Positions 1-64,000 of a stretch of 64,000 nucleotides of DNA are shown here, one piece after another. Position 1 is the first letter of the stretch; each line of letters opens with the position of its first letter. The notes under the pieces are model-generated. The model saw nothing but the letters and a program-made list of their open reading frames with translations. It did no database searches and was not told the origin of the DNA. A program made the position numbers and the translations under genes. Origin of the DNA: Candidatus Binataceae bacterium. GTDB taxonomy: Bacteria; Desulfobacterota; Binatia; Binatales; Binataceae. The DNA lies in assembly GCA_035531615.1 (NCBI GenBank), contig DATKSQ010000106.1, positions 5,389 to 69,388 on the forward strand, in the 5' to 3' direction.

Positions 1-235
1 CCGCGACGAAGTCGGCGAACATCTTCTTGACCGCCGCGCTCGAGGATACGTCGGCGACCAACGGGCCCGCTTTGCCGCCCGCGCGCTCGATCTCGGTTGC
101 GACGTTTTGCGCCGACTCGGGCCTGATGTCGTTGACCGCGACCCTGGCGCCCTCGCGCGCGAAGGTTAGTCCCATCTCGCGGCCCAGGCCGGAGCCGCCG
201 CCGGTGATCATCACAACTTTATCTTTCAGCCGCAT
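1..235 (-). CDS. short-chain dehydrogenase/reductase (SDR), N-terminal part; gene runs off the left edge
   Basis: Reverse translation from ATG at 235-233 gives MRLKDKVVMITGGGSGLGREMGLTFAREGARVAVNDIR, which carries the TGxxxGxG Rossmann motif of classical SDRs. It is absent from the ORF track because no stop lies in the window. Confidence 0.75.
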   Translation of the reverse strand, partial: MRLKDKVVMITGGGSGLGREMGLTFAREGARVAVNDIRPESAQNVATEIERAGGKAGPLVADVSSSAAVKKMFADFVA

Positions 236-262
236 TGCGTCCTCTCATTTTTCGCCTTGGGG

Positions 263-601
263 TTACTTTTTGCCCTCGCGCAGTTGCCGCTTCCAATCGA
301 GGCGGCGCGCTTCGGCGCCGGCGGCCTCGGCCTCCGCGATCATGCCTTTCTTCTGATAGAACATGCTCAGGTTGGTGAAGACCAGGACGTCTTCCGGATC
401 CTGCGCGATATGGCGCTTGGTCACCTCGATCGCCGTGTCGAGGTCGCCCTTGGCCATATAGCACATCGCCAGTCCGTGCACGGCGTCGGTGAATTTCGGA
501 TCGACCTCGAGCGCGCGCTGGTACATCGCGATCGCCTCGTCGAACTTGTCGTCGGCGAACAGGTCGATCGCCTGATCGTATAAGTCTTCCTTGCTGTCCA
601 T
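263..601 (-). CDS. tetratricopeptide (TPR) repeat protein
   Basis: The ORF 263..703 is trimmed to the internal ATG at 601 (MDSKEDLYDQAIDLF...). Repeated A-x-x-Y-x-x-A-L-x-x-D-P helical-pair pattern (AIAMYQRALEVDPKF, GLAMCYMAKGDLDTAIE). Confidence 0.7.
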   Translation of the reverse strand: MDSKEDLYDQAIDLFADDKFDEAIAMYQRALEVDPKFTDAVHGLAMCYMAKGDLDTAIEVTKRHIAQDPEDVLVFTNLSMFYQKKGMIAEAEAAGAEARRLDWKRQLREGKK

Positions 602-683
602 TGGATTGCCCGGCCTCTTGCTGACTCTGATTGCCGCCGCCATTTCGGACGGGTTCGGTTTCTTATACAATAGATTGTGCTCG

Positions 684-1007
684 ATGGATAATTCCGCCGC
701 CACCGCTATTACCGAGGCCGACGTTTACGAGGTCCTGCGGGAATGCTACGACCCGGAGATTCCGGTCAACGTGGTTGACCTGGGTCTGGTCTATGGAGTC
801 GCGCTTAGCGGCGGCGTGATCAACGTCACCATGACGCTGACGGCGCCCGGATGCCATATGGGCGCCATGATCACCGAGGAGATTCAGGACAAGCTGCTGG
901 GCCTGCCCGGATGCGACGACGCCACCGTCGAGATCGTCTGGGATCCTCCGTGGACGCCGCACATGATGAGCGAGCAGGCCCGCAAGAAGCTCGCCCTCGA
1001 CGACTGA
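684..1007 (+). CDS. DUF59 / MIP18-family metal-sulfur cluster assembly factor (SufT/PaaD-like)
   Basis: The ORF 591..1007 is trimmed to the ATG at 684 (MDNSAATAITEADVYEVLRECYDPEIPVNVVDLGLVY...TAPGCHMG...). The YDPEIPVNVVDLGLV and TxxxCP/H signatures are typical of DUF59. Confidence 0.75.
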   Translation: MDNSAATAITEADVYEVLRECYDPEIPVNVVDLGLVYGVALSGGVINVTMTLTAPGCHMGAMITEEIQDKLLGLPGCDDATVEIVWDPPWTPHMMSEQARKKLALDD

Positions 1008-1037
1008 CCGCGGGCGGCGTGCGGCCGAGCGCGCTCG

Positions 1038-2645
1038 CTACGGATCGATCAACACTCCGGGATTCAATATCGCGTGCGGATCGAGTTCGCGCTTGGCCGC
1101 TCTGAGAGCGCGCGCGAAGCCATCGGGCCGCTGCCGATCGTACCACGGGCGATGATACCGGCCGACCGCGTGATGATGCGTGATTGTGCCGCCGAGCTTG
1201 ATCAGCAGGTCGGAGACCTCGGCCTTGATTTCATCCCACTGCTCGATTTGCGAATTTTTCTTACCCGGCGCCAGCACCGTGTAATAGGGCGCCGGACCGT
1301 CGGGATAAACGTGCGTGAAGCGGCAGGTCACGGAACCTCTGCCGCAGACTCGGGTCACGGCCCGGGTCGCGCACTCGATCATTTGGCGATGGAAATCGGC
1401 GAAGCGATCCCAGGTGATCGCCGTCTCGAACGTGTTGCTGACCATCCCCAGCCCCGCCACTGTATCCATAAGGTAAGGCGCGTTGAGGAAAGCATTGCGC
1501 CACGCGCCCGCCGCGCCGCCGTGAGTCGCGTCGGCGTCGGTGCGCGTCTGGATCGCGTTGTCGGGAACCTTGCCGCCATGCGCCGCGCAGATTTCGGCCG
1601 CGCGCTTCAGCCACGGTTCCAGCCGATGATCCGCGGACTCGAACGCCAGCACCAGCACGGCTTCGTCGCCGCTGCCCGCGCCCGAGTTGAGCGCCTCACC
1701 GGGGTCGAGCACGCGGCAGTTGGCCGGAAACAGTGCGGCCTGCGCGATGACCCGCACCGCTTCGGCGGCGGCAAAGATATCCTTGAATGTTACCGACGCG
1801 CCGGCGCGGAACTTCGGCCGATCCTGCAAACGCATCCACGCCTCGGTGATAATCCCGAGAATCCCCTCCGATCCGATAAACATCCGGTCCGGACTCGGTC
1901 CTGCTCCCGAGCCGGGCAGGCGCCGCGATTCGATTGTCCCGGTCGGAGTGACGATGCGCAGCGACTCGACGAAATCGTCGATATGCGTGTAGTTGGTCGC
2001 GAAATGGCCGCCCGAGCGCGTCGCGATCCATCCGCCCAGCGTCGAGAACTCGAACGACTGCGGAAAATGCCGAATCGTGTAGCCGTGCGGACGAAGTTGA
2101 TCGTCGAGCGCGGGGCCCAGCACGCCGCCCTGAATCCGGGCCGCGCGCGAGACCTTGTCCACCTCGAGCACCTGGCCGAGACGAGTCAGATCGATCGACA
2201 CCGCGCCGCGATAGTCGCCGCGCGCCGGAGGCTCGACACCTCCGACCACGCTCGAGCCGCCGCCGAAGGGAACCGCGGCCAGCCGCGCGCCATCGCACCA
2301 TTCGAGCACGCGCGCCACGTCGGCTTCGTCGCGCGGGTAGGCGACGATATCGAATGGATTCGAGAAATCGCGGCGAAAGATTCGCACCAGATCGCGAAAG
2401 TCGCGGCCGTAGCTGTGCAGCACGCGCTCGTAGGGCGACGACGCGCAGATATCCGCGAGCGAATCGGGCGGCGACACACGCGGCGCGCGCAGCTCGAGCT
2501 CGGACTCCTTGGGCGGCGCGGTAATCGATAGCGCCCCCAAGCCGAACCGTTTCGCCATCCGCTCGGCAAGATGCTTCTGCTGTTCGGGGTTCGGGCCCTG
2601 GTCTTCGTAGCCCCATCCCCAGAACTTGCGCCTTCGCTCGGCCAT
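1038..2645 (-). CDS. FAD-linked oxidase, alkylglycerone-phosphate synthase (AGPS)-like
   Basis: The ORF 1038..2903 is trimmed to the ATG at 2645 (MAERRRKFWGWGYEDQGP...). The WGWGY N-terminal motif, the FAD-binding PCMH-type region (VVGGVEP...GGVLGPALD, FEFSTLGGWIATRSGG) and the overall length fit the AGPS / FAD-binding-4 family. Confidence 0.75.
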   Translation of the reverse strand: MAERRRKFWGWGYEDQGPNPEQQKHLAERMAKRFGLGALSITAPPKESELELRAPRVSPPDSLADICASSPYERVLHSYGRDFRDLVRIFRRDFSNPFDIVAYPRDEADVARVLEWCDGARLAAVPFGGGSSVVGGVEPPARGDYRGAVSIDLTRLGQVLEVDKVSRAARIQGGVLGPALDDQLRPHGYTIRHFPQSFEFSTLGGWIATRSGGHFATNYTHIDDFVESLRIVTPTGTIESRRLPGSGAGPSPDRMFIGSEGILGIITEAWMRLQDRPKFRAGASVTFKDIFAAAEAVRVIAQAALFPANCRVLDPGEALNSGAGSGDEAVLVLAFESADHRLEPWLKRAAEICAAHGGKVPDNAIQTRTDADATHGGAAGAWRNAFLNAPYLMDTVAGLGMVSNTFETAITWDRFADFHRQMIECATRAVTRVCGRGSVTCRFTHVYPDGPAPYYTVLAPGKKNSQIEQWDEIKAEVSDLLIKLGGTITHHHAVGRYHRPWYDRQRPDGFARALRAAKRELDPHAILNPGVLIDP

Positions 2646-2786
2646 CGCGATTTCCTCCGGAACACGGATTCGGCTGACTGGCGCGATTGTGCATCGCGGG
2701 CCGCAAAACGCGCAAGCGTTCGGGCCGATCTTGCACTTAGCGCCTGAACCTTCTATTTCTCGATTGATCCGGGAGATTTCCCCCTC

Positions 2787-3686
2787 ATGAGTCCCGCTGA
2801 GATTTCCGCCACCGATCCGCATCCCCGCCATCGCGTCGAACTGCTCGGCACCTCGATGTCGTTCGCCGACACGGGCGCCGGCGGCGCGATCGTATTCCTG
2901 CACGGCAATCCGACTTCCGCTTACCTATGGCGCAACGTGATCGCGCATCTGGCGCCGTTTGCGCGATGCGTCGCTCCGGATCTCATCGGGATGGGCGCGT
3001 CGGGGAAATCCTCGACCGGGGGCTACCGGTTCGCCGATCACGCGCTCCATCTGGACGCGTTTTTGGATCGCGTGCTGCCCAAGGGCCAGCTCACTTTCGT
3101 GGTGCATGATTGGGGCTCGGCGCTGGGCTTCGATTGGGCGCGCCGTCATCCCGAGCGCACGGCCGCGATCGCATACATGGAAGCGATCGTGCGTCCGTTA
3201 ACCTGGGCGGAGTGGTCGCAGCCCGCGGTCGAGCTGTTCAAGTCGCTGCGCAGCACGGCCGGCGACGATCTGATTCTCGAGCGCAATATCTTCGTCGAAC
3301 GGATTCTGCCCGGCAGCGTCATGCGCCAGCTGAGCGCGGCGGAGATGGATGCTTACCGCAAGCCGTTCCTAGAGCCGGGAGAATCGCGCCGCCCCACCCT
3401 TGCCTGGCCGCGCGAGATCCCCCTCGACGGCGAACCTGCCGACGTGGTTGCGATCGTGGCCGCATACGCGGGCTGGCTCGCGGCGAGCCCGATGCCGAAG
3501 CTGTTCATCAACGCCGAGCCGGGCGCAATCCTGACCGGAGCGCAACGCGAGTCGTGCCGCCAATGGCCCAATCAGCGCGAGGGCACGGTGCGCGGCATCC
3601 ATTTCATACAGGAAGATTCACCGCATGAGATCGGGCAGGCGATCGCCGGCTGGTATCGATCGATCCGCGGCGGCTCGAGCAATTAA
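2787..3686 (+). CDS. haloalkane dehalogenase (alpha/beta-hydrolase, HLD-II-like)
   Basis: LHGNPTSAYLWRN (halide-stabilising Asn), VHDWGSALG (nucleophile Asp plus Trp), AYMEAIV (acid Glu) and IHFIQEDSPHEIG (His) are all visible. Confidence 0.85.
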   Translation: MSPAEISATDPHPRHRVELLGTSMSFADTGAGGAIVFLHGNPTSAYLWRNVIAHLAPFARCVAPDLIGMGASGKSSTGGYRFADHALHLDAFLDRVLPKGQLTFVVHDWGSALGFDWARRHPERTAAIAYMEAIVRPLTWAEWSQPAVELFKSLRSTAGDDLILERNIFVERILPGSVMRQLSAAEMDAYRKPFLEPGESRRPTLAWPREIPLDGEPADVVAIVAAYAGWLAASPMPKLFINAEPGAILTGAQRESCRQWPNQREGTVRGIHFIQEDSPHEIGQAIAGWYRSIRGGSSN

Positions 3687-3698
3687 TCAAAGGAGTCA

Positions 3699-4499
3699 GT
3701 GGTGGTTCTCGAATATCAAAATCTGCTCTTTGAAATAAGGGGTAACGTGGCCGATGTGGTAATCAACCGTCCTCACGCCGCCAATTCGATAAATCTCGAC
3801 CTGGCGCGCGAGTTGAGCGACGCGATCCGAATCTGCTCCGAAGAACCCAGGATCCGCGCGGTGGTTTTGCGCGGCGAGGGCAAGCTGTTCTGCGCGGGCG
3901 GCGACCTGAAGGCTTTCGGCGCGCAGCCCCCCGCCCAATTGCCCGGCCATCTCGAACGCGTGACCCATTTCCTGCATCGCGCGATCACCACCCTCGCGCA
4001 CATGAGTTCGCCGATCGTCGCCGCGGTGCATGGCAGCGCCGCCGGCGCCGGATTCAGCCTCGTCTGCGCGTGCGATTTCGTGATCGCCGCCGAGTCGGCG
4101 AAGTTCACGATGGCTTACACCAACACCGCGCTCACTCCCGACGGCTCTTCGACCTATTTCCTGCCTCGAATCGTCGGCTACAAGAAGGCGCTGGAATTAT
4201 CCATCTCGAATCCGACCCTAAGCGCCGACGAGGCTCAAGCCCTCGGCATCGTCACCCGGGTGGTGCCCGACGGCGACCTCGTCTCCGCCGCGACCGCGCT
4301 GGCAACCGAGCTGGCGACCGGACCGACGGGAGCTTACGGCGGCGTCAAGCGCCTGCTCCTCGCCAGCGCGAACAACACGCTCGAGGCGCAGATGTCGCGC
4401 GAGGCCGAATGGCTCTCCTCGATGTCCAAGACCCGGGACGCGCGCGAAGGAATCGCGGCGTTCCTGGCCAAGCGCACTCCAAAGTTCTCGGGCGATTAG
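3699..4499 (+). CDS. enoyl-CoA hydratase/isomerase (crotonase) family protein
   Basis: GTG start. VINRPHAANSI...VLRGEGKLFCAGGDLK...AAVHGSAAGAGFSLVCACDF are crotonase oxyanion-hole motifs. Confidence 0.85.
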   Translation: MVVLEYQNLLFEIRGNVADVVINRPHAANSINLDLARELSDAIRICSEEPRIRAVVLRGEGKLFCAGGDLKAFGAQPPAQLPGHLERVTHFLHRAITTLAHMSSPIVAAVHGSAAGAGFSLVCACDFVIAAESAKFTMAYTNTALTPDGSSTYFLPRIVGYKKALELSISNPTLSADEAQALGIVTRVVPDGDLVSAATALATELATGPTGAYGGVKRLLLASANNTLEAQMSREAEWLSSMSKTRDAREGIAAFLAKRTPKFSGD

Positions 4500-4500
4500 G

Positions 4501-6060
4501 TCAATCGCCATCCTGCGCGGCCGACGCCTGCATCTGCGCGCGCCCGTCCGCCGCAGTCTCAGCCACGCGCGGGCTGTGCACGGATTTCTGCGCCGGATGG
4601 ATATACAGCACGGATGCGTCAGGACGCTCGTCGGTGTGCGGCGCGGGTGGGCGCATCTGGTATTTGACCGGGCGCTGATGCTCCTGGAACTGGCGCTCCG
4701 CATTATAGACCTTGTTGAATTTCCAGAGCATCTTGACGAAGTTGGTCTGCCCCTGCATCAGCAGGCGCCCCGCGATCGACGCCACGTCCTTCAACACGCT
4801 GAAACCCAGATGCTTGCGGTTGAGCACGCCCTGGGTCTTGACCAGCTCTTCATAATATTGGAGCAGCGGCAGCTTGGTCGGCAGCACCGCGTGCTGGATG
4901 TCGTAGAGCCGGTAATCCAGCGTGGTGAGCTTGCGCGCTTCGGTGAACCACAACTCGGTGCCCGGATAGGGAGTCGCGACGGTGAGATGAACGATCTCCG
5001 GGATGCTCATGGCCCATTCGCGGATTATCTCGAAGCGCCGCTCGTCCCATGAGGGGTCGGCGATCAGGTTGATCGCGACCGTCACGCCGATCTTGCGCGC
5101 GACTTCGAGCGCCTTGATGTTGGTGTCGAGCGACGAGCGCTTGCGATGCGCCTTGAGGCCCTCTTCATCGATCGCCTCGAGGCCCAGGAACATGTATTCG
5201 AGCCCGAGCCGCCGCCAGTACTCGAAAACCTCCTGGTTGCGGATCAGAACATCGGCGCGCGTCTCGAGGTAGTACTGTTTTTTGATCTTGCGCTTTTCGA
5301 GCTCATGCCCGATGGCGTAGCCGTGCTCGGGATGGATGAAGGCGACGTCGTCAACGATGAAGACGTTGGGTTCCTTGATCGAGGCCATATCCTCGGCCGC
5401 CGCCTCGGCGGTCGATTTGCGGTAGCTGCGGCCGTAGAAGGTCCACGCGCTGCAGAACGAGCAATCCCACGGGCACCCGCGCGTGAACTCGATCGACGCG
5501 CACGGATCGAGCACCCCGATGAAATACTTGTTGCGCCGCCGCATCAGATCGCGCGCCGGAAAAAATTTGTCCAGGTCATCAATCATGATCGGCGCTGGAC
5601 CCATGCCGCGCTCGGTCACCGCGCCCGGCACCTTCGCGACCGCGTCGGCTCCGTCCTCGATCGCCTCGAGCAGCATCTGCGCGCTGGTCTCGCCCTCGCC
5701 GCGCAACACGCAATCGACGGCGCCCTCGGCGTGCTCCAGGATGTCGCTGGCGACGAACGACCCGCTGTGCCCGCCCACAAACACGAAACAGTTGGGGTCG
5801 CGATGCTTGATTGCCTTGGCGAGATCGATCACCTCGGGCACGTTGGCCAGATAGTTGAGCGAAAATCCGATCGCGCGCGGCCGAAAATCGTCGAACTCGC
5901 GGTACAGATCGCGATGCTGGAAAATCTGCAAATCGAGCATCCGCACCTCATGCCCCGCGGTGCGCACCGCCGCCGCCACCCGCTCGAGACCGAGCGGTTC
6001 CAGGCGCAGGTAGATCTCGCTGTACATCAGCGGACTGGGATGCACGAATAGAACCCGCAT
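4501..6060 (-). CDS. B12-binding radical SAM protein (candidate hopanoid C-methylase, HpnR-like)
   Basis: The ORF 4501..6315 is trimmed to the ATG at 6060 (MRVLFVHPSPLMYSEIYLRLEPLGLERVAAAVRTAGHEVRMLDLQ). It has an N-terminal B12-binding Rossmann part and a CxxxCxxC cluster motif, RGCPWDCSFCS. The HpnR-like call comes from memory of the family N-terminus and from proximity to the hpn cluster only. Confidence 0.8.
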   Translation of the reverse strand: MRVLFVHPSPLMYSEIYLRLEPLGLERVAAAVRTAGHEVRMLDLQIFQHRDLYREFDDFRPRAIGFSLNYLANVPEVIDLAKAIKHRDPNCFVFVGGHSGSFVASDILEHAEGAVDCVLRGEGETSAQMLLEAIEDGADAVAKVPGAVTERGMGPAPIMIDDLDKFFPARDLMRRRNKYFIGVLDPCASIEFTRGCPWDCSFCSAWTFYGRSYRKSTAEAAAEDMASIKEPNVFIVDDVAFIHPEHGYAIGHELEKRKIKKQYYLETRADVLIRNQEVFEYWRRLGLEYMFLGLEAIDEEGLKAHRKRSSLDTNIKALEVARKIGVTVAINLIADPSWDERRFEIIREWAMSIPEIVHLTVATPYPGTELWFTEARKLTTLDYRLYDIQHAVLPTKLPLLQYYEELVKTQGVLNRKHLGFSVLKDVASIAGRLLMQGQTNFVKMLWKFNKVYNAERQFQEHQRPVKYQMRPPAPHTDERPDASVLYIHPAQKSVHSPRVAETAADGRAQMQASAAQDGD

Positions 6061-6220
6061 TTTCTCCTCCCTCGTTGGCGCCGATGCGCGTGCCCCCCGC
6101 GGGGCATTTGCGCGCGCGCACGGCTGCTCGGGTAGAATCTTAATCCCCTCGGCACGCCAGCGAAATAGGCGCACTGATCGGGCGCGCGCGATGCTATACT
6201 CTGGATGCGAGGTCGATCCG

Positions 6221-6394
6221 ATGCGCAAGCCAGACTGGCCGCGACTGATGCGCAACCTGACCCTCACCGCGATCATAATCGTGGCGATCGTGGACGGCGT
6301 GCTGCTCGCCGTCATCCGCGAACGCTTCGCGCACGACCACGGCTACGACCTCCGCTCGCATCGCCGCGCAGTCGCCAAGCCCGCGCCGCCATGA
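6221..6394 (+). CDS. small hypothetical membrane protein (57 aa)
   Basis: ATG at 6221 inside ORF 6191..6394 (MRKPDWPRLMRNLTLTAIIIVAIVDGVLLAVIRERF...). One clear TM helix and strongly G/C-biased third codon positions, like the real genes here. Confidence 0.35.
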   Translation: MRKPDWPRLMRNLTLTAIIIVAIVDGVLLAVIRERFAHDHGYDLRSHRRAVAKPAPP

Positions 6395-6533
6395 CCTGAG
6401 ATGATTCGAGCCGATGCCCGCACGGCGAGCGCGCCGCTATTGACAAGTATCGCGTGGCGCTGGATTTTGGGCGTTGGCCCTTCACTTACAATCGACTCGA
6501 AAGGCGGGGAATGATCTTCCCCGGGGTGGAACC

Positions 6534-7544
6534 ATGCAGCACGCAAAACTTGGCAGGACCGGTCTTACCGTCTCGCGCATCTGTCTGGGATGCATGAGCT
6601 ATGGCGCCAAGCAGTGGCGCGACTGGGTGCTGACCGTCGATGAAGCGCGCGAGCACTTCGCCGCCGCGCTCGAAGCGGGCATCAACTTCTTCGACACCGC
6701 CAACGTGTACTCGCTCGGCGTCAGCGAAGAGATCACCGGCCGATGGCTCGGCGAGATGGCCAAGCGCGAGGATGTCGTGCTCGCGACCAAGGTCCACGGC
6801 CAGATGGCATCCGGGCCGAACCGCAGCGGCCTGTCGCGCAAGCATATTCTGGAATCGTGTGACGCATCGCTGCGCCGCCTCAAGATGGATTACATCGATC
6901 TCTACCAAATCCATCGCTTCGATTTCACCACGCCGCTCGAAGAGACTCTCGAAGCGCTCGATTCCCTGGTCCGCGCGGGCAAGGTCCGCTACCTGGGCGC
7001 CAGCTCGATGGCGGCGTGGCAGTTTCACAAGGCGCTCAACCTGCAGGACAAGAACGGATGGCATCGCTTCGTCGCGATGCAAAATCATTACAACCTGGTT
7101 TACCGCGAGGAAGAACGCGAGATGAATCCGCTCTGCCTAGATCAGGGCGTTGGCCTGATTCCGTGGAGCCCGCTCGCGCGCGGCTTTCTGGCCGGAAACC
7201 GCAACGCGCAAAAGAGCGGCGACACCGCGCGCGCCAAGTCCGACGACTTCGCCAAATCGATGTACTTCAGCGAAGCCGACTTCCAGGTGCTGAGCGAGGT
7301 CGAGAAGCTCGCCAAGGCGCGCGGCGTGACGCCCTCGCAGATCGCGTGTGCATGGATTCTCCACGCGCCCGGCGTGACCGCCCCGATAATAGGCGCGACC
7401 AAATTGAAGCATCTGAAGGAAGCGATCGACGCGGCCGAGATCAAGCTGAGCGCCGAAGAGATCGCCACGCTCGAGAAACCCTATCGCCCGCACGTGATTC
7501 TGGGCCATCAGCAACCCGACGGCCGCCGGATGCACGCGCACTGA
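6534..7544 (+). CDS. aldo/keto reductase
   Basis: The ORF is trimmed to the ATG at 6534 (MQHAKLGRTGLTVSRICLGCMSYG...FFDTANVYS...DLYQIHRFD...RYLGASS). Confidence 0.85.
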   Translation: MQHAKLGRTGLTVSRICLGCMSYGAKQWRDWVLTVDEAREHFAAALEAGINFFDTANVYSLGVSEEITGRWLGEMAKREDVVLATKVHGQMASGPNRSGLSRKHILESCDASLRRLKMDYIDLYQIHRFDFTTPLEETLEALDSLVRAGKVRYLGASSMAAWQFHKALNLQDKNGWHRFVAMQNHYNLVYREEEREMNPLCLDQGVGLIPWSPLARGFLAGNRNAQKSGDTARAKSDDFAKSMYFSEADFQVLSEVEKLAKARGVTPSQIACAWILHAPGVTAPIIGATKLKHLKEAIDAAEIKLSAEEIATLEKPYRPHVILGHQQPDGRRMHAH

Positions 7545-7629
7545 GCGCGGCGCGGGGCCGATCCCGGCGCCGGCTGAACTTAAAGCGTTACTTGAGATCG
7601 CGGAAACGCGAGTGCCAGAGGTGCGCGCG

Positions 7630-8046
7630 ATGGAAGTAAACGGAATGGCCCATGTGATGCTGACTGTCAGCAACTTCGAGGCGTGCGTGCTGTTTTACGA
7701 AAAGCTCCTGCCGTTTCTGGGCCTGACCCACGTCGTCCGGAAGACCGATTCGCAGTTCTACTGCATCGGCGCCCGCACCGGCGTTGGCATCCACAAGGCC
7801 GACGCACAATACCGCAACGAGCATTTCGATCAACGGCGCGCGGGACTTCACCACGCATGCTTCCGCGCACGCGAGCGTAAGAATATCGACGAGGCTTACG
7901 AGTTTCTGAAGACCCTCGGCGCAACGATCATCCATCCGCCCGAGGAAGGCTCCTGGGCTCCCGGCTACTACTCGATCCTGTTCGAGGATCCCGACGGCAT
8001 CCGCCTCGAGCTAAATCACATCCCCGGCAAAGGCCTGCTCGCCTGA
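7630..8046 (+). CDS. VOC family (glyoxalase/bleomycin-resistance/dioxygenase) protein
   Basis: ATG at 7630 is preceded by GAGGTG with a 6-nt spacer. MAHVMLTVSNFEACVLFYEKLL...HHACFRA...GYYSILFEDPDGIRLEL shows the paired beta-alpha-beta-beta-beta VOC pattern. Confidence 0.75.
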   Translation: MEVNGMAHVMLTVSNFEACVLFYEKLLPFLGLTHVVRKTDSQFYCIGARTGVGIHKADAQYRNEHFDQRRAGLHHACFRARERKNIDEAYEFLKTLGATIIHPPEEGSWAPGYYSILFEDPDGIRLELNHIPGKGLLA

Positions 8047-8076
8047 CCGCGGGCGGCGCGCGCGAATCTGAAAATA

Positions 8077-8154
8077 CCCTCTCCCACCGGGAGAGGGCGG
8101 CGCAGCGCGGCGATTGCTCTTTTCAGCAATCGCCGTGACGCGCGGGTGAGGGTG
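8077..8154. repeat. palindromic REP/MITE-like element, family A
   Basis: ccctctccc-accg-ggagaggg hairpin, then the ggcgattgc-N8-gcaatcgcc hairpin, then gggtgagggtg. Nearly the same unit recurs at 37542-37624. Confidence 0.8.
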
Positions 8155-8201
8155 CTTACTCCGCCGCCTTCGCGGCGCGCGATCGCTGATGCGCGGATCG
8201 C

Positions 8202-10769
8202 TCAGCCCTTGAGCGTATCCGCCAGCCGCGCGCCCTCGCGATTTCTGAAACCCACCGCGACGCTCAGCCGCTCGAGATGCTGATCGATTATCTTCGCGCC
8301 CAGGCGCACGCGATGCGCCGCGAAGAACGCCTTCACCTCATCCTCGCGGTCGAGCAGCGCGACCACCGCCTCGCACATCCGCGGCAGCGCGTTGTCGGGA
8401 TATTTCTGCGCCATCTCCTCCCAGTTGCGCCGAATGAAATCCCACGCCGCGTAGCGCGACGCCGGATTGAGCAGCAGCGAGTGCATCAGGTAGGGCGCAT
8501 TCTGCGTGCGCACCTGTCCGTCCAGTGCCATCGCCATCGTTTGCCCGAGCAGCTTCGGCTCGCGAAAACCGGTCAGCGAGAACAGGTAGCGCTGCTCCTC
8601 CTGCGGCGTACGAGCGGATTTGAACTTGCGCGAAAACTCGTCGTAGCGCTTCGCGTCTCCGGCGTGCGCCAATATCGCGACCAAAGCCGGCGCAAGATCG
8701 CGATCCGCCGACTCCGGATTATCTTCGAAGCGCGCGTAAAGCTCGGCGGCGCGATCCTGAACCGCGCGATCGTCGCCGACCGTCCCCAGCGCGCCGATCA
8801 GGACTCCCCGAAGCTGGCGGGTCAGCTCGCTCTCGCCCGGCTTCGCCTCCCATCCAAGACGAGCGGCCGCGGGTCCTGCAGTCTCGCGCACCGCGGCCGC
8901 CAGTGCTGGCCGGTCCGCATCCGAAGCGATCATGTCCAGGTAGTTGAATGCGCCCAGCATCGCGCGCCAGACGTTCAGATCGGTCTCGCCGCTGAACAGC
9001 CTTGCCATCGCCAGGAACTCGCTGAGCGGTCCCATCCCGGCGACAGTGGCCGCCCAGGTATCGCTCACCAGGCCGAAGCGCTCGATCGGCGCAAGCTCGC
9101 CGGGGGTGCGCGGCAGCGCGGCCAGCATCTCGGAGGAATAATGCACGCGATAAAATCCGTGCCCGCCCTCGTTGAGCAGCGCCCACTCGATCTTCCCGCC
9201 AAGCTCGACGCTCGCCTCGCGCTCGGTCAGGAGCACGCGGCGCGTAACGATACCTTTGTCGGTCTTGGCGCGAATCATCACCGGCACGTGCCATAGCTGG
9301 CTCGAGTCTTCGGGCAGATAGTAGAAGCGCCGCTGCGAAAGCCGGAGCGCGGTGGCTCCGGGAGCCAAAGCCGCATCGACGATCGGGAAACCCGGCTGAA
9401 AGATCCACGAGTCCATCAGCTTGCGCGCCGGTTCCTTGGACGCTTGTTCAAGCGCGTCCCACAGATCGCTGGTCTCGGTGTTGGCGAACTGATGTTTCTT
9501 CAGGTAGAGCCGGATCCCGTCGCGAAACACCTCCGGACGCAGATACTGCTCGAGCATCCGCAGCACCGCCGCGCCCTTCTCGTAGGTCAGGATATCGAAC
9601 ATCGCGCGGCACTCTTCCGGACTCAAGACCGGAAACTCGATCGGCCGCGTGCTGCGCAACCCGTCGATCGCCATCGCCGCGGCGCGCGACACCGAAAAGC
9701 TGTCCCATCGTTTCCACTCGGGCTTCCACGCGTTGACCGCGAGCATCTCCATAAAGGTCGCGAACGCTTCGTTGAGCCAGATTCCGTTCCACCATCGCAT
9801 CGTCACCAGATCGCCGAACCACATGTGCGCGTTCTCGTGGGATACGACATCGGCCACGCGTTCGAGCTCCGCGCGCGAGGCGGTTTTCTCGTCGGCCAAC
9901 AGCGCGGTCTCGCGAAACGTGATCGCGCCCAGGTTTTCCATCGCGCCCGACGCGAAATCGGGAATCGCGATCAGGTCGAGCTTGTCGCCCGCATACTTGA
10001 GCCCGTAGTACTCGGCGAAGTATTTGAGCGAGAAGGCTCCAATCTTTTCCGCCCAGCTTGTAAGCCCGCCCTTGCCCGGAACGTGAACCACGCGCAGCGG
10101 CGTGCCCGCGTCAACCGGCGTCGTCGCGGCGAACTCGCCGACAATAAAAGCCACCAGATAGGTGGACATCTTGATCGTTTCTTTGAAAACGATTTCCTTC
10201 TTTCCACCCGCAAGCTGACGCTCGCTTTGTTGCCCGCCGTTCGAGATCGCCGCGAGCCCATCATCGATCACCAGCGCGACCTTGTAACTCGCCTTGAGCT
10301 CGGGCTCGTCCCAGCACGGGAACGCGCGGCGCGCGTCGGTGGACTCGAACTGCGTCGAGGCAACCAGATGCGTTTTGCCCGCGGCGTCCGTGTAGGAGCT
10401 GCGATAGAAGCCGTGCAGCTTGTCGTTGAGCACGCCTCGAAACGCGAGCTTGAGGGTCCATTCGCCGGGCCCGAGCGCCTCTGTGAAATGCAGATGAACC
10501 CGCTCGCGCGCGGGCTCGAGCTCGATCCTCGCCGCGAGCGATTTGCCGCCGCGCTCGGCGCGCGCCGAGTCGATCTCGAGTTCGAGCGCGTTGAGCACGA
10601 TCGCACGCGTCGCTTCATTGACGGTCACCGCAACGCTCTCTTCGCCCCTAAAGATGAATGCCTTCAGGTCGGGCTCGAGCCTGAGTTCGTATTTGCGCGG
10701 CGTGACGTTTTTCGGCAGCCGGTAATCCTGGATCGACGGCGGGTTCGGCGCGCCTTGCTGATCGTGCAT
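8202..10769 (-). CDS. pepN: M1-family aminopeptidase N
   Basis: 855 aa. GAMEN exopeptidase motif (SGAMENLG) and the zinc site HENAHMWFGDLVTMRWWNGIWLNEAFATF (HExxH-x18-E). Confidence 0.9.
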   Translation of the reverse strand: MHDQQGAPNPPSIQDYRLPKNVTPRKYELRLEPDLKAFIFRGEESVAVTVNEATRAIVLNALELEIDSARAERGGKSLAARIELEPARERVHLHFTEALGPGEWTLKLAFRGVLNDKLHGFYRSSYTDAAGKTHLVASTQFESTDARRAFPCWDEPELKASYKVALVIDDGLAAISNGGQQSERQLAGGKKEIVFKETIKMSTYLVAFIVGEFAATTPVDAGTPLRVVHVPGKGGLTSWAEKIGAFSLKYFAEYYGLKYAGDKLDLIAIPDFASGAMENLGAITFRETALLADEKTASRAELERVADVVSHENAHMWFGDLVTMRWWNGIWLNEAFATFMEMLAVNAWKPEWKRWDSFSVSRAAAMAIDGLRSTRPIEFPVLSPEECRAMFDILTYEKGAAVLRMLEQYLRPEVFRDGIRLYLKKHQFANTETSDLWDALEQASKEPARKLMDSWIFQPGFPIVDAALAPGATALRLSQRRFYYLPEDSSQLWHVPVMIRAKTDKGIVTRRVLLTEREASVELGGKIEWALLNEGGHGFYRVHYSSEMLAALPRTPGELAPIERFGLVSDTWAATVAGMGPLSEFLAMARLFSGETDLNVWRAMLGAFNYLDMIASDADRPALAAAVRETAGPAAARLGWEAKPGESELTRQLRGVLIGALGTVGDDRAVQDRAAELYARFEDNPESADRDLAPALVAILAHAGDAKRYDEFSRKFKSARTPQEEQRYLFSLTGFREPKLLGQTMAMALDGQVRTQNAPYLMHSLLLNPASRYAAWDFIRRNWEEMAQKYPDNALPRMCEAVVALLDREDEVKAFFAAHRVRLGAKIIDQHLERLSVAVGFRNREGARLADTLKG

Positions 10770-10871
10770 CGGAGATAACCTTCCTGTACGAGGGCTTGAA
10801 TCGATCGCGGAGCATCGCGATGCCCCGCGACGATTAAGACTACGACAATCTTTTCAGCCGCGCGAGTGAAG

Positions 10872-11393
10872 CTACCGCGCCGCGGCGATGAGCGGACGTT
10901 CCATCCACAGCACGTCCCAATAGCGCCCGAATTTCCGCCCGTTCTGCGAGAAAGTCCCCACCGCGGTGAATCCGAAGCGGCGATGCAACGCGACCGACGC
11001 ATCATTGGGCAATGTGATTCCGGCGACCACGCGATTGATATCCTCGCCGCGCAATGCGCTGAACAGCGCATCATACAGCAGCGTGCCGATTCCGCGCCCC
11101 GCCGACTCCGCCGCGCAGTAGATCGTGGCCTCCACCGTGGTGTCATACGCGGCTCTGGCGCGGAACGGTCCGGTTCCCGCAAAGCCGGCAATTAGACCCT
11201 GCCCCGCGGCTACGAACAGACGATTGCGGCCGCCCGAGTTGTGCTCACGGAACCACGGCTCGCGCGCCTCTACGCTGAGCGGCGCCAGATCGAAAGTGAT
11301 TGGCGTATTGATGACGTAATGATTGTATATCTCGGTGATCCGCGTAAGGTCCGCGGACGATGCGGGCCGAATGGTTACGTCAGCCATATGCAA
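10872..11393 (-). CDS. GNAT N-acetyltransferase (phosphinothricin acetyltransferase-like)
   Basis: IRPASSADLTRITEIYNHYV...TFD...EATIYCAAESAGRGIGTLLY...LHRRFGFTAVG has the GNAT acetyl-CoA pocket (R/Q-x-x-G-x-G/A). Confidence 0.8.
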   Translation of the reverse strand: MHMADVTIRPASSADLTRITEIYNHYVINTPITFDLAPLSVEAREPWFREHNSGGRNRLFVAAGQGLIAGFAGTGPFRARAAYDTTVEATIYCAAESAGRGIGTLLYDALFSALRGEDINRVVAGITLPNDASVALHRRFGFTAVGTFSQNGRKFGRYWDVLWMERPLIAAAR

Positions 11394-11420
11394 AACCCTC
11401 CTGCTCCATCCGCATTCATT

Positions 11421-12338
11421 TCAGGCGCGCGCGAGTTCCCGAAAGGTCGTGAGCTTTACGTCCTGCGCGGCGAGCGCGGCGCGCACCGCCGCGCTGGTCA
11501 GAATCTCGACTTCGAGCTGCGCCGCGGCTGCGGGCGGCGTGCCGCCGATATCGACCGCCGGATGAAAGTACAGCTCCGTCGCACCGTCGCGCAGGCGATT
11601 GATCACGCCGATGACGTATTCCTCGCTTAAGTGGCCGCTCTGGTGAAGTCCGAACAGCCTATCGGTCGATCTGATTCCGCGCTCGCGCATCAGGCGGCGC
11701 GTGCGGCGCGACAGTGAGCGGAAAATCACCGCCTCGACAATCTTGCGCGGCGCGTGATCGCGCTTGAGACCCAGCGTCGTGAAGACCGCTTCGCGCGGCA
11801 CTCGGATGCACGGCACCTTATACTCGGCCGCCAACGCGACGACGATATCGGCGATCACCGGATGCACGTGGAAATTCAGATGGCCATCAATATGATCGAG
11901 CCGGCCGACGAGTTCGAGATGCTTTTCCATTTGCGCGCGAACCTCCGCGGCAAGCCCGGCGCGCACCCGCTGGTCGAAAAACCATCGCATCCCCGCCCAG
12001 ACCGGATTGTCTGGAAAACGTCCCGCCGAATCGACCGCGCCGCCAAGTTTTTCCGGCGCCAGAACGCTGCGCCCCTTGCACACCACCACGTGCAAGCCCA
12101 CATCGAGGTTCGGATTCTCGCGCGCCGCCTCGGCCGCCGCGCGGCTTGCGGGCTCGGCGACCATCAGGCTGGTGCTGGTGAGAATTCCGTCGCGATGCGC
12201 GCGCACGATGCCGGCGTTGACCTCCGCCGACAGGCCGAAGTCATCGCCATTGACGATGAGCTGCTTCACAAACGATTGCCGAAGCCTGCCGGGTACGGTG
12301 CGCTCGGCGATGCTTGACGGGGGGCCATGACCGCGCAA
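11421..12338 (-). CDS. hpnK: YdjC-family deacetylase, hopanoid-associated HpnK
   Basis: LIVNGDDFGLSAEVNAGIVRAHRDGILTSTSLMV...DVGLHV is the YdjC signature, and the gene sits at the edge of the hpn cluster. The true start may be the GTG at 12269. Confidence 0.7.
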   Translation of the reverse strand: MRGHGPPSSIAERTVPGRLRQSFVKQLIVNGDDFGLSAEVNAGIVRAHRDGILTSTSLMVAEPASRAAAEAARENPNLDVGLHVVVCKGRSVLAPEKLGGAVDSAGRFPDNPVWAGMRWFFDQRVRAGLAAEVRAQMEKHLELVGRLDHIDGHLNFHVHPVIADIVVALAAEYKVPCIRVPREAVFTTLGLKRDHAPRKIVEAVIFRSLSRRTRRLMRERGIRSTDRLFGLHQSGHLSEEYVIGVINRLRDGATELYFHPAVDIGGTPPAAAAQLEVEILTSAAVRAALAAQDVKLTTFRELARA

Positions 12339-12397
12339 TTTTGCTTCTATCCGGCGGCGCGCTCAAGGGCCGCCTGCATCGGATCGGAAGACTCCGC

Positions 12398-13165
12398 TTG
12401 ATTCTTGTCTTTTATGCCTTCGCGCGCGAGCTGGCCCCGTTCAAGCGGCGGCTCGAAAATCGCCGCGCACTCGACGATCCGCATCTGCGCGGCTTTCGCG
12501 CGCGACTCGGCGCGGCCGAGATTGCCGCGGTCGCGACCGGAATCGGGATGGAGCGGGCGCAGGCCGCCGCCCGCCGAGCGCTCGATCTTTATCCGGATGC
12601 CGAGCTGGTGCTGGGCACCGGCGTTGTGGGCGCGCTGTCGAGCGGTCTGGCAGCCGGCGATCTGGTCGTCGCCGATCGGATTCTGACTGACCGCGCCGAC
12701 GGCGCCGCCGAGCAGGTCGCGGCAATCGACCCCGCGACGCTCAGCGAACTCGGCCGCTACCTGCGCACCGCGCGCATCAGCTACGCGACCGGAGCGATTC
12801 TGACTACTCAGCGCGTCCTCGCGACCGGAACAGACAAGCGCGCCGCCAAGGAGCGCACGGGCGCGATCGCGGTTGATATGGAGAGCGCGGCGCTCGCCGC
12901 CGAAGCGCACGCGCGCGGCCTGAAGTTCGCGGTGGTGCGGGCGGTGATGGACTCCGTTGATGAAGAAGTGGTGGGAGCGCGGATGGCCGATCAGAATGGC
13001 GACGTACGGCCGCTCCAGGCGGCCGGCTTCCTGATCCGCAATCCGGGCGTGGTGATCGGGCTGCCGCGGATGATGCTGAATCTGGGACGCGCGACGCGCT
13101 CGCTCGCGATGGCTCTGGAAGCAATCGTAAGGCGAGGCGAATTGCCTCACGCTCCGCGCGGCTAG
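12398..13165 (+). CDS. hpnG: hopanoid-associated phosphorylase HpnG (PNP/UDP-1 nucleoside phosphorylase fold)
   Basis: The ORF is open from the TTG at 12314. I favour the TTG at 12398, which is preceded by GGAAG (MILVFYAFARELAPF...). TGIGMERA...GTGVVGAL...IAVDMESAALA is nucleoside-phosphorylase-like. Confidence 0.7.
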   Translation: MILVFYAFARELAPFKRRLENRRALDDPHLRGFRARLGAAEIAAVATGIGMERAQAAARRALDLYPDAELVLGTGVVGALSSGLAAGDLVVADRILTDRADGAAEQVAAIDPATLSELGRYLRTARISYATGAILTTQRVLATGTDKRAAKERTGAIAVDMESAALAAEAHARGLKFAVVRAVMDSVDEEVVGARMADQNGDVRPLQAAGFLIRNPGVVIGLPRMMLNLGRATRSLAMALEAIVRRGELPHAPRG

Positions 13166-14052
13166 CCGCGTCGCCCGCGAGTCCGCCCGCCGTCGCGCCA
13201 CAGCGGCAAATCTCGCTCGTAGGGAAAGTCCGCGAGGTGGCGCTCGACGGCGGCGCGGTCACCGTAGGAGTCGGTGCGCGTCAAAATATGAATCGCCAAG
13301 GCCGAAAACGGCAGATAGATGAATACTCCCGCCCACGCGATATTGGCCGCGCCGATCCGGAACAGCATCGTGATTCCGAAACCCACGATTCCCAGGTAAA
13401 GCGCCGGACCAAGCAGCGCCCGCGAGGGCAATGCGGCGAGCACGCCGGCGGGCTTGGATGCGCCGCGATTGAGCGTCGCGTCGAGCGCCAGAAAAATCGG
13501 AACCGTGATCGCCGCGACGAAATACCATCCGAGGTAATTGCTGATCGGCACGCCGAAATGCGGGCCCGGCGGGTCGTACCAGAAAATCCTGCCCAGAAAC
13601 CATCGGCCGCCGCGCACGCTCAGCGGATCGACGATCATGTCGATCATCACCATGAACAGCGCCGCCATCATCCACACGCGCGGCGCGCGGCGGAGTTTCC
13701 AGGTGTCGAGAATCCGCAAGTCCCAGCCGCTGCGGTACAGCGGCGCGCTCAGCAGCAGCGCCATCGTGTAACTCGCGAAGCCGAGAAACGTGAACGACAA
13801 CGAGTCGAAGAACGGCACGCCCGCGATCCACAGCTCGCGCCCGCGCGTCGCGTCGATATAGTGATACAGCCCGAAGGGAAATCCGTTGTGAACCGAAGAC
13901 CATTCGCACGCGAGCGAGACTATATAGGTCAGAATCGTAAACAGGATCGTCGTGCGCACCCCGAAATTGGCAATCGAGATGGCAAGAAAACTCGCCAGGA
14001 AGACGAACACGTAAGGGCGCAACTCGGCCGTGCCGATCAGCAGATGAATCAT
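13162..14052 (-). CDS. polytopic membrane protein, DUF422 / carotenoid-biosynthesis (CruF-like) family
   Basis: About 7-8 hydrophobic helices. EWSSVHNGFPFGLYHY...GVPFFDSLSF...MIDMIVDPLSV...FWYDPPGPHFGVPISNYLGWY fits my recollection of Pfam Caroten_synth (PF04240). Confidence 0.6.
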   Translation of the reverse strand: MIHLLIGTAELRPYVFVFLASFLAISIANFGVRTTILFTILTYIVSLACEWSSVHNGFPFGLYHYIDATRGRELWIAGVPFFDSLSFTFLGFASYTMALLLSAPLYRSGWDLRILDTWKLRRAPRVWMMAALFMVMIDMIVDPLSVRGGRWFLGRIFWYDPPGPHFGVPISNYLGWYFVAAITVPIFLALDATLNRGASKPAGVLAALPSRALLGPALYLGIVGFGITMLFRIGAANIAWAGVFIYLPFSALAIHILTRTDSYGDRAAVERHLADFPYERDLPLWRDGGRTRGRRG

Positions 14053-14055
14053 CGC

Positions 14056-15060
14056 CTATGCCGCCGTGCGCACCGCGCCCGATTTGCGCAAGAACTCGAT
14101 TGCGCGGACCAGCGCCGCGTCCACCGGGCCAGGCGCGTAGCCAAGCTCGCGGCGCGCCTTCGACGAGTCGAAGAACATCCGCTTGCGCGCCATCCGCACC
14201 TCCGTCAGGCTCGCACGCGGCGCGCGATGGGTTACGGCGCGCGCTACGGCTTCCGCTCCGAGCGCGAATCCGAACGCCACAGCGTAGGGAATCCGCACCC
14301 GCGGCGCGCGCATCCCGGACAGGCGCGCCAGATGCTCGAGCATCTCTTTGAGGGTCAGATTCTCGCCGCCCAAAATATATTTCTCGCCGATCCGGCCGCG
14401 CTCGGCCGCGAGCAGATGGCCGCGCGCGCAATCCTCGACATCCACGAGGTTCAGCCCGGTGTCCATGTACGCGGGCATCCGGCGGTCAAGAAAATCGCGG
14501 ATGATCCGGCCGGTCGGAGTCGGCTTCAGATCGAGCGCGCCGACCGGCGTCGAGGGATTCACGATCACGACCGGCGCTCCCGCACGCGCGGCGTCGAGCG
14601 CGACTTGCTGCGCCAGGAACTTCGAGCGCTTGTAGTGCCCCGGCATGTCGGCGAGCGTGACGGGAGTATCTTCCGTGCCGACGCCACCGTGCGGAATCCC
14701 GAGTGCGCCGACGGTGCTGGTGTAAACGATGCGCCTGACGCCCGCCGCGTGGGCGGCTTCGATCACGTTGCGCGTGCCGTCAACATTGCTGGCATACATC
14801 GCGGCCGGATCGGGCACCCACAGGCGATAGTCGGCGGCCACGTGATAGACCTGGTCGCAGCCTGATACGGCGCGCTCGAGCGCAGCGCGATCGCGCGCGT
14901 CGCCGCGCGCGAGCTCGACTTCGAGCCCTGCCAGCGCGGCGATATCGGCGCCCTCGCGCACCATCGCGCGGACCCGATCTCCACGCGCGAGCAGCGCGCG
15001 CACCACGTGGCATCCCACGAAGCCGTTGGCCCCCGTGACCATCGCCAGGCGCCCCGACAT
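14056..15060 (-). CDS. hpnA: hopanoid-associated NAD-dependent sugar epimerase/dehydratase HpnA
   Basis: Trimmed to the ATG at 15060 (MSGRLAMVTGANGFVGCHVVRALL...), which forms TGATG with the hpnE stop. Has the GxxGxxG Rossmann motif and the YxxxK motif (YKRSK). Confidence 0.8.
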   Translation of the reverse strand: MSGRLAMVTGANGFVGCHVVRALLARGDRVRAMVREGADIAALAGLEVELARGDARDRAALERAVSGCDQVYHVAADYRLWVPDPAAMYASNVDGTRNVIEAAHAAGVRRIVYTSTVGALGIPHGGVGTEDTPVTLADMPGHYKRSKFLAQQVALDAARAGAPVVIVNPSTPVGALDLKPTPTGRIIRDFLDRRMPAYMDTGLNLVDVEDCARGHLLAAERGRIGEKYILGGENLTLKEMLEHLARLSGMRAPRVRIPYAVAFGFALGAEAVARAVTHRAPRASLTEVRMARKRMFFDSSKARRELGYAPGPVDAALVRAIEFLRKSGAVRTAA

Positions 15061-16436
15061 CAGGACTCGCCTCCGGCGGATTCGGCGCGCGCGATCACGG
15101 CGGAGGCGGCGGCGCGACCCGAGGCCACCGCGCTCTCGATCGTGGCGGGTAGTCCGGTCTGAACCCAATCTCCGGCGAGGAACAAGTTCGAGATTGGAGT
15201 CGCGGCGTGCGGCCGCAGCTCATAGGATCGCGGCGCAGGCGCCATGGTGGCCTGTTTTTCCTTGAGCACGATTGCTTTCAAGACCTTGGCGTTGCGTGCA
15301 ACCGGAATCATCGCGCAAGCGTCATTCATCACGAGCTCGAGGATTTCTTCATTCGATTGATCGACGAGCTTGCGCGCGCCGCTGATCACGAAGCTCAGGT
15401 AGCCCGGATGGCGCTCGCCGTGGCGCTCGAAAATTTTGCGTTTGTTGAACATCCACTGGGTCGTCGTGCCGATAAAGCCCACGAACGCCGAGCGCGTCAC
15501 CTCGCGGTCGAGCCACACGTGCGCGCAGATTATCGGCGAGGTCTCGAGCTCGGCGAGCCGCGCGAAAAATGGATCGGCGACCGCGCCCTCGGGCAGCATC
15601 CGCAAGAGCTGATGCGGCGCGGCGGCGGAAATGAAATTCGCCGCACCCAGCCGCCGTCCGTCGCGTAGATGCACGCGGGCGGCCAGGCCATCTTCGCCGG
15701 TCTCGATCGCCTCGACGATTGCGTGCGTGGCAACCACGCCGCCCGCCCGTTCGATAAACTCGCGCGCGCCGGTGCAGTACAGGTCGGAGAGCCCGACGCG
15801 CGAATAGACGAACGCCGAGTCCGAGCGCTTCGAAAAAAACGCCCGCTTGAGCACCTCGGCCAGCAGCGCGGCGGAGGAAACCTCAGGCTCGTCGTTGAGC
15901 GTCGCGATCGAAAGCGGATACCAGAACGCGCGGCGCGCGTTGTCGCCCTGCTTAAGCGCGGTCATCAGATCGGCGACGGTCATCTTCTCGAGCGCGGAAT
16001 GATCGCGCCGGCGCATCTTGAGCATCTTGAGTCCGCCGCGCACCACCCCCAGCCGCTCGCCGACACTCAGATGCCGGTAGCGCATCAGCGCGGCGCTCAT
16101 ATGAAAAGGACCAGGAAGGCGCGCAGTGCGCAGCGTCGCGCTGCGGCCGGGGCCGGCCAGCATCTCGATTTCCAGATCGCGGTGAAACACGAGTTTGCCG
16201 GCCGAACCGATCTTGCGCAGAAAGTCGAGCGACTCGGTGTAACAGCCCATCAGAACGTGCTGACCGTTATCGACGAAGTCGCCGGTGTCGGGATCCTCGA
16301 ACGAGTAGGCGCGTCCGCCGAGCGCGGGCTTGCGTTCGAGCACGGCCACGCGAAAGCCGCGCTCGGCGAGCGCGACGCCGGCGCTAAGTCCGGCGAAACC
16401 GCCGCCGATCACGACGACATCTTTGGCCTCGATCAT
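15060..16436 (-). CDS. hpnE: hydroxysqualene dehydroxylase / squalene-associated FAD-dependent desaturase HpnE
   Basis: VVVIGGGFAGLSAGVALAERGFRVAVLERKPALGGRA is an FAD dinucleotide fold. Amine-oxidase-like, 458 aa. Position immediately after hpnC-hpnD. Confidence 0.85.
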   Translation of the reverse strand: MIEAKDVVVIGGGFAGLSAGVALAERGFRVAVLERKPALGGRAYSFEDPDTGDFVDNGQHVLMGCYTESLDFLRKIGSAGKLVFHRDLEIEMLAGPGRSATLRTARLPGPFHMSAALMRYRHLSVGERLGVVRGGLKMLKMRRRDHSALEKMTVADLMTALKQGDNARRAFWYPLSIATLNDEPEVSSAALLAEVLKRAFFSKRSDSAFVYSRVGLSDLYCTGAREFIERAGGVVATHAIVEAIETGEDGLAARVHLRDGRRLGAANFISAAAPHQLLRMLPEGAVADPFFARLAELETSPIICAHVWLDREVTRSAFVGFIGTTTQWMFNKRKIFERHGERHPGYLSFVISGARKLVDQSNEEILELVMNDACAMIPVARNAKVLKAIVLKEKQATMAPAPRSYELRPHAATPISNLFLAGDWVQTGLPATIESAVASGRAAASAVIARAESAGGES

Positions 16437-16452
16437 CGAATCGCGCGCGCCG

Positions 16453-17358
16453 CTAGCCGCGCAGCGCGCCCAGGCGCGTGCTCGCCCACGCGCGCCCGAC
16501 GAGATAGAGCTTGCGCGGCGCGGACAGGCTCAAGCGGCGGTCGAGCACGCGATAGTTCGAGCTGACAATCAGATGCAGCAGCGAGCCGTAAATGAGGCGC
16601 ATCGCCTCGGCGGTCAGCAGCGTCGCGCGATCTTCGGCGGGCAGCGCGCGCTCGGCCAGAGCGTAGAAGTCGCGCGCGCGGTTGGCCTCGAACTCCATCA
16701 GGCGCACGAAGGCGTCGCTGTAAACTCCGCGCAAAATTTCGTCTTCGCTGACGCCGAAGCGCGCGAGATCTTCGAGCGGCAGATAGATCCGGCCGCGGCC
16801 GGCGTCTTCCTTGACATCGCGCAGGATATTGGTGAGCTGGAGCGCGATTCCAAGATTCTCCGCATAAACTCTGGCGCCGGGATTTCGGTAGCCGAAGACT
16901 TCGATACAGATCAGCCCGACCGCCGACGCGACGCGGTAGCAGTACTGGCGCAATTCGCCGAAGCTCGCGTAACGCTTGCGCGCGAGATCCATCTCGACGC
17001 CGGCGATCACTTCCTCGAAGTACTCGCGCGGGATCGAGAAGCGCGCCGCCGCGTCGGCCAGCGCGCGCGAGATTGCGCGGGTCGGCGTTCCGCCGTAAAC
17101 GCGGCCGAGTTCGTCGCGCCAGCGGCGCAGCAACTCGGCGGGTTCGCGAATCGACTCGTCGTCGGCGATATCGTCAACGAAGCGGCAGAACGCATAGACC
17201 GCGTAGAGCGCGCGGCGCCGTTCGAGCGGCAGCAGCATGAATGCGTAATAGAAATTCGAGGTCGAACGCCGCGTGATTTCGGCGCAGCGTTCGTAATCCC
17301 CCGCAAGCGCCGTATCGGCGCCGCCGTCGAGCGCGGGTATCGCGTGATTAAAAGCCAT
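16453..17358 (-). CDS. hpnD: presqualene diphosphate synthase HpnD (squalene/phytoene synthase family)
   Basis: YYAFMLLPLERRRALYAVYAFCRFVDDIADD (first Asp-rich motif) and NILRDVKEDAGRGRIYLP (second). Overlaps the end of hpnC by 11 nt. Confidence 0.85.
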   Translation of the reverse strand: MAFNHAIPALDGGADTALAGDYERCAEITRRSTSNFYYAFMLLPLERRRALYAVYAFCRFVDDIADDESIREPAELLRRWRDELGRVYGGTPTRAISRALADAAARFSIPREYFEEVIAGVEMDLARKRYASFGELRQYCYRVASAVGLICIEVFGYRNPGARVYAENLGIALQLTNILRDVKEDAGRGRIYLPLEDLARFGVSEDEILRGVYSDAFVRLMEFEANRARDFYALAERALPAEDRATLLTAEAMRLIYGSLLHLIVSSNYRVLDRRLSLSAPRKLYLVGRAWASTRLGALRG

Positions 17359-18286
17359 CGAGCCGTCCCCATATCGCGTTCCATCCGAGTTTCAAATAGT
17401 CGGACTTACGCAGCTTGGGCCGCGCGTGCAGCACGTCGAAGCCGGCGTCTTCGATCGCGCGCGCAATCGCCAGTCCCCCGCCCGCGAACATCAAGATGTC
17501 GCGGCGCAGGCGCCGATCAACCATCCGGGCAAGGCCGGCCCCGCCCTCGCGCAGCATCGCGCGCGCGCGTTCTACCTCGAACCGCATAAGATCGATAAAG
17601 CGCTTGGTGGCGACGCCGCGGGACAGATCCAGCTCGGTGAGATCGTGAGCGGCTAGCTCATGGCGCGGAAAATAGATCCGGCCGTTGGCGAGATCGACCG
17701 AAACGTCCTGCCAGAAATTCGCGAGCTGCAGGCCGCTGCACACCAGGTCCGACAACCGCTGACGCTGGGCATCGCGGTAGCCGAACAGATAGAGCACCAG
17801 ACGCCCGACAGGGTTGGCCGAGTAGCGGCAATAACCGAGCAAGGCGTCAAACGTATCGAAGCCCTTGAAGTTCACGTCCGAGCGAAACGCAACCAGCAGG
17901 TCCGCGAACGGCTCTTTCGGGATGGCGAATTTCTCCGCCGTGTCCGCGAGCGCGACGAACACCGGATGACGCGGCGTGCCGGCGTAGGCGAGTTCGAGCT
18001 CGCGCTCCCATCCGTCGAGCTTGGCGAGATCGTGCTCTTCGTCGGCGAAGTCGTCTGCGATTCGCGCGTAGGCGTAGATCGCGTGCATGTGCTTGCGCAT
18101 CGCACGCGGCATAAGCCACGACGCCACGGTAAAATTTTCGTAGTGCGAACGCGCCAGCCGCCCGCAAAAGTCATACGCCTGCGCGAGCGACAGGGGCTGC
18201 GCGGGCGAGTGCAACGCGGGATTCGGGGCATTGAGCGCGGCGGCCGCTTCGCCCGCTCCCGCGGTTGGTATTGCTTCCATCGGCAT
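17348..18286 (-). CDS. hpnC: hydroxysqualene synthase HpnC (squalene/phytoene synthase family)
   Basis: HYENFTVASWLMP...IYAYARIADDFADE and NFWQDVSVDLANGRIYFP are squalene-synthase-like Asp-rich motifs. First gene of the hpnCDE trio. Confidence 0.85.
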   Translation of the reverse strand: MPMEAIPTAGAGEAAAALNAPNPALHSPAQPLSLAQAYDFCGRLARSHYENFTVASWLMPRAMRKHMHAIYAYARIADDFADEEHDLAKLDGWERELELAYAGTPRHPVFVALADTAEKFAIPKEPFADLLVAFRSDVNFKGFDTFDALLGYCRYSANPVGRLVLYLFGYRDAQRQRLSDLVCSGLQLANFWQDVSVDLANGRIYFPRHELAAHDLTELDLSRGVATKRFIDLMRFEVERARAMLREGGAGLARMVDRRLRRDILMFAGGGLAIARAIEDAGFDVLHARPKLRKSDYLKLGWNAIWGRLDGF

Positions 18287-18300
18287 CGGTCTCCGGCGAA

Positions 18301-19476
18301 TCAGGCGGCGCTGCGCCGATCAATCAACTCGCGCGCCTGCGCGCGCGCCCAAGAATCGGTTTCAAGCAAATCTTCCAGCGTGTCCGCCGGACGGTTCGGA
18401 TGGCGCGCCATGACCGCCTCGAGGTGCCGCGGAATATCGACGAAGCGCATTCTTCCGCCAAGAAACGCGGCGACCAGTTCCTCGTTGGCCGCGTTCAGGC
18501 ACGCGGGCATCGTCGCCCCGGCGCCGAGCGCGTCGAAAGCCAGCCGCAGGCACGGAAAACGGCCCAGGTCCGGCGCTTCGAACGTCAGGCTCGCGCACTC
18601 GACCAGCGACAGGGTTTTAAGATGCGGCAGCGGCAGACGCTCCGGATAGGCCAGCGCGTATGCGACCGGAATCGCCATGTCGGGCACCGCCATCTCGGCG
18701 ATCACCGAGCCGTCAATCATCTCGACCATCGAATGAATCACGCTCTGCGGATGAATCACCACCGAGACCTGCTCGCGCGAGACGTCGAACAACCAGCGCG
18801 CCTCGATCACCTCGAGCCCTTTGTTCATCAGGGTCGCCGAGTCGATCGTGATCTTTGCGCCCATCCGCCAGGTCGGATGATTGAGCGCCTGCTCGACGGT
18901 AATCGCGGCGAACCGCTCGGCCGCCAGTTCGCGGAACGGACCGCCCGACGCGGTCAGGATGATTCGCTTGAGCGAGTCGCGCCCGCGCCCCTCGAGGCAC
19001 TGGAAGATCGCGTTGTGCTCGCTATCGACCGGCAGCAGCCGGACCCCCGACTCGCGCACCGCGCGCGTGACCATCTCACCCGCGATCACCAGCACTTCCT
19101 TGTTGGCGAACGCGATATCCTTGCCGGCCTTGATCGCGGCGAGCGTCGGACGCAGGCCGAGCGCACCGACCAGCGCCGACATCACGAGCTTCGCGTCGCG
19201 ATGCGTTGCGACGGCGATGGCGCCCTCGAGCCCGTGCATAATCTCGGGCTTCGCGCCGCCAAGCCGGGCGCGCAGATCGTTTGCGAGTTCAGCGGTCGCG
19301 ACCGAGACCAGCTCGGGATGAAAGCGATCTATCTGATGGGCGAGCAGCTCGAGGTTGCGTCCCGCCGCCATCGCGGCCACGCGGAATCGATCCGGGTAGC
19401 GCGCCACCACGTCGAGCGTGGTAACGCCGACGGAACCGGTCGAGCCGAGCAGCGCTATCGCCTTCATCGCCTTCAT
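18301..19476 (-). CDS. dxr: 1-deoxy-D-xylulose-5-phosphate reductoisomerase
   Basis: IALLGSTGSVGVTTLDVV...LLPVDSEHNAIFQCL...ASGGPF...HPTWRMGAKITIDSATLMNKGLEVIEA are canonical Dxr blocks. Confidence 0.92.
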   Translation of the reverse strand: MKAMKAIALLGSTGSVGVTTLDVVARYPDRFRVAAMAAGRNLELLAHQIDRFHPELVSVATAELANDLRARLGGAKPEIMHGLEGAIAVATHRDAKLVMSALVGALGLRPTLAAIKAGKDIAFANKEVLVIAGEMVTRAVRESGVRLLPVDSEHNAIFQCLEGRGRDSLKRIILTASGGPFRELAAERFAAITVEQALNHPTWRMGAKITIDSATLMNKGLEVIEARWLFDVSREQVSVVIHPQSVIHSMVEMIDGSVIAEMAVPDMAIPVAYALAYPERLPLPHLKTLSLVECASLTFEAPDLGRFPCLRLAFDALGAGATMPACLNAANEELVAAFLGGRMRFVDIPRHLEAVMARHPNRPADTLEDLLETDSWARAQARELIDRRSAA

Positions 19477-19509
19477 CGTGATCCGATCCCCGCCTTCATC
19501 TACCTGCGC

Positions 19510-21477
19510 TCATTGCGCCGCCGCCACGGCGGCAAGCCGCTTGCGCACGCGCCCGAGCGCCATCAGCGGAAAGTAGTGCGCGTACAGGTAATAGCGAAGA
19601 TAGAAATGATTGGGAAAGCCGTTGCCGGTGGATTCGCTTTCGTCCCACGCGCCGGAATCGTTTTGCCGTTCGGCCAGCCATTGCGCGCCGCGCATCACCG
19701 CGTCGGAGATTGCGGCTTCGCCGGCGACCAATCCGATCACCGCCCACGCGGTCTGCGAAGCGCAACTGGGACCGCGGCCGCGCCACGCGGGATCCTTGTC
19801 GGCGAGCGGACTTTCGCCCCATCCGCCATCGGGATTCTGCTTCGACTTGAGCCACTCGACCGCGCGGCGAATCCACGGCTGATTCATGTCGTATCCGATC
19901 GCGTGCAGGCCCGAGAGCGCCGAGAAGGTTCCGTAGATGTACGCGACACCCCAGCGGCCCCACCACGCGCCGTCGGACGCTTGATTCTTCTTGAGCCATT
20001 CGATCGCGCGGCGCGCCACCGGATGGTTCGGCTTATAACCCACCGCACCCATCATCTCGAGCACGCGTCCGGTCAGATCGGCGCACGAGGGGTCGGTCAC
20101 CGCCTCGACATCGGCCAGCGGCAGTGAATTGAGCCAGTGCGAATCGTTATCGACATCGAAGGCCGCGAAGCCGCCGTCCTTCGATTGCATCCCCATGACC
20201 CAATTGGCTCCAGCCCGAATCGCGTGCTCGCGCATGCCGGCGTCGCTCGAGCGCGCCTCGGCCATCACCGCGAGAATCACCGCCGAGTCATCGACATCCG
20301 GATAACAATTATTGAAGAACTCGAAGGCCCAACCGCCTGGTTCCAGGTCCGGACGCTTTATCGACCAGTCGCCCTTTTTGAAGATCTGATTGTCGATAAA
20401 CCAATCTGTGCATTTGACCAGCGCCGGATGCTCCGGTGGCAGACCCGAGTCGAGCAGCGCCTTGGCCGCGAGCGCGCTGTCCCAGTTGGGCGAAACGCAG
20501 GGCATGTACAGCACGCGGTCGCCAAGATCCCAGATCAACTCGCGGCTGGCCTCGAGCGCTTTGCGCAGCACCGGATGATCGTTCTTGTAGCCGAGCGCCT
20601 TGAGCGCCATCGCGCTGAGCAGATAGCACGGCTCGATTCCGCCCCACGAGCCGTTGGCCTCCTGATGCTCGAGAATCCAGCTTTCCGCGGCGCGCAGCGC
20701 GCGCGCGCGCAAGCCGCCCGGGGCGTGCCGGGCATAAGCGCGCAGCGCCGTGTCGATCACGTTGAAGGCCTTGCGCAGCGACAGGAATTTCGGCGCGGCG
20801 GGCTGCTTGAAGCGCGTGAAGTGAGGCGGCTGGATGTAGAGTTCGAGGATACTCTCTTGAAAAGATATTTTCACGACTGGTTTCGTCGCCTGCAGGATCA
20901 TCAGGCCGAACACCGTGCCGCGCGCCCATGACGCGAGTTCATACATGTTGAACGGGAACCAGTTCGGCAACAGGGTCAGCTCGACCGGCATCGCGGCCGT
21001 GGATTCCCACGGCACCTGGCCCATCGCGGCCAGATAAAAGCGCGCCAGGGTACCGCATTTTTCGATTCCGCCCTTGGACAGAATCCAGCGCCGCGACTGC
21101 AACAGCGCCTCATCGCCCGCGCGCATCCCGGCGAGCTTGAGCGCGAAGTAGGCTTCGATGGTGGTCGACAGGTAACCCTCGCCGCCGGCGTAGAGGCCGA
21201 AGCTCCCGTCGGAGTTCTGGTTGTCGAGCAGAAACTTTTTGAGCTTGGCCTCGAGTTCGAGATCGACGGTGCCCATGAAGTGATTGAAGATGATGAACTC
21301 GGCGTTCATCTGGGCGTTGGCCTCGAGCGCGCCGTGCCAGTAGCCCTCGGAATGCTGGAGGGCGATGAGCGAACGCTGCGCGCGATCGACGGTGTAGTCG
21401 ATTTGCGCGGCCGACTCGTCGCGGAGTTGGGCCGCGAGCGGCGCGGCGTTGATATCGGTTTCGGCGATCTGGTTCAT
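19510..21477 (-). CDS. shc: squalene-hopene cyclase
   Basis: 655 aa. DxDD catalytic motif (YPDVDDSAVI) and multiple QW repeats (Q..DGGW/GSWG/GAWWGRWG). Confidence 0.92.
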   Translation of the reverse strand: MNQIAETDINAAPLAAQLRDESAAQIDYTVDRAQRSLIALQHSEGYWHGALEANAQMNAEFIIFNHFMGTVDLELEAKLKKFLLDNQNSDGSFGLYAGGEGYLSTTIEAYFALKLAGMRAGDEALLQSRRWILSKGGIEKCGTLARFYLAAMGQVPWESTAAMPVELTLLPNWFPFNMYELASWARGTVFGLMILQATKPVVKISFQESILELYIQPPHFTRFKQPAAPKFLSLRKAFNVIDTALRAYARHAPGGLRARALRAAESWILEHQEANGSWGGIEPCYLLSAMALKALGYKNDHPVLRKALEASRELIWDLGDRVLYMPCVSPNWDSALAAKALLDSGLPPEHPALVKCTDWFIDNQIFKKGDWSIKRPDLEPGGWAFEFFNNCYPDVDDSAVILAVMAEARSSDAGMREHAIRAGANWVMGMQSKDGGFAAFDVDNDSHWLNSLPLADVEAVTDPSCADLTGRVLEMMGAVGYKPNHPVARRAIEWLKKNQASDGAWWGRWGVAYIYGTFSALSGLHAIGYDMNQPWIRRAVEWLKSKQNPDGGWGESPLADKDPAWRGRGPSCASQTAWAVIGLVAGEAAISDAVMRGAQWLAERQNDSGAWDESESTGNGFPNHFYLRYYLYAHYFPLMALGRVRKRLAAVAAAQ

Positions 21478-21568
21478 GATTGGTTTGTACTCTGAGGCTG
21501 CTTCAATGATATCTCCGCGGGCTCTCGAAACCGAGGTTTTTTTGCACCTGCGGCAACCTCCGCACGGT

Positions 21569-22630
21569 TCAGGGAATCACCGCACACTTGAGCGCCTCGC
21601 CGCGTTCAAGCATCGGAAATACCTGGTCCAGCTCGGCAAGGGTGCGGTGCGAGTTGATCACTGCGCCGAATGCGGGCTCGCTACGCGCGAGCATTTCGTA
21701 GGCGGCGCGCACGTCGCGCGGCCGGTAGTGAAACGGCGCAAGCAGGCTCAGGTTGTCGTAGTGCATCCGGCGGGTATCGACGCTGAGCGTGGTGCCCGGC
21801 GCGCATCCGCCAAAAAACACCACTCGGCCGCCGCGCCGGACGCGCGCGAATGCGTCAGCCCATCCGGCGGGCGCTCCGGTGCATTCGATCGCGAGGTCCG
21901 GGCCGAACCCGCCGTTGCACTTCGCGGCCTCCGCGGCGGCATCCTGATGCTCGGCGTCAATCACGCGGTCGGCGCCGAGCGCGGCGGCCCATTTAAGGCG
22001 CGCGGCGCCGCGGCCCGCGATTACGATCTCACGCACCCCGGCGGCGCGCAGCGCGATCATGTGCAGCATCCCGAACGCGCCCGCGCCAATAATCATCGCG
22101 GTCTCGGATTTTTGCGGACCCGCCATCGCGTGCGCATGAATCACGCACGACAGCGGTTCGAGCAGCGCGGCTTCCTCGAACGGCAGCGCGGACGGCTTTA
22201 TAAACGTGTTGCGCGCGACGATATGCGCCGGCAGCATGATCAGGTCGGCGTAGGCGCCGCGCAGCATGCGCCCGACCGCGTCTTCGCATAGATTTTCCTG
22301 GCCCCGGGCGCAATAGAAACACGCGCCACACGGCGCGGTCGGCGCGGCCATCACTTCATCGCCAGGTTTGAAGCGCTCAACGCCGGCGCCGGACTCGGCC
22401 ACCACGCCAGAGAATTCGTGTCCGAATGGCATCGGGAATTTCCACAACGGATGCCCCCGGCGCCAGGTCTTGAGATCGGTCCCGCAACTGAGCGCGCACC
22501 GAATCCGCACCAGCAGCTCGCCCGCACCCGGACGCTGTGGAGTGAAATCCCGCAGCTCGATCCGTCCCGGCGCGAGCAGCATCGCCTGGCGCGGAGGTCC
22601 CTGATACGCGGGCAGCGCGGCGGCGCTCAT
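21569..22630 (-). CDS. zinc-dependent medium-chain alcohol dehydrogenase family protein
   Basis: GHEFSGVV catalytic-zinc motif, structural-zinc Cys cluster CGACFYCARGQENLC, and GAGAFG Rossmann motif. ATGA overlap with the upstream polyprenyl synthase gene. Confidence 0.85.
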   Translation of the reverse strand: MSAAALPAYQGPPRQAMLLAPGRIELRDFTPQRPGAGELLVRIRCALSCGTDLKTWRRGHPLWKFPMPFGHEFSGVVAESGAGVERFKPGDEVMAAPTAPCGACFYCARGQENLCEDAVGRMLRGAYADLIMLPAHIVARNTFIKPSALPFEEAALLEPLSCVIHAHAMAGPQKSETAMIIGAGAFGMLHMIALRAAGVREIVIAGRGAARLKWAAALGADRVIDAEHQDAAAEAAKCNGGFGPDLAIECTGAPAGWADAFARVRRGGRVVFFGGCAPGTTLSVDTRRMHYDNLSLLAPFHYRPRDVRAAYEMLARSEPAFGAVINSHRTLAELDQVFPMLERGEALKCAVIP

Positions 22631-23517
22631 CGGCTGCGCTCCACCACAAAGCTCGCAATCCGGCGCAGCGGTTCGGCTGACGCGCCAAAGGCCGCCAGCG
22701 CCTCGTGCGCGCGGCGCTCGAGCGAGCGCGCGAAGCGGTGCGACTCTTCGAGTCCCAACAGCGACGGGAAAGTATTCTTGCCAGCGGCCTGATCCTTTTG
22801 CGTGCGCTTGCCCATCTGCTCGGTGGTGGCTTCGACATCGAGCAAATCGTCCACCACCTGAAACGCAAGCCCGAGAGCACGCGCATATTCGTCAAGCGCC
22901 TCGAGTTGCGCGTCCGAGCCGCCGCCCAGGCGCGCACCGCCGACAATCGAGGCCCGGAACATCGCGCCGGTCTTCTTGCTGTGCAGATGCTTGAGCTCGT
23001 CGAGCCCGAGCTGCTTGCGCTCGCAGAGAATATCGATCACCTGGCCCCCCACCATTCCCGCCGATCCGGCGGCTTCGCTGAGCTCCGCGATAGTGGCGAG
23101 CACGCGTTCGGCGGGAACGCCGTCAAGCGCTGATCGGGCGAGGATCTTGAACGCATCGGTCACCAGCGCGTCGCCGGCCAAAGTGGCGAGCGCGTCGCCG
23201 TAAATCTTGTGATTGGTCGGATGGCCGTGGCGCAGATCGTCGTCGTCCATGCACGGCAGGTCGTCATGGATCAGCGAGTAGGTGTGGATCATCTCGACCG
23301 CGCAGGCCAAGCCGAGCGCAGCCTCGGGCGCACCGCCAACCGCTTCGCACGCCGCGAGCGCCAGGATCGGGCGCAGGCGTTTGCCGCCGCCCAGCAGGCT
23401 GTAGCGCATCGCCTCGTAAAGGCGCGAGTCGGCGCCGTCGCGGGCGGGTAGCGCGCCGTCAAGCGCGCGTTGCACCACTTCGGCGCGCTCTTTCAGATAG
23501 CGTTCCAGCTCGAGCAC
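22627..23517 (-). CDS. ispA: polyprenyl (farnesyl/geranylgeranyl) diphosphate synthase
   Basis: FARM LIHDDLPCMDDDDLRHGHPT and SARM FQVVDDLLD. 296 aa. Chain-length specificity is not determinable by eye. Confidence 0.85.
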   Translation of the reverse strand: MLELERYLKERAEVVQRALDGALPARDGADSRLYEAMRYSLLGGGKRLRPILALAACEAVGGAPEAALGLACAVEMIHTYSLIHDDLPCMDDDDLRHGHPTNHKIYGDALATLAGDALVTDAFKILARSALDGVPAERVLATIAELSEAAGSAGMVGGQVIDILCERKQLGLDELKHLHSKKTGAMFRASIVGGARLGGGSDAQLEALDEYARALGLAFQVVDDLLDVEATTEQMGKRTQKDQAAGKNTFPSLLGLEESHRFARSLERRAHEALAAFGASAEPLRRIASFVVERSR

Positions 23518-23627
23518 GTTGACACCGCAAACGCGCGGGCCGCTCTCAGATTGCTTTTCAGGAAGCAGCGCAGCGCCACCAATTCAGTCCGCTGCGCTCC
23601 GAGCGGCGCGCCGCATCAGTTTTGATC

Positions 23628-24632
23628 TCACGCCATATAATGGCGAACCATCCGCCACGAATCCCTGAGGTTCTTGCCGAACTCGAGCGCGACCGTGCCC
23701 TCGAAGCCCGAATGCATCTTGCAGTCGCGGCATCGGAAATCTTGCCGGGTCCGGTAGAATTCCCAATCGGTTTTGGCGTGCATTTCCTCGAACGTCTGGT
23801 AGTGGCCGTTGGTGATCAGGTAGCACGGTCCCTTCCAGCCGCGCGGATTGCGCGTGACGGTGGTCCACGGACTGCACGTCAGGTCATGCTCGCCGACCAG
23901 AAAATCGAGATAGATGGGAGTGTTGATGATGTTGTAATCGTGCGCCAGGTCGCGCACGCGGCGGAACTTCGCGACGCTCTCGTCGCCAGTCAGGTAAAGC
24001 TCATCATTGGTGAGCACCTGGTAATGATAGCCGGGGCTCAGCAGCATTCCGTCCACCCCAAGGCCGCCCAGATATTTCACCATCTCTTCGAGTTCCTCGG
24101 CCGTGGTCTCGCGGAACACCGTGGTGTTGGTCTGCACCCGATAGCCCTTGTCCTTGAGCATCTTGACCATCTTGATGACGGTGTCGAAGTGGCCTTCGCG
24201 ATCGACCACGCGATCGTTGGTCGCGCGCATACCGTCCAGATGCAGGTTGAAGCTTAAGTAGGGCGAGGGTGCGACCTGCTTGACGAAGCGTTCGAGCAGG
24301 ATCGCGTTGGTGCAGATCATCACGTGGCGCTTTTGATCTTCGATCAGACCCTTGGTCAGCGGCACGATATGCTTGTACATCAACGGCTCGCCGCCGCAGA
24401 TCGAAACCAGCGGAGCGCCGCACTCTTCGGCCGCCGCGAGCGAATCCTCCAGCGGCATCATGTCGCGAATCGAATCCTTGTACTCGACGATCCGGCCGCA
24501 TCCGACACACGCCAGATTGCACGCGTGCAGCGGCTCGAGCATCAGGACCAGCGGAAAATATTTCTCGCCACTGCGCTTCTTGGCGCGCATATAGCGGCCA
24601 AGATCGATCATCTGCTTGAGCGGCATCCGCAT
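23628..24632 (-). CDS. hpnH: adenosylhopane synthase HpnH (radical SAM)
   Basis: LMLEPLHACNLACVGCGRI (CxxxCxxC), and the conserved C-terminal CSPWTTVTRNPRGWKGPCYL...CRDCKMHSGFE resembles HpnH as I remember it. Confidence 0.85.
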   Translation of the reverse strand: MRMPLKQMIDLGRYMRAKKRSGEKYFPLVLMLEPLHACNLACVGCGRIVEYKDSIRDMMPLEDSLAAAEECGAPLVSICGGEPLMYKHIVPLTKGLIEDQKRHVMICTNAILLERFVKQVAPSPYLSFNLHLDGMRATNDRVVDREGHFDTVIKMVKMLKDKGYRVQTNTTVFRETTAEELEEMVKYLGGLGVDGMLLSPGYHYQVLTNDELYLTGDESVAKFRRVRDLAHDYNIINTPIYLDFLVGEHDLTCSPWTTVTRNPRGWKGPCYLITNGHYQTFEEMHAKTDWEFYRTRQDFRCRDCKMHSGFEGTVALEFGKNLRDSWRMVRHYMA

Positions 24633-24680
24633 ACCAGTCAGTACTCCTAGCGATCAGGAAAAATCGTTACGAAAAATTTT

Positions 24681-25340
24681 TCAGGCGACGGCCTTGCCGC
24701 CGCCCGCGTCGGACTTGACATCTTCGCCAAACAACCAGCCCGCGACCATAGCCACCGCGCTCTCGGGTTCGAGCGGGCGGTTGTGCATGAACAGATGCTC
24801 GATCAGGATGCCGTTGAGCGCCGAGAGCAAAAATCCCGCCGCCGACTCGGCCGTGAAGCGCCGCGAGCACAGGTTGCGCTCCTGCCCGCGCGCGATCAGC
24901 TCGACCAGCATCGCTCGATAGCCCGAATAGAGCTTCAGCACCTGGTCGCTGAGCCCCTCCGCGAAATGCTGATCGTGCAGCATCTGCGCGATGAAGAACC
25001 GCACCGAGCTCGCATTGTCGCGCACGAACAACAGGTAGAACTCGACCAGCTTCTGAATCTGCGCGCGCTCGTCCAGCGCTCCCGCCTCTTCGGCGAAATC
25101 GATGAAGTACGGCTCGAGCAGCCGGTTCAGCACCGCGACGAACAGCTCTTCCTTGGTCTTGAAATGCCAGAAGATCAGCGCCTTGCTGACCCGTGCTTCG
25201 CGCGCAACCTCGGACATCGAGGTCTCGTGAAACCCGCGGCTCGCGAACAGATGCATCGCCGACTTCAGGATCTCGTCACGCGAATCCTGCGATCCACTGC
25301 GGACTTCGGTCGCACCCACTCTAACTTGGGATAAGCTCAT
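24681..25340 (-). CDS. TetR/AcrR family transcriptional regulator
   Basis: N-terminal HTH: RDEILKSAMHLFASRGFHETSMSEVAREARVSKALIFWHFKTKEELF. Confidence 0.85.
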   Translation of the reverse strand: MSLSQVRVGATEVRSGSQDSRDEILKSAMHLFASRGFHETSMSEVAREARVSKALIFWHFKTKEELFVAVLNRLLEPYFIDFAEEAGALDERAQIQKLVEFYLLFVRDNASSVRFFIAQMLHDQHFAEGLSDQVLKLYSGYRAMLVELIARGQERNLCSRRFTAESAAGFLLSALNGILIEHLFMHNRPLEPESAVAMVAGWLFGEDVKSDAGGGKAVA

Positions 25341-25519
25341 TTTTCTGCTCGGTCGCCTGCGCGTACCTTCAACCTGTTCACTCGACTCTCACCCGGCGAA
25401 TTCCCGTCCCGATCCCGCCTGAACAGGGGCCGAGAGCCTTTGCGCCTCGACACTCGATCCGGCCGATGGGATGGACCTGAGACATCCGCTAACCATTCGG
25501 TCAATCGACAATCTAGCGC

Positions 25520-25539
25520 CTTGAATTTCAAACTTCAAG
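25520..25539. promoter_or_regulatory. imperfect palindrome, possible TetR operator
   Basis: cttgaa-tttcaaac-ttcaag has perfect 6-nt inverted arms. It lies in the AT-rich 300-bp gap upstream of the TetR gene. There is no other support. Confidence 0.2.
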
Positions 25540-25639
25540 ACCGGCAGTCCGATCGGTCAGGAGAAAAATTCGCTGTGTTTATGCGAGATTCGTCAGAATT
25601 ATCCTTCAATATGTGTACGCACGCTGAAATTATCGGCAA

Positions 25640-26662
25640 TCAGGCGGTAATTTTCACTTCCACGCCCCCGTCTGAAGCGGATTTTCGCGCGGCGGACATA
25701 AGCGCGATCGCGTTGCGCGCCTCGGCCAAGTTGACGCGCGCAGCCCCCGAGCCGGGTCCAGCGGCGATTGCACGCTCGAATTCTTCGGCCATCGCGGCGA
25801 ACCAGGCGCGATGGTACGAGTCGTCGGGCAGATCTGCGACCGAGGTCTCGTCGATGCGCCCGAGGCGATCGGTGAAGCTTACGCGATCGCCCTCGATTTC
25901 GAGGCTTCCCAAATCCCCGCGGATCATCGCCGAGGTCCGCCGCGCCGGCCCGCGCCACGACAGGTGCGACGTCGCGGAACGTCCCGAGGAAAAGCTCACG
26001 CGCAAATCGGCAAGGTCTTCGCCAGCGCCGGGCTCCCGGCTCGACAACGCCGCTGAAATCCCCACGGGGGCGTCACCGCCGAAGAGCCATTGCATCAGGT
26101 AGAAGACGTGCCATCCGTGATCGATCAGGATACCGCCACCGGAAGCGGATGCCGCGCGCCACGCTCCGCCCGCGCCGCGCGCGCCGGCGGGTTCGGTACG
26201 GATCCGATCGAGCGAGACGAATTGGACCGCGCCCAACCGGCCTTCATCGATCATGCGCCGCGCGAGCGCGTAGGCGGGCGCGTATTTCCAGTTATGCACG
26301 CACATCAGCACGCGACGCCGGTCGGCGGCGAGCTTGCGGAGCGCGTCGAACTCCGCGAGCGTCAGGCACATCGGCTTTTCGACGAGCACGTGCGCGTCCG
26401 CTTCGAGCGCCACGCGCGCCGCGGCGCCATGCAGCGCGGGCGGGCTGGCGATATCGACAAAATCAAGCGCCTCTCCGTCGAGCATCAGCTCGAGGTCATC
26501 GTACACGCGGACATTCTTGATCAGCCGCATCGCCTCATGGCGGCGCGCGGAAACCGGCTCATGCACGACGCTGATATTGATCGCCCCGCGCGCGAGCCAT
26601 CCCGGCAGATGGGCCAGTGCGGCGACTTCGCCGAAGCCGGAGATTGCGCCGCGCAGTTTCAC
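25640..26662 (-). CDS. Gfo/Idh/MocA family oxidoreductase
   Basis: The track ORF 25640..27010 overlaps the real GlsB gene, so I trimmed it to the GTG at 26662 (VKLRGAISGFGEVAALAHLPGW...). The EKP motif (HVLVEKPMCL) is typical of the family. Confidence 0.75.
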   Translation of the reverse strand: MKLRGAISGFGEVAALAHLPGWLARGAINISVVHEPVSARRHEAMRLIKNVRVYDDLELMLDGEALDFVDIASPPALHGAAARVALEADAHVLVEKPMCLTLAEFDALRKLAADRRRVLMCVHNWKYAPAYALARRMIDEGRLGAVQFVSLDRIRTEPAGARGAGGAWRAASASGGGILIDHGWHVFYLMQWLFGGDAPVGISAALSSREPGAGEDLADLRVSFSSGRSATSHLSWRGPARRTSAMIRGDLGSLEIEGDRVSFTDRLGRIDETSVADLPDDSYHRAWFAAMAEEFERAIAAGPGSGAARVNLAEARNAIALMSAARKSASDGGVEVKITA

Positions 26663-26724
26663 ATCGAGGGTTGTACCGGTTCCGCGCCCGCGGTGGGAGA
26701 GGCGCTGGCGCGGCGCGGCGCCAC

Positions 26725-26973
26725 CTAGTCCTCGAACAGCTCGCCGGTGGCGGCTCGCGTCGCGAGCACCAGCGCGGATGCGCCGAGCGTCGCAACGATA
26801 ATCGCGCCGACCATATGATGCGCATGAACGCCGAACGCACCGAACATCCATCCGCCGATCACGCCGCCCACCAGCCCGAGCAGAAGGTCGCACACGAAAC
26901 CGTATCCGCCGCCGTGCATCATCTTGCCGGCGAGCCATCCCGCGACAAGTCCAACGATCATCGAAGAGATCAT
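26725..26973 (-). CDS. GlsB/YeaQ/YmgE family (transglycosylase-associated) stress membrane protein
   Basis: 82 aa. MIVGLVAGWLAGKMMHGGGYGFVCDLLLGLVGGVIGGWMFG is the typical Gly-zipper pattern. Confidence 0.8.
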   Translation of the reverse strand: MISSMIVGLVAGWLAGKMMHGGGYGFVCDLLLGLVGGVIGGWMFGAFGVHAHHMVGAIIVATLGASALVLATRAATGELFED

Positions 26974-27194
26974 GCCTGAGCGCTCCCTGTGAGTTCCTAA
27001 CCGAACTCACAGCAAAAACGCTGCCAGCGAAATCTCGCGGCTGCTTAACGGGAATCTAGTGCCGGCGATGCCACCGCGCGGCTGCATCGCGCAGCCGAAT
27101 AGCTGCGGCCCGGATCGATTGTGGAATCCGCCCGCTAAATCACTGAATGCAATCCGGCGCTGGCCCGGTCTCCGGCGGTTCAGAAGAAGAGCTT

Positions 27195-27353
27195 TTATCG
27201 GTCTTTGGGATCGGCAGGCGTAGGCTTGGCGACGGGTGCCGGACGCGGGGTAGCGGGCCGCTCCCCCATGATCGTCCTTCCAGTTCTGAGCGGGTCCGGC
27301 CTTGGCGTGGTCGGCCTTTCACCCTGGCTCTTGATTATGGCCTTTTTGCTCAT
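27195..27353 (-). CDS. small hypothetical Pro/Thr/Arg-rich protein (52 aa)
   Basis: Not in the track because it is under 60 aa. The ATG at 27353 is preceded by gaaggggaataacc (a good SD). Translation is MSKKAIIKSQGERPTTPRPDPLRTGRTIMGERPATPRPAPVAKPTPADPKDR. It lies directly downstream of the DUF6338-like gene. Confidence 0.3.
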   Translation of the reverse strand: MSKKAIIKSQGERPTTPRPDPLRTGRTIMGERPATPRPAPVAKPTPADPKDR

Positions 27354-27384
27354 GGTTATTCCCCTTCGAGCCATCGTATCCTCC

Positions 27385-27993
27385 TCACTTCAGCAATTCT
27401 ATCATTTCGATCGCGGCGTTCGCAGGGATCAGGATTCCCGGACCATCAACATTGAACACGGTCCCATCGGGTCTCTCAAAATAAGACTCGGCTAGAAATA
27501 TCTCCTGCGGATTTGAGCCCTCGGAGTAAAACTTTGGCCATCCGACAATTTCAACTCCGCTCTGGAGATGAACGCGAACCCACGCTCCCCTAAAGGCCTC
27601 GAACGTATCGAGCCAAGCTCCGACCGCGCCGGTCTTCGTAGTTATCCCGATCCAACGTGAGAATGCATAGAACCATCCGCGGTTCGCGATGAAAGACCAT
27701 CCAAGCCCCAAGACCACCGCGCCTGCAACGAGCACGGCCAGACCGATGACCGCCGATAATGACGCCACCATCGCGCCGCCTGCCATAACCAGATTCGAGA
27801 GCGGCGGTAGCGCGCCAAGCACCGCCAGCAGCCCATAAAGAAAATAGTCGATTAGCGCGAACATCAGGGCTTCGACGATTAGCGCGGTGTCCGAAACCGC
27901 GTGGCGAACCGTCAGCGCATCGACCAGCCGCTGGGTCAGAAATCCCGGCAGCAGAAAGATCACAATCGTCAACGCCCCGTTAGTCTCCGGCAT
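27385..27993 (-). CDS. DUF6338-like membrane protein
   Basis: N-terminal LTIVIFLLPGFLTQRLVD plus 3-4 TM helices, then a soluble beta-rich tail (VRVHLQSGVEIVGWPKFYSEGSNPQEIFLAESY). The family name is from memory of the Pfam DUF6338 layout. The region is AT-richer than its flanks. Confidence 0.5.
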   Translation of the reverse strand: MPETNGALTIVIFLLPGFLTQRLVDALTVRHAVSDTALIVEALMFALIDYFLYGLLAVLGALPPLSNLVMAGGAMVASLSAVIGLAVLVAGAVVLGLGWSFIANRGWFYAFSRWIGITTKTGAVGAWLDTFEAFRGAWVRVHLQSGVEIVGWPKFYSEGSNPQEIFLAESYFERPDGTVFNVDGPGILIPANAAIEMIELLK

Positions 27994-28046
27994 CTTTTCC
28001 CCCTATTCGACTTGCTGGACGCCCCGCGAGAACTCCGCGCGTACCG

Positions 28047-28898
28047 TTAAACGAACGTGGCGGCGACTCGCTCGAGCATTCGCGCCATCGTCGCGGGCGT
28101 GAAATCCGACAGGCCGACCACGTAGCGCGAGACTCCAGCTTCGGCGAAGCGCGTCAGTTCCGCTTGCACCGCGGCGCGATCGCCCTGGATATAGCCCATG
28201 ACGGTGATGTCCATCCGGGCGAAATCGCGGCCGGTGGCGGCGCATTCGCGCTTGAGCTCGGCGAGCTTGCCGGCCATGAACTCGGGCGTCACGCGGATCG
28301 GGCACCATCCGTCGCCCCACTTGGCGACGCGCTTGAGCGCGTTTTTATCGAGGCTCCCAATCACGACCGGGGGACCGTTTTTCCGCGCCGGCTTGGGCGC
28401 GCACTTGACCGGAGGAAACTTGACGTATTGGCCATCGAACGATGCTTCATCGTGGGTCCACAGCTCGCGCATCGCGGCTACGTACTCGCGCGTCTGGGTC
28501 CATCTTTTGGGAAAATCGACCGCGAAGAGATCGCATTCCTCGCGCAGCCATCCGGCGCCGATCCCGAAGATCAGCCTGCCATCGGACATCGCGTCGAGCG
28601 TCGCGAGCTGGTTGGCCAGCGCGATCGGGTTATGCTCGGGCACCAGGCAGATGCCGGTCGCGAGCTTGAGATTTTTGGTCGTCGCGGCGGCCATGCTGAG
28701 CGCGACGATCTGATCCGCCATCGAGAAGTATATCGGCGGAATCTCGTTGCCGCCGGGAAATTTTGTCACCGGATTGGCGGGAACCGCTGGATGCTCGGGA
28801 ATCCAGAGCGATTCGTAGCCGAGCGATTCCGCGATTCGCGCGAACTCGCCGGGGTTTCCGTTGCTTCCGCTAAATGGAGTGAGTAATCCGATTTTCAT
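28047..28898 (-). CDS. LLM-class (luciferase-like) F420-dependent oxidoreductase
   Basis: FARIAESLGYESLWIPEHP...IGIGAGWLREE...PPVVIGS has the bacterial luciferase-like TIM-barrel pattern. Confidence 0.75.
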   Translation of the reverse strand: MKIGLLTPFSGSNGNPGEFARIAESLGYESLWIPEHPAVPANPVTKFPGGNEIPPIYFSMADQIVALSMAAATTKNLKLATGICLVPEHNPIALANQLATLDAMSDGRLIFGIGAGWLREECDLFAVDFPKRWTQTREYVAAMRELWTHDEASFDGQYVKFPPVKCAPKPARKNGPPVVIGSLDKNALKRVAKWGDGWCPIRVTPEFMAGKLAELKRECAATGRDFARMDITVMGYIQGDRAAVQAELTRFAEAGVSRYVVGLSDFTPATMARMLERVAATFV

Positions 28899-28955
28899 GG
28901 CGCGCTCCTCTGGCGGTTACCCGCGGCTCACTGCGACCGGGCTTAGTCTAGTTCG

Positions 28956-29390
28956 TTATGGCAGCGACTCGAAAGGGTTGTGAGCGGCGATTTCCAAGGG
29001 CGCGAAGTGCCGCAGATTCCGGGTCAATACGATTAAATCATGTGCGGCCGCCGTGGCGGCAATTCCCAAGTCGGCGAATCCGGGGCTCCGGCCCTTGCTG
29101 CGCGCGCGATCGGAGAGTTTGCCCGCGATGCCAGCTGCCGGTACGTCGAAGGGCAGAACGCGCCTGCTGTAGAGGTGCAGCAGGGTTTCCAGCCATTGCT
29201 CCAAACGAAACGCTTTGCGCAGGGCGCCCTCGCGGCGGATCTTCGCTATTCCGCCCTCGATCTCGGCTACGGTGATCGCCGATAGAAAGAGACGTTCCGA
29301 GTTACGATCCATCCATGCGGCCAGCTCGGTTGAGACCATCTCTCTGGATGGCGCGCCGGACGAGATCACGTCGGTGTCCACCAGATACAT
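28956..29390 (-). CDS. vapC: type II toxin, PIN-domain ribonuclease VapC/FitB-like
   Basis: MYLVDTDVIS...SAITVAEIE...ADLGIAATA...LTRNLRHF shows the PIN acidic residues in canonical order. It begins 3 nt after the antitoxin gene. Confidence 0.85.
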   Translation of the reverse strand: MYLVDTDVISSGAPSREMVSTELAAWMDRNSERLFLSAITVAEIEGGIAKIRREGALRKAFRLEQWLETLLHLYSRRVLPFDVPAAGIAGKLSDRARSKGRSPGFADLGIAATAAAHDLIVLTRNLRHFAPLEIAAHNPFESLP

Positions 29391-29393
29391 TGT

Positions 29394-29636
29394 TCACCAA
29401 CGCGGATCGTGCGGCGGTTTGCGGTTACGCTTGGGCAAATCGCCCTTCTCCAGCGGCGCCGCCATCAACAGGCGTCCGAACGAGGGGACAGAAGATAATC
29501 GTTCCCAATCCTCGTAACTGATGAGAACGGCTTCGGAGCGGCCATGCCGGGTAATGACGCATGGTTTGCCGCGCGCCGCGTCATCCACAACCGCGGACAG
29601 AGTAGCCTTCGCGTCTTTCAATTGAAGCTTTCTCAT
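29394..29636 (-). CDS. type II antitoxin, Phd/YefM family (VapB partner)
   Basis: Only the last 80 codons of track ORF 29394..30311 look real. ATG at 29636. MRKLQLKDAKATLSAVVDDAARGKPCVITRHGRSEAVLISYEDWERL. Confidence 0.8.
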   Translation of the reverse strand: MRKLQLKDAKATLSAVVDDAARGKPCVITRHGRSEAVLISYEDWERLSSVPSFGRLLMAAPLEKGDLPKRNRKPPHDPRW

Positions 29637-29809
29637 GTTTGATGCTCCGAAGACATGACTACTTTGGTCATATATTAGGACGATCCATCGTATATTGCGA
29701 CACCCGCGCATTACTGGACGTACGCCCGGGATTTCTCTCGTTGGTCGAAATGGCGGATGTGGACTCGGGCGGCATGAAATAGCGCAGGGTCGGCGACCAG
29801 TTGAGACGG

Positions 29810-30286
29810 CTAGTCCCAGCCGAAGAAATCCTTCGCGTACACAAAGCGCCCGACGCCCGCGGCGCGCGCCGCTTGCTCGTCGATCTCCTGATCGCCCACC
29901 ATCGTCGAGGACTTCAGGTCCACGCCGTAGAGTTCCGCCAGCTCCGTGATCATCCCGCCCTTGGGCTTGCGGCATCGGCAGTTGTCCTCGTCGAGGTGCG
30001 GGCAGATTTCCCACGCGGTGATGATGTCGCCAAGCGCATCGTCGAGGGCGCGCAGTCCCGCCTCGACCTGTTCGCGCGTGAACCATCCACGGCGGATTCC
30101 GGCCTGATTGGTGACGATCAAGACCAGGTGATCGTGGATCGGGCGCAGCTTGTCGGCGACCCCGGGCAGCAACTCGATAATCAGGTTGCCGCCGGCGTCG
30201 CGCGGGATCGAGCGGGTCTCGTCGATCCTGACCAGCGTTCCGGCAAGATCGAAGAACAACGCGGCATTGCCGTTGGATTCGGACAT
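29810..30286 (-). CDS. HAD-IIIA family phosphatase (GmhB / histidinol-phosphatase-like)
   Basis: FFDLAGTLV (motif I, with Ala where the second Asp usually sits), VTNQAGI (motif II), CRCRKPKGGM (Zn-loop/Lys motif) and MVGDQEID (motif IV). Confidence 0.7.
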   Translation of the reverse strand: MSESNGNAALFFDLAGTLVRIDETRSIPRDAGGNLIIELLPGVADKLRPIHDHLVLIVTNQAGIRRGWFTREQVEAGLRALDDALGDIITAWEICPHLDEDNCRCRKPKGGMITELAELYGVDLKSSTMVGDQEIDEQAARAAGVGRFVYAKDFFGWD

Positions 30287-30295
30287 CGCGGAACC

Positions 30296-31654
30296 TCAGG
30301 CGGCGCGCCAATCGAGGTGATCGCGGACCTGGGCGAAGACCTCGTCCAGAACCGCGACGCCGGCCTCGGCCTGCGCTTCGGTGATAACCAGCGGCGGGTT
30401 GATCCGGATACGTGGAAAGTAGCTCATCGTGACCAGACCGCGCTTGAGCGACTCGGTGAATATATACTCAGTCACTTTCCTGCCCAGCAGCTCCTTGGAT
30501 TTCAGATCGCGCACCAGCTCGATTCCGATCAGCAGCCCCTTGCCGCGCACGTCGCCGATAAATTCGTACTTCTCCTGAAGCTGGCGCAGCCGCGAGAGCA
30601 TCGCGGCGCCGACCTTGCGGGAGTTCTCGACCAGCTTATCGTCGCGGATCGTCTTGATCGTCTCCGACACCGCGACCGCCGCGAGCGGGTTCCCGCCGTA
30701 GCTCGAGGACGACGCGCTGGGCTTGCCGAACGGCTCGGCGTGGCCGATCTCATCGCTCAGCAGGACCCCGGAGACCGGATAGCCGGAACCCATCCCCTTG
30801 CCGACCGTGATCACGTCGGGGAGGGTGCCGCTATGCTCGACGCCCCACATTTTTCCGGTGCGGCCGAAGCCGGTGATCATTTCGTCGGCGATCAGAAGCG
30901 CGCCCAAATCCTTGGCCATCGACTTGATCGCGGGCAGCCAATCGTCGGGTGGTATCACGTTGCCGGCGGTGCCTTGCATCGGCTCGACCAGGACCGCGGC
31001 GACTTCTCCCGCCGACGAGTTCTTGATCTGCTGGCGCGCGAAGTCCACGCACGCAAGCCCGCACGCGGGATACTCGAGCTTCAGCGGGCATCGGTAGCAA
31101 TCGGCGTAGGGCACCTGGTAGCGGCCGCCGGGCAGCGGACCGTAGCCCTGTTTCGATTCATCACCGACGAGACCCAGCACGCCCATCGTCTTGCCATGAA
31201 AGCCGCCCCAGAAGGCGACGACCTCGTGTTTTTTGGTTACAGAGCGGGCCAGGCGCAACGCGGCCTCGACCGCCTCGGCGCCGCCGCTGTATAGATGCGC
31301 GCGCTTGAGATTGCCGGGAGCGGTTTCGCCGAGCAGCCGGAACGCTTCGGCGCGCTCTTTGGTCGCGAACGTGCCGACCGTCAGGCGCGCGGCCTGCTTC
31401 GAGAGCGCCTGCACCATCCGGGGATTGGCGTGGCCCAAGCTCGCGACGCCAACCCCGGCGAAGAAATCGACATAGGTGTTGCCGTCGGCGTCGGTCAGAG
31501 TCGCGCCCTCGCCGTGGTCGAAGGCGACGCGGGCCAACAGCGAGATACGCTGGCGGCCCGGTGCGACGTAGCGCTGTTCGTCGTTGAAGATCTCGGTTGA
31601 TTTGGGTCCAGGAACCGCGGTGCGGATCGAGGGTAGTTTGCCGTTGGATGCCAT
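30296..31654 (-). CDS. class-III (aspartate aminotransferase fold) PLP-dependent aminotransferase
   Basis: 452 aa. DADGNTYVDFFAGVGVASLGHANP, FWGGFHGKT, LIADEMITGFGRTGKMW and VGKGMGSGYP (Schiff-base Lys region) are GABA/ornithine-aminotransferase-like. Confidence 0.85.
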   Translation of the reverse strand: MASNGKLPSIRTAVPGPKSTEIFNDEQRYVAPGRQRISLLARVAFDHGEGATLTDADGNTYVDFFAGVGVASLGHANPRMVQALSKQAARLTVGTFATKERAEAFRLLGETAPGNLKRAHLYSGGAEAVEAALRLARSVTKKHEVVAFWGGFHGKTMGVLGLVGDESKQGYGPLPGGRYQVPYADCYRCPLKLEYPACGLACVDFARQQIKNSSAGEVAAVLVEPMQGTAGNVIPPDDWLPAIKSMAKDLGALLIADEMITGFGRTGKMWGVEHSGTLPDVITVGKGMGSGYPVSGVLLSDEIGHAEPFGKPSASSSSYGGNPLAAVAVSETIKTIRDDKLVENSRKVGAAMLSRLRQLQEKYEFIGDVRGKGLLIGIELVRDLKSKELLGRKVTEYIFTESLKRGLVTMSYFPRIRINPPLVITEAQAEAGVAVLDEVFAQVRDHLDWRAA

Positions 31655-31715
31655 CAGGGCGTGTCTTTCAAATCCTTATGCTTTCAAATTATGGCTGATC
31701 CTGGATGCGCCAGCA

Positions 31716-32555
31716 TCACGCGCTATGAATGCCGGGTCGCGCACGCGACAGGATCGCGATTGCGCGCCGCGCGATCGCGCGCGCGGCGGGTCCGCGCACC
31801 CGGCTATAACTTGGCCAGTCGTTAAAGTCGATAATCGCAAATCGTTCGCCACTCAAGACCGCGTCGCCTCCCCATGCCTCCAAACCGAGCGCCGCGGCGG
31901 CGGTTTGCGCGGCCGCAGCGAGTTCGCGCACGGCGGCTTCCGGCACCTCGCCCGTTTCGGGCAGCACCGCAAAATATGAACCTCCGCTGACGCCGTAAAA
32001 CTTTATCACCGCTCCGACGAATTCCTGCTGCACATAGGCGAAGCGGATTCCGCGCCGGGCGAAGCTTCCCAGCCGCGCCTGGAGGTCGGCGCGGCCCTCC
32101 GCGCGCTGTACGTCATCGGGGCCGAGCGCGTGCAGATCGCCGCGCTTGATAAACACCGGCGCGCCGAGATCGACTCCCGCAAGCGCCCGCGCGTCGAGCG
32201 GCACGGCGGTTGCGACCAGCGCTCCGGCGGGAGTCGGCACGCCGGCGCGCGCGAGTCCGGGGGCCAGCAGATCGCGGTAGCAATTCCGGATCGCCAGCGC
32301 CGAGTTGATCGCGATCGCGCCCGCGCGTTCGGCCTCCGCAAGGCGGCGCAGCGCATGTTCGCCCTGGCACATCGCCAGGATTATGTCGGCGCGCGTCTCG
32401 GCGCCGCCGGCGAACGCGCGCGCGTCGAGCGATCCGATCTCGACCCCGGCGCGTGAAAGCTCGGCCAGCACGGAGTCAAGGATCGCCGCGTCGGCTTCGA
32501 CCTTGCCCGGCGAGAATTCGGGTTCGCGGTAAATTCCAAGGGCGCGATGACTCAT
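31716..32555 (-). CDS. ATP-grasp domain protein
   Basis: VFIKRGDLHA...AYVQQEFVGAVIKFYGV...WGGDAVLSGERFAIIDFNDWPS fits the ATP-grasp central and C-terminal lobes. ATGA overlap with the upstream gene. Confidence 0.65.
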   Translation of the reverse strand: MSHRALGIYREPEFSPGKVEADAAILDSVLAELSRAGVEIGSLDARAFAGGAETRADIILAMCQGEHALRRLAEAERAGAIAINSALAIRNCYRDLLAPGLARAGVPTPAGALVATAVPLDARALAGVDLGAPVFIKRGDLHALGPDDVQRAEGRADLQARLGSFARRGIRFAYVQQEFVGAVIKFYGVSGGSYFAVLPETGEVPEAAVRELAAAAQTAAAALGLEAWGGDAVLSGERFAIIDFNDWPSYSRVRGPAARAIARRAIAILSRARPGIHSA

Positions 32556-33253
32556 CGGCGGGTCTCCACCTCGCGGCGCGCCGCTTCGAGATCGGCGGCT
32601 TCGTCGATATCGATCGCGCCGGTGACTTCGATCGCTCGCAGCCGAAACCCCTGCGCCAGGATCATCGCCAGTAACGCGCGCATCGCGCCGAGCTTTCGCG
32701 CACGCGCATCGTCGCCCAGCGCGAAGATTGCGGTCGGGAGCCAGTACACTCCCGCGGTCACGATCGGCGCGGGCCGCGCGCCAAGTTCCTGGATTAACCC
32801 CGCCGGGGTGACGTGCGTGAAAAGCGGCTGCTTATCACCACGCCACTTCACCACCGCAAGCGCGCCATCACAGGCTCCCGCCTCCGACGCGGCGCGGGCC
32901 TTCAGGGCGAATCGCTCGAACTCCTCGGGCGGCAGGATCGCATCCACCGTCGCAAGCAGAAAATGGCCCGGGCGCAAAGACTCGCCAAGCGTCAGCAGAG
33001 TCTCCATCGAGGATGCCGTATCGCGCACGATAATCGTGAGCTCGGGCGGCATCTCGAATGCGCCGACCAGCGCCGCCGTCTCGCGATTGATCACCGCCAG
33101 CACCTGATCCGCACCCGCCGCGAGCATCGCGCGCACTTGGCGCACAAGCATCGGCACGCCGCCGACCTCGACCAGCGGCTTGGGAATCGAATCGCCGGTG
33201 GTGGCGCGCAGGCGCTCACCGCGCCCGGCCGCAACTATCGCGCCTTGAAACAC
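32552..33253 (-). CDS. nucleotidyltransferase (NTP_transferase / GlmU-MobA-like fold)
   Basis: GAIVAAGRGERLR...PKPLVEVGGVPML is the canonical G-x-G-x-R-L...K-P-L sugar/alcohol-phosphate nucleotidylyltransferase signature. Confidence 0.75.
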   Translation of the reverse strand: MFQGAIVAAGRGERLRATTGDSIPKPLVEVGGVPMLVRQVRAMLAAGADQVLAVINRETAALVGAFEMPPELTIIVRDTASSMETLLTLGESLRPGHFLLATVDAILPPEEFERFALKARAASEAGACDGALAVVKWRGDKQPLFTHVTPAGLIQELGARPAPIVTAGVYWLPTAIFALGDDARARKLGAMRALLAMILAQGFRLRAIEVTGAIDIDEAADLEAARREVETRR

Positions 33254-33255
33254 GC

Positions 33256-34014
33256 TTAGATCTCCAAGGTCGCGAGTTCTTCCAGGGCGGCGATTATGTG
33301 GTCGGCGGATATGGATTCGCCGCCGCGCGCATCACCGCTCGAGTTTCCATTCGCCGCCGCCGGATCGGGCCGATACCACACCGTCTTGAGCCCGAGCGCG
33401 CGCGCTGGCGCGCAGTCTTTTTCGAGCGAGTCGCCGATCATCGCGGCGCTGGCCGGCGCGGTGCCAAGCGACTCGAGCGCGGTCTGGAACATCCGCGGGT
33501 CAGGCTTCTCGAATCCGAGCCGCCCCGAATCAACCACCGTGTCGATGAACGGCGACATCGCCGCCTCGGCAAGCACCCGCTTAAGATTGCCGTACCAGTT
33601 GGACACCACTGCGATTCGGTAGCGCGGCTTGAGCGTGGCCAGCACCGCGCGGCTCCGCTTCATCCCACGCGTGGATTCCTCGACGAACAACGCGGTGATC
33701 CGCTCGGTCAGGCGATGACGCGCGCGGGAATCAAGCGCGCCGAGCATCGCGCGAACCGGGTCGGCGCCACGGGCGGTAAGAAACTCGACCTGTTGGCCGA
33801 CCAGCATCCGCACCAAATCGATGAACCCAAAGCGTTCGACGACCCGGCCCGCATGGACGGTTGCGACACTGGCGTGCTGATAGGCGGGGTCCAGAGCCTC
33901 GCGCGCGATCGGAATTTCGGCTTTGCGATATTGCGCGGCAAAGCGGTCGAGCCAATAGTCGGGCCCGTCCAGCGTGGCGCCAAAATCAAACAGCAGCGTG
34001 GTAACTATCGCCAT
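33256..34014 (-). CDS. HAD-superfamily hydrolase
   Basis: LLFDFGATL (motif I variant), VVSNWYG (motif II), GFEKPDPRMF (Lys motif) and MIGDSLEKD (motif IV). Confidence 0.75.
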   Translation of the reverse strand: MAIVTTLLFDFGATLDGPDYWLDRFAAQYRKAEIPIAREALDPAYQHASVATVHAGRVVERFGFIDLVRMLVGQQVEFLTARGADPVRAMLGALDSRARHRLTERITALFVEESTRGMKRSRAVLATLKPRYRIAVVSNWYGNLKRVLAEAAMSPFIDTVVDSGRLGFEKPDPRMFQTALESLGTAPASAAMIGDSLEKDCAPARALGLKTVWYRPDPAAANGNSSGDARGGESISADHIIAALEELATLEI

Positions 34015-34348
34015 GAGCCACCCGAGTTTACCAGCGCCCGGATGCCGTCACTAGACTGGATCGGACGCGACCGTGCACGGAAGCGAGATTTAATGGATTT
34101 GACATTAGGGTGCACACGCCATAAACCGTACGCGACCAATGTTCTTTGGAAGCGGAGCATCGCCGACGCAGGCGGTGCTCGACTGTGGTTCATAGCACTG
34201 CATGGTCGGGGAGATGGCATCTTGGCTGAAATAGCAGGGCTGATACGTGAGAGAAACATCCTGAAGAAATGCTTCTAGCCCGACGGTTGGAAGCATGTTA
34301 GCTTGACCAGTCGGACAGTTCTCGCGGGAAACCGGGTTTTATAACGCC

Positions 34349-35527
34349 TTGGCTACAGAAACGGCTCTCATCGCCGCTCCCTCACGCGCCGCCAACGAGA
34401 TCTTTGGCCGCCCTCTGTTGGAGCGGCTGATTCTGTCCTGCGAACGCGCGGGTATCAGGCGCTTTCTAATCGAGGCGCCCAAAGCCCGGCGTAACGAAAT
34501 CGAAACCTCGCTCGGACGTTACCGAAGTCATCCCGCAATCACCCTGATTGATAGCCTGGAACCCGCGACCCTCGAGCACGAGCAGCTAAGTCCCGAAACA
34601 GCCTGCATCGCGCTGTCCGGAAACCTGGTGTTCTTCAAGTCGCAGCTCGAAGCGGTGCTGGCCGAAGCCGCACAAAAACCCGGCATGATCGTCCGCCTGA
34701 CCACGGCGGATTCCGATCATGGTGGCGAAATCGCAGCCGGGCCGTGCGCGGAACTCTTGCGGCGCGGCGGAATCAATGGCGAGCAACTTCCCAAGCCGCT
34801 CGGGGATCTGCCGTTCGCGCTCAACGGACGCCCCGAGGATCGCGAAGAGGCGGAACTGCGTCTGGCGCGCTCGCTGCGCGCCGAGACGGCGGCCAAGGAC
34901 GCGCCGATGGCGCGCTGGGTGGATCGCAAGCTCTCGTGGCGGCTCAGCATGCGGCTGGCGCGCACGCGGATCACGCCCAATCAAATCACGATCGCCAACA
35001 CACTAGTCGGGTTCGCGGCTGGATGGATGTTCGCGATACCGAGCTACTGGTGGCGCCTGGCGGCGGCGGTGCTGTTCCTGATCTCGATCACGATTGACGG
35101 CGTGGACGGCGAATTGGCGCGGCTCACGATGAGCGAGACCGATTTCGGCGGCAAGCTCGATGTGTTGACGGACAACCTGGTGCACGTCGCGGTGTTCATT
35201 GGAATCTTCATCGGATGCTACCGGGCCAGCGGCGGTGTCGCGTACCTATGGCTCACAGTTTTAGTCTTGATCGGCTTTGGATTGTGCTCGTATGCTACCT
35301 ACCGTGCTTTTTCTCTTCGCGGCACAGTCGCGGAAAAATGGCTCGAAACGCTGGACCGTTGGAGCGGCCGCGACTTCGCCTATCTGCTGGTCATACTGGC
35401 CTTGCTTAACCGGCTCGAATGGTTCGCATGGGGGACAGCGTTCGGCACTTATGTCTTCGGGTTCGGACTGATGTGGCTTACGGCTCACAAGCTGCCGAGC
35501 CACGCGGCGGCGATCGAACGGAAGTAA
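34349..35527 (+). CDS. fusion protein: degenerate nucleotidyltransferase-like N-domain plus CDP-alcohol phosphatidyltransferase membrane domain
   Basis: TTG start. The C-terminal half has the exact DGx2ARx8Gx3Dx3D signature (DGELARLTMSETDFGGKLDVLTD) and about 6 TM helices. The N-terminal ~190 aa resembles an NTP-transferase fold but lacks GxGxR (LIAAPSRAANEIFGRPLLERLI). Confidence 0.75.
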   Translation: MATETALIAAPSRAANEIFGRPLLERLILSCERAGIRRFLIEAPKARRNEIETSLGRYRSHPAITLIDSLEPATLEHEQLSPETACIALSGNLVFFKSQLEAVLAEAAQKPGMIVRLTTADSDHGGEIAAGPCAELLRRGGINGEQLPKPLGDLPFALNGRPEDREEAELRLARSLRAETAAKDAPMARWVDRKLSWRLSMRLARTRITPNQITIANTLVGFAAGWMFAIPSYWWRLAAAVLFLISITIDGVDGELARLTMSETDFGGKLDVLTDNLVHVAVFIGIFIGCYRASGGVAYLWLTVLVLIGFGLCSYATYRAFSLRGTVAEKWLETLDRWSGRDFAYLLVILALLNRLEWFAWGTAFGTYVFGFGLMWLTAHKLPSHAAAIERK

Positions 35528-35587
35528 CCATCTTCGGGACAACGATCGGAAACCATAGGAAAGGACGGCGTCCACGCCGAAGGAAGC

Positions 35588-36916
35588 ATGAACAAGAAAC
35601 CCAGAATCCTGCTGGTACAACCGACCACCGTCCATCTCGACGGAACTCCGCACAAAACCCGCTGGCGGCTGATCATGGGGCTGATGGTTCCGCTGATGGC
35701 GGGGCTGACGCCCGATGATTACGACGTCACCCTGTGCGACGAACGGCTTGAGGACATCAACTTCGACGGCGGATGGGATCTGGTCGGGATGACCACCACC
35801 ATCGGAGCGTCGCTGCGCGCCTATCAGCTCGGCGACGAATTCCGCAAGCGCGGCATTCCGGTGGTGTTCGGCGGCTTTCACGCCACCCTCCAGACCGACG
35901 AGGCGCTCCATCACGCCGACGCGGTGGTGCAGGGCGAGGCCGACCTGGTATGGCCCGAGCTCTTGCAGGATTGGCGCGACGGCAAGCTCAAGCAGATTTA
36001 CAAATCGACCAAGCTGCACGATCTTAAGAATCTGCCGCGCCCGCGCCACGAACTCCTGAAGCTCAACCGCTATCTGTTCAAGGCCGTCCCGGTGCAGGCC
36101 AGCCGGGGATGCCCGTATCGATGCTCGTTCTGCGAGATTCCGGTGTTCTACGACGGCAGCTACCGGACCCGCCCGATCGAGGACATCGTCGAGGAGATCA
36201 AGCAAACCATCAAGATCACCGGCTTCCGGCGCTTCCAGTTTATCGACGACCAAATCACCGGCAAGCACAAGTTCGCGCGCGAGTTATTCAAGGCGCTCGA
36301 GCCGCTCAATATCCGCTTCTCGTGCCTGTGGACGATCAACTCGAATCATGACGACGACCTGCTCGACCTGGCGGCCAAGGCCGGCATCTTCCACGTCAAT
36401 ATCGGCGTCGAGTCGATCAGCCAGGAATCGCTGTTGTCGATGAACAAGATTCAGAACCACGCCAATCAGTACAAGAAGCTGCTGGGCAAGCTTGAGAAGT
36501 ACGGAATCTACTACTCACTGAATTTCATGTTCGGACTCGAGGAAGACAAACCCGGCATCTTCGACGAGACGCTCAAGTTCCTGCACGAGGTCCGCGCCCC
36601 CGAGGCGTTCTTCAACACCGTCACGCCGCGGCGCGGGACGCCGATGCGCACGCAGCTCGAAAACGAGGGCCGCGTGATCATCCCCGACGCGGACCTGTAC
36701 ACCAACAACTTCCGCTGCATGTTCGTGCCCAAGAACATGTCGCCCCAGGAAGTTGAAGAGGGAGTCTGGCGCTGCACCAAGGAGTTCTATTCGATCAAGT
36801 CGATGTTCAAACGGCTATTGCTCCCGCCCAACAAGTTCACCTGGCAGGGCCTGACTGAGAATATGCTCTTCTGGTACGGCGCCAAGCGCCAAATCGACCC
36901 GGTCGATTACTATTAG
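35588..36916 (+). CDS. B12-binding radical SAM protein
   Basis: N-terminal B12 Rossmann part (ILLVQP...DLVGMTTTIGASLRAYQLGDEFRKRGIPVVFGGFH) and cluster motif SRGCPYRCSFCE (CxxxCxxC). Confidence 0.85.
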   Translation: MNKKPRILLVQPTTVHLDGTPHKTRWRLIMGLMVPLMAGLTPDDYDVTLCDERLEDINFDGGWDLVGMTTTIGASLRAYQLGDEFRKRGIPVVFGGFHATLQTDEALHHADAVVQGEADLVWPELLQDWRDGKLKQIYKSTKLHDLKNLPRPRHELLKLNRYLFKAVPVQASRGCPYRCSFCEIPVFYDGSYRTRPIEDIVEEIKQTIKITGFRRFQFIDDQITGKHKFARELFKALEPLNIRFSCLWTINSNHDDDLLDLAAKAGIFHVNIGVESISQESLLSMNKIQNHANQYKKLLGKLEKYGIYYSLNFMFGLEEDKPGIFDETLKFLHEVRAPEAFFNTVTPRRGTPMRTQLENEGRVIIPDADLYTNNFRCMFVPKNMSPQEVEEGVWRCTKEFYSIKSMFKRLLLPPNKFTWQGLTENMLFWYGAKRQIDPVDYY

Positions 36917-36943
36917 AGACCACCCTCATCAGGTGTGAAATCC

Positions 36944-36976
36944 GGGGCGGCCCAGCAAAGGCCGCCCCTTTTTTTC
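36944..36976 (+). terminator. rho-independent terminator
   Basis: ggggcggcc-cagcaaa-ggccgcccc is a perfect 9-bp GC stem, followed by ttttttt. It lies 28 nt after the radical SAM stop codon. Confidence 0.85.
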
Positions 36977-36981
36977 TGATT

Positions 36982-37014
36982 CCTCTCCCTGTAAGGGAGA
37001 GGCCAGGTGAGGGT
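36982..37014. repeat. REP/MITE-like element, family A (short copy)
   Basis: cctctccc-tgta-agggagagg hairpin followed by ccaggtgaggg. Confidence 0.6.
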
Positions 37015-37494
37015 CATTAGTTGCGCGGCCATCCATGGCCGCGCGACTACGATTCCGATTCAGCACGCTTCGATCACCAGCGTATGATCGCTACGCCTTT
37101 CTCGATCCAGGAAAATGGGTTCGTTCGAAATTTTTCACCCGATCGCTTCGGCCATTCCCCGCGCGGATGCTGGGAAATCTCGCCGAAACGGCAAGTTCGC
37201 CGCGCTCTTCGTCATTGTACCAGCCGCACCCCCGCCGCTTACTGATCCTGCGATTATCGTCAGCGTCACTCCTCGCGCCGCTGCGACGCGCCAATGACGT
37301 ATCCGCTGATGGTGGTTGATGTCCACGCGATCAGTTTTCCATAGATCAAAACCGGGCATAAGGCTGAACAGTTCAGCCATGAACAAATCTGGCAAAAAAT
37401 CTAACGAGTGTTAGAGGGTACGTTCCGAGCAGCACCCTCGCCAGCGCGTCACGATGCTTGCGAAAAAAGCGCGAGCTTCGCGCCGCACCGCCCG

Positions 37495-37624
37495 CTCCCA
37501 AATTCTTCGGGCGAGGGAATTAGCCACGCCTCTCTGTGCCGCCCTCTCCCAACGAGATTGGGAGAGGGTCGCGCGGCGCGGCGATTGCTCTTCTTGCAAT
37601 CGCCGTGACGCGCCGGGCGAGGGA
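37495..37624. repeat. REP/MITE-like elements, family A (two adjacent units)
   Basis: ctcccaaattcttcgggcgaggg, then ccctctccc-aacgagatt-gggagaggg, the ggcgattgc-N7-gcaatcgcc hairpin and gggcgaggga. The second unit is near-identical to 8077-8154. Confidence 0.8.
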
Positions 37625-37687
37625 CCGCCAGAAATGAAATCTGGCGCGCAGCACTACGGCGATTCCGGCACGGCGCAATATGCCCCT

Positions 37688-37725
37688 GTCATTCTCGCGC
37701 GTGGCTGTCGCGCAAGGAATCCCGG
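37688..37725. repeat. REP/MITE-like element, family B (single arm)
   Basis: gtcattctcgcgcgtggctgtcgcgcaaggaatcccgg. The same gtcattc..cgcgcg...ggaatcccgg unit occurs at 40181-40222, inverted at 40249-40286, and at 44533-44616. Confidence 0.75.
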
Positions 37726-37819
37726 CTCTGGGCGTGCCTGACGATTTTCATTAGCGCAGACCTTCGAGCGGGGACTCCGGCGCGGTGGTGGAAGCGGCCA
37801 AAGAGTTTCCGCCGTAGGT

Positions 37820-37890
37820 CCCTCACCCGGCGCGCGCAGCGCGCGCCACCCGCGCGCCAGTGGCGCATCCCAAATTCTTTTGGGAGAGGG
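37820..37890. repeat. REP/MITE-like element, family A variant
   Basis: ccctcacccggcgcgcg ... tcccaaattcttttgggagaggg. It shares the cccaaattctt core with 37495-37517 and the ccctcNccc/gggNgaggg termini. Confidence 0.65.
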
Positions 37891-38363
37891 ACAAGATCGC
37901 CCGCTCGTTTCTCTGCAAACGTCAGGCCCGCTTGGGCCGAACGCCCTGATAGCGGACCAGTTTCGCAACACCAACCGCGACCGTCACAAAGCCGGCCAGC
38001 ATCAGCGGGAGAAGCCCGCCACCCGAGAATACCCGACCCTGCCGCGTACCCGTCCCGTGACTTACGATAGTCGCTTTCAGAAAAGCTGTATCCTTTCTTG
38101 CCAAAATCGCCCACGGCATTAGTTCCTGCGGCAAGCCAGGTTGAGCTTGTATTGCTCTGGATCTGATATCGGCAAGATATCGCTGAGCAGGATCAAATCA
38201 GTCCCCCCATGAGACTCTTCGGAATTGGATCTCCCACCTGCTGCATAGCTCAGAGGCGCTTGGGCGCAAGTGGCGCGGCCTTCGATATACTCGATATACC
38301 AGACGGCGCTGTTGCAGGCGTAACGGCCACCCCGCTCCCCCTCCGCAGAGAATCGCCGCCGGA

Positions 38364-39461
38364 TCAGATACTCAGATGGTACAGCTCGGCGACGTTGTCG
38401 TGCAGGATGTAGTTCTTTTCCTGCTCGCTCAGGTTGGCGGTGTGCTTTTTCAGGATTTCCTGCGACCACGGCCAGGTCGAGTCGCTATGCGGGAAATCGT
38501 TGGCCCACATCAGGCGGCGGATATTGCACATATCCTTCATCTGGAACGCCACCCAGTCGTCCTGGAAGGTCAAGTAGATATTCTCGCGGAAATACTCACT
38601 CGGCATCTTCGACAGCGCTCCCGCCGGCAGCCAGTAGCGATGCCGATCGTAGGCATGATCCATCCGGTACATATAATGCGGCGCCCATCCGGCGTCCGCC
38701 TCGACGCAGATCAGCTTGAGCTTCGGATTGCGCTCGAAGACTCCGCCCAAAATGAAAGTACCCATGATGTCCTGGCATCCGCGGATGATCGACAAAAAGC
38801 TGTTCAGCTTGGGACCGCGAGTTTTGAAGTTATCCTGGCTCGAAGTCAGGATATGGAAGCTCAGCGGCAGCTCGAGGTCGATCGCAGCCTGGTAGAACGG
38901 ATCGTAAATCGGGCTGTCGTAGTCCTCGACCTGTGGATTGCCGGGCATCATCACGCCGCGCAGGCCAAGCTCCTTCATTTTGCGCAGGTCGGCGATGCCT
39001 TCCTGGACCGAGCGCATCGCGGTCTGACCGCATCCGATCAGGCGCCGCGGATGAGTCGCGCAATACTCGGCGATCCACAGGTTGTAGGCGTCGAAGCAGG
39101 CCTTCTTGTAATCGAAATCGCGATGGTTGCAGAGCACCATCCCGACTGTGGGATAGATCACCTCGGCGGCGACGCCGTCGCGCTCCTGATCGGCCATCCG
39201 CGCGTTGGGGTCCCATCCGCCGCGATGCATCTCCTCGAACTTGACGCCGCCGATCCTGAGATCCTCGGGGTTGCGGCCCGCCGCGGCGGCCAGCCCGATA
39301 TTCACCGGGCGCGGAAAGTCCTTGACGATAAACACGTCGCCGAGCTTGTCGTCGCGCACCATATGCGGCGCCGAATCCTTGTATTTCGAATCGATCCGGT
39401 CCACGTAGGTCCCGGCGGGCTCAGTGATATGCGAATCGGCGGAGATGATCGGCTTTTGCAT
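38364..39461 (-). CDS. amidohydrolase-2 family (ACMSD-like metal-dependent hydrolase/decarboxylase)
   Basis: MQKPIISADSHITEP (metal-binding HxH-type N-terminus: SADSH), FHILTSS, VEADAGW and WANDFPHSDSTWP are typical of Amidohydro_2. Confidence 0.85.
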   Translation of the reverse strand: MQKPIISADSHITEPAGTYVDRIDSKYKDSAPHMVRDDKLGDVFIVKDFPRPVNIGLAAAAGRNPEDLRIGGVKFEEMHRGGWDPNARMADQERDGVAAEVIYPTVGMVLCNHRDFDYKKACFDAYNLWIAEYCATHPRRLIGCGQTAMRSVQEGIADLRKMKELGLRGVMMPGNPQVEDYDSPIYDPFYQAAIDLELPLSFHILTSSQDNFKTRGPKLNSFLSIIRGCQDIMGTFILGGVFERNPKLKLICVEADAGWAPHYMYRMDHAYDRHRYWLPAGALSKMPSEYFRENIYLTFQDDWVAFQMKDMCNIRRLMWANDFPHSDSTWPWSQEILKKHTANLSEQEKNYILHDNVAELYHLSI

Positions 39462-39550
39462 GATTGGTTCCTCGACGCGTGTCGACGCGGCATTCTATGG
39501 ACTCAGGCGCGAGCGGACTTCGCGTGCTCTGATCCGCTAATAGCCCAAGC
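39427..39550. repeat. direct duplication, copy 1 (amidohydrolase leader plus first 12 codons)
   Basis: Aligns by eye with 41453-41580, with roughly a dozen substitutions and one ~5-nt indel. It covers atatgcgaatcggcggagat...ggactcaggcgcg.gcggacttcgcgtgct.tgatccgctaata...caagc. Confidence 0.85.
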
Positions 39551-39562
39551 CATGCATCTTTT

Positions 39563-39838
39563 TCAATCCGCTCGGGTATAGGTCGCATCCGCGGCTTCGG
39601 GCGGTGCACCACCCCAGATCAGAACATCAGGGCAGAGGTCGGCGCCGTTGGGCCAGACCACGGTCCCGCCTTCGACCCGTGTTGCTGCGAATACCGCCCG
39701 GTCTCTTTTGATGAGATCGAAGACCGGACCGACGAGAAGATGGGACACATCGCGTTCGATGACAGAGCCATCGGTCAGCGTCAATCTCAGTTTGAAGTCT
39801 TCCAGCACTTTGACTTCACGGACACGCAATAGGGCCAT
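39563..39838 (-). CDS. DUF2442 domain protein
   Basis: 91 aa. VREVKVLEDFKLRLTLTDGSVIERDVS...GGTVVWPNGADLCPDVL is the classic DUF2442 pattern. It is paired with DUF4160 upstream. Confidence 0.75.
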   Translation of the reverse strand: MALLRVREVKVLEDFKLRLTLTDGSVIERDVSHLLVGPVFDLIKRDRAVFAATRVEGGTVVWPNGADLCPDVLIWGGAPPEAADATYTRAD

Positions 39839-39849
39839 ATTCTTTCACC

Positions 39850-40110
39850 TCAATCGAGGGCTTCGATCTCGTTAAGCGCTTCTCCGTTGCGGGCGCGGCG
39901 CCAGTCTTCGCGAAGCTCGGTGCGATGGAGCGCAGCCCATTCAAGCACCAGCGCGAGCGCGCGCCGCGGCAGTGAACCGCGGAATACCGACAGAGTGTCA
40001 ATTTCGATCAAGGCCTCGAACTCGCCATATATCGCATGGAAATGCGCCGGCTCGTGGTCGCTGTAAAACATCCGGATCGCAATTCCGAAGAACCGGCTCA
40101 ATTCTGGCAT
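39850..40110 (-). CDS. DUF4160 domain protein
   Basis: 86 aa. MPELSRFFGIAIRMFYSDHEPAHFHAIYGEFEALIEIDT is the classic DUF4160 N-terminus (H-x-P-x-H-F-H). Confidence 0.8.
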   Translation of the reverse strand: MPELSRFFGIAIRMFYSDHEPAHFHAIYGEFEALIEIDTLSVFRGSLPRRALALVLEWAALHRTELREDWRRARNGEALNEIEALD

Positions 40111-40180
40111 CGCCGAATCACTCGTTTATCGAGTCCTGCACAAGATAGTGACGCCGGCCCGCTCCGGCGCGCCACCTTCT

Positions 40181-40286
40181 GTCATTCCCGCGCGCGTGTC
40201 CGGCGCGCGCGAGGAATCCCGGTTTGCAGCCGCGCGGCGGACCAAAAGACCGGGATTCTTCGCGCGGCAGCCACGCGCGAGAATGA
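40181..40286. repeat. REP/MITE-like element, family B (two inverted arms forming a long hairpin)
   Basis: gtcattcccgcgcgcgtgtccggcgcgcgcgaggaatcccggt ... accgggattcttcgcgcggcagccacgcgcgagaatgat. The arms are reverse complements of the same ~40-nt unit. Confidence 0.8.
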
Positions 40287-40434
40287 TATGCCAAGGAATC
40301 GGGCAAGAGCGGAAGTGTCACTATGATATACAGGGCTCAATAGGCTGGGCCATTCTTCGTCGAAGCTTACGCACGAGCGCGAGATCTTGGCAAGCCTCAG
40401 AACGGAGCGATACTTCACGGTCCCATCCGTCGAG

Positions 40435-41487
40435 TTAGCTGATCCCCGAGGGTATTACGGAGCGGAAAAATGCTACCGCGCCTTCGACCGTCCGCTCATA
40501 CGGATGATTTCGTTTTGGGGCCGTCAAACTCATGTAGGCGGCGTACCGCCAGTCATCGCCCTCTCGGCGGAATAACTTGTAGCGGATGCCGTCGGAGACT
40601 ACAAAGCGGTCGCAGGACGGGAAGGACCGCGCGTAGCCTTTCGCTTGCTCCGGAGCATAGCGCATGCCGTCGAACAAACGCTTGGATTCGATGATCATGA
40701 CGGGCTTGCTGCCCTTCTTGTATGGAGTGTCGAACAGAACAACATCCATGTTGCCCCACTCGATTTTTACCCTCTGCTCTGCCCAGCCAAGAGACATCAG
40801 TAGGGGCACGATCAGAAAGGTCCGGATCTCGTGCTCCCCAACTTCGGCTCCATGGTCGCCATAATACTTTGCCATGCGCCGGAGGCGCCAAATGGTCTTC
40901 GCGATGAGTTCAGCGCGCTGTCCAGGCAGACCGTCAACAATCAGAGACTCTATTACCTCGTCAACCGTAATAGGCTCAGATTTGGCGGGGATCGGTTCCG
41001 AGGCGAGATCTCTACCGCTTGCCCAGATGCGTCTGATTTCGGTGAGTGCCTGTTCGTTGTAAACTCTCTTCAGGGTTCCTCGAGTCAGACCCGAAACTAA
41101 GGTCGTAGCATCAGGGACTTTCCAATGTACTTCTCGGCAATGCTGCAGATCCCATCCCTCCACGTCTTCGAACACTTCTTGATGGACGTAGTCGGACCTC
41201 ACCTCGCCGATAGCAACAATTTCCCACTGGTCGCTGCGCGGGCGCTTGAGGGCGACCAGATCGCCTACGCTGATTTTCTCGGCGAATGGTTCCAGGAACG
41301 AACGGTAGGCTCCGCTCTCGCTCTTATTATAGGCATCTTTGTTCGTAAAGTAGTTTCCCAAGGATCCAGGACCGACGAGAATGACTCCGAACCTCAAGAA
41401 TACATCTGCATAGTCGCGGCTGCCGTCTCCTGCCGCCACCTGCCAGATGTTAATATGCGAATCGGCGGAGATAATCGGCTCTTGCAT
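40435..41487 (-). CDS. PD-(D/E)xK nuclease (type I restriction R-subunit N-terminal, HSDR_N-like) with an uncharacterised N-terminal beta-rich domain; chimeric 5-prime end
   Basis: C-terminal half: EHEIRTFLIVPLLMSLGWAEQRVKIEWGNMDVVLFDTPYKKGSKPVMIIESKRL...EQAKGYARSF...VVSDGIRYKLF, giving D ... E-x-K, then Q..Y, then the (T/S)DG layout of HSDR_N. The first 12 codons (MQEPIISADSHI) duplicate the amidohydrolase start. The gene is AT-richer than the host genes. Confidence 0.7.
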   Translation of the reverse strand: MQEPIISADSHINIWQVAAGDGSRDYADVFLRFGVILVGPGSLGNYFTNKDAYNKSESGAYRSFLEPFAEKISVGDLVALKRPRSDQWEIVAIGEVRSDYVHQEVFEDVEGWDLQHCREVHWKVPDATTLVSGLTRGTLKRVYNEQALTEIRRIWASGRDLASEPIPAKSEPITVDEVIESLIVDGLPGQRAELIAKTIWRLRRMAKYYGDHGAEVGEHEIRTFLIVPLLMSLGWAEQRVKIEWGNMDVVLFDTPYKKGSKPVMIIESKRLFDGMRYAPEQAKGYARSFPSCDRFVVSDGIRYKLFRREGDDWRYAAYMSLTAPKRNHPYERTVEGAVAFFRSVIPSGIS

Positions 41488-41580
41488 GAATGGTTGCTCG
41501 ACTGTCTCAACGCGGCATCATATCATATGGACTCAGGCGCGGGCGGACTTCGCGTGCTTTGATCCGCTAATATCTCAAGC
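41453..41580. repeat. direct duplication, copy 2
   Basis: See copy 1 at 39427-39550. Here it supplies the leader and start codon of the nuclease ORF. Confidence 0.85.
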
Positions 41581-41606
41581 TGCGCTTTTTTGACAGAGAC
41601 CGGCGG

Positions 41607-42086
41607 TCATTGACCCGCCTGCTCGGCGGCAAATTTCTGGAGACTTGCGTAATTGTGGATGCCTCTCTTGCAGTTGCGCTTACCAAGAATCGTCCCGTCA
41701 ACGCGCTGCTGTAAGTATTCCACCAGCTCATTAAATCGCGTCTGCGGGATAAAGTACGTGGGCGCCTTGAATTCACGCTCGATGTTCTTGAAAATAACCG
41801 CGTAGCTGAATCGAGCGGGGTTACGGCCAAACCCCGCGTCAGCCTCGCGGAAACGGTGATAGCGTTCGACCAGATATTTGACGTAGTTGCGCTGCAAGAG
41901 GTCGCTTCCGATCGAACCGAGGGGATATTCGGATGGACGACTGGAGCGTCGGCCGCGAAGAACCTGGTTGATCGTGGTGGAACCGGTGTGCACGTCACCA
42001 TGAATCGTACTGCCCGCAATCGACGTGACATTTGCGCCGTTGGTGATCGTGCTCTTTTCCGCGCGGGTTGAAATGCCGTGTTTCAT
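41607..42086 (-). CDS. hypothetical protein (159 aa), partner of the DUF4062/TIR-like gene
   Basis: The ATG at 42086 overlaps the upstream stop (ATGA). It has a Gly/Ser/Thr-rich N-terminus (ITNGANVTSIAGSTIHGDVHTGSTTIN) and a C-terminal domain YVKYLVERYHRF...FSYAVIFKNIEREF...FNELVEYLQQRVDGT. I recognise no family. Confidence 0.6.
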   Translation of the reverse strand: MKHGISTRAEKSTITNGANVTSIAGSTIHGDVHTGSTTINQVLRGRRSSRPSEYPLGSIGSDLLQRNYVKYLVERYHRFREADAGFGRNPARFSYAVIFKNIEREFKAPTYFIPQTRFNELVEYLQQRVDGTILGKRNCKRGIHNYASLQKFAAEQAGQ

Positions 42087-42616
42087 TGCTTCTTCCTCGC
42101 GAGTGCAACGACTTCGCGCATGACGAATGCCAGATCCTTTCTCACCGTCGCTTCGAATTCCTTCAGACCAGGATACGTCCCATAAAGCGCGTTCTTTCCC
42201 AACTGCTGTCTGAACTGTTCCATCCTGGCGTTTTCACGCGAATCAGGCCGTCGCCTTTCCGGCCCAAGGCGCTGTGAAAAGTATACCATCACCTTCTTGC
42301 CCCGTCTGCGGGCGCGCTCGATTTCCTCCACAGTTCCAGATTCGGCTTTCCCCGTCGGGCTTCCGAGGCGCCGCCAGAAGATCGCGATCACAATGTCCGC
42401 ACGATCGGCAAATTGGCGATTGAGCAACGCTTGAGGCCGTCTGCCAGCGTCCGGGTGCGCATGTGTTCGCCAGTTCATGAGCTCCACGCGCGCTCGCACT
42501 GCGTCGCCATGCTGCACGTTCCAATCATTGATCGCACCGGCTAAGAGGGTGTGCTCCTCCATTATGTCCGAGGGAGCGGCCAGCAGGATTCGGAAAAGCT
42601 GAATTGTCTCGGGCAT
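42083..42616 (-). CDS. DUF4062 / TIR-like / nucleoside-2-deoxyribosyltransferase-like Rossmannoid domain protein
   Basis: The ORF is open to the TTG at 42637, but I use the ATG at 42616 (MPETIQLFRILLAAPSD...). The core is DRADIVIAIFWRRLGSPTGKAESGTVEEIERARRRGKKVMVYF: strand, loop, SGT-x-E-E helix, then GK-x-V strand. The family call is from memory and unverified. Confidence 0.55.
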   Translation of the reverse strand: MPETIQLFRILLAAPSDIMEEHTLLAGAINDWNVQHGDAVRARVELMNWRTHAHPDAGRRPQALLNRQFADRADIVIAIFWRRLGSPTGKAESGTVEEIERARRRGKKVMVYFSQRLGPERRRPDSRENARMEQFRQQLGKNALYGTYPGLKEFEATVRKDLAFVMREVVALARKKQ

Positions 42617-42805
42617 CGGGCAGGAACCTACACGCAACCGCCCTGACGCCGCAATCCGCTCGCGGCATTTCGCGGGTCACGGGGGCGGCTGCGGGCTTGT
42701 CGCGGAATCCCGATTCGTGGAATAAGATGAGGTTATGTCCCGGGCGTCGATGAGCACGGCGCGGCGCCCGATTCTTCACCAGTCCCGGATGGCCACGGAG
42801 GCTTT

Positions 42806-44506
42806 ATGCACGATCTGATCATTCGCAATGGCACTGTAATCGACGGCTCGGGAATGGCGCGCTTTCGCGCGGACGTGGCTATCAGCGGCGGGCGGATCGC
42901 CGCGATTGGAAAGGTCCGCGAACGCGCCAAGCAGGAAATCGACGCCGACGGCCACGTCGTCACGCCGGGAATTATCGACGGGCACACCCATATGGACGCC
43001 CAGGTGTTCTGGGATCCGATGGGCACCTGCTCGTGCTGGCATGGCGTGACCTCGGTGGTGATGGGCAACTGCGGCTTCTCGCTGGCGCCGTGCGCAGAGA
43101 AGGACAAGCAACTCGTGATGCGCAACCTCGAACGGGCCGAGGATATCGCGCCCGAAGCGATGGAGGCGGGAATCAAGTGGAGCTGGGAAAGCTTTCCCGA
43201 ATACCTGGACGCGGTTGACCGCACCCCCAAGGGAATCAATTACGCCGCCTATATCGGACATTCCGCGCTGCGCACCTATGTGATGGGCGAGCGCGCGTTC
43301 TCGCGCGAGGCCAACGGCGAAGATCTCGATGCGATGCGGCGCGAGCTGCGCGGTGCGATTCGCGCCGGCGCGATGGGCTTCACCACTTCGCGCACCCGCA
43401 ACCATCAGACTCCCGACGGCCATCCTGTAGCGAGCCGAATCGCCAACTGGGACGAGGTCCGGCAGTTGGTCGGCGTGATGGGCGAAGAGCAGGCCGGCAT
43501 CTTCGAGATCGCCGGCGAAAACACCGGCGCCGATCCCGAGCGGGTTAACGATTATCTGGGCCGGCTGAAGTCGCTCGCGGTCGAAACCGGAGTCCCGGTC
43601 ACCTTCGGGATGTTCAGTAGCCGGACCGCGCCCGACTTCTGGCGCCCGTACTTCACGCTGGCCGAGGAAACCGCCGCGGCGGGCGGCAGGATGTTCATCC
43701 AGGTGCATAGCCGGGCGCTCAACGTCGTGCTCTCGTTTGAGACCGCGATGCCGTTTGACCGGATGCCGGTATGGTCCGAGATCCGCAAGCTGCCGCTGTC
43801 CGAGCAGGAAGCCGCGCTGCGCAACCCCGAGATTCGGCGACAGCTCGTCAGGGCGGTCAACGAGTCATCAGGCGGCCGCGCGGTCGGCGCCGAGCCGCGG
43901 CACGCGAACTTCGAGTGGCTGTTCGTGATGGACAAGCCCAACCCGCCGCATCGCTCGATCGCCGATATTGCGCGCGAACTGGGCCAGGATCCGGTCGAGG
44001 TAATTATCGACCTGGCTCTGGAAAAGCATCTCAAGCAGTTCTTCCTCCAGCCGCTTGCGAACGAAAACCAGGCCGACGTGCTCGAGATGATGCGCCATCC
44101 GCGATCCGTAGTTACCTTCTCGGACTCGGGCGCGCATGTCTCGCAGATCATGGACTCGTCTCTGCAAAGCCATGTGCTGAGCTACTGGGTGCGCGATCGG
44201 CAGGCGATGACGCTCGAGGAAGCGATTCGGATGCTGACCTTCGTGCCCGCCTCATACTGGGGGCTGGGTGGACGCGGACTGCTGCGCGAAGGATATGCGG
44301 CGGACGTGATCGTGTTCAACCCGGATACGATTGCGCCGCTGATGCCGGAGCTCGATCACGACCTGCCCGCCAGCGCACGGCGCCTCAAGCAGAAAGCGGG
44401 AGGGCTTTTGGCCACAATCGTCAACGGCGAAACGGTGCTGCGCAATAACCAGCCCACCGGCGCGCTGCCGGGACGGTTGCTGCGCGGGCCGCTGGCGGCG
44501 CGCTAG
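42806..44506 (+). CDS. N-acyl-D-amino-acid deacylase (D-aminoacylase) family amidohydrolase
   Basis: LIIRNGTVIDGSG...DVAISGGRIAAIG...DADGHVVTPGIIDGHTHMD, 566 aa, with the C-terminal ADVIVFNP motif. Confidence 0.85.
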   Translation: MHDLIIRNGTVIDGSGMARFRADVAISGGRIAAIGKVRERAKQEIDADGHVVTPGIIDGHTHMDAQVFWDPMGTCSCWHGVTSVVMGNCGFSLAPCAEKDKQLVMRNLERAEDIAPEAMEAGIKWSWESFPEYLDAVDRTPKGINYAAYIGHSALRTYVMGERAFSREANGEDLDAMRRELRGAIRAGAMGFTTSRTRNHQTPDGHPVASRIANWDEVRQLVGVMGEEQAGIFEIAGENTGADPERVNDYLGRLKSLAVETGVPVTFGMFSSRTAPDFWRPYFTLAEETAAAGGRMFIQVHSRALNVVLSFETAMPFDRMPVWSEIRKLPLSEQEAALRNPEIRRQLVRAVNESSGGRAVGAEPRHANFEWLFVMDKPNPPHRSIADIARELGQDPVEVIIDLALEKHLKQFFLQPLANENQADVLEMMRHPRSVVTFSDSGAHVSQIMDSSLQSHVLSYWVRDRQAMTLEEAIRMLTFVPASYWGLGGRGLLREGYAADVIVFNPDTIAPLMPELDHDLPASARRLKQKAGGLLATIVNGETVLRNNQPTGALPGRLLRGPLAAR

Positions 44507-44532
44507 GGAACCTCTGCACGAGCCCTCCGGGT

Positions 44533-44616
44533 GTCATTCCCGCGCGCGTGCATTGGTGCCACCGGCTTCAGCCGGTGTGTGGCACAGGCTAAAGCCTGTG
44601 CCACGAGGAATCCCGG
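44533..44616. repeat. REP/MITE-like element, family B with nested hairpins
   Basis: gtcattcccgcgcgcgtg ... cgaggaatcccgg termini enclose ccggcttcagccgg and gtggcacaggctaaagcctgtgccac hairpins. Confidence 0.7.
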
Positions 44617-44741
44617 GGCCCTTCGGGCGGCAACCACGGCAGCCGGTCGTGGCCGCCCGGCGAGAAGCCGCGCGCATCGAAATGCGCGCCGCGGTTGAAT
44701 TAAACTCCTGCCATCCGCGTCCAATCGGACAGTAATCGCCG

Positions 44742-45101
44742 ATGTTCCGCGACCGAATAGCACGACACCCGAATCTGCCGCTGGCGATTGCCGCCAGCTT
44801 CGCGGTGCTGACCTTCGTCCAGCTCTTGTGGCCGCTCGGCTCGATCGCGCTCAAGCGGCATCCTGCGGCCGCCAGTTCGCACTCCAGCAGCTATCGCCAC
44901 ACCGTCGAGGACGTCAGCACGTCAAGCGGCCCCGGCGCAGCGACCTATGCGGGCGGCCTTCACCAAATCGAGTATACCGCGGTGCTTACGCGGCTGGCCG
45001 CCTCAAGCCGACGCACGGATTTCATCCCGTCGGCATGGCCGGAACTGGGGCGAGTGCTGGTCCGCAAGATTCCTCGCGCGCCGTCATCGCCCGGCCACTA
45101 A
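44742..45101 (+). CDS. hypothetical membrane-anchored protein
   Basis: ATG start, one TM helix (LPLAIAASFAVLTFVQLLWPLGSI), and G/C-rich third codon positions consistent with host coding DNA. No recognisable domain. Confidence 0.35.
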   Translation: MFRDRIARHPNLPLAIAASFAVLTFVQLLWPLGSIALKRHPAAASSHSSSYRHTVEDVSTSSGPGAATYAGGLHQIEYTAVLTRLAASSRRTDFIPSAWPELGRVLVRKIPRAPSSPGH

Positions 45102-45235
45102 TTCTCCAGTCCCCCGAAAATTAAATTGCGCCGGGCGTGCGGATTACGCCGGCCCGGCTCGACTGTGGCTCGACGCCACCCACTTCCGGTCCGACTCGAA
45201 CCAGCTCCAGCTTGGCGAGCCGAAGGATTAAAGTC

Positions 45236-45820
45236 ATGCACAATCATTCAAAAGCCACCACGCAAGTGTTCCACTCGGGTTCACGTCATGAGCCTTCGAC
45301 GCGCAACGTGTCACACGTCTCGCGGCGAGAATCGCTGCGCTCGATGCTAATCGAGATGCGCGACCAGGAGCTCGCCCGGCTCGAGGAATTGGCGCGCACC
45401 GAGACCCGGACTGACGCGCTGCTGACGGCCGACGACCTCGACAATGCGCGCAGCCAGGAGGATCTGGATCTGCACATCAGCCTGATCGACCTGGCCGAGT
45501 CGCGTTTGAATTCCGCGATGGACGCGATCGAGCGTCTCGAACGCAACCAATTTGGAGTATGCTCGGAGTGCGGAGACGAAATCTCGTTCGAGCGCCTGCG
45601 CGCGGTTCCGATGGCGGCGCGATGCGTCGATTGCCAGCAGAAGTTCGAGCTCTCGACGCAGTCGAGGATGACCCGTAGCCCGAACATGATTTCGGCGCCC
45701 GCGCTGTTCGATGCGTACCAGACGGAAACCCGAAGCGCCGATCTCCCCGAGCAGGACGGGCCCGCTATCCCCGCGCCCGACCGTATGGCGCGGCGCCGCC
45801 GCCATAGCGCGCGGCGATAG
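45236..45820 (+). CDS. DksA/TraR-family C4 zinc-finger protein with N- and C-terminal extensions
   Basis: Trimmed to the ATG at 45236. It has a coiled-coil with a DxxDxA tip (DDLDNA) and the zinc finger CSECGDEISFERLRAVPMAARCVDCQ. Confidence 0.75.
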   Translation: MHNHSKATTQVFHSGSRHEPSTRNVSHVSRRESLRSMLIEMRDQELARLEELARTETRTDALLTADDLDNARSQEDLDLHISLIDLAESRLNSAMDAIERLERNQFGVCSECGDEISFERLRAVPMAARCVDCQQKFELSTQSRMTRSPNMISAPALFDAYQTETRSADLPEQDGPAIPAPDRMARRRRHSARR

Positions 45821-45893
45821 CCACTGCCGTCCGGCGACGGCGCGGGAGCCTGCCGCTGTCGCCGCCGCCGGGCGGCTCCGATAAAATCCGGTT

Positions 45894-46556
45894 ATGGAGA
45901 CCTCAATAAAGGCGAAAACCTGGCTGGCGTTTATCCTTGTTGCGGCTGCCGCAGGATGGGCGGGATGCACCCGTGGAACGGGTCCGGCGGCGCCGCAGAT
46001 GACCGAATCGGCGCCCGCGATGCAGGCCCACGTCCTGCACGACGGAAATGGCGCATCGTCGGCGCCGACCTTCCTCTTGCCCGCCGCCAATCAGGGCTTT
46101 GTCGGCACCTGGGGCGGCCACCTAAGCGTCGATCCCTCGCAGACCAAGCTGGTCGGCGATCCGGTGATGCCCGCCAGTTACTACTTCGGCGTCATGAACG
46201 GCACCATCTATTTGCGCACCGAGGTTTACGGCAACGCCGCGTGGCCGGTGGTCAGATCGAGCGTCAAGCTGCTCGATCCGTCGCGGGTCCGGTTTCAGCT
46301 CGATTCGCTGTGCAGCACGTGCAAGCCGCAGTGCCGCGAAGTCGAGGTAACGACGCTGAAGCTCGCGGGCGACAAGACGCTGGACGTCGAGGTTGACGGG
46401 TACGCCTACTGGCATGGGGACGGACGCACGATGGTGAATTACCACGGCACGCTGCATCCGGCGGACGCCCAGCAGATCGCGGCGATCGACAGCGAGGTCA
46501 AGCGCAACCACGTCCTGCTGACAAAAATCAACGCCAGCCGCGGAACTTCGCAGTAA
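45894..46556 (+). CDS. hypothetical lipoprotein
   Basis: Signal peptide with a lipobox-like WAGC (KTWLAFILVAAAAGWAGCTRG). No recognisable domain. Confidence 0.55.
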   Translation: METSIKAKTWLAFILVAAAAGWAGCTRGTGPAAPQMTESAPAMQAHVLHDGNGASSAPTFLLPAANQGFVGTWGGHLSVDPSQTKLVGDPVMPASYYFGVMNGTIYLRTEVYGNAAWPVVRSSVKLLDPSRVRFQLDSLCSTCKPQCREVEVTTLKLAGDKTLDVEVDGYAYWHGDGRTMVNYHGTLHPADAQQIAAIDSEVKRNHVLLTKINASRGTSQ

Positions 46557-46593
46557 CCGCTCGCGGCAATCACGGCGGTAGCCGCACTCCGCG

Positions 46594-47475
46594 CTAGAGA
46601 GAATCGCCACGCGAGTGGCGGTCGGCGGCGGCGAGCAGATCGCGCAGGAACTCGAGGTGGTCGCCGGGCGGAAGTTCGGCGATCTCGAGGCGTGCGCGCA
46701 GCGTCTCGATAACCTCTGCAACCAGCGCGGCGCGGCGCTCTTCGGGCAGCGTGGCGGCGCGGCGGATGGTCGCGCGGATGAGCTTCAACTCCAGCGCTCC
46801 GAGCCGCGCCAGTTGATCGCGCGTCAGGGCGGCGATCGCGGGCGCCGCCCGGACGCCGATTTCGGGCGCCGCCGGCGGACGGTCGAGCCTGATCACGATA
46901 GTACCCGCGACATGGTCGCCCAGCCGCTCGCCGCTGGGCGAAAGCACCATCGACACCAGCCCTGCCACGTAGTATTCGGGCAGCAGGTCAACGATCCGCA
47001 TCAGATTGCGCACGATCGAGGCGCGCAAATCGATCGGCATCCCGTCGCGCCGCACCACGCGCAATCCGATAATATATTTCCCGAGCGAGCGTCCATTGGT
47101 CAGCATTTCCGAAACGATGAAATATCCGAACTCGACCGCGAAATGCGCGACGATGAAAGCCGCGATGATAAGCCCCTGCACGAGTCCGAACGACGGGCGA
47201 AAGGGACGCCCGGCGTTGGCGTCGCGCGCGGCCTGACGCGAGATATGCGCGACCTGGTGGAAAAAACTATGGAAGAACCGATCGATCCAGCTTCCCCCGG
47301 GCAGCACGATGAGCAGTGCGATCACCAATCCGCCCAGGATCAGCACGATCACTCCGAAATCGATCGCGTACGCCAGAATCCTGAGCCCCGGCCCCGCGAT
47401 CGGCAGGTCCAGACGCACTCCCTCGGGCGAGAACAATCCGTGAACCGCGCCGCCGGAATCTTGCGCCACGCTCAT
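46594..47475 (-). CDS. RDD family membrane protein
   Basis: Trimmed to the ATG at 47475 (MSVAQDSGG...). LRILAYAIDFGVIVL...NGRSLGKYIIGLRVVRRDG is the RDD signature. Confidence 0.75.
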   Translation of the reverse strand: MSVAQDSGGAVHGLFSPEGVRLDLPIAGPGLRILAYAIDFGVIVLILGGLVIALLIVLPGGSWIDRFFHSFFHQVAHISRQAARDANAGRPFRPSFGLVQGLIIAAFIVAHFAVEFGYFIVSEMLTNGRSLGKYIIGLRVVRRDGMPIDLRASIVRNLMRIVDLLPEYYVAGLVSMVLSPSGERLGDHVAGTIVIRLDRPPAAPEIGVRAAPAIAALTRDQLARLGALELKLIRATIRRAATLPEERRAALVAEVIETLRARLEIAELPPGDHLEFLRDLLAAADRHSRGDSL

Positions 47476-47489
47476 CACGAGAGGCGCCC

Positions 47490-48545
47490 GTGATCGGCGC
47501 GCGCGATCGGCAGACGCAAGATCGGATCGCGGCGATCCTCGACCGGGTCGAGCGCCCCGGACGCCGTGCTTCGTTCGATGAGATCCGCGAACTCGCGCAT
47601 CTGTACCGCTTGAGCTCGGCGCGGCTGGCGATCCTGCGCTCGCGCGGGGCCGACCCCGAGGCGGTGCGTTATCTGAACGCATTGTGCGTGCGCGCGTTCA
47701 CGCACATGCGAGTTTCTCCGCCGCGGCCGCGCCGGCTGGGGCGATTCCTGGGCGCGGATTTTCCGGCGACTTTGGCCGCGACCGCCCGGCTCCAGATGCT
47801 GATCGCTGCCCTGCTGCTCGCCGGCGCGATTATCGGCGCGGCGACGGTCACGCGCAATCCGGCCGCGCTCTACGTATGTATTCCCGGCTGGATGTACCCG
47901 GCCGATGAGCTTCAGCAGCTCTCGAGCTCGCGCGCGGTGCGGATGGAATTTCTTAATCATCAGAGCATGACGCTCGGGATCAAATCGATCTTTTCGGCGG
48001 GGCTGTTCATCCACAATACCGAAGTCGGACTGCTCGCGTTCGCGACCGGCATTCTAGCGGGAGTCCCGACGCTTGTCCTGGTGTTTTACAACGGGCTGTC
48101 GCTGGGCGCCTTCGCTTCGATGTTCTCGCACGATGATACCTGGTGGCGTTTCTGGGCTTGGCTGTTGCCGCACGCGATCCCCGAGCTGCTGGCGACGATT
48201 CTATGCGCTTGCGGCGGCTTGCTGCTCGGCAACGCCGTGATCGCTCCCGGACGACAGGGGACAGCCGCCGCGCTGCGCCGCGCCGCGCGACCAGCCCTGC
48301 AGATGGTCGCCGCCGCGATTCCGTTGCTGGTGCTCGCCGCCGCAATCGAGAGTTTTTTGCGCCAGTCGAGTCTGCCGGCTGCCGCGCGTTTTGCCACCGC
48401 CGGCGCGTCGCTCGCGGCGATCGCGGCGTACGTCGCCTATGTGCTGCGGTTCGCGCGGCGGCGGCCCGAAGTTGACTTGGGCTGGCTGCTCAAAGAAGGC
48501 CCGCCTGCCGCACCGCCAGATAGCGGTTCAGCACCGGCGCATTGA
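47490..48545 (+). CDS. stage II sporulation protein M-like (DUF95) membrane protein
   Basis: GTG start preceded by GAGAGG. FIHNTEVGLLAFATGILAGVPTLVLVFYNGLSLG...LLPHAIPELLATILCACGG are typical SpoIIM/DUF95 blocks. Confidence 0.75.
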   Translation: MIGARDRQTQDRIAAILDRVERPGRRASFDEIRELAHLYRLSSARLAILRSRGADPEAVRYLNALCVRAFTHMRVSPPRPRRLGRFLGADFPATLAATARLQMLIAALLLAGAIIGAATVTRNPAALYVCIPGWMYPADELQQLSSSRAVRMEFLNHQSMTLGIKSIFSAGLFIHNTEVGLLAFATGILAGVPTLVLVFYNGLSLGAFASMFSHDDTWWRFWAWLLPHAIPELLATILCACGGLLLGNAVIAPGRQGTAAALRRAARPALQMVAAAIPLLVLAAAIESFLRQSSLPAAARFATAGASLAAIAAYVAYVLRFARRRPEVDLGWLLKEGPPAAPPDSGSAPAH

Positions 48546-49862
48546 TGCGCGCGGGATCGAGATCGAGAGTCTGCGCGCCCAAGCGCGCGATTCGGCCAAG
48601 CGCCGCCTCGCGCTCTGCCACCAAATCCTGCACGGCGAGTTTGCGGTAAAGCCGCTCGAGGCTGATCTCGGGCTCGCGCTCGTCGGCCTCGGCGAGCAAT
48701 CGATCGCGCAGCGCGACCAGCAGCACCACGTGGCGGCGCGCGACCACGGACAGATAGGCTTCGAGCTCGCGCGAGGCGCCACCCTCGACGAAATCGGTCA
48801 GCACCACGACCAGCGCGCGTTTTTTCTGAAAGCGCGCCAGCGCCTCGGCCAGCACGCGATAGTTCGGCTCGAAAGGCTCCGCTTCGAGTCCGAGCGTCGC
48901 CTCGACCAAGGCGGCCGCGGCGCGGCGCCCCGCCTTCGGGCGCACCATCAGGCGCAACTCGCGGTCGAAGGCGACCAGGCCCACGCGGTCCCCAAATTCA
49001 ATGGACGCACGCGCCAGCGCGACCGCGCAATCGAGCGCGTGATCGAGCTTCGAGTCGCCGCCCGAGCGCGCCGCCATCAGGCGGCCGGTGTCCACCGCGA
49101 TCATCACCGTGTGGCGCCGCTCGGTCTGATGCTGGCGAACGATCAGGCGATGACGCCGCGCGCTCGCGTGCCAATCGACATGGCGCGGATCGTCGCCCAC
49201 GGTGTACTCGCGCATCGATTCGAATTCGCTGCCCTCGCCGCGCGCGCGCCGCGGCCGGATTCCCAGCTCATCGCGCAGCGAGCGCTGGCTCAGTGCGCCG
49301 CGATGCGGTTCGGCGGACGCGGGCGGAAAAACCGCGATCGTTCGCGCGGCGGCGATCGTGCCGCGCATCCGCAACAGTCCCATCGGCGAGGACCAGAGCA
49401 AATACACCGGTCCGAGCGGACGTATCCCGCGCCGCCGCGGCGTGATTTCGCGCGCGAGCTCGACGCTTTCACCGTCGGCCAGACGCACCGATTCGATCAT
49501 CAGGTCGCCGCCGAGATCGGACGGCAACTCGTCGAGCACCGCGATCGTCGTCGCGGCGCCGAAGCGCGAAACGCGGTACACAATTCTCGCACTGCGCCCG
49601 TTGACCAGATGCTCGGGCATAATCCGCTCGGCCGCAGGCGCAGCGCCGCCGCGGCTCGCATGCCAATCGGCGACCGTGAACACCGCGAGCGCGCCGATCA
49701 TAACGAGCGCAGGCCCAAGCAGAATCGGAAATGGCGCCACCGCCAGAGCGCAGAGTGCCGCAAGCGCGAGCAATCTGACCAATCGCGGCGCGGCGCGGAT
49801 AACGCGGTGCGCGTCCGGGGGCCGGAGCGTTCGCAGGTCCGCCGATTCCGCGCGCGCCCGCA

Positions 49863-49863
<1 letters not shown>
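48490..49863 (-). CDS. DUF58 (vWA-like) domain protein
   Basis: REYTVGDDPRHVDWHASARRHRLIVRQHQTERRHTVMIAVDTG is the DUF58 signature. The start ATG forms TGATG with the MoxR stop. Confidence 0.85.
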
Positions 49864-50821
<958 letters not shown>

Positions 50822-50825
<4 letters not shown>

Positions 50826-51967
50826 GCCGCGGCTCTCCGGTAGGACTCTATCGCACGGACCGCGGAAATCAGTTCCGCCTGACTGGTGGGAACCGCGCCA
50901 TCGATCAGCCATCGCCGGGTCTCGGCCGGCATCGTGCGGTCGCGCGCCATGCGTTCGATGATTACATCCTGATGCAGGTCGCGGCCCGGCGCGATCTGGC
51001 GGCGCATCCGGCTGAGAAATCCCGCGCGATAGGCGCGCAGCGCGGCGGCGGGATCTCCAGCGCGGGAGTAGAGGACGCCAAGCGACGCGATAAACGACTC
51101 GAGCGAGGGCGCGGGTTGCCCGCCGTGGTCATCGAGTTCGCGCCGCGGCCACGAATGCCGCTCAAGTATCCATGCGAACGCCGCGACGATCGCGATCACG
51201 ATCGGAAGGATCGCGCGCGACCCGAGCAGCATCGCGACGATCGATCCGGGCGGCGCGAGCCCGTGCGACCATTCGTCAAAGCTCGGCGCGCCCAATGCGA
51301 CCGCAAGGTCAACCATTACCAGGCTCGAATCGCCGGCTCCCAGGCCAGCGTTGCGTGCAGGGGCAGCGTCGGCAACCGCGATCATCCGGCCCGAACCGAC
51401 ATTGAGTTCGAGCGCGAACGGCGCACCGGCGGCGCTCAGCAGCACGCGCGCGTGATCATCCGTGGCTTTCGCCGCGGCTTTGAAATGCAGCAGGCCCGGG
51501 ATCGGAAGCTCGCGGGCGCCGCGCGCGATCGGACCCGAAATCGCGCTCGTATCTCCGCCTGCCGTCGTTTCGCGGTCCAGTCCCAGGCGCGGCCAGACGC
51601 TGTCGGAATGGCCGAATACCACCGCGATGCCGCCCGCGCGAATCCAGCGCAGGAGATCGGCGGCCTCGGCGTCGGCACCGCGTTTATCAGGCGCGAGAAA
51701 GCCGGGCCCGATGAACCATCGCGCACGATGCGGCGCGCGGCTATCGGCGCGAGCCGCCGGCGCAAGAGCGGGCGAAAGATACGAACGCTCGGGCGCGAAA
51801 CCCAGGCCGGAAAGGAGATCGAATGCGGCTTTGTATCCGGCCGCGGTCACTCCGAAACTGGTCGCCGATTGCTGGAGCGCGAGGTTGGGCGCGAGCCATA
51901 GATCGACCGCCAGCAGAAGGGCCAACGCCGCCACCGATGCGATTATTCCGGTGCGCGACACGATCAT
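50822..51967 (-). CDS. DUF4350 domain protein
   Basis: Trimmed to the ATG at 51967 (ATGA overlap). It has an N-terminal TM helix, then FGVTAAGYKAAFDLLSGLGF. Family and position (between DUF4129 and MoxR) match the usual cluster layout from memory. Confidence 0.65.
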
Positions 51968-52560
51968 CCCGCGGCGGACACGAGCCGCTCGAAAGCCGCG
52001 CGCCACTCGGCGTAAATGGCAGGGTCATTGTCGCGATCGCCGAACCATCGCCGCTCGGTCTGCTCGACCAGCGTATCGAGCTCGCCGGCGAGATCGCGCT
52101 CGAGCGCCGACTGATGCAGCGCGGCGCGAATCCACCGATTCGCTCGATCCGGGCGCAGCTCGATCACCGACCGCTCGCCGAGCATCCGGAAGCTCGCGAG
52201 CATCAGCCGATGCGCCGCATCAAGGTAGCGGCCCTCGCCCGCCAGCCGTGCGGCCTCGATCGCGAGGTCGGGCGGCGCGGCGCGCGCGGCGCGACGCTCG
52301 CGCGGAGCGGGGGTGTGCATCGCGATCCAGACCGTCCACGCGATATGCGCGAACAGCGCGATCGTCAGCGCGATCGCGCCCGCAAAGATGGCCCAGTAGA
52401 GAATCGGGGCGGTGTCGCGCAGCAGCTCGAGCTTCCTGATCCATCGCTCGAGCCAGCGCGCCCAATCCACCGTCGGCGAGCTCGCGACCGCTGCGTATTC
52501 CGGCCGCGCGAGAATCCGATGGGTCAGCTTCAGGACCGCGGGATCGGAAAGATCACGCAA
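51964..52560 (-). CDS. DUF4129 domain protein
   Basis: A TM helix (ILYWAIFAGAIALTIALFAHIAW), then the C-terminal AARLAGEGRYLDAAHRLMLASFRML...RWFGDR pattern. The start is uncertain, and the TTG at 52560 is proposed. Confidence 0.6.
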   Translation of the reverse strand: MRDLSDPAVLKLTHRILARPEYAAVASSPTVDWARWLERWIRKLELLRDTAPILYWAIFAGAIALTIALFAHIAWTVWIAMHTPAPRERRAARAAPPDLAIEAARLAGEGRYLDAAHRLMLASFRMLGERSVIELRPDRANRWIRAALHQSALERDLAGELDTLVEQTERRWFGDRDNDPAIYAEWRAAFERLVSAAG

Positions 52561-53308
52561 TGGTGGAAGCTCCGGCGGACCCGAGCGGCGCGGTACCGCT
52601 TGCGGCGCGAACCTGCTCGGCCAGAAAGCGCAAGTCGAAATCTTCAACCCGGCAGCGCCGATCAAAGTAGTAAATCACGAGCACCACGGCGGCGTAAGTC
52701 GAGGTGACCGATCGAGTCGCCGCGCCAAGAATCGGCCCAAAGAACGGAATAAAGGACCACACCGCGGCGAGCGCCAGCGTCGGCACTTCGGAGATAAACC
52801 CCGCCGCCAGCATCATGCCGAATGTCGCCCACCACGCGCCGCGCACCAACGCGCGGCTGCGCCGCATCGATTCCATTCCGAAGCGCTGCTCGATAATCAT
52901 CACCGGGCCCGCGAATACCCAGCAATTCATGAGGTAGAATCCGGGGATGATCAGAAGCAGGAATGCTCCGATCAAAAGCAGGTATAGCACCAGGTAGGTG
53001 CCGAGCAGCGGGACCAGAATCGCCAGCGCTCCGCGGTAGGAGCCCTCGATAGTGACCGGTTTGCCCAGGTACACGTTGGCGATCGCGACAGTCAGCGCGG
53101 CCTGCAGCACGGGAGCCGCCAGCAGTATGAAAATCGTGGCGACCGAATTGAAGACGTGGCTCGAGGTCTGCCCGAGCGCCTGCAATACGCCCCACGGCAT
53201 GAACACCACGGCCGCGATTCCGGCCAGCAAAACTATATTGTCGCGCAACACCCGGAATCCGCCGTCCAGGACTTCGCCGAACGACAGGGGATGAATGTCA
53301 TAGGCCAT
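52553..53308 (-). CDS. polytopic membrane protein (first gene of the MoxR cluster)
   Basis: 251 aa. MAYDIHPLSFGEVLDGGFRVLRDN followed by about 6 TM helices. It resembles the membrane-domain proteins commonly preceding DUF4129/DUF4350/MoxR. Confidence 0.6.
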   Translation of the reverse strand: MAYDIHPLSFGEVLDGGFRVLRDNIVLLAGIAAVVFMPWGVLQALGQTSSHVFNSVATIFILLAAPVLQAALTVAIANVYLGKPVTIEGSYRGALAILVPLLGTYLVLYLLLIGAFLLLIIPGFYLMNCWVFAGPVMIIEQRFGMESMRRSRALVRGAWWATFGMMLAAGFISEVPTLALAAVWSFIPFFGPILGAATRSVTSTYAAVVLVIYYFDRRCRVEDFDLRFLAEQVRAASGTAPLGSAGASTIA

Positions 53309-53370
53309 GAGCTATCGAGCTCCGCCGGGCTTGGGCTCTTGGACCGGATCGCGGTTCATTTCATGTCCCG

Positions 53371-53769
53371 TCATTTCCCGAAGACAGAGGTTACCAGTTC
53401 GGTGTCGAGATACTCAGTAACCTCGCGAATCTTGCCGTCCGAGATTTTGAATATCTGGCAATAGGTATTGTCGTAGCGCTTGCCGTTCTTGGCGAGCGAG
53501 CGCCCGCGCGACTGCATCGCCACGAACTCGCCTTCGGCGATCAGATTTTCCGGCGTGATCACCAACCCTTCTTTCAGCTCCGCGGCGAGCGGTCCCAACA
53601 GCTTCTCGGCAAGCTCCTGCTTGCCGCGAAACACGCCCGAGTACTTGGACGAGCCGATCAGCGTGAACCGGACATCGTCGGCCATCGCGGCCATGAACCC
53701 CTGCGCGTCTCCCTTGGCCAGCTCGGCGAACATCTTTCGAACCATTTCCTTGTTCCCTGATGCGTCCAT
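53371..53769 (-). CDS. SnoaL-like / NTF2-fold protein (ketosteroid isomerase-like)
   Basis: 132 aa. MVRKMFAELAKGDAQGFMAAMADDVRF...YCQIFKISDGKIREVTEYLDT. Confidence 0.75.
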   Translation of the reverse strand: MDASGNKEMVRKMFAELAKGDAQGFMAAMADDVRFTLIGSSKYSGVFRGKQELAEKLLGPLAAELKEGLVITPENLIAEGEFVAMQSRGRSLAKNGKRYDNTYCQIFKISDGKIREVTEYLDTELVTSVFGK

Positions 53770-53816
53770 AACTGCTTCCTCCTCGATGCTTTAGTTTGTC
53801 CAATGCGGCGCCCGGA

Positions 53817-54602
53817 TCACACCGATCGCACCAGGCCACCATCTATTCTTATGAGCGATCCCGTTACGTACGCCGCCAGCGGACTGGACAGGAACGCGGC
53901 GACGGCGCCGAACTCCTGGATAGTTCCGAGGCGGCCGACTGGAATGGTCTGCGCGGTCCGGCGCTCGGCTTCTTCGACGGAGATTTTCTGGCGTTCCGCC
54001 GCGGCGCGGGTTAGCTGAATCGAGCGGTCGGTCGCGATCACTCCGGGCAGCAGCATGTTCACCGTGATTCCGTCGCGCGCGGTCTCGGTCGCGAGCGTCT
54101 TGGCCCATCCGACGATCGCGCTGCGCAGCGTATTCGATACGCCGATTCCGGCAATCGGCTCGATAACGCTGTACGACGCAACGTTGAGCACGCGGCCCCA
54201 CTTGCGCGCGCGCATCTCCGGCAGCACCAGATCGGTGATCCGGAATATCGCGAGCACCATCGCGTGAAACTGGCTTTCCCAGACTTCGGGCTTTACTCCG
54301 GCCGCGCCCGACGGGGGCGGACCGCCCGAGTTGTTTACCAGAATATCGATAGGCCCGAGCTGCGCGCGCGCCGCGCCGACCGCGCGCTCGACGCTCGGCC
54401 AGTCCGCAAGGTCGCCGGCGACTGCGATCGCGCGGCCGCCGCGTCCGGTGATTTCAGCGGCGGCGCGATCCAGCGTCTCCTTGGTGCGCGCGACCATCGC
54501 GACCGCGACGCCTTCCGCGGCGAGCGCATCGGCGATTCCGCGGCCGATTCCCTTGCTGCCGCCGAAGATCAGCGCGCTCTTTCCGTTCAGTTTAAGATCC
54601 AT
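53817..54602 (-). CDS. SDR family oxidoreductase
   Basis: ALIFGGSKGIGRGIA (TGxxxGIG), NNSGG, and the S...YxxxK region (ASYSVIEP...SNTLRSA is non-canonical in spacing). Confidence 0.8.
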   Translation of the reverse strand: MDLKLNGKSALIFGGSKGIGRGIADALAAEGVAVAMVARTKETLDRAAAEITGRGGRAIAVAGDLADWPSVERAVGAARAQLGPIDILVNNSGGPPPSGAAGVKPEVWESQFHAMVLAIFRITDLVLPEMRARKWGRVLNVASYSVIEPIAGIGVSNTLRSAIVGWAKTLATETARDGITVNMLLPGVIATDRSIQLTRAAAERQKISVEEAERRTAQTIPVGRLGTIQEFGAVAAFLSSPLAAYVTGSLIRIDGGLVRSV

Positions 54603-54860
54603 ATAGTCATTCCTGTCCTATTTGATATCGGGCGACTCGGCGGCGCCGCGTAACCTTGCGCTGCGGCGATATCAGCAGCTCATCCGCCAGACGGGCTGGC
54701 TGGTTCGCTCCCCGGCAGTGCGGATGATCGCCACCCCTGATAGGTATCATTGTGCGGGGCGATCTTGCCACGCCTGGATTTGAGCGCGCTTTGGTCCTTA
54801 AGCAGGTCCCCTGACGGGGCGGCACGATGGATACCGAGTAACTATTCATCAACTTCCGCG

Positions 54861-56048
54861 CTATAGCGCCTGGCCGGCGCACCATCCGCTCGACCACGCC
54901 CACTGAAAGTTATATCCGCCGAGCCATCCGGTGACATCCACGGCTTCGCCAATGCAGTAGAGCCCCGGCACCTCGCGCGCTTCCATGGTTTTGGAAGACA
55001 GGCCGGCGGTGTCGATACCGCCGACGGTTACTTCGGCCTTCTCCCAGCCCTCGGTCTCGGCAGGACTCACCGGCCAGCGCTTGAGACGCCCGGCGATTTC
55101 GGCGATCGCGCGGTCTGGCAGATTCGCGATCGGTCCCTCGAGCGCGCCCGCCGCGGCAATCGAATCCGCCAGCCGCCCCGGCAGAACCTCGGCGAGGACG
55201 GTCTTCAGTTCGGCGCGGGGGCGCGTGCGCTTGCGGTCGAGCAGAAAGCGGCTTGCGTCGTGCGCCGGAAGCAAATCGAGCCAGAGCGTTTCGCCCGGCC
55301 GCCAGTAGGACGAGATTTGCAAAATCGCCGGCCCGGACAACCCGCGATGCGTGAACAGGAGGTTCTCGCGAAACCGCGTGCGTCCACAGGAAGCGATCGC
55401 CTCGATCGAAACCCCGCTCAGCGCGCGGCACATCTTCAGCGTGTCGCCTTCTACGCGCAGCGGCGCCAGGCCGGGCCGCGGCTCTGCGATCCGAAGGCCG
55501 AATCGGCGCGCGGCGTCATAAGCAAATCCGCTCGCGCCCATTTTCGGAATCGACAGGCCGCCGGTGGCGAGCACCAGCGCCGGCGCGGAAAATATCGCGC
55601 GATCGGTTTGAACCTCGAACCGCCCCGAACGTGTGATTGCGCCGACGCGGCATCCCAGACGCATCTCGACGCCGGATGCGGCGCACTCCTCGAGCAGCAT
55701 CGCGACAATCTCGCGCGCGGAACCGTCGCAGAACAACTGGCCCAGGGTTTTCTCGTGATACGCGATTCGATGCCGCTCGACCATCGCGATGAAATCGTGC
55801 TGCGTATAGCGGCTCAGCGCCGAGCGGCAGAAGCGCGGATTATCGGACAGAAAGCGCTCGGCCGTGACCTCGAGGTTGGTGAAGTTGCAGCGGCCTCCGC
55901 CCGAGATGAGAATCTTCGCGCCGGCGCGCTGGCCCGACTCGAGCAGCAGAACCTTTTTGCCGCGCTGCCCGGCGGTCATCGCGCACATCATTCCGGCCGC
56001 TCCGGCGCCCACGATGATCGCGTCGAAGCTGCGCATCCGTTCGCTCAT
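54861..56048 (-). CDS. BaiN/RdsA (HI0933-like) NAD(P)/FAD-dependent oxidoreductase
   Basis: FDAIIVGAGAAGMMCA...KILISGGGRCNFTN...GGYNFQWAWSSG are hallmark blocks. Confidence 0.85.
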   Translation of the reverse strand: MSERMRSFDAIIVGAGAAGMMCAMTAGQRGKKVLLLESGQRAGAKILISGGGRCNFTNLEVTAERFLSDNPRFCRSALSRYTQHDFIAMVERHRIAYHEKTLGQLFCDGSAREIVAMLLEECAASGVEMRLGCRVGAITRSGRFEVQTDRAIFSAPALVLATGGLSIPKMGASGFAYDAARRFGLRIAEPRPGLAPLRVEGDTLKMCRALSGVSIEAIASCGRTRFRENLLFTHRGLSGPAILQISSYWRPGETLWLDLLPAHDASRFLLDRKRTRPRAELKTVLAEVLPGRLADSIAAAGALEGPIANLPDRAIAEIAGRLKRWPVSPAETEGWEKAEVTVGGIDTAGLSSKTMEAREVPGLYCIGEAVDVTGWLGGYNFQWAWSSGWCAGQAL

Positions 56049-56171
56049 CGTCGTCCCATTTACCGCGACCGGATGATCCGGCGGCGGCGCGCGCCGCGTG
56101 CGGATTGGGTTGACGAACCGGGCATCGGCAATCTAATCCTTGCGGATACCCGCCGGGGAGGTGGAATCGAT

Positions 56172-56633
56172 ATGGATATCGGCGAACTGGCGAAACGGAT
56201 CACGATTCTCGAGGATATCGAGGCGATCAAAAAACTCAAGGCGCGATATTGCGCGATCTGCGACGACGATCACAATCCCGACCAGATCGTGACGCTATTC
56301 GCCGAGCAGGGTATCTGGGAAGGCGCGGGGGTGGGAGTCAACCAGGGCCACGCGGCGATTCGCAAGCTGTTCGAGGGCTTCCGCGACCGGATTAGCTTTT
56401 CGCAGCATAACGTGATGAATCCGATCATCGAGGTCAACGGCGATCACGCCACCGGGATTTGGTATTTTCTCGGGCCATTCACGATGCGCAAGGGAAATCG
56501 TCCGATGTGGCTCGGCGCGCGCTACGAGGACGATTATGTAAAGATCAACGGGCAGTGGAAATTCGAGCATCTTCGCGCCATCGGCAGGATGGCGGCGCCT
56601 TACGATAAGGGCTGGGCGAAAACCCCCGCCTGA
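56172..56633 (+). CDS. SnoaL-like / NTF2-fold protein
   Basis: Only the last 153 codons of track ORF 55260..56633 look real. The ATG at 56172 follows ggggaggtgg. ILEDIEAIKKLKARYCAICDD...NGQWKFEHL. Confidence 0.75.
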   Translation: MDIGELAKRITILEDIEAIKKLKARYCAICDDDHNPDQIVTLFAEQGIWEGAGVGVNQGHAAIRKLFEGFRDRISFSQHNVMNPIIEVNGDHATGIWYFLGPFTMRKGNRPMWLGARYEDDYVKINGQWKFEHLRAIGRMAAPYDKGWAKTPA

Positions 56634-56750
56634 GCGCCGGCGCTGGTTCGCACGGCGGATGTACGCCAGACGCGATACGCTGCCGGCGCCAGCGGCATGT
56701 CGAAGTTAGCCGCGATCCTGTTGCGCGGGAACCAGGGTCGTAAAACTCCG

Positions 56751-57647
56751 CTATATAGTGTCCGACACGCCGGGGATGAAGAGCGGCTCCATCGCATAGG
56801 TTGCCACGTCGGCTTCCATCGCGGCGCGCGACGGGGCCACTATCGCCTCGCTCGCGGCGTCAAGAATATCGCGCAGGATCGTCGCGTCACTCGAGCTATT
56901 GAGGAACAGGCCCGGACGGCTCAGCGTAAAATGCACCGCGCGGCGGATCGCGTCGCGCTCGCGCAGAGGCTGATACCAACTATACTTCCGCTCCTGCGGA
57001 ATTTGCGGATCTTTGGAGTCCTGCCAACGCCGCCGCGCCGCAGACTTGATAGTCTGGGTTGCGACTCCACGTTCCCGGCAAATCCCGATCAGTGCCTCCG
57101 CATCGGCCGCGTACTGGGCGATACTCAGCATCGTGAAGTTATACGGAAATAGCACCGAGTCGAACGGGAACCGCTCGAGGCTCCGGCGATGCATCGCAGC
57201 GACCCGCGTTCCATGCCCCGTCACGCCGATGAATCGCACCAGCCCCTGCGCGCGCGCCTCGGCCAGCGCCTCGAGCGCGCCGCCGGCTCCCAGCGCGGTG
57301 TCCCATTCCTTTTCATCGACGAGATTGTGCATCTGGATCAAATCAAGGCTGTCCACGCGCAGCCGCTCGAGCGAGCGATGCAGGCTCGCACGCGCGCCGG
57401 CGAATGTGCGATCGCCGGTCTTGCTCGCCAGGAAGAAACGTTTGCGATGCTCGCGCATCCAGGGGCCAATCCTTAGCTCGGACTCGCCGTACGACGCGGC
57501 GGTATCGATATGGTTAACGCCGTACTCGAGCAGGGTCTCGAGCACCGCGTCGGCTTTCGCCTGATTCATCGCGCCGAGCGCGGCCGCGCCGAAAATAATC
57601 CGGGTGCTCTGATGACCAGTGTTTCCGAACGCGATTTTTTCGATCAT
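56751..57647 (-). CDS. aldo/keto reductase
   Basis: GNTGHQSTRIIFGAAALG...HIDTAASYGESE...DLIQMHNL...RFIGVTGH. Confidence 0.8.
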   Translation of the reverse strand: MIEKIAFGNTGHQSTRIIFGAAALGAMNQAKADAVLETLLEYGVNHIDTAASYGESELRIGPWMREHRKRFFLASKTGDRTFAGARASLHRSLERLRVDSLDLIQMHNLVDEKEWDTALGAGGALEALAEARAQGLVRFIGVTGHGTRVAAMHRRSLERFPFDSVLFPYNFTMLSIAQYAADAEALIGICRERGVATQTIKSAARRRWQDSKDPQIPQERKYSWYQPLRERDAIRRAVHFTLSRPGLFLNSSSDATILRDILDAASEAIVAPSRAAMEADVATYAMEPLFIPGVSDTI

Positions 57648-57767
57648 GCTTCACCTCCGCGGCGCCAGGGTATCGAGATCTCGATCTAGCACAATCGTAT
57701 CGGCCGTCTAAGCCGGCGCGCCGCCGTAACCGCACCGTCCGAGTTGATTTCGACGGCTTCACAGTTC

Positions 57768-57817
57768 CCAATGAAAACTGGCGCGGCCCCAAGGACCGCG
57801 CCAGTTCATTTTCATTT
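57768..57817 (-). terminator. hairpin terminator (potentially bidirectional) downstream of the aldehyde dehydrogenase gene
   Basis: ctggcgcgg-ccccaagga-ccgcgccag is a 9-bp stem flanked by aaaa on the left and ttcattttcattt on the right. It lies about 40 nt past the stop at 57847. Confidence 0.55.
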
Positions 57818-57846
57818 GAGCGAATCGTCGGCAGGCTCGGCCGCGG

Positions 57847-59262
57847 TTAGTTCCGTGCGACGTTCACCACCTGAATCTCGGTGAAGCCGAGCAGTCCCCA
57901 AGTCCCGTTCTCGACGCCGATTCCCGACCACTTCGCGCCGCCGAAGGGCAGATTTGGCGCGATCGCGAGATGCTGATTGACCCACGCCGATCCGCACTCG
58001 AGTTGCGCGGCGACTTCGGCGCCCCGCTCGGCGTCCTTCGACCACACCGAGCCGCTCAGTCCGTAGTTGGTCGAATTCGCGCGCCGGACCGCGTCGTCCA
58101 CATCTTTGTACGCAATGATCGGCAGCGCCGGTCCGAACTGCTCCTCGTCAACCAGGCGCACGCCGTCCGAGATTCCGCCGACGATGGTCGGCTGGAAGAA
58201 GTAGCCTTCGCCGCTCTGGCGCGAGCCGCCCGTAATGATCTTCGCGCCGTGCTTCTTCGCGTCTTCAACTAACTCGGTCACGCGCTCGAATTGCGGCTTG
58301 TTGTTGATCGGTCCGAGTTCCGTCCCGGCGTCAAGGCCGTTGCCGACTTTCACGTTCTTCGCGAGATCGCCCAGCTTCTCGAGCATCGCCGAGTACATCG
58401 CCTCGGGCACATAGACCCGTTTGATCGCGCTGCAAATCTGGCCGCTGTTCTCGAATGCGCCCCAGAAAATCTTCGGCGCGACATCGGCCAGATCCACGTC
58501 CGACAGCACGATCGCCGCGTCGTTACCGCCCAGTTCGAGCGTGAAGCGCTTCAAGTCCGGCGCGGCCGCGGCCGCGACTTTCTTGCCGGTCTCGACCGAG
58601 CCGGTGAAAGAAATCTTGCGCGGCGCCGGATGGCTGGTCATCCACGATCCCAACTCGTCGCCGCCCGACACCACGTTGAGCACTCCCGGCGGAAGCACGT
58701 CGCGCAGAATCTCGCCGAGCATCAGCGACGTGATCGGCGTGTACGGCGAGGGTTTCAGCACTATCGTGTTGCCCGCCAGCAGCGCCGGTGCGATTTTCCA
58801 CATCGCGAGCATCAGCGGGTAATTCCACGGCGTGATCGCCGCCACCACTCCTACCGGCTTGCGCCGAATTTCGATCTTTCCAGCGGCGTTGTCCTGGATC
58901 ACCTCGTTGGGCATCTCGAGACTCGCGGTGTATGACGCCCAGATCGACGCGCCCATGATCTCCTGCTGCGCCTTGGCGAGCGGCTTGCCCTGTTCCTGCG
59001 TCAGCGTCCGCGCGAGGCCCTCGGGCGGAGACTGGAGCGCGGCGGCAACCTCGCCGAGCAGCTTGCGGCGCGCATTTATATCCTTGCTCCAACTGCCAAA
59101 GGCGCGATGCGCGGACTCCATCGCCTGATCGAGTTCGGCCTTTGTGCAATCGGGGACCTGCGCGAAGACCTTGCCGGTGGCGGGATTGATCACCCCGACC
59201 GATTTTGTACCCTTAACCGACTTGCCGTCGATTGTCATCGTGTAATCGGACATCAGTTTCAC
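57847..59262 (-). CDS. NAD(P)-dependent aldehyde dehydrogenase
   Basis: FTGSVETGKKV, LELGGNDA (catalytic Glu) and FENSGQICSAIKR (catalytic Cys). 471 aa. Confidence 0.9.
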   Translation of the reverse strand: MKLMSDYTMTIDGKSVKGTKSVGVINPATGKVFAQVPDCTKAELDQAMESAHRAFGSWSKDINARRKLLGEVAAALQSPPEGLARTLTQEQGKPLAKAQQEIMGASIWASYTASLEMPNEVIQDNAAGKIEIRRKPVGVVAAITPWNYPLMLAMWKIAPALLAGNTIVLKPSPYTPITSLMLGEILRDVLPPGVLNVVSGGDELGSWMTSHPAPRKISFTGSVETGKKVAAAAAPDLKRFTLELGGNDAAIVLSDVDLADVAPKIFWGAFENSGQICSAIKRVYVPEAMYSAMLEKLGDLAKNVKVGNGLDAGTELGPINNKPQFERVTELVEDAKKHGAKIITGGSRQSGEGYFFQPTIVGGISDGVRLVDEEQFGPALPIIAYKDVDDAVRRANSTNYGLSGSVWSKDAERGAEVAAQLECGSAWVNQHLAIAPNLPFGGAKWSGIGVENGTWGLLGFTEIQVVNVARN

Positions 59263-59409
59263 CTCTTGATACGGATACTCGAAGCGGACGCGCCGGCTGG
59301 CGCTTGATCGTCAACTACAATGGCGCGCGGCCCCAGCGCAAGGAGTGCGGGCGGCGCCGATCCGGCGCATAATCGCGGATGGCCGCCGTATCCCGATGAG
59401 GCGCACTCG

Positions 59410-60852
59410 ATGAACCCGCGCTCGGAACTCACGATGCTCGATGCGGTCGCGCTCGCGGGCGCGATCAAGTCGCGAAGCGTCTCGTGCGCCGAAGTGATGA
59501 GCGCATACCTCGATCGAATCGAAGCGCTCAATCCCGCCGTCAATGCGATCGTTTCGCTGCGCCCGCGCCAGGCGCTGCTCGCCGAGGCGCGCCGCCGCGA
59601 CGAGGAGCTTGCGCGCGGCGTTTCGCGCGGCCCGCTGCACGGCTTTCCGCACGCGATCAAAGATCTCGAAGCGACCGCAGGAATCCGCACCACGATGGGC
59701 TCGCCGATACTCAAGGATTTCGTTCCGCAAAGCGACTCGATTCTGGTCGAGCGGATAAAGCGCGCCGGTGCGATCATCATCGGCAAGACCAATGTGCCCG
59801 AGTTCGGTCTCGGCTCGCACACCTACAATCCGGTATTCGGCACGACGCTCAATGCCTATGATCAATCGAAGACCGCCGGCGGTTCGAGCGGTGGCGCCGC
59901 AGTCGCGCTCGCGCTCAGGATGATCCCGCTAGCCGACGGGAGCGATCACGCCGGCTCGCTCAGAAATCCCGCCGCATTCAACAACGTCTTCGGATTCCGC
60001 ACCGCGTTCGGGCGCGTGCCGTCGGATTTTCGAGAAGTCTTCATGCCCGCGCTCTCGGTGCACGGCCCGATGGCGCGCACCGTTCCCGACCTGGCGATGC
60101 TGCTCGAGGTGATCGCGGGCTACGACGCGCGCACCCCGCTTTCGATTCGCGAGGATCCCGCCCGCTTCGCGGGTTCGCTCGCCCGCGACTTCAAAGGCGC
60201 GCGGATCGCGTGGGGCGGCGACTTGGGCGGATATCTCCCCTTCGATCCCGGCGTGCTCGAGGTGTGCCGCGCCGCGCTGGCGGCATTCCAGTCCCTTGGA
60301 TGTATCGTGGATGAAGCCGCGCCCGACTATCGGCTCGAACGCGTGTGGCAGAGCTGGCTCGTATTGCGCGCATGGCAGGTCGGCGCGAAGCTCAAGCAGT
60401 ATTATCTCGATCCGGCGCGGCGCGTGCTGCTCAAGCCCGAGGTCCGGTGGGAGATCGAAAACGGTCTCCGCGCCAGCGCCTACGATATCGCCGACGCGTC
60501 GGCGGTGCGCAGCGAATGGTATCAGGCGATGCGCGCGATATTCGAGAAGTATGATTTCTTCATACTGCCGTCGGCGCAGGTCTTTCCGTTCGACGCCGCG
60601 ATCGATTGGCCCAAGACCGTCGGCGGCAGGGCGATGGACACCTATCATCGATGGATGGAAGTGATGATCCCGGTCACGATGTCGGGATGCCCGGCGCTGA
60701 ACGTGCCCGCCGGCTTCAACTCCGCCGGGTTGCCGATGGGCATCCAGATCGTCGCGCCGAATCATTGCGAATTCGCCTGCATGCAGCTCGCGCACGCTTA
60801 CGATCAGGCGACGCGATGGGTCCAGAGGCGGCCTCCGCCGCTGCTCGGTTGA
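59410..60852 (+). CDS. amidase (amidase-signature family)
   Basis: Trimmed to the ATG at 59410. GFPHAIKDL (Lys) and GGSSGGAAVALA (Ser-cisSer-Lys signature). Confidence 0.88.
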   Translation: MNPRSELTMLDAVALAGAIKSRSVSCAEVMSAYLDRIEALNPAVNAIVSLRPRQALLAEARRRDEELARGVSRGPLHGFPHAIKDLEATAGIRTTMGSPILKDFVPQSDSILVERIKRAGAIIIGKTNVPEFGLGSHTYNPVFGTTLNAYDQSKTAGGSSGGAAVALALRMIPLADGSDHAGSLRNPAAFNNVFGFRTAFGRVPSDFREVFMPALSVHGPMARTVPDLAMLLEVIAGYDARTPLSIREDPARFAGSLARDFKGARIAWGGDLGGYLPFDPGVLEVCRAALAAFQSLGCIVDEAAPDYRLERVWQSWLVLRAWQVGAKLKQYYLDPARRVLLKPEVRWEIENGLRASAYDIADASAVRSEWYQAMRAIFEKYDFFILPSAQVFPFDAAIDWPKTVGGRAMDTYHRWMEVMIPVTMSGCPALNVPAGFNSAGLPMGIQIVAPNHCEFACMQLAHAYDQATRWVQRRPPPLLG

Positions 60853-61041
60853 CGCGCATCCTTCAGTAGCCGGCCGACGAGCCGTCGGCCGGCACTGACA
60901 GAAGGAAGCAATATGCCAGTGGGTGCGGACGGCTCGTCCGCCCGCCCTCGCAAGCAATCTCGAGTCCTTCAAGAAGATACCGGCTCGTCAACCCAGCTTC
61001 TTAGAAGGACCGGCGGTCTGCCGGTTTCCCTTCGCCGGTCG

Positions 61042-62454
61042 TCACCGCGCGCGCGTGAAATGATCCGCCAGCACGTGCGCGACCGCGGCGCTCAGCCGCT
61101 TCGCGGTCGGGATATGCAGAAACTCGTTGGGGCCGTGTGCGTTCGCGCCCGGCCCGAGCACGCCGGTGATCAGAAATTGCGCCGCCGGAAATCGCTCACC
61201 CAGCATCGCCATGAACGGGATCGTCCCGCCCTCGCCCATGTGGGCCACAGGCTTGCCGAAGTGCGCACGCGACGCCGCGTCGAGCGATCGCTCGAGCCAC
61301 GGCGCAATCGCGGGCGCGTTCCATCCGGTCGCGGCCCAGTTCGGCTCGAAGCTGACGATAGCGCCATACGGCGGATCATCTTCCATCAGGTGTTTGAGCG
61401 CGCGCGAGGCCGCCTCGGCGTCGCAGGTCGGCGGCAGCCGCAGCGAGAGCTTCAGCGAAGTCCAGGGACGCAGCACGTTGCCGGCGTTGGCGGCGGGCGG
61501 AAGTCCGTCGGCCCCGATAATAGTCAGAGCAGGCCGCCAGGTGCGGTTGAGGATCAGCTCGGCCGAATCGCCGCTCTGGGCGCGGGTGTTTCCCGCCAGC
61601 GGAAATTTTTTGTGGATGCTCTCGCCGAGAATCGGCGCGGCGGCGCGCGCCTGCTCGATTCGCGCCGCCGGAATCTCGCTGTGAAAGCCGCGCGGCAGAA
61701 TCGCGCCGGTCTTTTCATCTTCAAGCCGGCTGAGAATCGTCCGCGCGATTCTGAAACTGCACGGCACCACTCCGCCCGCGTCGCCCGAATGCATCCCTTC
61801 GGTCAGCACCCGCACGGTCAGGGTTCCACCGACGAGGCCGCGCAGCGAAGTGGTGGACCATAGCTGCTCGTAATTGCCGCATCCGGAATCGAGCGCGACG
61901 ATCAGGCTCGGCTGCCCGATTCGCGCCGCCAGATGCTCGATATAGTGCGGCAGATCGAAACTGCCGCTCTCTTCGCACGCCTCGATAATCACGATCATCC
62001 GCGCGTGCGCAATCTTTTGCGCGCGTAGCGCAGCGATCGCGCCCAGGCACGCGAACATCGCGTAACCGTCGTCGGCGCCGCCGCGTCCGTACAAGCGATC
62101 GTTCTCGATTACCGGCGTCCACGGGTCGAGCCCCGCGCGCCATCCCGCCATCTCGGGCTGCTTGTCCATATGCCCGTAGAGCAAAACCGTGTCGTCCGAA
62201 GCGCCGGGAATCTCGATGAACAGCACGGGAGTCCGATCGCCCAGGCACACGACCTCGAGGCGCAGCCCGGCGAGCTCGCGTCCGAGCGCCCATTTGCGAA
62301 ACCGCTCGACGACGCGATCCATATGCCCGTGCGCTTTCCATTCAGGATCGAACGCCACCGACTTGTTCGGAATCCTGATGTATTCCTGAAGCTCGGGAAT
62401 CGCCGATTCATCCCATAGCTTCGCGAGAAAGGCCGCCGTCGTTTTCGGGTCCAT
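61042..62454 (-). CDS. M20-family metallopeptidase / dipeptidase
   Basis: VLLYGHMDKQP, RLYGRGGADDGY and IEACEESGS are metal-ligand blocks of M20 peptidases. 470 aa. Confidence 0.85.
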   Translation of the reverse strand: MDPKTTAAFLAKLWDESAIPELQEYIRIPNKSVAFDPEWKAHGHMDRVVERFRKWALGRELAGLRLEVVCLGDRTPVLFIEIPGASDDTVLLYGHMDKQPEMAGWRAGLDPWTPVIENDRLYGRGGADDGYAMFACLGAIAALRAQKIAHARMIVIIEACEESGSFDLPHYIEHLAARIGQPSLIVALDSGCGNYEQLWSTTSLRGLVGGTLTVRVLTEGMHSGDAGGVVPCSFRIARTILSRLEDEKTGAILPRGFHSEIPAARIEQARAAAPILGESIHKKFPLAGNTRAQSGDSAELILNRTWRPALTIIGADGLPPAANAGNVLRPWTSLKLSLRLPPTCDAEAASRALKHLMEDDPPYGAIVSFEPNWAATGWNAPAIAPWLERSLDAASRAHFGKPVAHMGEGGTIPFMAMLGERFPAAQFLITGVLGPGANAHGPNEFLHIPTAKRLSAAVAHVLADHFTRAR

Positions 62455-62586
62455 GCCGAAAGGCTACGCGAACTCCCGCGGATCACGCAAAACGTTTTCG
62501 CACCGCGCGCCGGTCCCGATGCGTTTGTGGCGCTCGGCCCAATTCTGCGACAATCGCGCATCCATCCACCCCGAGGGGAAGCGTCC

Positions 62587-64000
62587 ATGAGCACAATCGT
62601 ATCCACCACTTACGGAAAGCTCGAAGGCGAAGGCCAATCCGACCTGTGCGTGTTCAAAGGAATTCCGTTCGCGGCTCCGCCCGCAGGAGCGCGCCGATGG
62701 ACCGCGCCGGAAAAGCCCGCGTCGTGGCAGGGCGTTCGCGATGCGCGCGCGTTCGGTGGCGTCGCCCCGCAAAATAGCATGATGAACGGCGCGCTCGCCG
62801 CGATGGTCGTGGACGGCGCGCAATCAGAGGATTGCCTCTACCTGAACGTATGGACTCCCCGATGCGACACCGCGCGGCGCCCCGTGATGGTCTGGATTCA
62901 CGGCGGAGCATTCGCGATCGGCTCCGGCTCGCAGCCAATCTATGATGGCGCGACTCTCGCGCGCCGCGGCGACGCCGTGGTGGTGACGATCAACTATCGG
63001 CTCGCAGCGCTGGGCTTTCTGCGCCTGAGCGATTTGACCGGCGGCAAAATTCCGGCCAGCGGCAACGAGGGAATTCTCGATCAGATCGCGGCGCTCCAAT
63101 GGGTGCGCGACAATATCGCCGGCTTCGGCGGCGACCCCGAAAACGTCACGATCTTCGGCGAATCAGCCGGCGCGATGAGCGTCGGCACTATTCTCGCGAT
63201 GCCCGCCGCGCGCGGCCTGTTCCACAAAGCGATCCCGCAAAGCGGCGCGTGCCACACCGGCGCCACCTGCGACGCCGCCAACCAAAAGGCCGAGCGGATT
63301 CTCGCGCGGCTGGGAGTGCGCCCATCTGATAGCGACGCGATTGCCGCGCTCACGCCCGCGCAGTTGCTCAAGGGCACGCTGATGCCTGACGGCGTTACGC
63401 CCGACCCGCAACTAGGGATGGCGTATCAGCCGGTGATCGACGGCGCGCATGTCCCCAAGGTCGCGCTCGAGATGGTCGCGGGCGGCTCGGCCGATGGCGT
63501 CGCGATCATGGCGGGCTCGACGCTCGAGGAGTGGAAGCTGTTCGCCGCGATGGATCCGGGGCTTCCCAAGCTCGACCGCGCCGGGCTGGCGGCGCGCTTC
63601 GGCAAACGCTTCGGCGCGGAAACCGCGGCGGGACTTATCGAGAACTACACCCGCGCGCGCACCGAGCGCGGCGACGCCGCCACGCCGCAGGAGCTATTCT
63701 CCGCGATCGAGACCGATCGCGTGTTCCGGATGCCCGCGGTGCGGCTCGCCGAGACTCACGGCCGCCGCAACGGACGAATCTTCAATTATCTGTTCACCTG
63801 GAAGTCGCCTGCTATGGGCGGGATGCTCGGCTCGTGCCACGCGCTCGAACTGGGCTTCGTGTTCGGCACCAATCATATAGCGGGGATGCCGCCATTCGCG
63901 GGCAGCGGCCCGGCGGCCGAGAAGCTGGCGGCCCAGATGCAGGACGCGTGGATCGCATTCGCGCGCACCGGAAATCCCGCCTGCGAGAGTATCGGCGACT
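62587..64000 (+). CDS. carboxylesterase type B (para-nitrobenzyl-esterase-like), C-terminus beyond the window
   Basis: ATG at 62587. YGKLEG...FKGIPFAAPP, EDCLYLNVW, WIHGGAFAIGSG and the nucleophile elbow FGESAGA. It is not in the track because no stop lies in the window. Confidence 0.88.
   Translation, partial: MSTIVSTTYGKLEGEGQSDLCVFKGIPFAAPPAGARRWTAPEKPASWQGVRDARAFGGVAPQNSMMNGALAAMVVDGAQSEDCLYLNVWTPRCDTARRPVMVWIHGGAFAIGSGSQPIYDGATLARRGDAVVVTINYRLAALGFLRLSDLTGGKIPASGNEGILDQIAALQWVRDNIAGFGGDPENVTIFGESAGAMSVGTILAMPAARGLFHKAIPQSGACHTGATCDAANQKAERILARLGVRPSDSDAIAALTPAQLLKGTLMPDGVTPDPQLGMAYQPVIDGAHVPKVALEMVAGGSADGVAIMAGSTLEEWKLFAAMDPGLPKLDRAGLAARFGKRFGAETAAGLIENYTRARTERGDAATPQELFSAIETDRVFRMPAVRLAETHGRRNGRIFNYLFTWKSPAMGGMLGSCHALELGFVFGTNHIAGMPPFAGSGPAAEKLAAQMQDAWIAFARTGNPACESIGD

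Follow-up and report, generated by a model that had tools for sequence, protein, structure and literature searches.

Here, we describe a compact, horizontally mobile two-gene cassette of putative conflict function in a genome of Candidatus Binataceae bacterium. We consider it rather probable that the cassette serves anti-phage abortive infection, as the most likely function, and that its two products together form a split effector-core/auxiliary protein. The first gene, P1, encodes a putative DUF4062-like effector. The second, P2, encodes a partner whose C-terminal domain, here named P2C, recurs behind many different effector domains, and we propose it as a new effector-associated domain family.

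The window analyzed is the whole stretch of 64,000 nt from assembly GCA_035531615.1 (contig DATKSQ010000106.1, positions 5,389-69,388, forward strand). Its relevant features are as follows.

42617..42661, minus strand: conserved leader 5′ of P1, ~45 nt; 5′ limit of the cassette, from DNA alignment across unrelated contexts
42083..42616, minus strand: P1 gene, ORF of 177 aa plus stop; putative DUF4062/NDT-like alpha/beta N-glycosidase/NADase effector
42317..42340, minus strand: putative catalytic motif of P1, S93-G-T-V96-E97-E98-I-E100, conserved in the P1 family
42083..42086, minus strand: ATGA start/stop overlap, the P2 start codon overlapping the P1 stop codon
41607..42086, minus strand: P2 gene, ORF of 159 aa plus stop; partner/auxiliary subunit
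41937..42086, minus strand: P2 residues 1-50; Gly/Ser/Thr/Asn/Val-rich N-terminal segment, predicted to be disordered
41610..41936, minus strand: P2C domain, P2 residues 51-159; five-helix, unannotated effector-associated module

A coupled and mobile gene pair

P1 is read on the minus strand from 42616 to 42086, with its stop codon at 42085-42083. The ORF reaches further, to a TTG at 42637, but the ATG start that gives MPETIQ... is the one conserved in all homologues. P2 follows from 42086 to 41610 (stop codon at 41609-41607), and the ATGA overlap reported by the first-pass annotation is present at 42086-42083, just as all the peptides that it quoted are found in the translations. Its observation that both genes are AT-rich also holds: their GC contents are 58% and 55%, against 63.9% for the whole window, and their GC3 is 66%, compared with 75-85% in flanking genes. 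The leader upstream of P1 probably holds the ribosome-binding region. A scan around the cassette detected no sigma-70-like promoter on the minus strand and no intrinsic terminator on the coding strand.

The two genes are paired far beyond chance. Among the scorable loci, an intact P1 immediately precedes P2 in 49 of 63 from metagenomes, and P1 immediately precedes it in ~18 of 24 from genomes. All seven intact Binataceae cassettes that were checked share the identical 4-nt ATGA overlap, while cassettes of other phyla have a spacer of 4-9 nt. When loci were instead ascertained through P1, a gene of 159-160 aa overlapping P1 by 4 nt was found in each of three look-ups. Furthermore, pairwise identities among P1 proteins are correlated with those among their P2 partners (r = 0.95). 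The translational coupling that had been claimed from the window alone, and the co-occurrence that the first reading had set as a test of its module, are thus strongly supported.

The cassette is horizontally mobile and foreign in composition. It is ~1.1 kb long, has travelled as a unit into no fewer than six unrelated contexts within Binataceae, and belongs to a family present in five phyla (that of the Binataceae and four others). DNA homology between loci is confined to the cassette, beginning ~30-60 nt 5′ of the P1 ATG and ending ~10 nt past the P2 stop codon. Some loci have IS elements, integrases, a patatin gene, a HEPN-MNT pair, or DNA methylases nearby. In most loci, the neighbors are housekeeping or metabolic genes, and defense models match only a minority of the 137 neighboring ORFs from 14 contexts. 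At one locus (L004), a 24-bp direct repeat of the 3′ end of an SDR gene flanks the cassette. Exact repeats of this kind are absent from the window and from the other loci, so that flanking direct repeats or a target-site duplication are not a general signature. Nor does P2 appear to be a phage protein, as a search of viral contigs gave no member of the close P2 family, a scan for which the diverse P2C alignment was too variable to be used.

Other genes beside the cassette in the window were considered as additional components. The 350-aa gene at 40435-41487, described in the first-pass annotation as a restriction-type nuclease, is indeed present, but its nuclease label has only a sub-threshold HSDR_N match behind it (E = 0.011), and the gene carries a precomputed DUF8426 tag. 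Using tblastn, we recovered only copies of the same contig, never a homologue beside another cassette, and the gene was rejected as a third component. The DUF4160/DUF2442 pair is likewise where it had been placed, and was rejected because it never recurs beside the cassette. The repeats first termed MITE-like consist of two inverted copies of a 37-nt element. No other neighbor family was found to recur beside cassettes.

P1, a putative effector core

The closest annotated relative of P1 is the PADLOC profile PDC-S60, which matches P1 across profile positions 3-171 of 906 (E = 5.8e-27). Pfam matches fall below their gathering cut-offs: NDT (PF05014), the best of them, reaches 15.5 bits where 28.8 are required (E = 0.02), and DUF4062 (PF13271) reaches 15.0 bits where 24.7 are required (E = 0.028). 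No TIR family in Pfam matches P1. Homologues at ~50% identity carry precomputed PF13271 flags, some of them marked as weak, and PF13271 matches two fusion proteins (best E = 5.8e-4, see below). Two homologues are labeled “nucleoside 2-deoxyribosyltransferase” by JGI. By sequence, the window P1 is best described as a divergent DUF4062 relative and not as a clean PF13271 member.

The AlphaFold2 model of P1 (pLDDT 81.9) has five strands (residues 6-13, 42-48, 75-80, 108-114, and 144-148) alternating with helices, that is, the five parallel strands and five flanking helices of a TIR-like alpha/beta fold. Foldseek matches this model to the NDT 7o62 and to the TIR domains of L6, RUN1, and SARM1. The fold match is non-specific, since many other flavodoxin-like folds also match, and it does not discriminate between TIR, NDT, and DUF4062. 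Taken together, the PDC-S60 match, the sub-threshold DUF4062 and NDT matches, the PF13271 flags, and the five-strand model uphold the original DUF4062/NDT-like/TIR-like assignment at the level of the superfamily. With the NDT and TIR clans (CL0498 and CL0173), P1 shares its fold class and a Glu with which the helix following strand 3 begins, although the Pfam scores stay below threshold.

A conserved motif, SGT[V/E/I/A]EE[ILVF], is present in 123 of 125 P1-family proteins. The residue after the Thr is variable (V in 97 relatives, E in 22, I in 3, and A in 1), and the next two positions, E97 and E98 in P1, are Glu in all 123 motif-bearing relatives. In DUF4062 proteins, the catalytic Glu lies in an acidic-S-x-T-E motif (KpSwz E97, Eva01 E87, and PsAvs2 E108). 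The first reading had noted a Glu following SGT, where NDT/TIR-type enzymes have their catalytic Glu. By sequence alignment, this Glu does not appear to occupy the canonical DUF4062 position: in a HMMER alignment of P1 with KpSwz (PDB 10wc), the catalytic E97 of KpSwz (S-F-T-E97) stands opposite V96 of P1 (S-G-T-V96-E97-E98). Since the position after the Thr is Val, the activity and substrate of P1 could differ from those of canonical DUF4062 proteins. The spacing around E98 (E-x3-A-x3-G-K) resembles that of the NDT motif. P1 may represent a divergent branch of the DUF4062 effector family in which the Glu register has moved toward the NDT position. The P1 gene is under purifying selection, given a dN/dS of ~0.16.

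P2C and its interchangeable effectors

We found 270 homologues of P2. The gene has a dN/dS of ~0.16 and is thus also under purifying selection. As first noted from the sequence, P2 cannot be assigned to any family: it has no match in Pfam, PADLOC, or NCBIfam, and none in the PDB. Its modeled structure is that of a soluble protein with a small helical bundle, preceded by a segment (residues 1-46) with pLDDT below 50. This N-terminal segment has a dN/dS of 0.20 and is thus constrained. It corresponds to the linker of single-chain fusions: low-complexity linkers resembling it separate effector and P2C in fusions P0272, P0285, P0299, P0327, and P0352 and in the HNH fusion of locus L040. The idea that this Gly/Asn/Val-rich N-terminus is an amyloid-type signaling motif was considered and set aside.

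The remainder of P2 is the P2C domain. It is modeled with pLDDT 85-98 as five helices (residues 63-84, 95-106, 115-131, 133-141, and 149-158), is basic (pI 9.6), and has conserved Arg/Lys/Asn-rich motifs. As a proposed domain, it spans ~105 aa and is marked by the motifs YPxGSIG...RNY..YL..RY and RID.T.LGK.N...G..NY. Foldseek comparison of P2C with the PDB gave no fold match (best E = 1.8), and a Death-like or EAD adaptor identity was rejected for want of fold support there. A P2 profile recovered no PDB chain at E ≤ 10, KpSwz included, and a profile of diverse P2C sequences reached only unrelated PDB proteins (best E = 0.24), again without KpSwz rising above noise. We also rejected the possibility that PADLOC already covers P2C through PDC-S66 or PDC-M68A. 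The per-protein alignments inspected, none of them to PDC-M68A since it matches none of 20 individually scanned proteins, in every case stop at the TIR or HNH part, and neither profile is matched by P2 or by the DUF4062-P2C fusions.

A profile seeded with the window P2 collected relatives of P2C which, clustered at 50%, amount to 445 representatives; when the diverse P2C alignment was used for a word-index search, only 38 proteins were returned, mostly close relatives. As defined here, the family comprises domains that follow an effector toward the C-terminus of one protein or are the product of a gene immediately downstream of an effector. Among 88 longer relatives, in which it is C-terminal to interchangeable effector domains, the partner is HNH in at least 36 and TIR_2, TIR, or ThsB_TIR in 10, 6, and 3, respectively. 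Further fusion partners are SEFIR, Mrr, HetE-N, a cyclase, and an Eco57I-type methyltransferase (MTase). On this evidence, we propose that P2C is a new effector-associated domain family, absent from Pfam, PADLOC, NCBIfam, and the PDB. P2 had been called unplaceable, which stands; the widespread pairing of P2C with many effector domains, P1-like fusions among them, had been overlooked.

In five of the 50%-cluster representatives (the five P-numbered fusions named above; 320-354 aa), a complete P1-like domain (E = 1e-52 to 1e-61) is joined to P2C through a low-complexity linker. PDC-S60 is the closest annotated relative of their P1 part too. Since P2C is C-terminal in fusions, including those with P1-like domains, P1 and P2 together correspond to a protein of effector core and auxiliary domain that has been split in two, with P2C as the new element. 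On proviral contigs, at least three further C-terminal regions are paired with P1-like cores, so that at least four different C-terminal partners occur in total. A constant core with varied C-terminal regions is also how Evangelion and Swarozyc, with their variable AUX, are laid out.

P2C is thus a candidate general sensor/adaptor module, found in hundreds of protein clusters and missing from annotation of the Pfam, PADLOC, and DefenseFinder type. Its inclusion in defense-finding profiles would flag many genes now annotated as “hypothetical” in little-studied phyla of soil, for example Binatota, Verrucomicrobiota, Planctomycetota, and Acidobacteriota.

Known systems and competing functions

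The first-pass annotation called the pair a candidate undescribed conflict module. The pair indeed corresponds to no named PADLOC system, but DUF4062-based defense has already been described: three 2026 preprints identify DUF4062 as a TIR-like NADase in Swarozyc, Evangelion, and NIR/Vulcan/Vesta defense (bioRxiv 10.64898/2026.05.01.722283, 10.64898/2026.06.25.731849, 10.64898/2026.09.04.749371). DUF4062 (NIR) was recognized only in 2026 as a TIR-like NADase common to bacterial immunity and human TEP1. In Swarozyc, PsAvs2, Vulcan, Vesta, and Evangelion, the domains have been shown by experiment to be NADases that work through abortive infection, and canonical members hydrolyze NAD+, yielding ADP-ribose and nicotinamide. 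In characterized bacterial DUF4062 proteins, the sensing region is on the same polypeptide, the exception being Vesta, whose partner is dispensable.

The Swarozyc protein KpSwz is a single-gene DUF4062 NADase with a C-terminal AUX domain (PDB 10wc, 11cq, and 11cv), which binds the phage portal as the trigger (bioRxiv 10.64898/2026.05.01.722283). Like the P1 model, its effector core has five strands and five helices, and among PDB sequences KpSwz is the one that the P1 profile matches best, though only at E = 0.27. The cassette shares with it the logic of an effector core and an auxiliary domain, the latter being required for defense in Swarozyc, and the P1-P2C fusions are close in length to KpSwz (326 aa). 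However, Swarozyc is one polypeptide with a DUF4062 domain and a Swz-type AUX, whereas here the core and auxiliary part are in separate, coupled genes, and neither P2 nor P2C has sequence similarity to KpSwz or any other PDB chain.

Evangelion (Eva01-04) also combines, in one gene, a DUF4062 core with a diversified, co-evolving AUX (bioRxiv 10.64898/2026.06.25.731849). The conserved core with a variable auxiliary region is paralleled here by the correlated divergence of P1 and P2 and by the multiple C-terminal partners, and both systems are on mobile DNA. Evangelion, however, is defined as a single gene with a short AUX and with F11, Q/W/E, and S-Y-T-E-Y motifs, carried in Firmicutes and Proteobacteria by plasmids and other mobile elements. 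The arrangement here comprises two genes, and P1 has V-E-E-I in place of the acidic-S-Y-T-E87-Y88 motif, with no E-Y dipeptide, and falls below the PF13271 threshold. Its partner is a separate protein whose domain is shared with HNH, TIR, and SEFIR effectors. Because single-chain P2C relatives exist, the architecture class is shared with Evangelion, but the family is not.

Vesta resembles the cassette as a two-gene operon around a small DUF4062-type protein, VstA, together with an alkaline phosphatase, VstB, that is dispensable for defense (bioRxiv 10.64898/2026.09.04.749371). VstA keeps its own C-terminal domain, whereas P2 replaces the C-terminal domain of single-chain relatives. Moreover, P2 matches no Pfam family, phosphatases included, and is modeled as a small, non-enzymatic helical domain. 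PDC-S60, finally, shares only its effector domain with the window. The match to P1 is not full-length, and the remaining ~735 of the 906 positions, presumably an NTPase/repeat sensor as in NIR-NLR proteins, are without a counterpart.

Thus, the cassette is most likely a two-gene variant of DUF4062 anti-phage systems, and its most likely function is abortive-infection defense through depletion of NAD+ or nucleotides. We infer the activity and substrate of P1, its physical interaction with P2, the trigger, and the defense phenotype as follows. P1 would be the effector, a DUF4062/NDT-like, TIR-like N-glycosidase, and translational coupling would ensure that P2 is made in fixed stoichiometry with it. 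P2 may keep P1 inactive in healthy cells, with P2C sensing the trigger and/or controlling assembly. Upon infection, P2 would release or assemble P1, which, once activated, would destroy NAD+ or a related nucleotide. The division of core and auxiliary part between two coupled genes would make the cassette a natural system in which to separate sensing from catalysis.

It is possible, and we raise it tentatively, that P2C instead binds DNA or senses its state, possibly its methylation, and that the system is directed at nucleic acid. HNH-P2C and Mrr-P2C proteins would then be restriction-like nucleases; P1 and P2 would trigger NAD+ depletion or act as an NDT-like base/nucleotide glycosidase on DNA or nucleotides; and MTase-linked forms would be restriction-modification (R-M)-like, with an NADase pair in place of a nuclease. 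The basic character of P2C and its conserved motifs are consistent with this, as is the predominance of nucleases among its fusions, alongside the one Eco57I-type MTase. The NDT-like spacing of P1 E98 points the same way. For Eva01, sensing of DNA intermediates that arise in phage replication or recombination has been proposed (bioRxiv 10.64898/2026.06.25.731849).

The genomic association with DNA methylases also bears on this possibility. Of the 35 non-Binataceae cassettes with enough upstream sequence, 13 are preceded on the same strand by a homologous N6_N4 MTase; the gap is at most 120 nt in five of these 13, and also in L030, and the MTase is 15 nt upstream of fusion P0299. Yet the MTase occurs in none of 22 Binataceae-type cassettes, window included. 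Since both genes are nonetheless under purifying selection, the P1-P2 pair works without it. Elsewhere, an unrelated ORF separates the MTase from P1 (L015 and L016), which could place the MTase in a neighboring R-M system, or the MTase is itself interrupted or fragmentary (L018, L092, L110, and L033). P2C also has no fold likeness to any DNA-binding domain in the PDB.

A broader version of this idea, which we regard as doubtful, would make P2C a widespread, hitherto unrecognized trigger sensor, possibly of DNA or methylation, that drives HNH, TIR, SEFIR, Mrr, and DUF4062 effectors in cis or, as in the window, in trans from its own coupled gene. On this view, the MTase-P1-P2 operons seen in Verrucomicrobiota and Planctomycetota would be R-M-like, with NAD+ depletion instead of DNA cleavage, and the Binataceae cassette would be a modification-independent derivative.

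How the cassette decays is relevant to both abortive infection and a toxin-antitoxin (addiction) module. Beside an intact P2, P1 has a deletion or a frameshift or is missing altogether in 14 of 63 metagenome loci and ~6 genome loci, although some of the frameshifts may be assembly errors in metagenome-assembled genomes. An intact P1 beside a broken P2 was never seen in the same loci. This asymmetry is expected if P1 is dangerous without P2, but it is partly built into the sampling because the loci were ascertained through P2.

We consider it unlikely that the cassette is purely an addiction module, in which a P1 toxin and a P2 antitoxin stabilize whichever DNA carries them without dedicated phage sensing. 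The small operon with its 4-nt overlap would suit such a module, and the retention of P2 after loss of P1 recalls orphan antitoxins; one solo P2 (L010) adjoins an integrase and tRNA-Glu, and the DUF4160/DUF2442 pair beside the window cassette is itself toxin-antitoxin-like. Against this, a toxin-first order and covalent fusions are atypical of type II modules with labile antitoxins, P2 lacks a recognizable DNA-binding autoregulatory domain, and the presence of P2C in cis with HNH, TIR, SEFIR, and Mrr fits a sensor or regulator better than a specific antitoxin. The addiction and abortive-infection readings are not mutually exclusive, as many abortive-infection systems are toxin-antitoxin-like.

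It is very improbable that P1 is an NDT/LOG-like salvage enzyme of housekeeping or accessory nucleoside metabolism with P2 as a structural partner: NDT as best Pfam match, the JGI labels, and the metabolic neighbors in most loci speak for it, but no salvage-pathway context was found around the cassette, and its patchy distribution across phyla, variable contexts with homology limited to the cassette, low GC3, and frequent decay all argue against it, as do a closest profile that is a defense-candidate effector domain and a partner domain common to HNH, TIR, and SEFIR effectors.

Gene structure, pairing and mobility of the P1/P2 cassette

The two genes occupy the minus strand of the window as follows.

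ATG 42616, stop 42085-42083, minus strand: P1, an ORF of 177 aa
ATG 42086, stop 41609-41607, minus strand: P2, an ORF of 159 aa
42086-42083, minus strand: ATGA sequence shared by the end of P1 and the start of P2

The first-pass annotation had described two minus-strand ORFs overlapping by ATGA, and exactly this is found in the window sequence. P1 has an alternative, longer reading from a TTG start at 42637; the start used here (MPE...) is the one kept in all homologues, including those from other phyla. Both ORFs are real genes, because both have dN/dS at the level of purifying selection (median 0.16 for P1 and 0.16 for P2, seven Binataceae cassettes). They are also AT-richer than their host, as had been claimed, with a GC content of 58% (P1) and 55% (P2) versus 63.9% for the window, and a GC3 of ~66%, whereas the flanking genes (amidohydrolase, radical-SAM, RDD, and SpoIIM) have 75-85%. 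The sequence comes from a Candidatus Binataceae MAG. NCBI lists an identical P1 as VMV27_13050, and the contig is also present in three metagenome assemblies.

Co-occurrence of homologues had been named at the outset as a point on which the pairing could fail. We find a P1 homologue directly upstream of a P2 homologue, on the same strand, at ~18 of 24 scorable genome loci and 49 of 63 scorable metagenome loci. In all three look-ups that began with a P1 protein, P1 shared 4 nt with a gene of 159-160 aa. Every one of the seven intact Binataceae cassettes joins the two genes by ATGA, whereas cassettes from Verrucomicrobiota, Planctomycetota, and Lentisphaerota have a spacer of 4-9 nt. Across 18 loci, pairwise P1 identity and pairwise P2 identity are closely correlated (r = 0.95).

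The Binataceae cassette occurs in at least six unrelated neighbourhoods, and DNA homology between cassettes runs from ~30-60 nt 5' of the P1 ATG to ~10 nt past the P2 stop. Its close family (at least 49% identity) is found in Binatota, Verrucomicrobiota, Planctomycetota, Lentisphaerota, and Acidobacteriota. Several loci have mobile-element genes close by: rve_3 and HTH_Tnp_1, HTH_17, or a tyrosine integrase adjoining tRNA-Glu (L010). No third gene recurs beside cassettes among the neighbour families. P1/P2 is a real, conserved, and mobile two-gene module.

At a sizeable minority of loci, an intact P2 is accompanied by a damaged P1. P1 carries an in-frame deletion that leaves 50 aa and keeps the ATGA overlap with P2 (L004-L006), is frameshifted (L026, L030, L059, L082, and L083), truncated (L014, L031, and L120), or missing (L010 and eight metagenome loci); damage or loss affects 14 of the 63 scorable metagenome loci. 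Intact P1 beside a broken P2 was never seen among these loci, all found through P2. This one-sided pattern suggests that P1 is harmful without P2, with the caveats that ascertainment was via P2 and that MAG assemblies contain errors, so some damage may be artefact.

The internal P1 deletion (L004 7852-8004; also L005, L006, L067, and L068) joins the N-terminal ~38 aa to the C-terminal ~10 aa, and in L004 a 24-bp direct repeat, matching the 3' end of the SDR gene upstream, brackets the cassette. At L010 (2453-6067), P2 stands alone, lacking a P1 homologue; a Prok-JAB/MPN gene precedes it by 110 nt, and the integrase abutting tRNA-Glu is ~1.7 kb away, which suggests an integrative island. In several differing Binataceae contexts (among L133/L134, L135, L136-L139, L004, and L009), the cassette is immediately downstream of a short-chain dehydrogenase gene (adh_short), in one case after an ftsQAZ cluster and in one after TauE/DUF1634. 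Genomes differ in what they carry at the TauE site between P2 and an HTH_17 gene: nothing, TetR, or a methyltransferase with two luciferase-like genes and TetR. This type of site may be an insertion hot spot.

Beside the window cassette, a ~135-bp direct repeat (39427-39561 and 41453-41591; identity 86-92%) is a duplication from the start of an Amidohydro_2 gene (38364-39461), covering its first ~12 codons and its upstream region. Its copies bracket a ~2-kb low-GC3 segment with a 350-aa DUF8426 gene and a DUF4160/DUF2442 pair. The 350-aa ORF begins MQEPIISADSHI, borrowed from the amidohydrolase start MQKPIISADSHI, because the repeat copied that start. The segment has the look of an old insertion that made a long target duplication, and it adjoins the cassette; its genes were rejected as module parts, as they were found beside no other cassette. 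The "MITE-like repeats" of the first-pass annotation do exist, but in the window they amount to just two copies, inverted relative to each other, of a GC-rich element of 37 nt (37689-37725 and 40250-40286; 3 mismatches, none expected by chance). The first copy is in non-coding DNA at 37.0-38.3 kb, and the second lies between DUF4160 and the 350-aa ORF.

P1, a divergent DUF4062/NDT-like protein

P1 had been read as TIR/DUF4062/NDT-like, and this holds at the superfamily level. Its Pfam matches are sub-threshold only (NDT, E = 0.02; DUF4062, E = 0.028), and residues 6-170 align to positions 3-171 of the 906 in PDC-S60, a single-gene PADLOC candidate defence profile (E = 5.8e-27). Relatives at ~50% identity bear PF13271 flags. 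In the AlphaFold2 model (pLDDT 81.9), helices alternate with five strands, the topology also reported for the TIR-like domain of the Swarozyc protein KpSwz (bioRxiv 10.64898/2026.05.01.722283); Foldseek returned NDT and TIR domains, but alongside numerous generic flavodoxin-like folds.

Invariant residues include P15, D17, W32, W49, Q62, Q68, D74, G85, S93-G-T95, E97, E98, and I99. In a HMMER alignment, the catalytic Glu of KpSwz (S-F-T-E; PDB 10wc) falls opposite P1 V96. Among 125 relatives, 123 of which carry the motif, this T+1 position is V in 97, E in 22, I in 3, and A in 1, and E97 and E98 never vary. The spacing from E98 on, E-x3-A-x3-G-K, resembles that of the NDT catalytic Glu. Given this apparently differing Glu register, the fixed E97/E98, and the NDT-like spacing, P1 is best described as a divergent DUF4062/NDT-like putative N-glycosidase.

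P1-like cores also carry other C-terminal regions, some on proviral contigs. Nine viral/proviral IMG/VR contigs (L042-L050) encode "SGTVEEIE" cores at 28-40% identity, as single genes of 279-463 aa with C-terminal regions of three kinds: winged-helix-like, SAM-methyltransferase-like, and beta-rich. Such variety follows the "conserved core, variable auxiliary region" logic of Swarozyc and Evangelion, of which the window pair is a split form.

P2 and its C-terminal domain

P2 had been called unplaceable, and it remains so: it matches no Pfam, PADLOC, or NCBIfam model. The model leaves residues 1-46 disordered and folds 55-159 with confidence (pLDDT 85-98) into a domain of five helices. This C-terminal domain, P2C, has no sequence match and no fold match in the PDB (best E = 1.8). 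Searching 1.84 billion representatives with a profile gave 445 relatives, 88 of them longer proteins with P2C C-terminal to other domains. Fusion partners are of HNH type (HNH 36, HNH_2 13, and HNH_5 12), TIR type (TIR_2 10, TIR 6, and ThsB_TIR 3), or other types (SEFIR, Mrr, HetE-N, nucleotide cyclase, Eco57I-type methylase, and DUF2321-TIR). Five representatives (320-354 aa) join a full P1-like domain (E = 1e-52 to 1e-61), a low-complexity linker, and P2C in one chain. In such fusions, every PADLOC alignment that could be inspected spans the effector part only. P2C is thus an unannotated module that partners interchangeable effectors.

Residues 1-50 of P2 (41937-42086) are Gly/Ser/Thr/Asn/Val/Ile-rich, low in complexity, and predicted to be disordered, yet under purifying selection (dN/dS 0.20, seven Binataceae cassettes). 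A similar segment is retained as effector-P2C linker in P0272, P0285, P0299, P0327, P0352, and the HNH fusion of L040. Hydrophobic residues alternate in it with Gly-Asn, a pattern that might become beta-structured when the protein oligomerises. At L040 (2066-2902), the gene call behind database protein P0403 (102 aa) is too short: the complete ORF encodes a 278-aa HNH-linker-P2C protein, so some "solo P2C" entries may be mis-called fusions. At L038 (5555-6426), a 141-aa solo P2C protein, only distantly related, is encoded 5 nt downstream of a 146-aa coiled-coil-like protein without family assignment, in a region of many small ORFs with a mobile-element- or phage-like look. This could be another split arrangement, with the 146-aa protein as candidate partner.

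Relation to known systems and proposed mechanism

DUF4062 is a TIR-like NADase that converts NAD+ to ADPR and nicotinamide, with abortive infection in several systems (bioRxiv 10.64898/2026.05.01.722283, 10.64898/2026.06.25.731849, and 10.64898/2026.09.04.749371), including PsAvs2, Vulcan, Vesta, Evangelion, and Swarozyc, the last of which is activated by the phage portal (bioRxiv 10.64898/2026.05.01.722283). NAD+ is the likeliest candidate substrate of P1. The window locus resembles Swarozyc and Evangelion in having a DUF4062-type core and an auxiliary region, but it belongs to neither: it consists of two genes, its auxiliary domain bears no relation to theirs, P1 falls below the PF13271 threshold, and the Glu register of P1 appears shifted. 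Vesta was rejected, as P2 is not a phosphatase, and with PDC-S60 the locus shares the effector domain only. P1/P2 is a putative DUF4062-type defence system of a known class; the novelty lies in the P2C domain family and in its deployment in trans.

We infer, as the reading we moderately favour, that co-translated P1 and P2 would form a complex equivalent to the single-chain relatives, in which P2C would sense an infection cue and control P1 assembly or activation; active P1 would then cleave NAD+ or a related nucleotide, arresting the infected cell. The analysis itself establishes the anatomy of the pair, its coupling, co-inheritance, selection and mobility, and the homology and domain partnerships; the interaction, activity, substrate, trigger and phenotype belong to the proposed model.

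A nucleic-acid-directed or restriction-modification-like system, which overlaps this model, is possible but rather unlikely. Of 35 non-Binataceae cassettes with sufficient 5' sequence, 13 are preceded on the same strand by a homologous N6_N4 DNA methyltransferase (511-639 aa; PADLOC MTase_II/III at about 1e-60). The gap is at most 120 nt in 5 of those 13, plus L030, and 15 nt before fusion P0299. None of the 22 Binataceae-type cassettes, that of the window included, has this gene. The methyltransferase association, the many nucleases among the partners of P2C, and its basic character (pI 9.6) keep a DNA-sensing role for P2C alive. A plain toxin-antitoxin module, with which the one-sided decay of P1 would be compatible, is improbable, and a metabolic NDT, the family of one sub-threshold P1 match, highly improbable.

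Cassette neighbours are mostly housekeeping genes, with a minority of defence type (methyltransferases, mad2-like, Mrr, and NA-iREase1); fusion P0272 is adjoined by a patatin gene and a HEPN-MNT pair. Loci with the N6_N4 methyltransferase upstream of P1/P2 or of the P1-P2C fusion are L015, L016, L018, L029, L030, L052, L092, L093, L098, L100, L109, L110, L115, and L119. The gene is directly adjacent in some, set apart by an unrelated 222-278 aa ORF in others, and interrupted or fragmented in L018, L092, and L110.
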